Part shown: piece after piece, positions 1 through 35,238 of the stretch | Position numbering within the stretch: the first letter of the stretch is position 1 | How the letters are laid out: each line of letters starts with the position of its first letter | Origin: Candidatus Limiplasma merdipullorum | GTDB taxonomy: Bacteria; Bacillota; Clostridia; Christensenellales; Aristaeellaceae | Direction: 5' to 3' | Length of the DNA stretch: 35,238 bases | Assembly: GCA_018711955.1 (NCBI GenBank) | Contig: DVHQ01000243.1 | Span: 1 to 35,238 of the forward strand | The notes under the pieces: generated by a model | What the model was told of the DNA's origin: nothing | Database searches by the model: none | Seen by the model: the letters and a program-made list of their open reading frames with translations, nothing else | Made by a program: the position numbers and the translations under genes

Positions 1-66
1 TTTCGGTGATATTATACTGCCACGTTATCGCACTAAAGCGGTTGCGAAAAGGAGCGTGTTTTGTAT

Positions 67-867
67 ATGAAAAGGCTGTTTGCCATCCTGTTGGTCCTGA
101 TGCTTGCGGTTTCCGGCCTGGCCATGGCCGAGGGGGATACCTCGGTTGAAAACATTCTGGAAAAGGGCACCTTCATTCTGGGCCTGGACGACAGCTTCCC
201 GCCCATGGGCTTCCGGGACGAGAACAACGACATCGTCGGCTTTGACATCGACGTGGCCAAAGAAGTCGCCGCGCGGCTGGGCGTGGAGTTTATCGCGCAG
301 CCCATCTCCTGGGACGCAAAGGAGCTGGAGCTAGCCTCCGGCACCATCGACTGCATCTGGAACGGCATGTCCATCACCCCCGAACGCGAGGAGAGCATGG
401 CCATGACCTTCCCCTACCTCAACAACCAGATGATCTTCTACACCCGCGCCGATGCGGGCATCGACAGCCTGGAGGCGCTGGCGGGCAAGTCGGTGGCGGT
501 GCAGAACGGGTCCTATGCCGAGGAGCTGCTCAGCGGCGACTATGCGGATCTGGCCGCGACCTTCTCGGAGGTGCTGGGCTTTGACGAGTACCTGACCGCG
601 CTGATGGACCTGCAAAACGGTGGCTGCGACGCGGTGCTCATGGACCTGGTGGTGGGCGACTACCGCATCAATGGCATGGGCGCGACCGATCTGAAGGCTG
701 CCGTGGCCCTGACGGACGACAACTACGGCATCGGCTTCCGCAAGGAGGATATCGCCCTGCGCGACAAGGTCGAGGAGCTGCTGATCGAAATGAAGAAGGA
801 CGGCACGCTGGAGAAGATCTCCGCCCAGTGGTTCGGGTCGGACATCACGGTGGTGCCTGCCGAATAA
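67..867 (+). CDS. amino-acid ABC transporter substrate-binding protein (family-3 SBP)
   Basis: ORF 61..867. The ATG at 67 lies about 12 nt after GGAG (51-54), so I prefer it to the TTG at 61. N-terminal signal peptide LLVLMLAVSGLAMA. Family-3 SBP-like blocks GLDDSFPPMGF, GFDIDVAKEVA and DCIWNGMSITPER. The cognate permease and ATPase follow. Confidence 0.85.
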   Translation: MKRLFAILLVLMLAVSGLAMAEGDTSVENILEKGTFILGLDDSFPPMGFRDENNDIVGFDIDVAKEVAARLGVEFIAQPISWDAKELELASGTIDCIWNGMSITPEREESMAMTFPYLNNQMIFYTRADAGIDSLEALAGKSVAVQNGSYAEELLSGDYADLAATFSEVLGFDEYLTALMDLQNGGCDAVLMDLVVGDYRINGMGATDLKAAVALTDDNYGIGFRKEDIALRDKVEELLIEMKKDGTLEKISAQWFGSDITVVPAE

Positions 868-930
868 TGCCCATATTTTCCGGAAGGGGGAGGCCCTCGC
901 CTCTCCCTTTCGCGCACGAAAGGAAACGCC

Positions 931-1599
931 ATGACCATCAAATTCTTCAACGACCCTGAGCGGCTATGGAAGCTGTTCACTCTGATGCTGGATGGCGCCG
1001 GGGTAACGCTGAGCATCTTTTTTTTGACGCTGGTGTTTTCCGTGCCGCTGGGCATGCTGGTGGCGCAGGGCCGCATGAGCCGGAGACGGCTGGTGCGCGC
1101 GCCGCTTTCGTTTTACATCTACATCATGCGTTCCACGCCGCTGATGCTGCAAATCATGTTTATCTACTTCCTGCTGCCGCAGGTGCTGCCCTTCCGGGTG
1201 GACCGGTTCTGGGCGGTGATTTTTGCGTTTGTCATCAATTACGCCGCCTATTTTGCCGAGATTTTCCGCTCCGGCATCCAGTCCATCCCGGCGGGGCAGT
1301 ACGAAGCCGCCAAGGTGCTGGGCTATACCGGCGGGCAGACGTTCCTGCGCATTATTCTGCCGCAGGTGGTCAAGCGCGTGCTGCTGCCCGTGGCCAACGA
1401 GGTCATCACGCTCATCAAGGACACGGCGCTGGCCTCCACCGTGGCGGTGGTGGACCTGATGACCGTGGCCAAGAAGCAGGTATCCAGTTCATCGTCCATT
1501 GAACCGTATGTCGTGGCAATCGTACTCTATCTGGTGCTCAACGGCGTGGCCGAGCAGCTGTGCAAGCTGGCCGAGCGCAAGATGAGCTATTACCGCTAG
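931..1599 (+). CDS. amino-acid ABC transporter permease (His/Glu/Gln/Arg family)
   Basis: 222-aa polytopic ORF. EAA-loop-like motif [32 protein letters not shown] upstream of the ATG. Sits between the SBP and ATPase genes. Confidence 0.88.
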
Positions 1600-1615
1600 G
1601 AAGGAGGGCGTCCGC

Positions 1616-2359
1616 ATGCTGAGCGCAACCGGGATTCACAAGGGCTTTGACGGGCTGGGCGTGCTCCGGGGCATCGACCTGAACGTGGAGAAGGGCGAGG
1701 TCGTGGCGCTGATCGGCCCGAGCGGATCGGGGAAAAGCACGCTTTTGCGGTGTCTGAACCAGTTGGAAACCGTGGACAGCGGCACCATCGTGCTCGACGG
1801 CCTTACCCTGTGCCGCACCTTAGGCGGCAAGCTCACCTATGCCGATCCGGCCAATCTGCGCCGCATCACGCTGAAGATGGGCATGGTGTTTCAATCCTAC
1901 AACCTGTTCCCGCACATGAGCGTGATGCAAAACCTGACCGACGCGCCCATGCGCGTCAAGCGGCTTTCCCGCGCGCAGGCCACGGAACGGGCACGCGAGC
2001 TGCTTGCCAAGGTCGGCCTCTCCGACAAGGCGGACCAGTACCCTTATCAGCTTTCCGGCGGCCAGCAGCAACGGGTGGCCATCGCCCGCGCGCTGTGCAT
2101 GGACCCGGAGATCCTATGCTTTGACGAGCCCACCAGCGCCCTGGACCCGGAGCTGACCCAGGAGGTGCTCGGCGTGATGCGCGAGCTGGCGCGCGAGCGC
2201 ATGACCATGCTGGTGGTCACCCATGAGATGGGCTTCGCCCGCGATGTGGCCGACCGTGTGGTTTTCATGGAGGATGGCCTGATCGTGGAGGAAGGCCCCC
2301 CGGAGCAGGTATTTCATTCCGCCAACCCCCGCACACGGCAGTTTGTCGGTGAAAACTGA
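1616..2359 (+). CDS. amino-acid ABC transporter ATP-binding protein (GlnQ-like)
   Basis: Walker [13 protein letters not shown] signature [15 protein letters not shown], Walker [13 protein letters not shown], and H-loop [18 protein letters not shown]. Confidence 0.93.
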
Positions 2360-2365
2360 ACAGCA

Positions 2366-2398
2366 AAATCCGCCCGGCAGCATGTGCCGGGCGGATTT
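2366..2398. terminator. bidirectional intrinsic terminator between convergent genes
   Basis: Perfect stem AAATCCGCCCGGCA / TGCCGGGCGGATTT with a short loop. A-run on one side and T-run on the other. Lies between the stop at 2359 (+) and the stop at 2410 (-). Confidence 0.75.
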
Positions 2399-2409
2399 GA
2401 TTTATGCTT

Positions 2410-3630
2410 TTATACCAGGCGGAAGCCGTTTTCCGCCTGCTTTTCGTGATAGCGGGTGATGAGCGCCTTGATACGGTCGTAGGGGTTGAGCAGGCTGCTG
2501 AGACTGCGGTCGTGGTTCAGGCTGGCCACGATGTAGGAGATATACTTGCTCATATCCGCCTCAATGAACCAGGGCCGCTGCTTGAGTTCCGGCGTGCGGT
2601 AGGTCAGGTTGGTGGAGATGATGCGGCTGATGGCTCCCTCTTCGTAGGCGCGGTCGAAAGCCTCCAGCCCGTTGGTGAAGAGCGCGAAGGTAGCGGCGGC
2701 GAAGATGCGGTTGGCCTTGCGCTTTTTGAGCTCCCTGGCCAGGTCCAGAATGCTTTCGCCGGAGGAGAGGATGTCGTCGGAGACGAACACATCCTTGCCT
2801 TCCACATCGTCGCCCAGGTATTCATGGGCGATGATGGGATTGCGTCCGTCCACCACGGTGGTATAGTCGCGCCGCTTGTAGAACAGACCCATGTCGATGC
2901 CCAGCACCGAGCTGTAGAAGATGTTGCGGTCGATCGCTCCCTCATCGGGGCTGACGATCATCAGATGATCGCGGTCGATCTGCAAATCGCACTCCCTGCG
3001 GAACAGCGCCTTGAGAATCTGATAGCTGGGCTTTACGCTGTCAAAGCCGATCAGGGGGACGGCGTTCTGCACGCGCGGGTCGTGCGCATCGAAGGTGATG
3101 ATGTTGCTCACGCCCATCTGCTCCAGCTCCTGCAGCGCCAGGGCGCAGTCCAGGCTTTCGCGGCTGGTACGGCGGTGCTGACGGCCCTCGTAGAGCATGG
3201 GCATGATGACGTTGACGCGCTTGGCGCGGCCGCCGATGGCCGCGATGATGCGCTTGAGGTCCTGATAGTGATCGTCGGGGGACATGGGCACTTCACGCCC
3301 ATACATCTTATAAGTGACGTTGTAAGCTCCGATGTCGGTCAGGATGTAGATGTCGTAGCCGCGCACGCTGTTTTTGATCATTCCCTTGCCCTCGCCCGTG
3401 CCAAAACGGGGGCAGTGCGCCTCAATCAAGAAATCGTGCCGGTTGGCGCCCATCAGGGAAAAGAGCGGGGTGTCCTCCAGGGCTTCCTGCTGCTCGTACC
3501 ATTTCATGAGCCAGTTGTTGACCTTCTGACCCAGCTCCTCGCAGCCCGGCATGGCGATCAGCCCCAGGGGCGCGAAAGGCACGGTCAGAAGGTCGTTGTT
3601 CCACGTGCTTACAAAGTCCGTCACAGGCAT
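2410..3630 (-). CDS. ribose-phosphate pyrophosphokinase family protein (long, about 406 aa)
   Basis: ORF 2410..3720. I prefer the internal ATG at 3630, which is preceded by GAAGGAG. Prs-like blocks GEGKGMIKNSVRGYDIYIL, IMPMLYEGRQHRR and FDAHD, plus the PRPP-binding loop VFVSDDILSSGESI. Confidence 0.8.
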   Translation of the reverse strand: MPVTDFVSTWNNDLLTVPFAPLGLIAMPGCEELGQKVNNWLMKWYEQQEALEDTPLFSLMGANRHDFLIEAHCPRFGTGEGKGMIKNSVRGYDIYILTDIGAYNVTYKMYGREVPMSPDDHYQDLKRIIAAIGGRAKRVNVIMPMLYEGRQHRRTSRESLDCALALQELEQMGVSNIITFDAHDPRVQNAVPLIGFDSVKPSYQILKALFRRECDLQIDRDHLMIVSPDEGAIDRNIFYSSVLGIDMGLFYKRRDYTTVVDGRNPIIAHEYLGDDVEGKDVFVSDDILSSGESILDLARELKKRKANRIFAAATFALFTNGLEAFDRAYEEGAISRIISTNLTYRTPELKQRPWFIEADMSKYISYIVASLNHDRSLSSLLNPYDRIKALITRYHEKQAENGFRLV

Positions 3631-3670
3631 ACTCCTTCTCAAACGAACGTATGTAGGGAGAGACAGAACC

Positions 3671-3699
3671 AGTATACCGCAAATTGCTGTTTCTGAAAA
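3671..3699 (-). promoter_or_regulatory. candidate sigma-A promoter for the prs-like gene
   Basis: Minus strand reads TTTTCA, 17 nt, TATACT. The -35 is weak. It is overlapped by the perfect palindrome GAAAAGG-T-CCTTTTC (3695-3709). Confidence 0.35.
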
Positions 3700-3814
3700 G
3701 GTCCTTTTCCGAAAAAGCAAACATTTTGACGGTTTTTGTGAAAAACCTCCATGCCCTCATGGGTTCAAATGGAGCAGATGCGCACATAAAATGCCTGAAA
3801 AGGGGGCGTATGCG

Positions 3815-4729
3815 ATGGGTGGCATGGCGGCAGGGATCTGTCTTTTGCTGGTGATGGCCTTTTCCTCCCAGGCGATGGAGGCCGCATCCCAGGCGGCACG
3901 GGTATTTGCGGGCGGGGTCATGCCTGCTTTGCTGCCCATGATGGTGCTGTGCCGCCTGTTGCCCGCCCACGCCAATCACGAACGTTCCGCATGGCGTGGC
4001 TATGCCGGCGCGGTGTTTTTTTCCTTTGCCTCCGGCTCGCCGGCCAGCGCGCAGCGGGTGCGCGACCTTTGGGGCGCGGGCGCGTTGGCGCGAGGCGCGC
4101 TGGAGCCGCTCCTGGCCGCCTGCGGCGTGATGAGCCCCATGTTTTTCACCGGTACCCTGGCGCAGTGGACGGGGCTGCGCGCGGGCTGCTGGGTGCTGCT
4201 GCTATGCCACTGGACAGGGGCGCTGGCCGCTGCCGGCGTGGTGCGGCTGGCGGCGCGAAAGCAGCCTGCCTGCCGCACGGGGGCCGCCGCGGCACCGGCG
4301 CCCGGCCCTGCCGCGCCGCGCCCCTCCCTGCCGGAGGCCGTGACGGGGGCGGCGACGTCGCTGCTGGCGGTATGCGGCGCCATGATGACCTTCGCCATCG
4401 TCGCGGGCGTGCTGCGCGCGCTGGTTGCGGCGCTGTTCCCGGCCTGGACGGCGTCTCACGGACGGTTGCTGGCGGCGGCGTGGGCGCTGCTGGAGATAGG
4501 CGGCGGCGCGGCGGCGGTGCTGGAGGCATGGCCGCAGGCGCCCATGGCGCTGCTGTGCGCGCTGTGCTCGTTCGGAGGTCTGAGCATCTGGCTGCAAAAC
4601 CTGCTGTTTGTGCCGGAATGCATACGCCCCGCGAAGCTGCTTTGCATGCGCATGCTTCACGGGACGCTGTCGGGCGGCCTGGCCCTGCTGATCTTTACGC
4701 TGTTTCCCGGCCTTACGCGGCCTTTTTGA
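3815..4729 (+). CDS. YlbJ-like / nucleoside-recognition (Gate) domain membrane protein
   Basis: ORF 3551..4729. The hydrophobic part begins at MGGMAAGICLLL (ATG 3815, AAGGGGG RBS 6-7 nt upstream; ATG 3791 is an alternative). N-terminal pattern AARVFAGGVMPALLPMMVLCRLL and SFASGSPASAQRV resembles YlbJ. Multiple TM segments. The family call is by resemblance only. Confidence 0.55.
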   Translation: MGGMAAGICLLLVMAFSSQAMEAASQAARVFAGGVMPALLPMMVLCRLLPAHANHERSAWRGYAGAVFFSFASGSPASAQRVRDLWGAGALARGALEPLLAACGVMSPMFFTGTLAQWTGLRAGCWVLLLCHWTGALAAAGVVRLAARKQPACRTGAAAAPAPGPAAPRPSLPEAVTGAATSLLAVCGAMMTFAIVAGVLRALVAALFPAWTASHGRLLAAAWALLEIGGGAAAVLEAWPQAPMALLCALCSFGGLSIWLQNLLFVPECIRPAKLLCMRMLHGTLSGGLALLIFTLFPGLTRPF

Positions 4730-5201
4730 AGATCCAGAACTTGCTGACCACGTAGTTGAACACCATCACAAACACCAGCACGATCACGCGGTTGACGATG
4801 TTGCTTACGCCCACGAGCTTGAGCAGCAGCATCAACCCCTGTTCAAACACCAGAAAGCTCACCAGCCGGCTCCCGGCAAACTGCACAAGTCCGGTCAGCA
4901 CCTTTCCCTGACCCTGTGCGCGGAACACCAGCCCGCGGTTGATCCAGTAGGCAAAGAGCACCGCAATCACCCACGAGATGGCGCTGGACAGGGACATCTG
5001 CACATTGTTGGCCCGGTTGATGGAATCCACCAGCCAGGGGATGAGATTGCCGTCATAGGGCGCCTTATCTGCCATGAGAAAGCAGCAGCCATAGTGCACC
5101 ACCATGCTCAGCAGCGTTGTCAGACCCCCGGCAAAAAGGTAGCGGATCATTTCATACTGCTTTTCATGCGTATTGAGATATTGCCTGATCTTCTGAACCA
5201 T
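4713..5201 (-). CDS. GtrA family membrane protein
   Basis: 162 aa with 4 predicted TM segments. GtrA-like N-terminus IRYLFAGGLTTLLSMVVHY and C-terminus FVFNYVVSKFWIFK. GGAGAGGAAGG RBS. Its 3' end overlaps the convergent YlbJ-like gene by 17 nt. Confidence 0.85.
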   Translation of the reverse strand: MVQKIRQYLNTHEKQYEMIRYLFAGGLTTLLSMVVHYGCCFLMADKAPYDGNLIPWLVDSINRANNVQMSLSSAISWVIAVLFAYWINRGLVFRAQGQGKVLTGLVQFAGSRLVSFLVFEQGLMLLLKLVGVSNIVNRVIVLVFVMVFNYVVSKFWIFKKAA

Positions 5202-5227
5202 GAGCGTCCTTCCTCTCCTGTATGCGG

Positions 5228-5443
5228 TCAGTCCTCGCCATGGTCGCCGCGGGCATAGTCGCAGCTGAGCAGGTCGCCCACGGCCAACGTGAAGGGCGCG
5301 CCCTTTGCCCCGGCGCGCAGGGTGACGGTTTCCCCGTCAAAGGCGAGCACATGGACCGTTTTCTGCACCATTTTGCCATCCCGCAAAAACACCGCGCGAA
5401 TCCTGCGGTCATGCTCCAGCGCATAGCGCAAAAAGCGTATCAT
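5228..5443 (-). CDS. hypothetical small protein (71 aa)
   Basis: The ATG overlaps the TGA of the upstream membrane-protein gene (ATGA at 5440-5443), implying translational coupling. Codon usage resembles its neighbours. I did not recognise a family. Confidence 0.55.
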   Translation of the reverse strand: MIRFLRYALEHDRRIRAVFLRDGKMVQKTVHVLAFDGETVTLRAGAKGAPFTLAVGDLLSCDYARGDHGED

Positions 5444-7437
5444 TGGCGGTATTCCTCCGGCACCTCAAAGATGCGGTTCTGTCCCCCGGCCGATTCATAA
5501 ATCACCGGGAACAGCGCCTCCAGCGCCGCCTCGTTGACCGCGTACTGGGTATTGGCGCGTTCATAGGGGCTGACGTAGATATATTGTACCTGATACTGCC
5601 TCAGCAGGTCAAGGTTGGCGGCGGGATTGGCATAGAAGGCCGCGATCTCCGCCTGCCGCTGGGTGGTGTTAAAGCCGTGGTAGTAGAGGTAGAGGTCGCT
5701 GGAACACAGGATGGTGCGCCCCGCCAGCGAGCTCACGGGATTCAGGTGCTGATTTCCGGTGAGAAAGATGCTGTGTTCCGGGGTGTTTTCCCGCACGAAT
5801 TCCGCGGTTTCGATATCGGCGGCGCTGTAGGCCTGATAGTCGCTCACGCACTCGCGCGCCACGGTGAGCGTCGAGGAGGTGAAGCAGCAGAGGAGGAACC
5901 CGACGGCAATCACCCGCCGCCCCGGCAGGCCGCGCAGGCGGGCAAAGGCTTCCATGGCATAGTCCGCGGCCATGGGCAGGCACAGCAGGAACCAGACATA
6001 CAGGAGCTTGTTGTTATCGTACTCGTTGGGCTGGAACTTGAATACCTCGGCCACCGCATAGATGAGGAACGCGCCGCAGGCGATCAGGCGGATCTGGCGC
6101 AGATCGTCGGGCACGGCGGGCGCATCCTTGGGCTTGCGGCGGCAGAGCGCCAGCAGAATCAGCACATAGGGCACGCCCACGTTTTTGAGGTAGAACCACA
6201 GGTAGGTATCCACCAGGCCCCGGTTGCCCCGGTTGTTGGCCCAGTTGAACCAGACGCTCAGGAAATGGTCGCTGCCCGTGGCCTGCACAAACGTGAAGGC
6301 GATCAGCTGCGGAAGCGACAGCGCCGCCGCGACGGTCCCGTACAGAAGCCACGGCCGGAACGCCTCCCAGCGGCCTCCCCGGGGCGTGGTCGCCACGCAG
6401 TAGGCGCATGCACCCGCGGAAAACAGCACCAGCGCCAGATAGCTGTGCGTATGGGCCAGCGGCAGCCCGCCTGCAAACAGGCCCAGCAGCACCAGCTCGC
6501 GCACGCCGTGACGCTCCCGGCGGCACAGCGGCGGCACCAGGAGGTTGAGGGCCGGCATCAGCAGCGTCCAGCCGCCCAGAATGCCGCGCTGGGGCACCAG
6601 CATGTCGCAGATGATGTTGACCCAGCGCAGGTTGTGCGGGTCGGGCTGGTTGGTGGGGGTCTGGTAGTAACCCTGCATCACGTTGGCCAGATTGTCCCAC
6701 ATGGTGGTGACTTCATAGCCGTTTACGGTGGCATCCAGCGTATAGAAAAAGCCCAGACCGCCATTGAGAAACAGCAGGAAAAACGCCAGCGCCGCCGCGC
6801 CGCGCCTTCTGCACAGCTGCATGGCCAAAAGCCCGTAGCCTGCGTAGACCAGCGCCATCATTATCGTGCCCGTGAAGGACATGGCGGTGTTGAGCGGCAT
6901 GCCCAGCATGAGCATGCTGGTGGCAATGGAATCCGACAGGTAGGGATAGGCCATGGTGGCCCCCAGCATGAGGCTGTTTTCCAGCGGGAAGGACGCGTTG
7001 ACAATGCTGGTGCATACCGCCAGGTGCAGGGACAGGTCGCCGTATGTGCTCTGACCCACGTGGTAGGTACCGTCCGCCGCCAGGCGGATGGAATGCGTAT
7101 ATTGCAGGTAGCCCCCCAGCACCGTCAGCGGCACGACCAGCACAAGCAGCAGCCGAAGCGTCCGCTTCTCCGTCTCGTCAAAGGGCGCGGGCGCGCGACG
7201 GTCGCGCCACAGCCACGCTGCGCCCACAAGCAGCGCGAGCGTGCCCAGGGCCAGCCAGTGCGCCGCATAGCTGAAGCGCACCGCATAGGCCCACAAAACG
7301 GGCAGCCACATCAGCAGAAGCACGCCCAGCGACAGGCCCAGATAAACGCGCAGCACGGGCTTGAGCCTGGGCAGGAGCAGCCGTGCAATCACTGCGCCAC
7401 CCGAGAGAAACAGCATCAGATACACGATGGAAAGCAA
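5440..7437 (-). CDS. large polytopic membrane protein, putative GT-C-type glycosyltransferase
   Basis: 665 aa. About 12 or more hydrophobic segments are followed by a roughly 150-aa soluble C-terminal region. TTG start at 7437 lies 7 nt after AAGGAGG. Same operon as GtrA, a classic partner of polyprenol-dependent GT-C enzymes. The function is inferred, not motif-proven. Confidence 0.5.
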   Translation of the reverse strand: MLSIVYLMLFLSGGAVIARLLLPRLKPVLRVYLGLSLGVLLLMWLPVLWAYAVRFSYAAHWLALGTLALLVGAAWLWRDRRAPAPFDETEKRTLRLLLVLVVPLTVLGGYLQYTHSIRLAADGTYHVGQSTYGDLSLHLAVCTSIVNASFPLENSLMLGATMAYPYLSDSIATSMLMLGMPLNTAMSFTGTIMMALVYAGYGLLAMQLCRRRGAAALAFFLLFLNGGLGFFYTLDATVNGYEVTTMWDNLANVMQGYYQTPTNQPDPHNLRWVNIICDMLVPQRGILGGWTLLMPALNLLVPPLCRRERHGVRELVLLGLFAGGLPLAHTHSYLALVLFSAGACAYCVATTPRGGRWEAFRPWLLYGTVAAALSLPQLIAFTFVQATGSDHFLSVWFNWANNRGNRGLVDTYLWFYLKNVGVPYVLILLALCRRKPKDAPAVPDDLRQIRLIACGAFLIYAVAEVFKFQPNEYDNNKLLYVWFLLCLPMAADYAMEAFARLRGLPGRRVIAVGFLLCCFTSSTLTVARECVSDYQAYSAADIETAEFVRENTPEHSIFLTGNQHLNPVSSLAGRTILCSSDLYLYYHGFNTTQRQAEIAAFYANPAANLDLLRQYQVQYIYVSPYERANTQYAVNEAALEALFPVIYESAGGQNRIFEVPEEYRQ

Positions 7438-7449
7438 GCTCCGTCCTCC

Positions 7450-8733
7450 TTATACGCACAGCATGGAGCGGAAGAACTGCACCGCGGTCTGGAGCGTTCC
7501 GTCCGTCACGGTACACATGCCCGAAAGCGCCTCCTCGCCCGTGAGCATAAAGGGCGAGAAGCGGTAGACCCGTCCGCCCGGCTGGGCGTAGAAGCGCCCG
7601 TCCGTCACAAAGGGGCTGAGGCAGGGCACGATCACCGCCCGCTCGAACTGGATTTCAATGGCCGTTTCCAAGGCGTCCCAGGCCTCGCCGCTGGGATCGC
7701 TCGGCGCGCCCGCGTCCTCGCACATGGAAAAGGTCATGCGCAGGTCATCGTTGCCCGCCAGGCAGCGGATGCGGTGGCGCGCCTCCGCCGCGCGTGCGCC
7801 GGGGATCAGCGTCTGGCGGAAGATGAGGGACGCCTCCCGCGCCGGGGTTTGGAGCGTACCCTGCGCGCTCAGGGCGCATACCGTGCGCTCGCTCACAAAG
7901 AACTGATGAAACACCGACCGCTTCCGCCATAAAACCCGCATCAGCGGGAACGTAACGCGCGGACGGCGCACCAGCCACCGCTGCAAAAGCGGCGCCTTTT
8001 TGCCCAGCTCCGAAAGCATCGTTTCGCTGGCCGCGCACAGCCGTGCCCGGCGCGGATGGCGCGTGAGACGCGCGCCCGCGCGCAGCAGCTCGTCCACGGG
8101 GCGGGCGCGTTCGCGGCCGGGGCGGCTGCTCACCTCCCGGTCCGCGGTCATCTCTCCCTGGATTTCGCCCTTTTCGCAGATGCCGATCAGCGCCAGCGGC
8201 GCGTTTTTGGGCAGGTAGGTGCGGAACGCCTCCATGGTGGCATATCCGCCGTGGTCCAGCACGAAGCAGGGCGACAGGCTGCGCGCCTTCAGGTGCGCGG
8301 CGATGCTCCGGGCGCCCGCCCCGCCGCTGAGCCCGTCCATGCTCAGGGCCAGCAAAAGATCGCCGCCGGGCTGATACCCTTCGCCCAGAAGCCCTTCCAG
8401 CGCCTCCAGCAGCGCCACCACATGGGCGCGCGACAGCGGCACGCTGATGGGCATCTCGTGGGGGCTGTCCGCCGCGACGGCCTCCGTCCCGGCCGCGTCC
8501 AGGTGGGATACGAACACCAGCGGTGCCGTGCTGCTTGCGCCGGGCATCTCCATCAGCACCGCGCCGTTGTCAAACTGCTTGCTCTCCAGCTTGTCAAACA
8601 CCAGCGGATAGCTTTCCCGCAGCACGCCCAGCGCCTGCGCGGCGCCCTGCGGCGTATAGGCGGAATACCCGCTCAGGCGCCGGAGCACGTCGCGCGCGCG
8701 GCCGTAGTTGAGGGGCGCCAAAAATTCGCTCAT
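7450..8733 (-). CDS. M20/M28-type metallopeptidase-like protein (possibly non-catalytic)
   Basis: ORF 7450..8769. I prefer ATG 8733, preceded by GGAGG. LVFVSHLDAAG resembles the M20 HxD metal site. Where M20 enzymes carry DEE, this protein has SMDGLSGGAGA. General M20 layout by eye only. Confidence 0.5.
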   Translation of the reverse strand: MSEFLAPLNYGRARDVLRRLSGYSAYTPQGAAQALGVLRESYPLVFDKLESKQFDNGAVLMEMPGASSTAPLVFVSHLDAAGTEAVAADSPHEMPISVPLSRAHVVALLEALEGLLGEGYQPGGDLLLALSMDGLSGGAGARSIAAHLKARSLSPCFVLDHGGYATMEAFRTYLPKNAPLALIGICEKGEIQGEMTADREVSSRPGRERARPVDELLRAGARLTRHPRRARLCAASETMLSELGKKAPLLQRWLVRRPRVTFPLMRVLWRKRSVFHQFFVSERTVCALSAQGTLQTPAREASLIFRQTLIPGARAAEARHRIRCLAGNDDLRMTFSMCEDAGAPSDPSGEAWDALETAIEIQFERAVIVPCLSPFVTDGRFYAQPGGRVYRFSPFMLTGEEALSGMCTVTDGTLQTAVQFFRSMLCV

Positions 8734-8828
8734 GAGGGAGCCTCCGTTTCCAAAAGGGAATCTGCTCATGGATTCGACAAAAGGGCGCCGGGGTCCTCTT
8801 TACCGGGCAGGCAAACCATCCTGCCGGC

Positions 8829-8860
8829 AAAAAAGCGGGGACGGGCAGCCGCCCATCCCC
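8829..8860 (-). terminator. intrinsic terminator after pgsA
   Basis: Minus strand: GGGGAUGGGC-GGCU-GCCCGUCCCC (10 bp including one G-U) followed by GCUUUUUU, about 20 nt after the pgsA stop. Confidence 0.7.
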
Positions 8861-8879
8861 CAGAAGGCCCTCCGGCCCG

Positions 8880-9473
8880 TCAGATGATTCCCTTTTCCTT
8901 TGCTTTGCGGATCGCATCGCTCACGTAAAACACCAGCGCGCACAGCGTGATGCACACGCCCAGCCACAAAAGCAGCAGGTCCGGCGTCAGCATCCAGCCC
9001 ACGCACCGGGCCACAAACCAGTCATGGAAGTACGTGGCGACCAGTCCCGCGATGAACACGCAATGCGCCGTCTTTCCGATCAGCCGGGAGTAGACCACGA
9101 TGCCATGCTTGAGCATCACCAGTCCGCCGATAATCATCACCAGCTCCTTCATAAGCAGGATGATCACCGCCACCCACGGCACCACCGGCGGGATGGCCGA
9201 CGAGCCGATGGCCATGCTTAACAGGGCGGTCAGCACCATCACCTTGTCGGCAAACGGGTCCACCAGCTTGCCAAAATCGGTGATGAGGTTGTATTTTCGG
9301 GCGATGCGTCCGTCCAGCAGATCGGTCAGGCTGGCTGCAAGGAAGGTAACAAGCGCCGCGTACTTTTGCCCGCTGACGAACAGCACCACGTACACCGGCA
9401 CCAGCAGAAGCCGGATCATGGTCAGCACGTTGGGCACATTCAGGTTTTTGCGGATCAATTCCTTCGCGGTCAA
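8880..9473 (-). CDS. pgsA: CDP-diacylglycerol--glycerol-3-phosphate 3-phosphatidyltransferase
   Basis: CDP-alcohol phosphatidyltransferase motif DLLDGRIARKYNLITDFGKLVDPFADKV. 197 aa, hydrophobic. TTG start 7 nt after AAGGGGGA. Confidence 0.9.
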   Translation of the reverse strand: MTAKELIRKNLNVPNVLTMIRLLLVPVYVVLFVSGQKYAALVTFLAASLTDLLDGRIARKYNLITDFGKLVDPFADKVMVLTALLSMAIGSSAIPPVVPWVAVIILLMKELVMIIGGLVMLKHGIVVYSRLIGKTAHCVFIAGLVATYFHDWFVARCVGWMLTPDLLLLWLGVCITLCALVFYVSDAIRKAKEKGII

Positions 9474-9505
9474 AATGGTATCCCCCTTGCGCTATGTTCA
9501 GGGTT

Positions 9506-9535
9506 ATTATAGCATCAACCCGAGAACCCGCGCAA
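9506..9535 (-). promoter_or_regulatory. candidate sigma-A promoter for pgsA
   Basis: Minus strand: TTGCGC, 18 nt, TGcTATAAT (extended -10), about 30 nt upstream of the pgsA start. Confidence 0.5.
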
Positions 9536-9599
9536 CATATGCGCGCCTGAAAGCAGCGCCGTTCGCCGCCCAAACCCGCCTTTTGGCGGTTCATCGCGC

Positions 9600-11387
9600 T
9601 TACTTGCGGCTGACCTTCACCATGACGGCCTTGCCGGCGAGAGGCTCGCCGAACACATCCTTTCCCTCCCGGGCGCAGCGCGTGATGCGCAGCGTATCGG
9701 CATCCACGGCCTCCACCTCCAGGTAGCCGGTCTGCAGGACGGGGTTGTCGCGGCGCTTGTGGAGCAGCTCGCGCACGCCCTCCAGCAGCTTTTCGTCCGG
9801 ATCGTCCCAGTTCATGGGCGCACGGTTCCAGGGGTCGGCCATGCCGGTCATGCCGATCTCGTCGCCATAGTACACGGTGGGCGCGCCGGGCAGGGCGCAC
9901 AGCAGCTTCATGGCCTCCAGATAGCGCTTCTTGGCGCTCTTGAGCTCGCGCTTGCCCAGGGTGATCTTCTTTGCCTCGGCGCGGTCCATCTGCGCGGCGC
10001 CTTCCCGGTTGAGGCCGCACATCGCGTTGAGGATGCGCACGCGGTCGTGGCTGCCCAGCAGGTTCATCAGCGAATAGTAGAAGGGCGCGGGGTATACCTC
10101 CTGCTGATGCAGAATCACCCGGCGCAGCTGATAGGCGTCGATCACGCCGGTGAAAAAGTCGATCACCGCGCAGCGCAGAGGATAGTTCATCACGCTGTCC
10201 AGCATGTCGCCCAGGCAGTAGGAGCGGTTTACGCCATAGGCGGTCTTGTTGCTGGCGTCCTCCCAGACCTCGCCCAGCAGCGTGGCTTCCGGGTCGGCCT
10301 GCTTGACGGCCTTGCGCATCTCAATCACCATGTCCACGGGCAGCTCGTCCACCACGTCCAGCCGCCACCCGCACGCGCCGCGGCGCACCCAGCGGGGCAG
10401 CACACCGGTTTCATCATTCAAGAGGAAATCACGGTAGGAGGGGTTGTCCTTGTTGACGGCGGGCAGCGTATAGAAGCCCCACCAGCAGTCATACCTGTCG
10501 GGGAATTCCTCAAAGCGGTACCAGTCATAATAAGGGCTTTCCTTGCTCTGATACGCGCCCAGCGTGTCATAGCGGCCATAGCGGTTGAAGTACTTGCTGT
10601 CCGCGCCGGTGTGGCTGAACACGCCGTCCAGCAGGATGCGGATGCCGCGCGCCCTGGCTGCCGCCACCAGATCATCAAAGGCGGCTTCGTCGCCCAGAAT
10701 AGGGTCGATTTCCTCATAGCTGCCCGTGTCGTAGCGGTGATTGGAATGCGCGCGGAAGATGGGGTTGAGGTAGATGATGCTCACACCCAGGTCCGCCAGG
10801 TAATCGAGCTTTTGCCTGATGCCCCTGAGCGTGCCGCCGAAAAAGTCCAGGGCGCGGTTATCGCCGTTTTCCGGGTCCAGGTCCAACGTGGGGCGCTCGT
10901 TCCATTCCTCATGGAAGGTGGCGTCCGGATGCGCCGCGGCGATCTTGCGCAAGCGTCCTTTCTGTCCGTTCTTATCCTTATAAAAGCGGTCGGGGAAAAT
11001 CTGGTATATGATCCCGTGACGCAGGTATTCCGGGGTCTGGTAGGCGGGGTCATAGACCGTCACCTGATAGCTGTCGGGCTGGCCGTCATAGCACGCGCCT
11101 TCGCCGCCCAGCTGATCGCGGCTGTTGCCGTAACGCACGTCGCCGTCTGCGCGGCGGATGATAAAGTCATACCAGAAAAGCATGGGCTTGTCCGGTACGG
11201 TGACGGTTGCCTCATAAAGGCTCTCCCCCACAGAAACCATCGGATACAGGCGCTCCGCACCATCCCAGGTGCGCAGCAGCACCTCCGGGCTTTCATCACA
11301 GGCAAAGCGCAGCGTCAGCCTGTTTCCCGCCGCGACGGGCCCAAGGGGATCCCGGTATTGAGCGTCATGTGAATCGTGGTACAGCAT
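9600..11387 (-). CDS. glycoside hydrolase family 13 alpha-glycosidase (neopullulanase / maltodextrin glucosidase-like)
   Basis: GH13 conserved regions: I LDGVFSHTG, II GWRLDVVDE, III LLGEVWED, IV LLGSHDRVR. N-terminal Ig-like extension. GGAGG RBS. Confidence 0.9.
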   Translation of the reverse strand: MLYHDSHDAQYRDPLGPVAAGNRLTLRFACDESPEVLLRTWDGAERLYPMVSVGESLYEATVTVPDKPMLFWYDFIIRRADGDVRYGNSRDQLGGEGACYDGQPDSYQVTVYDPAYQTPEYLRHGIIYQIFPDRFYKDKNGQKGRLRKIAAAHPDATFHEEWNERPTLDLDPENGDNRALDFFGGTLRGIRQKLDYLADLGVSIIYLNPIFRAHSNHRYDTGSYEEIDPILGDEAAFDDLVAAARARGIRILLDGVFSHTGADSKYFNRYGRYDTLGAYQSKESPYYDWYRFEEFPDRYDCWWGFYTLPAVNKDNPSYRDFLLNDETGVLPRWVRRGACGWRLDVVDELPVDMVIEMRKAVKQADPEATLLGEVWEDASNKTAYGVNRSYCLGDMLDSVMNYPLRCAVIDFFTGVIDAYQLRRVILHQQEVYPAPFYYSLMNLLGSHDRVRILNAMCGLNREGAAQMDRAEAKKITLGKRELKSAKKRYLEAMKLLCALPGAPTVYYGDEIGMTGMADPWNRAPMNWDDPDEKLLEGVRELLHKRRDNPVLQTGYLEVEAVDADTLRITRCAREGKDVFGEPLAGKAVMVKVSRK

Positions 11388-11438
11388 TTGGTAGATTCCT
11401 CCGTTCTGCGTGTCAAGGGCATCTTACAAACATTGCGT

Positions 11439-11467
11439 ATTGTAACACAGGATTTGCCAACGTGCAA
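11439..11467 (-). promoter_or_regulatory. candidate sigma-A promoter for the GH13 gene
   Basis: Minus strand: TTGCAC, 17 nt, TGtTACAAT, about 50 nt upstream of ATG 11387. Confidence 0.55.
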
Positions 11468-11556
11468 ATGCAAGGGCCGCCCTTCCTGCATCTTATGCGG
11501 CGGGAAATGCATTTATGCCTCCGCGCGTCACATTTTTCCAGATGGGCGTGCGCGTG

Positions 11557-11585
11557 TTGACGCGCTCCGGCTCCAATGCTAAAAT
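11557..11585 (+). promoter_or_regulatory. candidate sigma-A promoter upstream of the ECF sigma operon
   Basis: TTGACG, 17 nt, TGcTAAAAT. It would give a roughly 180-nt leader before ATG 11775. Confidence 0.55.
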
Positions 11586-11774
11586 GTTCTGAGCGCATGG
11601 TCCCGCTTAATCGGGTCAAACTGACCATGAGTGCCCGCTACACCGCCCCACTTGGAAAATTTCCTCAAGAAAATTTGAATTTTGTGCAGGAAAAGGGAAG
11701 GCGGATTCGTTTGATAAATGAGCACAGTACGCCCGTGAAGGATGCGCGTCCGGGCATTAAACGGAGGCTCGGAC

Positions 11775-12266
11775 ATGCTTAGCTACGAGGAACTTTACGA
11801 GAAGTACGCTACGGACGTGCTGCGCGTCAGCTACTTCTACCTCGGCGACAGGCAGCGCGCGGAGGACGTGTGTCAGGACGTATTCGTGCGCCTGATGACC
11901 AACGCGCCGGACCTGCAGGAGGGCCGTGAAAAGGCCTGGCTGCTCAAAGTGGCGCTCAACCGCTGCCGCGACCTGTGGCGCGGCGCATGGCTCAAGCGCG
12001 TGGTGCTGGGCAGTCCGGCGTTTGAAATGATTCCCGCCCCGGACGACAGCGGCAGGCGCGACGATGAAGAAGCCATGATGAAGGCCATCCACGAACTGCC
12101 TCCCACCTTTCGGGAAGCGATTCTGCTGTACTACTACCAGGGCTACGGCATCGGCGAAATCGCTCAGATGCTCGATTTGCCCGAGGGCACCATCTCCAGC
12201 CGTCTCTCCCGCGCAAGAAAGAAGCTGGAAAGCATTTTGAAGGAAGAAGGAGGTCTTTCGCAGTGA
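11775..12266 (+). CDS. RNA polymerase ECF-type sigma-70 family factor
   Basis: ORF 11742..12266. I prefer ATG 11775, 7 nt after ACGGAGG. Region 2-like AEDVCQDVFVRL and region 4 HTH YYYQGYGIGEIAQMLDLPEGTISSRLSRARKKL. Confidence 0.88.
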   Translation: MLSYEELYEKYATDVLRVSYFYLGDRQRAEDVCQDVFVRLMTNAPDLQEGREKAWLLKVALNRCRDLWRGAWLKRVVLGSPAFEMIPAPDDSGRRDDEEAMMKAIHELPPTFREAILLYYYQGYGIGEIAQMLDLPEGTISSRLSRARKKLESILKEEGGLSQ

Positions 12267-13210
12267 AACGCCTGGAACAACTGCCCGAAGTGGCAAACCG
12301 GCAGCTGGGCGGGTTGACGGCGACGTCCACCCTGCTGGCAAAGGCAAAGCTGCGGGCCGCGGAGATGCGCCAGCCACGCAGGCGCAGCATCAGCTGGAGG
12401 CCTGCGCTGGCCGTATGCGCCGCGTTGGTTTTGTGTGTGGGGGCCGCGCTGTGGGCCTCGGACGGCCATGTGCCCGGCGTCCAGCCCACGCCCACGCAAA
12501 ACGTGCTGGGCAGCCGCTCGGCGGGCGATTCACATCCCTCCACCGCTGCGCCGCGCACCGCCGGTGACGTGCCCGTGGGCAGCCTGTCCATGAGCGCGGG
12601 CAGCGCCAGTTCCAATCAGACCCTGTTCGCGCAGGGCCAGGGGCAGAGCTTTCCGCTCATCACCATGGACGGCGCCACCTACCGCATGCTGCAAAGCCCC
12701 ACCGGCATTTCCAGCTCGCTCCTGGGCGAGGAGCTGGGGCAGGTGACCGAATTTAACGTCGAGCCCGCGCTGGGCACCAGCGGCATGGTGAGCAACGTGG
12801 TGGCCCGCGGGGAGACGGTCTATGCCATTTCCGGCATGAGCGGCGCCCTGGTGGCGGCTCAGGTGGACGGAAGCACGCGCGTGTTCCAGCGCGTAAGCTA
12901 TGCGGGCACCGCCATTATCGGCTCCGAGACCCTGGCCGATACCCTGTGCGACCCCGCCGACGTGGAGTGGATGGAGTTGGCGGGCACGGGCCGTATAGCC
13001 GACGTAGCCACCGCCCAGCAGCTGATGCAGATTCTGGTGGATTATGCCGACTATCAGAGCACGGCCATGAGCGGCTCCGGTTCCCTGCTTATCGGTCTGA
13101 AAAACGGGCTCACGCTGCAGCTGCTGGTCAGCGATGAATCCGTCAGCGCCTGCGGCACGTGGAGCTGCCCGGATTTCTTCGAGGCTTTTGATGAGGCCGT
13201 TGCGTCCTGA
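12263..13210 (+). CDS. putative anti-sigma factor (single-pass membrane protein)
   Basis: The GTG start overlaps the sigma-factor stop (GTGA). Short N-terminal cytoplasmic segment, one TM helix (ALAVCAALVLCVGAALWA), and a roughly 250-aa extracytoplasmic domain. No ZAS HxxxCxxC motif. The role is inferred from position. Confidence 0.55.
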   Translation: MKRLEQLPEVANRQLGGLTATSTLLAKAKLRAAEMRQPRRRSISWRPALAVCAALVLCVGAALWASDGHVPGVQPTPTQNVLGSRSAGDSHPSTAAPRTAGDVPVGSLSMSAGSASSNQTLFAQGQGQSFPLITMDGATYRMLQSPTGISSSLLGEELGQVTEFNVEPALGTSGMVSNVVARGETVYAISGMSGALVAAQVDGSTRVFQRVSYAGTAIIGSETLADTLCDPADVEWMELAGTGRIADVATAQQLMQILVDYADYQSTAMSGSGSLLIGLKNGLTLQLLVSDESVSACGTWSCPDFFEAFDEAVAS

Positions 13211-13230
13211 CCATGGCATGCATAACGACA

Positions 13231-13267
13231 AAACCGCCGCAGGAGCGTTCTTGCCCCGCGGCGGTTT
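13231..13267. terminator. bidirectional hairpin between convergent genes
   Basis: AAACCGCCGC ... GCGGCGGTTT (10-bp stem, 17-nt loop) between the stops at 13210 (+) and 13271 (-). Confidence 0.6.
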
Positions 13268-13270
13268 CGT

Positions 13271-14125
13271 CTATTCCATCAGCCTTCGGAAGCCTTCGCC
13301 CAGCACCTCGTGCGCATCGCTGATGAAAAGGAATGCGTTCTCATCCGCCTCCCGCACGATGGCCTTGAGCCGTCCCATCTCCTGCGCGCTCAGGACGCAC
13401 AGCAGCACCGGGCGTTCCTGTCCGCTGTAGCCGCCCTCGGCACGGAGCACCGTTACCCCCCGGTCCAGCTTCTGCATAATTTCCTGCTTCACCCGCTCAT
13501 GCTGGGTGGAGATGATGTAGCAGGCCTTTTCGCGGGCGAGGCCCACCATTACCACATCAATCAGCCTGCTGGAGGCATACAGGGAGGCAAACGCGTAGAG
13601 GGCATATTCCGCCTCGATGAAGAAACCGGCCATCAGCACCACGCAGCAGTCAATCAGAAACAGAATGGCCCCCACCGAGATGTGCTGAAAGCGGTTGTGA
13701 ATCATGCGGGCCGCCATATCCGTGCCGCCCGTGGTCGCGCCGCCGCGCAGGATGAGCCCCAGACCTGCGCCCAGCAGCACCCCGCCGAACACCGCTCCCA
13801 GCAGGGGCTGCTGCGTCATGGGCGGCAGCGGGATCAGGTCGATCAGGACCGAGAAAAGCACCGTCGCCACCAGCGACCGGATCACAAATACCCGCCCCAT
13901 CGCCCGGTAGCCGATGATGAACAGCGGTATGTTCATCAGCAGGCTGGTTGTGCCCACGGGCCAGTGGAACAAATAGTTCAGCACCGTAGCCAGGCCGGTC
14001 AGGCCGCCCGGCGCGATGTGGTTGGGCACCAGAAACAGCGGGTAGGCCAGCGCGCCCAGAGCGCAGCCCAGCACGATCTGCACGGTGGAAGCAAGATGCT
14101 CGTTTTTCAACAGGTTTTTTCTCAT
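13271..14125 (-). CDS. YitT family membrane protein (DUF2179-containing)
   Basis: ORF 13271..14335. I prefer ATG 14125, preceded by AAAGGAG. YitT-like LFLVPNHIAPGGLTGLA and GGTTGGTD. C-terminal DUF2179-like VTVLRAEGGYSGQERPVLLCV. Confidence 0.85.
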   Translation of the reverse strand: MRKNLLKNEHLASTVQIVLGCALGALAYPLFLVPNHIAPGGLTGLATVLNYLFHWPVGTTSLLMNIPLFIIGYRAMGRVFVIRSLVATVLFSVLIDLIPLPPMTQQPLLGAVFGGVLLGAGLGLILRGGATTGGTDMAARMIHNRFQHISVGAILFLIDCCVVLMAGFFIEAEYALYAFASLYASSRLIDVVMVGLAREKACYIISTQHERVKQEIMQKLDRGVTVLRAEGGYSGQERPVLLCVLSAQEMGRLKAIVREADENAFLFISDAHEVLGEGFRRLME

Positions 14126-14178
14126 GTGTTCTCCTTTGGTTTTGCTGGGCGGCCCTCTTGACGGGAGCCGCCCTTTTT

Positions 14179-14535
14179 CTATTGTGCATCGTCCTCGCAG
14201 GTCATATCCAGCGACACGCCCAGCGCCCGCTCCACGCGACGCATGCTCTCCGGCGCCAGCGCGCCCAGACGCCGCCTGAGGCGGGTTTTTTCCAGGGTGC
14301 GCACCTGTTCGCACAGCACGATGGACTCGCGCCACAGCCCGCCCTCTCCCCGCGGGATGTGCACATGCGTGGGCAGCGCCGGCTTGCCGGTACTGCCCGT
14401 TAGCGGCACCGCAATCACCGTGGGCGAATGCAGGTTTCCCATATCGTTTTGAATGATGGCCACTGGACGCGTTCCTCCCTGCTCGCTTCCGACCACGGGG
14501 TCCAGCTCGGCCATGTATATATCGCCTCGTTTCAT
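14179..14535 (-). CDS. mazF: type II toxin-antitoxin system PemK/MazF family endoribonuclease toxin
   Basis: 118 aa. MKRGDIYMAELDPVVGSEQGGTRPVAIIQND ... SPTVIAVPLT ... ESIVLCEQVRTLEK is a typical MazF/EndoA pattern. GGAG RBS. Confidence 0.88.
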   Translation of the reverse strand: MKRGDIYMAELDPVVGSEQGGTRPVAIIQNDMGNLHSPTVIAVPLTGSTGKPALPTHVHIPRGEGGLWRESIVLCEQVRTLEKTRLRRRLGALAPESMRRVERALGVSLDMTCEDDAQ

Positions 14536-14568
14536 GCTTTCACACTCCGAAGGCGGCCCTGCTTAGTT

Positions 14569-14597
14569 ATCATATCATGAAGCGGGCGGATTGTAAA
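14569..14597 (-). promoter_or_regulatory. candidate sigma-A promoter for mazF
   Basis: Minus strand: TTTACA, 17 nt, TGaTATGAT, about 30 nt upstream of the mazF ATG. Confidence 0.55.
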
Positions 14598-14688
14598 ACG
14601 CCGCCGCGCTTTTCCCGGACCGCCCACGTCATCCTATGCGCCCGCCAGGGATGGTGTGCCGCAAAGACAGGTGCGCTACATCTGGCGG

Positions 14689-14717
14689 TTGATTTTTAGA
14701 ACATATGTTCGTATAAT
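14689..14717 (+). promoter_or_regulatory. sigma-A promoter of the Y-family polymerase gene
   Basis: TTGATT (14689-14694), 17 nt, TATAAT (14712-14717). Confidence 0.7.
14699..14710. promoter_or_regulatory. LexA (Cheo/SOS) box 1
   Basis: GAACATATGTTC is a perfect GAAC-N4-GTTC palindrome in the promoter spacer, abutting the -10. Confidence 0.75.
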
Positions 14718-14723
14718 GAGATA

Positions 14724-14735
14724 GAACATACGTTC
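14724..14735. promoter_or_regulatory. LexA (Cheo/SOS) box 2
   Basis: GAACATACGTTC is a perfect GAAC-N4-GTTC motif at about the transcription start. Confidence 0.75.
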
Positions 14736-14762
14736 GCATTTTGCGCTGTTGAGGCGGTTGGC

Positions 14763-15932
14763 ATGGCAAAGGTCATTCTGCACGCAGATTTAAATAACTT
14801 CTATGCCTCCGTGGCCTGCCTGCACCGGCCGGACCTGCGGGAGGTACCCGTGGCGGTCTGCGGTGACCCCGCGCGCAGGCACGGCATCGTCCTGGCCAAG
14901 AACATGCCTGCCAAGCGATATGGGATTCAGACGGGGCAGGTGCTGTGGCAGGCGTTTCAGCTATGCCCGCGCCTGACGACCATCGCGCCGGATTACCGGG
15001 AGGTCTCCCGCATGAGCCAGACAGTGCGCACGATTTTTGGGCGTTACACCGACCGGGTGCAGCCCTTCGGCATCGACGAGGCCTGGCTGGATCTGACTGC
15101 GCCCGATATGACGCTGGAGCAGGGCGAGCGCATCGCCAATCATCTGCGCCATACCGTGCGGGAGGAAACCGGCCTGACGGTAAGCGTAGGCGTGAGCGAC
15201 AGCCGTGTATTGGCCAAGCTGGGCAGCGACCTGAAAAAACCGGACGCCGTCAGCCTGATCTGCGAGCAGAACCGATCCCAGGTGCTGGACCCGTTGCCCA
15301 TCGGGTCGCTCCTGTTCGTAGGACGGGCGACGGCGCGCAAGCTCAACGCCATCGGCATCTACACCGTAGGACAACTGGCCGCGGCGGACCCGCAGGTGCT
15401 GCGCGGCGTGCTGGGCAAGGCAGGGCTCACGCTCAGCGGCTTTGCGCGCGGCGCGGACGACGCATCCCTTTTCTTGGATGACCAGCCGGTCAAAAGCGTG
15501 GGCAACTCCACCACCACCCCCAGCGATGTGACGGATGAGCGCGGGGCGCGCCTGACGCTGCTGGACCTGAGTGAGAGCGTGGCCTTCCGGTTGCGCCAGC
15601 AGGGCATGGCCGGACGCGTGGTGGAGCTCAGCCTGCGTGATACGGCCATGCGCACCGTCACCCGCCAGCTTACGCTGGACCGGCCCACCGATTGCAGCTA
15701 TAACATTCTCGACGGCGCCATGGACCTGCTGGACCGGCACTGGCGTCCGCGCGTGCCGCTTCGCGCGCTGGGCGTATGCGTGAGCGCGCTGTACCCCGCG
15801 AACCAGAACATCCAGCTCTCCTTTCTCCCCGAGGAGGCGGCGAATCAACGGCACATGGCCCTGGACCGCATGGTGGACGAAATCCGCGGCCGGTACGGCC
15901 ATGACGCCATCCGCCGCGGGGCGTGGGTATAA
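14763..15932 (+). CDS. Y-family DNA polymerase (DinB/Pol IV - UmuC type)
   Basis: N-terminal ILHADLNNFYASVA (catalytic Asp block; D-x-N-x-FYAS is UmuC-like). FGIDEAWLD (catalytic D-E). Little-finger-length C-terminus. Two LexA boxes upstream. Confidence 0.9.
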   Translation: MAKVILHADLNNFYASVACLHRPDLREVPVAVCGDPARRHGIVLAKNMPAKRYGIQTGQVLWQAFQLCPRLTTIAPDYREVSRMSQTVRTIFGRYTDRVQPFGIDEAWLDLTAPDMTLEQGERIANHLRHTVREETGLTVSVGVSDSRVLAKLGSDLKKPDAVSLICEQNRSQVLDPLPIGSLLFVGRATARKLNAIGIYTVGQLAAADPQVLRGVLGKAGLTLSGFARGADDASLFLDDQPVKSVGNSTTTPSDVTDERGARLTLLDLSESVAFRLRQQGMAGRVVELSLRDTAMRTVTRQLTLDRPTDCSYNILDGAMDLLDRHWRPRVPLRALGVCVSALYPANQNIQLSFLPEEAANQRHMALDRMVDEIRGRYGHDAIRRGAWV

Positions 15933-15938
15933 GACGAA

Positions 15939-15970
15939 CAGACCCGGCGAAACTGCTTCCGCCGGGTCTG
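15939..15970. terminator. GC-rich hairpin after the polymerase gene (no clear U-tract)
   Basis: CAGACCCGGCG-10 nt-CGCCGGGTCTG, an 11-bp perfect stem 6 nt after the stop. No T-run on the + strand, and only a U-rich stretch on the - strand. Confidence 0.4.
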
Positions 15971-15971
15971 C

Positions 15972-16112
15972 GCGCATCGAAAAAGTCCGCCGTGCCGCCT
16001 CTTCCGACAAAACGGAAAACCCTGGTTCATCGCGCTCGCAGCCAGGGTTTTCCGCACGGATTCGGATTTCATTTGGAGGGACGGTCCCTCCAAACCTCTC
16101 AGAATGGGTTTT
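15972..16112 (-). ncRNA. copy B of an unclassified structured RNA/repeat element (3' of thrS)
   Basis: The minus-strand core 16109..16058 matches 33146..33198 (+) at 45 identical positions in a 54-column hand alignment. It contains the 10-bp hairpin UUUGGAGGGA-CCG-UCCCUCCAAA. A 13-bp stem CGGAAAACCCUGG/CCAGGGUUUUCCG plus UUUUG follows (16054..16008). A second 3' block, GGCGGACUUUUUCGAUGCGC, matches 33292..33312 at 18 of 21 positions. Confidence 0.45.
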
Positions 16113-16187
16113 CCGACAGTCTGCGTACCGGGTGTATAGGGCACTCGGCGCGTCAGCCTGTCGGAAAAAGGTACGGCTCTGTTTCCG

Positions 16188-18095
<1,908 letters not shown>

Positions 18096-18124
18096 GGCTT
18101 GCGTACTCCTTTCTGTATCTACGG

Positions 18125-18365
18125 GGACGGAAAACGCCCGCCCCCACATGCGGTATGCGGGGGCGGGCGATGATTTTTCGCTCGCGGTTCCACCCTGCTT
18201 GAACGCCCCGAAGGGCCTCCACTCATTGTCCGGCGCTGTATCGCGCGCCTCGCGGCCCGTCGGCGGGTGGTGTCCATCGGTCCGTGGCATCCGCCGCTTG
18301 CAGCCGGGGCGGCGGTCTCTGAAATGCCCCATCACCATGGCGCGTCCCGCGTCATCCGAAGCACG
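18125..18365 (-). promoter_or_regulatory. T-box riboswitch leader of thrS (probable ACC Thr specifier)
   Basis: Minus-strand T-box sequence AGGGUGGAACCGCGAG (18196..18181). Terminator CGCCCGCCCCC...GGGGGCGGGCG plus UUUU (18169..18131). AGAGA box. ACC followed by A at 18271..18268 on the 3' side of stem I. Leader is about 265 nt. Confidence 0.85.
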
Positions 18366-18368
18366 CTC

Positions 18369-18397
18369 ACTATAGCATTTGCCGCGCCGCCTGTCAA
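18369..18397 (-). promoter_or_regulatory. sigma-A promoter of the thrS leader
   Basis: Minus strand: TTGACA (18397..18392), 17 nt, TATAGT (18374..18369). Confidence 0.7.
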
Positions 18398-18408
18398 GCG
18401 GAAAATCT

Positions 18409-19068
18409 TCAGCGCTTGGGCACGGCCACGCCGCCGGTCTTGTAAATGTGCCGCGCGGGCACCACGCCGCGCACGCAGGAGAGGGGGTAGACGTTGCTTT
18501 CCCGTCCAATCACCGTGCCGGGATTGAGCACGCTGTTGCAGCCCACCTCCACGAAGTCGCCCAGCATGGCGCCGAATTTTTTCAGGCCCGTTTCCACATT
18601 TTCTCCCTGACCATGCACCACCACAAGGGATTTGTCGCTTTTCACATTGGAGGTGATGGAGCCCGCGCCCATGTGGGAGCGGTAGCCCAGAATGCTGTCC
18701 CCCACGTAGTTGTAGTGCGGGGTCTGCACATTGTCAAAGAGGATTACGTTTTTCAGCTCCACCGAGTTGCCAACCACGCAGTTTTCCCCCACCAGCGCCG
18801 ACCCACGCACAAACGCACAGTGCCGCACCTCCGTACCCGCGCCGATGATGCACGGCGCGCCCAGATAGGCCGTGGGGGCTACCGTGGCCGTGCGGTGCAC
18901 CCATACCTGAGGCGATACCTCGGCGTACTGCTCCGGGTCCAGCTTCGGTCCCAGCTCAAGAATCATCGCCCTGATGCCCCCAAGCGCCTCCCAGGGATAG
19001 GTAAATCCCCTGAGGTACTCCGCCGCCAGGGTATGGGTCAGGTCGTAAAGCTCTTCGATGGTATACAT
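18409..19068 (-). CDS. hexapeptide-repeat (left-handed beta-helix) transferase, GlmU C-terminal-like
   Basis: 219 aa with repeated [LIV]G-x4 hexapeptide periodicity (IGAGTEVRHCAFVRGSALVGENCVVGNSVELKNVILFDNV...). AAGGAGG upstream. Confidence 0.7.
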   Translation of the reverse strand: MYTIEELYDLTHTLAAEYLRGFTYPWEALGGIRAMILELGPKLDPEQYAEVSPQVWVHRTATVAPTAYLGAPCIIGAGTEVRHCAFVRGSALVGENCVVGNSVELKNVILFDNVQTPHYNYVGDSILGYRSHMGAGSITSNVKSDKSLVVVHGQGENVETGLKKFGAMLGDFVEVGCNSVLNPGTVIGRESNVYPLSCVRGVVPARHIYKTGGVAVPKR

Positions 19069-19166
19069 GCGTCGTTCCGCCTCCTTACAAAACCTCTCCG
19101 TTCAGCTTTCCCGGTGGAGCGTCTTTTCTTTCAATGCCCAGCGTGCGGGCCTGGCGCTCCGCCGGT

Positions 19167-20531
19167 CTACGCCTTTTTCCGGCGCGCCAGCATGGGAAAC
19201 GCCTGTTTCCAACTCACCTGCCGGCCCAGCCGCACCACATAGCCCGAAAACAGGAAAAACAGGAAATTCAGAATGCTGTAGCTGTCCACAAACAGGTAAT
19301 GTTCCAGCATGCCCTGCACAAACAACGCGGCCGGCAGCAGCACCAGCAGCTTCTGCGCAGGACTGATCCCGCCATCACGGACAAACAGAACCCGCACCGA
19401 AGCCGAGGCAATCCGCCAGGTCAGCCACAGCGCTGCCATAAGGCCGGGCACGCCGGTGAGCATCAGCGTCTGCAAAAAGGAATTGTGCATGTGATTGTAC
19501 AGCATATCGGCGTTTCTGTTCACCGCCGCCATCATTTCCAGCTCATCAAAGCCCTTGAGCAAGGCCAGCGGATGCTGCGCAAAGGTGGCGGGGACGGCGC
19601 CATATACGCCCGTACGGCCCGTAAGTGTGGTCAGGTCCGCCAGCAGGGATCGCTGAGCCAGCTCCTGCTCGCCCTCGCTGGTGGTGGAAACCACCTTCAC
19701 CGCAGCCCCGAAACCCGCCACGGCCACTACCGCCACAAGGGCGACAACGCACACGACCTCTATGACTCGCCGCCATTTGACAGGAATGGGCAGCCGCTGG
19801 AAACCGACCACCACCGCAATGACCACGCTCAGCAAAAAGGCGATCATGCCCGTGCGCGAATCCGACAGCGGCAGCGCCATAAACAGGCCTGCGCCCGCCA
19901 CGGCCGCGGGAATCAGCACCCAGGGCTTCCAGTGGCTCACCACCAGATAAATCAGCATGCACAGGCCGCACAGGCTGAGCGCCGCGGTAAAGTTAGGATG
20001 CTGGCCCAGGACATACAGCCGGCCATCCTCCATGATGCCGAACTGGCTGTCAAAAAACGGCACGGGAATCACCTCGCCGCGGAGCGCGGCAATCACGCCC
20101 AGCCAGCATACCGCCGCGATCACCGCGGTGAGCACCGCGGAAATGCGGTCCAGCGCGCGGCGGCCCTTTTCATCTTCGAGCATGGCCGCAAAGGGAAACG
20201 CCAGGCCGTAGGTCGCCGCCATGCAGACGATGCGGTACTGGTTGTAATCATATTGCAAATAATGGTCCCCGTTGAGGGCTCGCGTAAGCACGTACCAGGC
20301 CGCAAAAACCAGCCCCAGACCATAGACCCGGTCCGCGTGGTACTCCCCGCGGTAGAGGCAGATGCCTATCAGGCCAAAGGCCAGCGCGGCTCCATAGCCT
20401 TGTACCAGCGCATGACCCCGCTCGTAGGTCAGCAGGCCCAAAAGCATCGCAAACGAAAAAAACATCGCCGCCAGCCAGCGCGCGTTCCACAGGCGGCGCT
20501 CTGCGCGCGTGCGCAGCGCTTTCTCACTCAT
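19167..20531 (-). CDS. O-antigen ligase / polymerase (Wzy_C) family membrane protein
   Basis: ORF 19167..20615. I prefer ATG 20531, preceded by GGAGGGAAAGGG. About 10-12 TM segments. A loop with HMHNSFLQTLMLTGVPGL is typical of the O-antigen ligase family. Confidence 0.7.
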   Translation of the reverse strand: MSEKALRTRAERRLWNARWLAAMFFSFAMLLGLLTYERGHALVQGYGAALAFGLIGICLYRGEYHADRVYGLGLVFAAWYVLTRALNGDHYLQYDYNQYRIVCMAATYGLAFPFAAMLEDEKGRRALDRISAVLTAVIAAVCWLGVIAALRGEVIPVPFFDSQFGIMEDGRLYVLGQHPNFTAALSLCGLCMLIYLVVSHWKPWVLIPAAVAGAGLFMALPLSDSRTGMIAFLLSVVIAVVVGFQRLPIPVKWRRVIEVVCVVALVAVVAVAGFGAAVKVVSTTSEGEQELAQRSLLADLTTLTGRTGVYGAVPATFAQHPLALLKGFDELEMMAAVNRNADMLYNHMHNSFLQTLMLTGVPGLMAALWLTWRIASASVRVLFVRDGGISPAQKLLVLLPAALFVQGMLEHYLFVDSYSILNFLFFLFSGYVVRLGRQVSWKQAFPMLARRKKA

Positions 20532-20640
20532 GCCCTTTCCCTCCCTGTCGTCTCGCGGTGTACCTGCCGCTCCGTTCACGGGCAACGGTTTTGCCTCAGG
20601 GGCCACACGCCGCATTCTGGGTGAAATTTCCAGTCAGCTT

Positions 20641-20669
20641 ATTATACCAGAATCATCCTTTCCGGGCAA
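20641..20669 (-). promoter_or_regulatory. candidate sigma-A promoter for the O-antigen-ligase-like gene
   Basis: Minus strand: TTGCCC, 17 nt, TGgTATAAT. Confidence 0.55.
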
Positions 20670-20679
20670 ATCGCTCCCG

Positions 20680-21192
20680 TTATAGCCGCGCCGCCCGCAA
20701 TACCAGCCCGCCGAACAGCCCGGCCACCCACAGCCCCGTCAGACACCACTTGGCCGCCGTAACCGCGGCCGCCATTTGCACCGTCCCCTCTTGCCTGCGG
20801 CCGGGATAGGCGCTTACGGCATGGGCAAGCAGCGCGTTTTCCAAAAGGTCCGCCACAGCCCGCAGGCAGGCCGCCGCGTCCATGGCCGTGGGCAACGGTG
20901 CCAGGCCGGCCATGCTGTTGTGCGCCGCCGCTGCCATAACGGCCAGCAGCGAGAGGCTCAGCCCCGTATCAGCCCACCACAGGCGCATCAGCTGTGCGCG
21001 TCCCTTAGCGCCCAGCCGGTCCAGCCCGTCAAACAGCTCCTGCGGCGTATAGTGAAAACGCATGTCCGGGCACTGAAAGTCCGCGTCCAGCGCGCGCAGG
21101 GCGGGCATCTGCCGCCGGCTTATATACCATCCGGCCAGCGCAGCCCCCGCCGCGCCCGCAATGCCCACCGCCATCCACAGCGCCGTGCTCAT
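20680..21192 (-). CDS. hypothetical membrane protein (170 aa)
   Basis: Internal ATG 21192 of ORF 20680..21552 overlaps the stop of the upstream kinase-like gene (ATGA). The product begins with a TM helix (MSTALWMAVGIAGAAGAALAGWYI) and has further hydrophobic segments. No family recognised. Confidence 0.55.
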   Translation of the reverse strand: MSTALWMAVGIAGAAGAALAGWYISRRQMPALRALDADFQCPDMRFHYTPQELFDGLDRLGAKGRAQLMRLWWADTGLSLSLLAVMAAAAHNSMAGLAPLPTAMDAAACLRAVADLLENALLAHAVSAYPGRRQEGTVQMAAAVTAAKWCLTGLWVAGLFGGLVLRAARL

Positions 21193-22025
21193 GCCTGCTT
21201 CTCCACGTTCACGCCCAGGCGCGTGCAGGGCACCCGGCCCGCCAGCAGGTCCGTGATGTGGTAGCGCGCATGGCCAATGATCACGTTGGTGCCGTGCTCG
21301 ACCGCGCGCATCGCAAACGCCAGCTTGGCGCGCGCGCCGTTGGCTCCGGTGCGGCTGGCGCCGCTGCAATGGCCCATCAGCTCCGTCACGCGGGCCCGCA
21401 CCTCGGCAAGGTCCCGGCCGCTGACCAGCTCCACCAGCGTATCGGGATCGTTGCGGTCCAGATAGATGCCGTTGGTGCTGGTGAGCAGAATCAAATTCCT
21501 GGCCCCCACCAGCTGCGCCACCACCTCGGCGGTTTCGTCGTTGTCCACGCACTCCACCACCTCCACGCCCTCGGCGCGGCGGCTGGCAAGCTCCATCTTG
21601 CGCACCTCCTCGTCGCTGACGGGGTCGTTGTAGTTGATGATGGGAATGACCTCCTGCGCGGCGGCACGCAGGAGCATCCGGTGTATATGCTCGCGGCGCA
21701 GCGGGTCGTTAAAGTGCGTATGCTCCACCAGCACCTGCCGGATGCCGTATTCGGGGCGGATAAACTGGCGGTAGGTGTTCATCAGGATGGTCTGGCCCTG
21801 CGCGGAATAATCCACCTTGTCCTGCTCGGTCACGCCGGTCAGCTCATGGCCGGTGCGCTTGAGATAGTCCAGCCGTCCGATTTCGGTGGCGCCGCTGGTC
21901 ACCAGGATCATGCCCGGTCGAAGATCGCCGCCCAGGCGCTGAAAGATGTTGTAGTCAATGGCGTTTTCATCCTTCTGAATCAGCGCCATGCTTCCGATTT
22001 TGACCACCAGGTCCAGTTTTTCCAT
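21189..22025 (-). CDS. amino-acid kinase family protein, divergent glutamate 5-kinase (ProB)-like, no PUA domain
   Basis: VVKIGSMAL N-terminal glycine-loop region, LVTSGATEIG, IPIINYNDPV, and VDNDETAEVVAQLVGA (compare ProB GDNDxLSA). It has an insertion relative to ProB, and the GTGGMxTK loop is replaced by SRTGANGARAK. Confidence 0.65.
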   Translation of the reverse strand: MEKLDLVVKIGSMALIQKDENAIDYNIFQRLGGDLRPGMILVTSGATEIGRLDYLKRTGHELTGVTEQDKVDYSAQGQTILMNTYRQFIRPEYGIRQVLVEHTHFNDPLRREHIHRMLLRAAAQEVIPIINYNDPVSDEEVRKMELASRRAEGVEVVECVDNDETAEVVAQLVGARNLILLTSTNGIYLDRNDPDTLVELVSGRDLAEVRARVTELMGHCSGASRTGANGARAKLAFAMRAVEHGTNVIIGHARYHITDLLAGRVPCTRLGVNVEKQA

Positions 22026-22044
22026 GCCGCTCCCTTCCCTTCCG

Positions 22045-23460
22045 TCAGCCCTGCGGCTGCTCTGTGAGCACGTTCATCCATTGTCTCTTTTTAAAATGCG
22101 GGATGCCGACCGCCATTTTGACCGCTTCCTCCAGGAAGGTGCAGGCGTACACCCATTCCAGGGGCCAGTGAAAGACCAGCGCAGCCAGGCCCGTGCTGGT
22201 CACGCCCACCAGCCACAGCGTGCCCACATCCAGGCACAGGCTGAACAGCGTATCGCCGCCGGAGCGGAGCACGCCCACAATATTGATGGTATTGAACGCG
22301 CGGAACCAGATGGTCAGCGCGCCCAGCATCAGAATGAACTGGGCCTTTTCCCGTACCGGATAGGACAGGCCGGAAAAGATGTTGACCAGCGGCCAGCGCA
22401 CGGCGATGACCAGAAGGCCCAGCGCCACGCCAGCAGCCACCGCGCCCGCCATCATGCGTTTGGCATACAGATAGGCCCGTTCGCGGTCGCCCGCGCCGAG
22501 GGCCTTGCCCACGATGATGGCCGTGGCATTCATCAGGGCGAAGATGGCGACCCACACCAGATCGTTGATCGTGGTGCACACGCCCATGGTGGCCACGGCA
22601 GCGTCGCCCATGCGGCCGTAAAAGACGCTGTACATGGTCGTGCCGACGCCCCAGAGCCCCTCGTTAAAGATAACGGGCACAACCGTTTTGCTAAAACGGC
22701 CCACGAAGCCCTTTTCCTGCCGCAGCCACTCGGAGGGCCTGGCCCCGGCGGGCAGGCGCATGCCATAGGAGAAGGCCACGTTCATGCCCATAGACACGGC
22801 GGCGGAGATGACCGTAGCCAGCGCCGCGCCTCTGACCCCCATGGCCGGGCAGCCCAGCTTGCCGAAGATCAGGGCGTAGTTGAGCACCGTATTGGTCACG
22901 ATGCTGGCAAAGCCGGACAGCATGGGCAGATAGGTCTTTTCCGCCGCCTTGAGGGTGGCGGCGTAGACGTTGTCCACCGCCGTGAAGAGGTAGCCGAACG
23001 CCACCACGGACAGGTATTCCACCGCACGGTCAAAGCTCTCTCCCTGCGGCAGAAACAGCGATATGATCTGCCGTGGCATCAGCAGCGACACGCTCATAAA
23101 CACGGCCGCCACAATGAGCACAAACATCATCGTCAGGCCCATGGTCTGCCGCATGCGCCGGATATCCCGCCCGCCCCAGTACTGGCTGAGGAAGATCGCT
23201 CCGCCCGTACAGGTGCCGAAGCTGAACAGGTTGAACATGAAGGTGACCCGGTTGGCCTGCGTCACGGCGGAGTATGCCGCGTCGCCCAGGCCGCTGACCA
23301 TCAGCCCGTCCACAATGTGCAAGGACGCGGTCACCAGCTGCTGGATCACCATCGGCAGCGCTACCACCAATACGTTGCGGATGAAGGGCCTGTCCCAGCG
23401 CAGACTGTCCCGCAGAAGCCGGAAGGCGCGGACGGGCAGGGAAACGACATTGCGTAACAT
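22045..23460 (-). CDS. MATE family efflux transporter
   Basis: ORF 22045..23580. I prefer ATG 23460, preceded by AAAGGA. 12-TM layout. N-terminal IRNVLVVALPMVIQQLVTASLHIVDGLMVSGLG is typical of MATE (NorM/DinF-like). Confidence 0.85.
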   Translation of the reverse strand: MLRNVVSLPVRAFRLLRDSLRWDRPFIRNVLVVALPMVIQQLVTASLHIVDGLMVSGLGDAAYSAVTQANRVTFMFNLFSFGTCTGGAIFLSQYWGGRDIRRMRQTMGLTMMFVLIVAAVFMSVSLLMPRQIISLFLPQGESFDRAVEYLSVVAFGYLFTAVDNVYAATLKAAEKTYLPMLSGFASIVTNTVLNYALIFGKLGCPAMGVRGAALATVISAAVSMGMNVAFSYGMRLPAGARPSEWLRQEKGFVGRFSKTVVPVIFNEGLWGVGTTMYSVFYGRMGDAAVATMGVCTTINDLVWVAIFALMNATAIIVGKALGAGDRERAYLYAKRMMAGAVAAGVALGLLVIAVRWPLVNIFSGLSYPVREKAQFILMLGALTIWFRAFNTINIVGVLRSGGDTLFSLCLDVGTLWLVGVTSTGLAALVFHWPLEWVYACTFLEEAVKMAVGIPHFKKRQWMNVLTEQPQG

Positions 23461-23544
23461 GGGTCGATCCTTTCCGGATGAAGCCATTCTATTCCGGGCG
23501 AACACAGGCAGAACCGCTCCCTCCGTGCTTCGCCGCGTCTTTTT

Positions 23545-23574
23545 ATGATACCATGACACGGGAAGCAAAGGCAA
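23545..23574 (-). promoter_or_regulatory. candidate sigma-A promoter for the MATE operon
   Basis: Minus strand: TTGCCT, 18 nt, TGgTATCAT. Confidence 0.4.
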
Positions 23575-23635
23575 GCGCAAAGCGAGAAAAACGGGAAACG
23601 GGCGGGCGCTTCCTCCCCCAAGCCGCGCCTCTGCC

Positions 23636-23788
23636 GGCCTGTGGGCCTGCGGATGCGACGCCTCCGGCGTGATGTATTCCGAGAAGAAACCCTATGGTAC
23701 CTACGGCGGCGCCGCGATCGGCTTCGCGTACATCTCCGGCCGTCTGGCGGGCGGATATGCGGTGGACTATGCGGCCGACGTGCAGTAA
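23636..23788 (+). pseudogene. C-terminal remnant of an FAD-dependent dehydrogenase (KstD / fumarate-reductase flavoprotein-like)
   Basis: The open frame reads GLWACGCDASGVMYSEKKPYGTYGGAAIGFAYISGRLAGGYAVDYAADVQ*. This resembles the conserved C-terminus GLYAAG...G..YPG.G..iG.a.tFGyiAg of these flavoproteins. There is no upstream body (an in-frame stop lies at 23546). Its own terminator follows. Confidence 0.45.
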
Positions 23789-23845
23789 CCGGCCGAAGCG
23801 CTGCCCCGTGAGCTGAGGCGCGCGGCAAAGCGGCATCACCAACCC

Positions 23846-23896
23846 AACCTCCCGGCACGGGGACGGCCTTCGTCCTGGCGGCCGGGAGGTTTTTTG
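23846..23896 (+). terminator. intrinsic terminator downstream of the gene remnant
   Basis: AACCTCCCGGC ... GCCGGGAGGTT (11-bp stem with an inner GGACGG/CGTCC hairpin) followed by TTTTT. Confidence 0.7.
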
Positions 23897-24004
23897 GCGG
23901 TACGGCATGCCCCGAAAAGAAGCAGGAATTTTTCTCCGCGCTCACGAACTGTCATCGTTGAGGCGCGGGCGCGCCCCTCAATCGCGAAAAGAAGGCGAAA
24001 AGCC

Positions 24005-25675
24005 ATGGATTACCGGCAGGAATATCAGCGCTGGCTGGCGCGTGTGACCGATGAGGAACTTCTTGAGGAACTGAGGGGCATGGACGAGGCGGCCATCGAG
24101 GACGCCTTCTACCGCGACCTTGCCTTTGGTACCGGCGGCCTGCGCGGCGTGATCGGCGCCGGCTCCAACCGCATGAACGTCTATACTGTCGCCAAAGCTT
24201 CGCAGGGGTTGGCGGATTACCTCAAAAAGCGCTTCTCCGCTCCTTCCGCCGTTATCGGCTACGACAGCCGCATCAAAAGCGATGCGTTCGCCCGCGTGAC
24301 CGCGGGCGTGCTGGCCGCAAACGGCGTGCAGGTTCACTTCTGGCCACAGCTCACCCCGGTGCCCACCGTGTCCTTTGCCACGCGCTGCCTCGGCGCCTCC
24401 GCGGGCGTGATGATCACCGCCTCCCACAACCCCGCCCAATACAACGGCTACAAGGTCTACGGCGCGGACGGCTGCCAGGTGACCGTTGAAGCCGCCTCTG
24501 AAATTCTCTCCGAAATCGAAAAGCTGGATCTCTTTGACGGCATCAAACGGGCTGATTTTGACGCCTGCCTGCGGGAAGGACGGATACAGCCTGTCCCGGA
24601 CGCCGTTCTCACGGCCTTTCTGGAGGCGGTGAAGGCGCAGTCCGTGCTTTTCGGAGAGGAAGCCCGCAAGGATATCGCCATCGTCTACAGCCCGCTCAAC
24701 GGCACCGGCTATGTGCCCGTCACTCGCGCGCTGAAGGAGCTGGGCTATACGCATCTGACCCTGGTGGAGGAGCAGCGCCTACCGGACGGCCACTTCCCCA
24801 CCTGCCCCTATCCCAACCCGGAGATCCGGGAGGCCATGGCGCTGGGCATCGCCTATGCCGGCCGATGCGGCGCGGACCTGCTGCTGGCCACCGACCCGGA
24901 CTGCGACCGGGTGGGCGTGGCCGTACGGGACCCAAGCGGCGGATATGCGCTGCTCTCCGGCAACGAAACGGGCATGCTGCTCCTGGACTACCTCTGCGCC
25001 CAACGCACGAAGCATGGCAGAATGCCCGCAGACCCGGTGATGATCAAGACCATCGTGACCACGGACATGGCCGAGCGCATCGCGGCGCACTACGGCGTGA
25101 AAACCATCAATGTGCTCACCGGCTTCAAGTTCATCGGCGAGCAGATTGGCCGCCTGGAAGCGCAGGGCCGCCGGGACAGCTTCGTGTTTGGTTTTGAAGA
25201 AAGCTATGGCTATCTCTCCGGTCCCTATGTGCGGGACAAGGACGGCGTAGGCGCGGCCTGCCTGATCTGCGAAATGTTCAGCTTCTACGCCAGCCGCGGC
25301 ATTTCTCTTCTGGACAGGCTGCATGAGCTCTACGGCGTCTATGGCTACTGCCTCAACACCCTGCACAGCTATGCCTTTGACGGAAGAGCGGGCTTTGCCA
25401 AAATGCAGGCCGTCATGCAGGCGCTGCGCGCCGGCGTCGCATCCTTCGGCGGCAAAAAGGTGCTCCGCCTGATGGACTATGCCACAGGTCTGGACGGCCT
25501 GCCCAAGTCCGATGTGCTCAAATTCATTCTGGAGGACGGCTGCACGCTCGTGGCGCGCCCCTCCGGCACCGAACCCAAGCTCAAGCTCTATCTCTCCGTC
25601 AGCGGGGAAAGCCGGGAAGCGGCGGAGGAGACAGAGCAAAAGATCCTGAAAAGCGCAGAGGCCCTCCTCCACTGA
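24005..25675 (+). CDS. phospho-sugar mutase (alpha-phosphoglucomutase/phosphomannomutase, PgcA-like)
   Basis: ORF 23894..25675. I prefer ATG 24005. FGTGGLRG, active-site Ser loop TASHNPAQYNGYKVY, Mg site DPDCDRVG, and sugar-binding loop GNETG. Confidence 0.92.
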   Translation: MDYRQEYQRWLARVTDEELLEELRGMDEAAIEDAFYRDLAFGTGGLRGVIGAGSNRMNVYTVAKASQGLADYLKKRFSAPSAVIGYDSRIKSDAFARVTAGVLAANGVQVHFWPQLTPVPTVSFATRCLGASAGVMITASHNPAQYNGYKVYGADGCQVTVEAASEILSEIEKLDLFDGIKRADFDACLREGRIQPVPDAVLTAFLEAVKAQSVLFGEEARKDIAIVYSPLNGTGYVPVTRALKELGYTHLTLVEEQRLPDGHFPTCPYPNPEIREAMALGIAYAGRCGADLLLATDPDCDRVGVAVRDPSGGYALLSGNETGMLLLDYLCAQRTKHGRMPADPVMIKTIVTTDMAERIAAHYGVKTINVLTGFKFIGEQIGRLEAQGRRDSFVFGFEESYGYLSGPYVRDKDGVGAACLICEMFSFYASRGISLLDRLHELYGVYGYCLNTLHSYAFDGRAGFAKMQAVMQALRAGVASFGGKKVLRLMDYATGLDGLPKSDVLKFILEDGCTLVARPSGTEPKLKLYLSVSGESREAAEETEQKILKSAEALLH

Positions 25676-25696
25676 GCGGGGCGTTCCCTTTGCTCT

Positions 25697-25738
25697 GCCG
25701 CCGGAGTCCCTGTTTTGCAGGGCGCTCCGGCGTTTTTT
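25697..25738 (+). terminator. intrinsic terminator after the mutase gene
   Basis: GCCGCCGGAG ... CTCCGGCG with an inner CCCTG/CAGGG stem, followed by TTTTTT. Confidence 0.75.
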
Positions 25739-25811
25739 CTTGCAGCAAGGCCGCCCCCACATCTTTTTGCCCGGTAGTTCACTTTTTGCGATATATAAAT
25801 AGAATATCCGG

Positions 25812-25840
25812 TTGAATTTCTTCCAAAACGCAACTATGAT
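25812..25840 (+). promoter_or_regulatory. candidate sigma-A promoter of the ABC / two-component operon
   Basis: TTGAAT, 17 nt, TATGAT. An AT-rich tract (GATATATAAATAGAATAT) lies immediately upstream. Confidence 0.6.
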
Positions 25841-25898
25841 GAACACAGATTGAATCAGCTGTTTCACAAAACAGCAAGTGAAGAAAGGGGAATCATCC

Positions 25899-26912
25899 AT
25901 GAAGAAGCTGTTTGCCTTGTTCCTTTGTGCCATCATGGCCCTGAGTGTGGCCTGCGCCACCGCCGAAACCGCCCCCGAGGAAACCGGCAAGCTGGTTTTG
26001 TACAGCCCGCTGACCACTTCCATGATTGAAAACATGCTGGCCATGTTTGAGGCCGATACCGGCATCAAGACCGAGTGCCTCGCCATGGGCACGGGCGACG
26101 CCCTTAAGCGCATCGCCGCCGAAAGCGAAAATCCCCAGTGCGATATTCTCTGGTCCGGCACCATCGGCACCGTGAAAAACAGCAGCCAGTATTTCCAGGA
26201 TTACACCTGCGCCAATGAGGACGCCTTCTATGAGCAGTACCGCAACGTGGAAGGCAACCTCACCCGCTTTGACTGCGTTCCTTCCGTTATCATGATCAAC
26301 ACCGACCTCATCGGCGACATCGAGATCAACGGCTATGCCGACCTGCTCAACCCCGAGCTCAAGGGCAAGATCGTCTTTGCCGATCCTCAGGCTTCCTCTT
26401 CTTCCTTTGAGCACCTGGTCAACATGCTCTACGCCATGGGCACCGACGGTCAGCCCAACGGCTGGGATTATGTGCGCGAATTCTGCAAGCAGCTGCCCAA
26501 CGGCTGCGTGAACAGCTCCTCCGCCGTGTACAAGGGAGTGGCTGACGGCGAATACGCCGTGGGCCTGACCTTCGAGCAGGGCGCCGCCACCTATGTATCC
26601 CAGGGCAACATCAAGGTCGTTTACATGGAAGAGGGCGTTATCATCCGCGGCGACGGCGTCTATATCGTCAAGGATTGCCCCAACCTGGACAGCGCCCGCA
26701 AGTTTGTGGACTGGCTCACCAGCTATGACGCCCAGACCTACATGAACGAGACCCAGTTCCGCCGCACCATCCGCACCGACGTGCCCGAGACCGACGCCAT
26801 GCAGAGCATGTCCACCATCAACGTGATCACGGATGATGAAACCATCGCTTCGGAAAACAAGACCGCCTGGATCGAGCAGTTCCAGGAGGCCCTGGTGGAC
26901 GCCGCCGAGTAA
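25899..26912 (+). CDS. ABC transporter substrate-binding protein (Fbp/Pot/Thi-type family-1 SBP)
   Basis: ORF 25878..26912. I prefer ATG 25899 after GAAAGGGGA. Signal peptide MKKLFALFLCAIMALSVACATA. LVLYSPL start and overall iron(III)/polyamine-type SBP layout. The substrate is not inferable. Confidence 0.75.
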   Translation: MKKLFALFLCAIMALSVACATAETAPEETGKLVLYSPLTTSMIENMLAMFEADTGIKTECLAMGTGDALKRIAAESENPQCDILWSGTIGTVKNSSQYFQDYTCANEDAFYEQYRNVEGNLTRFDCVPSVIMINTDLIGDIEINGYADLLNPELKGKIVFADPQASSSSFEHLVNMLYAMGTDGQPNGWDYVREFCKQLPNGCVNSSSAVYKGVADGEYAVGLTFEQGAATYVSQGNIKVVYMEEGVIIRGDGVYIVKDCPNLDSARKFVDWLTSYDAQTYMNETQFRRTIRTDVPETDAMQSMSTINVITDDETIASENKTAWIEQFQEALVDAAE

Positions 26913-26931
26913 TCCTTTCCACGCTTTTCAA

Positions 26932-26988
26932 GCTGCTGTGAATGCTGCCGGGCGGCAGGCCCTACCCCTGCCGCCCCTTCACAACAGC
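26932..26988 (+). other. strong intra-operon stem-loop after the SBP gene
   Basis: Outer stem GCTGCTGTGAA / TTCACAACAGC (one mismatch). Inner perfect 10-bp stem GGGCGGCAGG / CCTGCCGCCC. No strong T-run. Confidence 0.6.
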
Positions 26989-27020
26989 TTCTTTCATTAT
27001 CTTAAAGAGGTGTGCAACGT

Positions 27021-28145
27021 ATGAGCGTATCCATTGCCATTGACCACGTTGTCAAAAAGTTCGGTGATAACGTCATCATTCCCGATTTGACCGCCAACAT
27101 CAAAAACGGCGAGCTCTTCACGCTGCTGGGCCCCTCCGGCTGCGGCAAAACTACGCTGCTGCGCATGATTGCGGGCTTTAACTCCATCGAAGGCGGCACC
27201 ATTGCCTTTGGCGATCAGGTCATCAACGACCTGCCCGCCTACAAGCGCAACATCGGCATGGTGTTCCAAAGCTATGCCATCTTCCCCCATCTGACCGTGC
27301 GCAGGAATGTCGAATACGGCCTCCGGCTGCGCAACGTGCCCAAGGACGAAATGAAAAAGCGCACCGATGAAATGCTCTCCCTGGTGCATATCGACGAATA
27401 CCAGGACCGCCTGCCCGAACGCCTTTCCGGCGGCCAGCAGCAGCGCGTGGCGCTGGCCCGCGCCATCGTCATCCACCCGCAGGTGCTGCTCATGGATGAA
27501 CCGCTGTCCAACCTGGATGCCAAGCTCCGCATCGAAATGCGCAGCGTGATCCACGACATTCAGCGCCAGGTGGGCATCACCACCGTTTACGTAACGCACG
27601 ACCAGGAGGAGGCGCTGGCCATCTCCGACCGCATCGCGGTGATGAACAAGGGCGTCATTCAGCAAATCGGCACGCCGCATCACATCTACAGCCGTCCGGC
27701 CAATGTGTTTGTCGCCACCTTCATCGGTCATTCCAACCTGTTCCATGCCACGCTTTCCAAGAAGGATGGCCGGACCGAGCTGTGCTTCCCCAGCGGATAC
27801 CGCCTGCCCATGACCACCCTGTCCGACGAGTGCGCAGACGGTCAGAAGGTCGTGGTGGGGATTCGTCCGGAAGAATTCTCCGTCTCCAGCGAGGGACTTA
27901 CATGTGACGTGCTCAACCGCACCTTCCTGGGCCGTTACAGCAACTATTTCCTGCATTTCGCCGACGGCATGTGCGTGCCCGACCAGCCCAGCATTGAATT
28001 TTCCCAGGATCTTGGCCATACGCAAACGCTGTATCAGCCGGGCGACCACCTCACCCTCCGCCCCAATCCCGATAAGATCAACGTCTTTACGGCGGATATG
28101 GAAAAGAGCCTTCTCAAGGATGTGATTCGCTATGAGCAAGCGTAA
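27021..28145 (+). CDS. ABC transporter ATP-binding protein (PotA/FbpC-type with C-terminal TOBE-like domain)
   Basis: ORF 27012..28145. I prefer ATG 27021, 10 nt after AAAGAGG. Walker A GPSGCGKTT, signature [14 protein letters not shown], Walker B LLMDEPLSNLD. About 130-aa C-terminal extension. Confidence 0.9.
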   Translation: MSVSIAIDHVVKKFGDNVIIPDLTANIKNGELFTLLGPSGCGKTTLLRMIAGFNSIEGGTIAFGDQVINDLPAYKRNIGMVFQSYAIFPHLTVRRNVEYGLRLRNVPKDEMKKRTDEMLSLVHIDEYQDRLPERLSGGQQQRVALARAIVIHPQVLLMDEPLSNLDAKLRIEMRSVIHDIQRQVGITTVYVTHDQEEALAISDRIAVMNKGVIQQIGTPHHIYSRPANVFVATFIGHSNLFHATLSKKDGRTELCFPSGYRLPMTTLSDECADGQKVVVGIRPEEFSVSSEGLTCDVLNRTFLGRYSNYFLHFADGMCVPDQPSIEFSQDLGHTQTLYQPGDHLTLRPNPDKINVFTADMEKSLLKDVIRYEQA

Positions 28146-29793
28146 GCCGCAGTTCGATTTCTGGACGATTGTAACCATCGGCATTCTGGCCGTCTTTGCC
28201 CTGTTTCTGATCTACCCGCTCATCTCCCTGTTTGTCGACGGCTTTCTGGAGGAAGGCACCGGCGCCTTCACCATGGCCAACTTCACCAAGTTCTTCGGCA
28301 AGAAATTCTACTACCGTTCGCTGCTCAACTCTCTGAAACTCACGGTATGCGTCACCATCTGCTCGCTGCTCATCGGCGTGCCGCTGGCCTACATCATGTC
28401 CTTTTTCAAGATCCGGGGCAAGAGCATCATTGAAATCCTCATCATCATCTCCATGATGAGCCCCAACTTCATCGGCGCCTATTCGTGGATTCTGCTGCTT
28501 GGCCGCAGCGGCGTGGTCACCCAGTTCCTTTCCAATACCTTCGGCATCAAAATGCCGTCCATCTACGGCTTTGGCGGCATGCTGCTGGTCTTTACGCTCA
28601 AGCTGTACCCCTTCATCTACATGTATGTGAGCGGCGCGCTCAAAAAGGTGGATGTGGCCGTGTGCGAGGCGGCCGAAAGCCTGGGCTGCAACGCCATCCG
28701 CAAGGTATTCACCGTGGTGATGCCCCTGGTCACGCCCACGGCCATCGCCTCGGCGCTGCTGGTGTTCATGAACTGCATGGCGGACTTCGGCACCCCGGCC
28801 CTCATCGGCGAGGGATACGACGTGCTGCCCACCAAAATCTATATCGAGTTTGTAGGCGAATCCGGCGGCTCGGCCTACTTCGCCTCGGCCATGGCTTCGC
28901 TGATGGTGGTCATCACGGCGGTGCTGTTCCTTTTGCAGAAGTGGTACGTGAACAAGAAGAGCTTCACCATGAGCGCCATGCGCCCCATTCAGCCCACGCG
29001 CGCAAAGGGCGCCAAGAACGTCATCATGCATGTGTTCACCTACCTCCTGGTGATTCTTTCCGTGGTGCCGCACCTGGTCATCATCTGGACCTCCCTGCGC
29101 AAAACGGAGGTACAGTACTTTGTGGACGGCTACTCCTTTGAAAGCTACACCAAAATTTTTGACACGGCATTGTCCTCGATTCAAAATACTTACTTGTATT
29201 GCATCATTGCCTTGGCTATAATTATTGTGCTCGGCATGCTGATCGCCTACCTGTCGGTGCGCAAAAAAAGCATGCTCACCAGTGCGATTGATACCATCGC
29301 CATGTTCCCCTACATCATTCCCGGCTCGGTGCTTGGTATTACGCTGCTTTTGGCCTTCAACGGCAAGGGTGACCCCATGGTGCTTTCTGGCACGGCAGCC
29401 ATCATGATTATCTCCCTGGTGATTCGCCGTCTGGCCTACACGCTGCGTTCCAGCTCTGCCATTCTCTATCAGATCAGCCCCAGCGTAGAGGAGGCCGCCA
29501 TCTCTCTGGGCGATTCGCCGCTGAAGGCCTTTGTGAAGGTAACGGCCAAGCTGATGCTGCCCGGCGTAATTTCCGGCGCCATTCTGAGCTGGATCACGCT
29601 TATCAACGAGCTGAGCTCCTCGGTCATGCTCTACACGGCAAACACGCGCACCATGTCCGTGGCCATCTACAACGAGGTTATCCGCGCCAGCTATGGCACG
29701 GCCGCCGCGCTGGCCACCATCCTTACGCTGACGACGGTGCTGTCGCTGTTCCTGTTTTTCAAGATCAGCGGAAGCAAGGATGTCACCATGTAG
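28132..29793 (+). CDS. fused two-domain ABC transporter permease (FbpB/ThiP-like, about 12 TM)
   Basis: 553 aa. Two permease halves, each with an EAA-like loop (CEAAESLGCNAIRKVFTVVMP and EEAAISLGDSPLKAFVKVT). Overlaps the ATPase gene by 14 nt. Confidence 0.88.
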   Translation: MSKRKPQFDFWTIVTIGILAVFALFLIYPLISLFVDGFLEEGTGAFTMANFTKFFGKKFYYRSLLNSLKLTVCVTICSLLIGVPLAYIMSFFKIRGKSIIEILIIISMMSPNFIGAYSWILLLGRSGVVTQFLSNTFGIKMPSIYGFGGMLLVFTLKLYPFIYMYVSGALKKVDVAVCEAAESLGCNAIRKVFTVVMPLVTPTAIASALLVFMNCMADFGTPALIGEGYDVLPTKIYIEFVGESGGSAYFASAMASLMVVITAVLFLLQKWYVNKKSFTMSAMRPIQPTRAKGAKNVIMHVFTYLLVILSVVPHLVIIWTSLRKTEVQYFVDGYSFESYTKIFDTALSSIQNTYLYCIIALAIIIVLGMLIAYLSVRKKSMLTSAIDTIAMFPYIIPGSVLGITLLLAFNGKGDPMVLSGTAAIMIISLVIRRLAYTLRSSSAILYQISPSVEEAAISLGDSPLKAFVKVTAKLMLPGVISGAILSWITLINELSSSVMLYTANTRTMSVAIYNEVIRASYGTAAALATILTLTTVLSLFLFFKISGSKDVTM

Positions 29794-29823
29794 TTTCCCA
29801 TTTATCCCAAGCGAGGCATACGC

Positions 29824-31551
29824 ATGAAGAAAACCGGGCAACAGACCCGCTTCCGTGATGACCTGCGCAGGCTGTTGTTGTTTTATTCCCTGCTGCCGGT
29901 GTTGTCCGCGGTGCTGCTGTTGATTGTGTTCCTGGGGTATATTCCGCTCCAGAATGTGGTCCACGGCACGGCGGACAACCTGCAGCTCGCCTGGGATGCC
30001 TTTGGCCAGGAATGGCAAAGCCTGCAAAATGAGCTGCTCTCCCTGCAAAGCCAGCTGGACCTGGACGCATTCCGTTCAAGCGTCAATTACCAGGCGGCTG
30101 TGAAAAGCCGTATCTATCAGTTCATCAACCAGGGGGTATCGCGGCCGCAGTTCTTTCTTCTGGACGCTGATGAAAACCTGGTCTTTTCCTCACAGACAAA
30201 CGAAGCAATGCGCGAAAGCCTGCAAAACAGCTTCCATTGGCGGCTGGTCAACAACCTGCCCGCCTCGGCCGGAAAAGTGGCCATGGTGGTGGCGCGTGCG
30301 GAGGTCGGCGTGAGCACCGTTTCCAGCATGCTGGTCGGCTGCTGCCTGTATGATGAGAAAGGCGGGGTAGGCGGCTATCTCTACTTTGCTCTGGACGAGG
30401 ATCAAATGGCGGCGCAATTCAAGCAATGCGCCTCCGACCTGATTGTGACCGACCGGTTCGATTCCGTATTTCTGGGCACAAACAGCTCTTTCGTGGGTGA
30501 TTTCGGCAAGCTGCGCGTTATGCTTCGCGACGCCAACGGCTTCACCATGCTTCCCGAAGGCCTGTTCTACATTCGCACCCTTACCACGCAAAACGGCTTT
30601 CTCAAAATTCACGCCATGTCGGAATGCGGCGGCATCATCAGCACGCTGCTGTTGCTGGGCGCGCTGGTGCTGGTGTTTTTCGGTGTATTCACGGCGGTGA
30701 TCCTCGTAAGCACCGAGCGCGTCTCCCGCCAGAAAACCCGCATCATCGACGAAATTGCCGCCGCCTGCTATCAGGTTCAGCAGGGAGACCTAAACACCGA
30801 GCTGAGCATCAGCAGCCACGACGAATTCCAAATCATCTCCCAGGCCTACAACAGCATGCTCAAAAGCATGCGGGAGCTGATCCGCCGCAGCGTAGACCTT
30901 GGCCATGAAACCGCGGTATCCAAAATCAAGCAGCTGGAAAGCCAGTTTCACCCGCACTTTCTGTTCAATACGCTTGAGAATATCCGCTTCATGATCCGCA
31001 TTGACCCCAAGGCCGCCGACAAAGCCATGGTGGCGCTTTCCAGCCTGTTGCGCTACAGCATTCAAAGCGAAGGCATGATAACCCCTCTGCGCGAGGATTT
31101 GAACTACATCCGCAGCTATATGCGCATTCTGGAAATGCGCTTTGGCGATCGCCTCAGCTACCAGATCGACGTACCTTCCCAGCTGGAGGACTTTCCTGTG
31201 CCCAAGCTGATCGCCCAGCCCATCATTGAAAATGCCGCCGTCTACGGCATGAAGCGCAGCGACCGCCTGTTCATTGGCCTGTCTGCCTGCTGCGAAGGGG
31301 ATGAGGTGGTGCTGCGGGTAACCGATAATGGGCCTGGCATTGAGCCCGATATGCTCCATCAGTTAAAACAGTGCCTGGCCGATGCCGGTGCCGAACGCGG
31401 CGACCACTTTGGCATCATGAACGTGCATGAGCGCATTCGGCTGATCTATGGGGACCGCTATGGCATTTCCATTGATTCACAGGTGGGCAGGGGCACGACG
31501 GTCCTGCTCCACTTTCCCCAGGATGGCGGTAGGAAAGGAGATCTGTTGTGA
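29824..31551 (+). CDS. sensor histidine kinase (YesM/LytS-type, His_kinase + HATPase_c)
   Basis: Two TM helices flank a roughly 250-aa extracytoplasmic domain. HAMP-like linker. FHPHFLFNTLENIRFMI (the H-box of the PF06580 type). ATPase N/G boxes (IIENAAVYG, DNGPGI). Confidence 0.88.
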   Translation: MKKTGQQTRFRDDLRRLLLFYSLLPVLSAVLLLIVFLGYIPLQNVVHGTADNLQLAWDAFGQEWQSLQNELLSLQSQLDLDAFRSSVNYQAAVKSRIYQFINQGVSRPQFFLLDADENLVFSSQTNEAMRESLQNSFHWRLVNNLPASAGKVAMVVARAEVGVSTVSSMLVGCCLYDEKGGVGGYLYFALDEDQMAAQFKQCASDLIVTDRFDSVFLGTNSSFVGDFGKLRVMLRDANGFTMLPEGLFYIRTLTTQNGFLKIHAMSECGGIISTLLLLGALVLVFFGVFTAVILVSTERVSRQKTRIIDEIAAACYQVQQGDLNTELSISSHDEFQIISQAYNSMLKSMRELIRRSVDLGHETAVSKIKQLESQFHPHFLFNTLENIRFMIRIDPKAADKAMVALSSLLRYSIQSEGMITPLREDLNYIRSYMRILEMRFGDRLSYQIDVPSQLEDFPVPKLIAQPIIENAAVYGMKRSDRLFIGLSACCEGDEVVLRVTDNGPGIEPDMLHQLKQCLADAGAERGDHFGIMNVHERIRLIYGDRYGISIDSQVGRGTTVLLHFPQDGGRKGDLL

Positions 31552-32360
31552 TTCTGCGTGTGTTCATCGTCGAGGATGAGGAGATGATCCGCAAGGGATT
31601 GGTGCATACCATCAACTGGGCCGGCATGGGCTGCCTGGTGGTGGGCAGCGCTGCCGATGGGCGCAGCGGCCTTAGCAGCATATTGCAGAAGCGGCCGGAT
31701 GTGGTCATCACCGATATCCGCATGCCAGAGATGGATGGCCTAGAAATGCTGGAACGCGCATTGGCCGTGTATTCCTTTCGCATCATCCTGCTGACGAGCT
31801 ACGCAGATTTTGACTATGCGCGCCGGGCGATTTCCCTGCGCGCGTGCGATTACCTGCTCAAGCCCCTGGACGAGGAGAAGCTGGCCTCTTTAATGAGCCG
31901 CATTCATTCCGAGGAGGAAACCGCCAAACAGATGCGCCGCCTGATGCCGCTGCTCAACAGCACATGCAAGTCCGCCTCGCTGGTCATGGAAGAAATCCGC
32001 GAGCAGGACGCCTATGTGGATGTGGCCCTGGAACGCATTGCCACGCACAGCGAGCAGCGCCTGCGCATTGAAACCCTCGCGGAAGAGATGGGGGTATCCG
32101 CCAGCTATCTGAGCCGGCGCTTTAAAGCGGTCACCGGCCAGACCTTTTTGGACACGTTGAACATGCAGCGCGTACAGCAGGCCGTCGGGCTGCTGCACGA
32201 GGGAGCGCGCACGTCCGAAGTGGCCGAAAAGACCGGGTTCACCGATTACAAGCACTTCTGCTCCGTTTTCAAACGCTGCACCGGCCTTACGCCGCGGGAA
32301 TACCTGCGCGGCAGCACGGCACACTCCGGCGCGGCGGCAGACGATAATCAGAAAGGATGA
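31548..32360 (+). CDS. response regulator with AraC-type HTH output (YesN-like)
   Basis: The GTG start overlaps the kinase stop (GTGA) and lies 7 nt after AGGAAAGGAG. Receiver VFIVEDEE ... VVITDIRMPEMDG. C-terminal AraC HTH (GVSASYLSRRFKAVTGQTF ... GFTDYKHFCSVFKRCTGLTPREY). Confidence 0.88.
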   Translation: MILRVFIVEDEEMIRKGLVHTINWAGMGCLVVGSAADGRSGLSSILQKRPDVVITDIRMPEMDGLEMLERALAVYSFRIILLTSYADFDYARRAISLRACDYLLKPLDEEKLASLMSRIHSEEETAKQMRRLMPLLNSTCKSASLVMEEIREQDAYVDVALERIATHSEQRLRIETLAEEMGVSASYLSRRFKAVTGQTFLDTLNMQRVQQAVGLLHEGARTSEVAEKTGFTDYKHFCSVFKRCTGLTPREYLRGSTAHSGAAADDNQKG

Positions 32361-32366
32361 TTCTCC

Positions 32367-33026
32367 ATGACCAAAGCACAGATTGCCTCCATGATCGACC
32401 ACACGCTGCTCAAGGCCGCCGCCACCCCCCAGCAGATCACCGAGCTGTGTGAAACGGCCAAAGCCCTTCACACCGCCAGCGTATGCGTCAACCCCTGCCA
32501 TGTAGCGCTGGCGGCACAGCTGCTCAAGGGCAGCGGCGTAAATGTATGCACGGTCATCGGCTTCCCTTTGGGAGCCAACACCACCGCCGTCAAGGCCTTT
32601 GAAACCAGGGACGCCATCGCCAATGGCGCGGACGAAGTGGATATGGTCATCAACATCGGCGCGCTGAAAAGCGGCGATCTGGCCCTGTTGGAAAGCGATA
32701 TTCGCGGTGTCGTGGAAGCTGCTGCCGGTACGCTGGTAAAGGTCATTATCGAATGCTGCTACCTGACCGATGAGGAGAAGGTGCTCGCCTGCAAGGCTTG
32801 CGTCAATGCAGGCGCCGACTACGTCAAAACCAGCACCGGCTTTGGTACCGGCGGCGCAACCGTGCCGGACGTCCGCCTGATGAAGGCCTCCATCCCCGAT
32901 ACCATGAAGGTCAAGGCCTCCGGCGGCATGCACAGCTGGCAGGAGGCCGTAGACATGGTGGAGGCCGGCGCGAGCCGTCTGGGGACCAGCTCTACGCTGG
33001 CCATTCTGGAAGGCGCCCCGGCTTAA
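32367..33026 (+). CDS. deoC: deoxyribose-phosphate aldolase
   Basis: [26 protein letters not shown], and the Schiff-base lysine context [10 protein letters not shown]. 219 aa. Starts 6 nt after the regulator stop. Confidence 0.93.
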
Positions 33027-33053
33027 CCTGCGGATTCCAACCGCATGCACACG

Positions 33054-33093
33054 AAAAGCGCCCGGACAGCGCAACAGCGTCCGGGCGCTTTTT
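33054..33093 (+). terminator. intrinsic terminator after deoC
   Basis: AAAAGCGCCCGGAC-11 nt-GTCCGGGCGCTTTT, a perfect 14-bp stem that runs into a T-tract. Confidence 0.8.
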
Positions 33094-33107
33094 AAGCGCC
33101 GCCCCGC

Positions 33108-33136
33108 TTGCAAGCGTGCGCTCCTTTTGTTATAAT
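33108..33136 (+). promoter_or_regulatory. near-consensus sigma-A promoter driving the RNA element / nrdR
   Basis: TTGCAA, 17 nt, TGtTATAAT (extended -10). Confidence 0.7.
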
Positions 33137-33142
33137 AATAAA

Positions 33143-33305
33143 AGGACCCATTTTGAAAGGTTTGGAGGGCCGTAGCCCTCGAAGTGAAAACCGAATTCAG
33201 CGGCCTGTGCGGCGGATTCGGAAGCCCTGCGCGTTTCCCCCGCCGCGCCGTAGTCGCAGGGGAAACGTGTCCCGGCGGAAAAAACCGGCCCGGCCGGACT
33301 TTTTC
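33143..33305 (+). ncRNA. copy A of an unclassified structured RNA (sRNA or nrdR leader with terminator)
   Basis: Lies between the promoter (33108-33136) and the nrdR RBS. Hairpins: 33165-33180 (GAGGGC-CGUA-GCCCUC), 33191-33221 (CCGAAU/AUUCGG), 33232-33267 (CGUUUCCCC/GGGGAAACG). Terminator-like GUCCCGGC...GCCGGAC plus UUUUU at 33269-33304. The 5' core is shared with 16109..16058 (-). Confidence 0.5.
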
Positions 33306-33357
33306 GACACGCTGAGAAGGTGTTGTAGCCCATGGCGGATAAAAAGGAGGACGCTCC

Positions 33358-33849
33358 ATGAGATGCCAGTACTGCGGTTATCTGGACAGCCGCGTGATTG
33401 ATTCCAGGCCCACGGAGGAGGGCAGCTCCATCCGCCGACGCCGCGAATGCCTGCGCTGCGGCAGGCGCTTCACCACCTACGAGAAGATCGAAACCTCGCC
33501 TCTGATGGTGGTAAAAAAGGACATGCGGCGCGAGCCCTTCAATGCCGACAAAATCAAAAAGGGGCTTCTGCACGCATGTCAGAAGCGCCCGGTAAGCATG
33601 AAGGATATCGACGCCATCGTGGAAAAGGTAGAAAAGCAGGTCTATTCCTCCGGCGAGGACGAGCTGTCCTCCCGCCGCATCGGCGAGGCCGTGATGGAGG
33701 AGCTCAAGCGCCTGGACGAGGTGGCCTATGTGCGCTTCGCCTCGGTCTATCGCCAGTTTACCGACGTGAGCAGCTTCATGGATGAGCTCAACAAGCTGGT
33801 GCTGGAAGGCAAGGCCCGCGCCAAGGAAGACAAGCCGTCCGGGGAATAA
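33358..33849 (+). CDS. nrdR: transcriptional repressor NrdR
   Basis: N-terminal zinc ribbon [17 protein letters not shown] ... [17 protein letters not shown], followed by an ATP-cone. AAAAAGGAGG RBS. Confidence 0.95.
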
Positions 33850-33863
33850 CGCGCTTATTCCCC
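33841..33863. terminator. shared hairpin spanning both convergent stop codons
   Basis: GGGGAATAA-CGCGC-TTATTCCCC. The nrdR TAA (33847-33849) pairs with the TTA (the complement of TAA, 33855-33857) of the MBL gene. No U-tracts. Confidence 0.4.
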
Positions 33864-34667
33864 CGCCAGCGTCAGCGTGTCCAGGTCATTGGGCACATGC
33901 AGGTCGCCGTCGTAGTAGGCGCGCCCCTCCTGCGTATAGAGGGTCTGCCGCTGCGCAAGGCGGCGGTCCTCCGTATGCCACAGCACCAGATGAGGAATTC
34001 CCAGCCTCTGCGCCAGCTCGCAGGCATCCTTGACGGTGGAGTGGTGCTTTTCGTAGGGTTTGAAGCGCTCGCGGTCCTCATAGAGGCAAAACGCCTCGCA
34101 CAGCAGCCAGTCCGCGCCCCTGACATAGGCGGCGCAGGCGGGGTTGTAGGGCTCGTCGCCCAGGCAGCACAGCTTGCCGCCCCCTGCAAGCTCCATGGTA
34201 AATCCCATCTGCTTCATCTTGGTGGAGTGAATATCGAAAAACGTAACCTTCCGGCCCAGGATGGTATCCGTCTGGCCGTCGGAAATATCATGGAAAAGGA
34301 TGCGGTCGCCGAGGCGGTCCGTCATCTTTTTTTGCAATGTGATGCGCGCCATCTGGCACAGGCCCTCACGCACGGAGGGATCGCACCAGATGGTCAGCTC
34401 GCCCTCGTAGCGGCCCGCGTTCATGGCCGCCGCCACCATGCGCACCACCCATACCGCACCCAGCAGATGATCGCTGTGCGCGTGGGTGAGAATCAGGTGG
34501 TGGATCTGTGCAAGTTCCACGCCCGCCTTTTCCAGCTGGCTTAGGATGCCGTTGCCGCCGCCCGCGTCACACAGCAGGTAGCCCTGGGGCAAATCCAGCA
34601 GAAAACACGTGTTGTAGCAGCGGGTCACGGCGGCGTTGCCCGTGCCCAGAGCGGTCAGGCGGTCCAT
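33855..34667 (-). CDS. MBL-fold metallo-hydrolase
   Basis: HxHxDH motif LTHAHSDHLLG plus downstream His/Asp ligand positions. 270 aa. GGAGGAG RBS. Confidence 0.85.
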   Translation of the reverse strand: MDRLTALGTGNAAVTRCYNTCFLLDLPQGYLLCDAGGGNGILSQLEKAGVELAQIHHLILTHAHSDHLLGAVWVVRMVAAAMNAGRYEGELTIWCDPSVREGLCQMARITLQKKMTDRLGDRILFHDISDGQTDTILGRKVTFFDIHSTKMKQMGFTMELAGGGKLCCLGDEPYNPACAAYVRGADWLLCEAFCLYEDRERFKPYEKHHSTVKDACELAQRLGIPHLVLWHTEDRRLAQRQTLYTQEGRAYYDGDLHVPNDLDTLTLAGE

Positions 34668-34708
34668 TTGTAAACTCCTCCTTCAGCAGGTATCTGCCGG
34701 GCCCCTGC

Positions 34709-34969
34709 ATGGGGCGTTTGCTTTTTCCAGGCCGGATATGCTATGATACGGCCAATAAATGGGAAAGGAGCGGCGAGCATGGGCAAAAACGCTTTGTCGA
34801 GGTCTATTCACAGGGAATCAATCATGGGCAAAAGATCCTCGTGGATACGGAAACGGGTGTGAATTACCTGGTGGTTATTCCCCATTTGACGGAGGGCTGC
34901 GGCCTGACCGTTCTGGTGGACCAGAACGGCAAGCCCATCGTAACCCCCGTGGACGCCCCGGAGGAATAA
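34709..34969 (+). CDS. small conserved hypothetical protein (KRF...VDxETGVNYL...GLT.L.D.nGKP type); start uncertain, possibly frameshifted
   Basis: The conserved-looking part QKRFVEVYSQG...ILVDTETGVNYLVV...GLTVLVDQNGKPIV is in the frame of ORF 34508..34969. The only in-frame ATG (34709) has no RBS and lies upstream of the predicted promoter. A well-placed RBS plus ATG (34764-34781) is one frame off across an A5 run (34785-34789). Confidence 0.5.
   Translation: MGRLLFPGRICYDTANKWERSGEHGQKRFVEVYSQGINHGQKILVDTETGVNYLVVIPHLTEGCGLTVLVDQNGKPIVTPVDAPEE
34718..34747 (+). promoter_or_regulatory. candidate sigma-A promoter for the small DUF-type gene
   Basis: TTGCTT, 18 nt, TGcTATGAT (-10 at 34742-34747). 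Confidence 0.5.
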
Positions 34970-34984
34970 CCTCTTTCTCCTTCG

Positions 34985-35010
34985 CCGCCGGATGTTATCC
35001 GGCGGTTTTT
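34985..35010 (+). terminator. intrinsic terminator after the small gene
   Basis: CCGCCGGAT-GTT-ATCCGGCGG followed by TTTTT. Confidence 0.75.
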
Positions 35011-35019
35011 GCGTTTTGC

Positions 35020-35238
35020 TTACTGCGCGCCCTGCAAGTACCGCTCGCCCGTGTCCGGCAGCAGTGCGACGATCAGCTTGCCCGCGTTTTCCTCCCGACG
35101 CGCCAGCACCGTCGCCGCGTGCAGCGCCGCGCCGGAGGAGATGCCCGCGAGCACCCCGTCCAGCCGCACCAGCGCCCGCCGGGCCGCGAAGGCTTCCTCA
35201 TCCGTCACGGGGATTACCTCGTCGTAGGCGGAGGTGTT
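35020..35238 (-). CDS. cysK: cysteine synthase A (O-acetylserine sulfhydrylase), 3' part only; the gene continues beyond the window
   Basis: The frame is open to the window edge. The C-terminal sequence [64 protein letters not shown] matches the CysK/PLP-fold-II C-terminus. Confidence 0.85.

Follow-up and report, generated by a model that had tools for sequence, protein, structure and literature searches.

A two-copy structured segment in the 5′ leader of nrdR in a human-gut Clostridia species: dedicated RNA control or ordinary genome evolution?

Introduction

NrdR is the master repressor of ribonucleotide reductase genes. In the stretch of DNA analysed here (the window, 35,238 nucleotides), the region in front of nrdR displays a promoter, a succession of hairpins and a run of U residues, and raises the question of whether the repressor is itself placed under the control of an RNA. 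An earlier note on this DNA had described a promoter-to-terminator RNA at this position, either an independent sRNA or a leader gating nrdR, and had taken its relatives to be Oscillospiraceae; the latter placement has to be revised, as the closest named relatives, where a genus is given, belong to Candidatus Limiplasma. Cis-acting RNA control of nrdR, if true, would have been the first for this repressor, and a literature search for an nrdR leader RNA returned nothing specific.

The nrdR promoter and leader

The promoter proposed in the earlier note (33108–33136, plus strand) is present and is characterized by TTGCAA, a 17-nt spacer and a TG-extended TATAAT, with 10 of 12 consensus matches in addition to the TG. 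It is the sole sigma-70-like site recovered by a promoter scan of 32800–34000, and the same scan disclosed no second promoter upstream of nrdR. Transcription is inferred to start at ∼33143 from the promoter position. The residual leader (33308–33360, plus strand) harbours an ancestral ribosome-binding site, GGAGG at 33346–33350, followed by the nrdR ATG at 33358; both the placement of these signals and the absence of a separate promoter before the gene had been described correctly. Judged by the sequences of relatives, which have the same type in front of nrdR, the promoter is ancestral.

Between these two signals lies a segment, copy 1 of the element (33137–33307, plus strand; ends approximate), which corresponds to ∼171 nt of extra leader with respect to the sister lineage L022. 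As it sits between the ancestral promoter and the ancestral ribosome-binding site, it accounts for approximately the initial 165 nt of the nrdR 5′UTR, which spans ∼215 nt in all: in this species nrdR physically has the element as its 5′ leader, as had been supposed.

Copy 1 begins with a 5′ domain that is shared with a second copy (33144–33198, plus strand) and consists of two small stems, P1 (33144–33148/33159–33163) and P2 (33165–33170/33175–33180), followed by RUGAAAnCCGAAUyC. The minimum free energy fold of 33143–33306 contains hairpins at 33165–33180, 33191–33221 and 33229–33270 and then a GC hairpin with U5, so that the three hairpins listed earlier are recovered, the third as 33229–33270. 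Hairpin 2 (33191–33221, plus strand; CCGAAUUC ... GGAUUCGG) and hairpin 3 (33229–33270, plus strand), a 12-bp GC-rich stem also picked up as inverted repeat I2, are found in copy 1 only. The whole fold marginally beats shuffled sequences (z −1.94; 4 of 200 shuffles equally stable) and its hairpins are independent of one another. Alternative CCGCCG/CGGCGG pairings are possible in copy 1, and are expected by chance at 60% GC.

The statement that the RNA belongs to no known class stands, with no Rfam family reaching threshold. The Rfam 15 covariance models gave zero matches at gathering score across the whole window, and a permissive scan of 32950–33450 produced over the element only miRNA and leader noise, at 14–25 bits against thresholds of 43–90 bits; a scan for tRNA and tmRNA was likewise empty. 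An Rfam negative is not absolute in this lineage, given that a divergent T-box ahead of thrS scores 16.4 bits, below threshold. This thrS leader (window 18400–18100, minus strand) contains a promoter TTGACA...TATAGT, a T-box-like motif AGGGUGGAACCGCG at ∼18196–18183 and a GC-rich terminator at ∼18169–18131 (minus strand). The Rfam T-box model matches it over model positions 156–216 in a local scan only. The leader resembles a divergent T-box of the kind that routine annotation would overlook.

A weak terminator-like end

Copy 1 closes with a terminator-like structure (33269–33304, plus strand) composed of an A6 tract, a CCGGC-CCG-GCCGG core or alternatively a GUCC(C)GGC/GCCGGAC stem, and U5. 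The layout of GC stem and U5 described earlier is therefore present, and a terminator pattern scan picks up the hairpin on both strands; its stability, on the other hand, is no better than that of shuffles. The hairpin at 33268–33300 has a diffuse ensemble and a predicted energy of −11.5 kcal/mol (z −0.13), a stability matched by 77 of 200 shuffles. For the deoC terminator, situated 200 nt further upstream, the value is −26.2 kcal/mol (z −6.3). By this measure the terminator of copy 1 is weak and ill-defined, far below the genuine terminators nearby. Since nrdR has no other promoter, read-through of 33269–33304 must be substantial.

A second copy behind thrS

The earlier note had observed that the first part of the segment recurs 17 kb away on the other strand. 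This recurrence is real and is accompanied by a collinear 22-nt piece at the 3′ end. Positions 33146–33196 align with 16109–16060 of the minus strand (52 nt, 84.6% identity, E 3e-9) and positions 33286–33307, ending GGACTTTTTCGA, align with 15997–15977 (22 nt, 91%, E 0.035); no alignment was found between the middle parts. The two copies are thus inverted and 17 kb apart, and the 5′ domain is their best-conserved part. Of its 11 pairs, P2 contains one compensatory C-G/A-U exchange, while P1 displays one-sided changes only; the exchange is weak evidence of an RNA-level constraint on the 5′ module.

Copy 2 (15977–16112, minus strand, with its 5′ domain at 16112–16053) occupies the intergenic region between the convergent genes thrS and dinB, flanked by the thrS stop codon (16188) and the end of the dinB-type polymerase gene (14763–15932). 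Placed there, it cannot serve any gene as a leader, so that association with nrdR is not a general property of the element. Internally it comprises a strong hairpin (16054–16013) followed by UUUUG and a weak 3′ hairpin ending GGACUUUUUCGA at 15977. The promoter scan found no promoter ahead of copy 2, and the terminator scan called no canonical terminator at its GGACUUUUUCGA end. Two hairpins of the spacer, 16054–16013 (−25.2 kcal/mol, z ∼−5.5) and 15976–15938 (−28.4 kcal/mol, z ∼−6), look like the real terminators of the thrS–dinB region on the basis of their predicted stability.

The 5′ domain of copy 2 is bracketed by two exact occurrences of a 10-nt sequence, CGGAAAACCC, in direct orientation (16115–16106 and 16054–16045, minus strand). 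Either of them can form pairs with one and the same arm of the strong hairpin, GGGUUUUCCG at 16022–16013. The repeats may have arisen as a target-site duplication, or may form a switch between alternative pairings in the thrS 3′UTR; no equivalent direct repeat surrounds copy 1. A metagenomic variant (L052, 10990–11130) diverges right after the strong hairpin downstream of copy 2, lacks dinB at this place and has an altered P2 loop in copy 2 (GACGCATT); its divergence marks a local rearrangement hotspot. The dinB-type polymerase gene is itself adjoined by a MazF/PemK-family toxin gene (14179–14535, minus strand; Pfam E 9e-31).

The earlier view that the 97-aa reading frame across the nrdR leader is non-coding is borne out by the second copy. 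The peptides encoded by the two copies share only MK[TS]E and a frameshifting A6/A7 length polymorphism is located inside the copy 1 frame, which together indicate that the element is non-coding. A coding function or leader peptide was rejected for these reasons: neither frame nor peptide is conserved between the copies, and the frame is broken by the polymorphism.

The interval between the copies was also considered as a mobile island and discarded, as it carries housekeeping genes: it encodes a hexapeptide transferase, Wzy, an amino-acid kinase, MatE, phosphoglucomutase, an ABC transporter, a two-component system and deoC. An inversion polymorphism between the copies was similarly dismissed, with no recombinant junctions among ∼40 metagenomic sequences.

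Distribution among relatives and in sequence collections

The exact NrdR protein is encoded on many human-gut metagenome contigs, which have the same deoC–element–nrdR order and a nearly identical leader. Had the structure been a conserved regulator, it would be expected upstream of nrdR in related species, a point on which the earlier note had itself staked its reading. In relatives whose NrdR is 85–96% identical, the element is absent from this position in both sequence and structure. Their nrdR is preceded directly by TTGCAA/TTGCCA/TTGAAA-17-TGnTATAAT, a promoter type read in L011, L019, L022, L023 and L024, and their leaders measure only ∼30–65 nt. With the same promoter type and ribosome-binding site enclosing such short leaders, the window lineage has ∼170 extra nt between them.

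The closest relative is L022, which has a 96% identical NrdR, the same downstream genes and a similar upstream terminator. In the leader region it aligns significantly in two places only, the promoter and the 17 nt that directly precede the ATG; the latter match is not equalled by any of 500 shuffles. A clean insertion site could not be drawn from this comparison, as MAFFT placed part of the L022 leader inside the element and 81 of 500 shuffles aligned as well.

At the thrS locus the picture is similar. Copy 2 is absent from relatives with 85–90% identical ThrS (L164–L167), which have plain terminators or other sequence downstream, and neither blastn nor nhmmer detected the element at 80 ThrS loci listed from GTDB genomes (61–75% identity). 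A strict pattern, CCCATTNTGANAGGTTTGGAGG, had no matches in 185,579 species genomes. In a metagenome scan with a 19-base pattern, 30 of the 31 matches represent the same two loci of one species, and the remaining one (L049, from soil) was set aside as a chance match. A covariance model of the 5′ domain scored 90.6 bits for copy 1 and 77.1 bits for copy 2 and disclosed no third copy in the window (filters off) or at 30 loci of relatives. Viral contigs were scanned with three relaxed sub-patterns, and the matches were rejected as chance because they cover the pattern alone; a BLAST search of plasmids and phages in distant mode returned only matches of 26–45 nt, with E values of 0.1 or worse.

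The genes upstream of nrdR differ between lineages and strains. Among the relatives L011–L027 a small PRC-barrel gene (85–93 aa) mostly precedes nrdR, sometimes with one further ORF in between, and in one lineage an ORF without Pfam match takes this position. In the window (32367–33357) the PRC-barrel gene is absent from the nrdR locus and deoC and a two-component system are found upstream instead. In some strains of the same species (L008:1–2800, L043 and L058) deoC and the two-component genes are missing upstream of nrdR, and their place is taken by small ORFs and a gene for a 722-aa large serine recombinase. The breakpoint, at ∼33066–33078, cuts the deoC terminator hairpin in its loop, a short distance 5′ of the nrdR promoter, and may represent an attachment site used by an integrative element. 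In one of the relatives (L017:1800–2000), three TTTCCACA-like repeats, which resemble DnaA boxes, lie within and close to the promoter region of nrdR.

Variation within the species

Metagenomic sequences of the same species, 22 for copy 1 and 11 for copy 2, provide a measure of how strictly the element is maintained. Nucleotide diversity (pi) is 0.022 for copy 1 and 0.024 for copy 2, alongside 0.018–0.030 at third codon positions of deoC, nrdR, thrS and dinB and 0.001–0.002 at codon positions 1 and 2. The nrdR promoter (0.003) and the deoC terminator region (0.004), which adjoin the element, are ∼6-fold more conserved than it is. The element varies at a near-neutral rate, and as promoter and deoC terminator are constrained in the same data, no purifying selection on the element is visible.

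Individual polymorphisms affect the predicted structure in different ways. G33288T disrupts the CCGGC/GCCGG core stem in 6 of the 22 sequences, and at 33262 the majority allele A results in a mismatch in hairpin 3. A C/T polymorphism at 33213 preserves a pair of hairpin 2 as G-U, and the A-tract of the terminator is polymorphic for an A6/A7 indel. The 5′ domain, with a pi of 0.011–0.0125, is about half as diverse as the remaining element, at sites too few for significance. Its low diversity, taken together with the 85% identity between copies and the compensatory pair, hints at either constraint or gene conversion.

Comparison with known systems

The arrangement invites comparison with the premature-terminator (attenuator) 5′ leaders of Firmicutes genes, a general class covered by the survey PMC2965389. 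The order of promoter, structured leader, hairpin with U-run and ribosome-binding site is the same, as is the lack of a second promoter. However, the element has no conserved sensing structure, is confined to one species, varies near-neutrally and ends in a weak terminator; moreover, its 5′ module is found a second time at a place where there is no leader.

Small intergenic repeats such as the Correia elements of Neisseria, REP/BIME and BOX/RUP bring hairpins and terminators into transcription units, and are present in tens to hundreds of near-identical copies with defined ends (TIRs or TSDs). Analogously, the element is a short, structured, non-coding intergenic segment that differs in presence or absence among close relatives and can change the UTR of the gene next to it. 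It deviates from these families in that the searches recovered only two copies, which have diverged and display neither a TIR nor a consistent TSD.

Regulatory RNAs can also be derived from leaders or 3′UTRs: Listeria SreA and SreB are riboswitch- or leader-derived sRNAs, and enterobacterial 3′UTR sRNAs originate from the ends of messages. Here too a terminated leader or a 3′UTR fragment could act in trans, and the two RNAs would have a common 5′ module. In contrast to those cases, the discrete RNA and its targets are putative here, and the element is not conserved.

Weighing the explanations

The arrangement of copy 1 could be that of an sRNA gene, one of a trans-acting pair with a common 5′ seed domain, of which the RNA from the nrdR promoter would terminate at ∼33305 and the other would be processed from the thrS 3′UTR. 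A strong promoter that puts the start at the conserved domain, an RNA end with hairpin and U5, the best conservation between copies in the 5′ domain with its one compensatory pair, and a within-species diversity there of about half that of the remainder all fit such a pair. It is nonetheless unlikely: copy 2 has neither its own promoter nor a canonical terminator, the terminator of copy 1 is only as stable as shuffles, the copy 1 promoter is the ancestral promoter of nrdR and not that of an sRNA, and the element is unconserved beyond one species with overall variation near neutrality. Distinctly improbable is a newborn regulatory RNA, by which the ∼160-nt nrdR leader RNA and a thrS 3′UTR RNA, united by a 5′ module of two small hairpins with SD-like GGAGGG and CCCUC, would either work in trans or titrate out a factor bound by both; this, if true, would link the control of dNTP supply to that of translation. 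The least supported rival, highly improbable on the present evidence, is a regulated attenuator or riboswitch that senses a ligand, a protein or translation and thereby gates nrdR. The succession of promoter, structured leader, hairpin with U5 and ribosome-binding site, with no second promoter, is what such a device would look like, and the ORF that runs through the terminator, with GUG as its start codon in copy 1 and AUG in copy 2, could in principle couple translation to read-through. Yet this start lies 14 nt from an SD that is itself inside a stem, and the peptide differs between copies; the leader is unconserved in relatives, the same 5′ domain also occurs behind thrS, where it leads no gene, the element varies near-neutrally, alleles that break its stems are appreciably frequent, and the weak terminator has no evident competing antiterminator.

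A rather different origin is suggested by the presence of the element in the window and its absence from the sister lineage at both loci, by the inverted orientation of the two copies and by the CGGAAAACCC repeat flanking the 5′ domain of copy 2: a non-autonomous, MITE-like family of mobile repeats, with more diverged copies elsewhere, of which copy 1 would have inserted at the nrdR transcription start. This is quite unlikely in view of the lack of terminal inverted repeats (the inverted-repeat search displayed internal hairpins only) and of a direct repeat flanking copy 1. The metagenome scan recovered two loci only, 85% identical in one part and unalignable in their middles, the viral, phage and plasmid collections yielded no finds, and a transposase is absent from the window.

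Taken as a whole, the earlier reading is upheld in its description and not in its interpretation. Promoter, hairpins, U-run, the lack of a second promoter, the lack of a known class and the repeated 5′ part were all confirmed; a dedicated RNA control of nrdR, or a promoter-to-terminator sRNA, is not supported in view of the missing conservation in relatives, the non-leader position of copy 2, the near-neutral variation and the weak terminator. The explanation favoured here, to which we assign about an even chance, is that of a young, lineage-specific, duplicated structured segment which has become part of the nrdR 5′UTR and there has at most the effect of a leaky attenuator that is not regulated. 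In a single Clostridia species of the human gut, a relative of Candidatus Limiplasma, this DNA segment of ∼135–170 nt appears in two diverged, inverted copies, copy 1 within the nrdR 5′UTR and copy 2 within the 3′ region of thrS. The segment would have no sensor, and nrdR would be expressed by RNA polymerase passing the weak GC-hairpin/U5 site at 33269–33304. At most, this site would stop a fraction of transcripts constitutively, leaving a ∼160-nt RNA as a by-product. The two copies probably arose by duplication; candidate routes are a duplication from one site to the other, gene conversion between them and a rare mobilisation event.

Concluding remarks

The evidence points to ordinary genome evolution, with a lineage-specific structured segment that landed in a 5′UTR. 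The locus provides a cautionary example: in GC-rich DNA, a layout of promoter, hairpins and U-run is insufficient to call a riboswitch. At the same time, it may be a minor example of how leaders gain raw material for attenuation.
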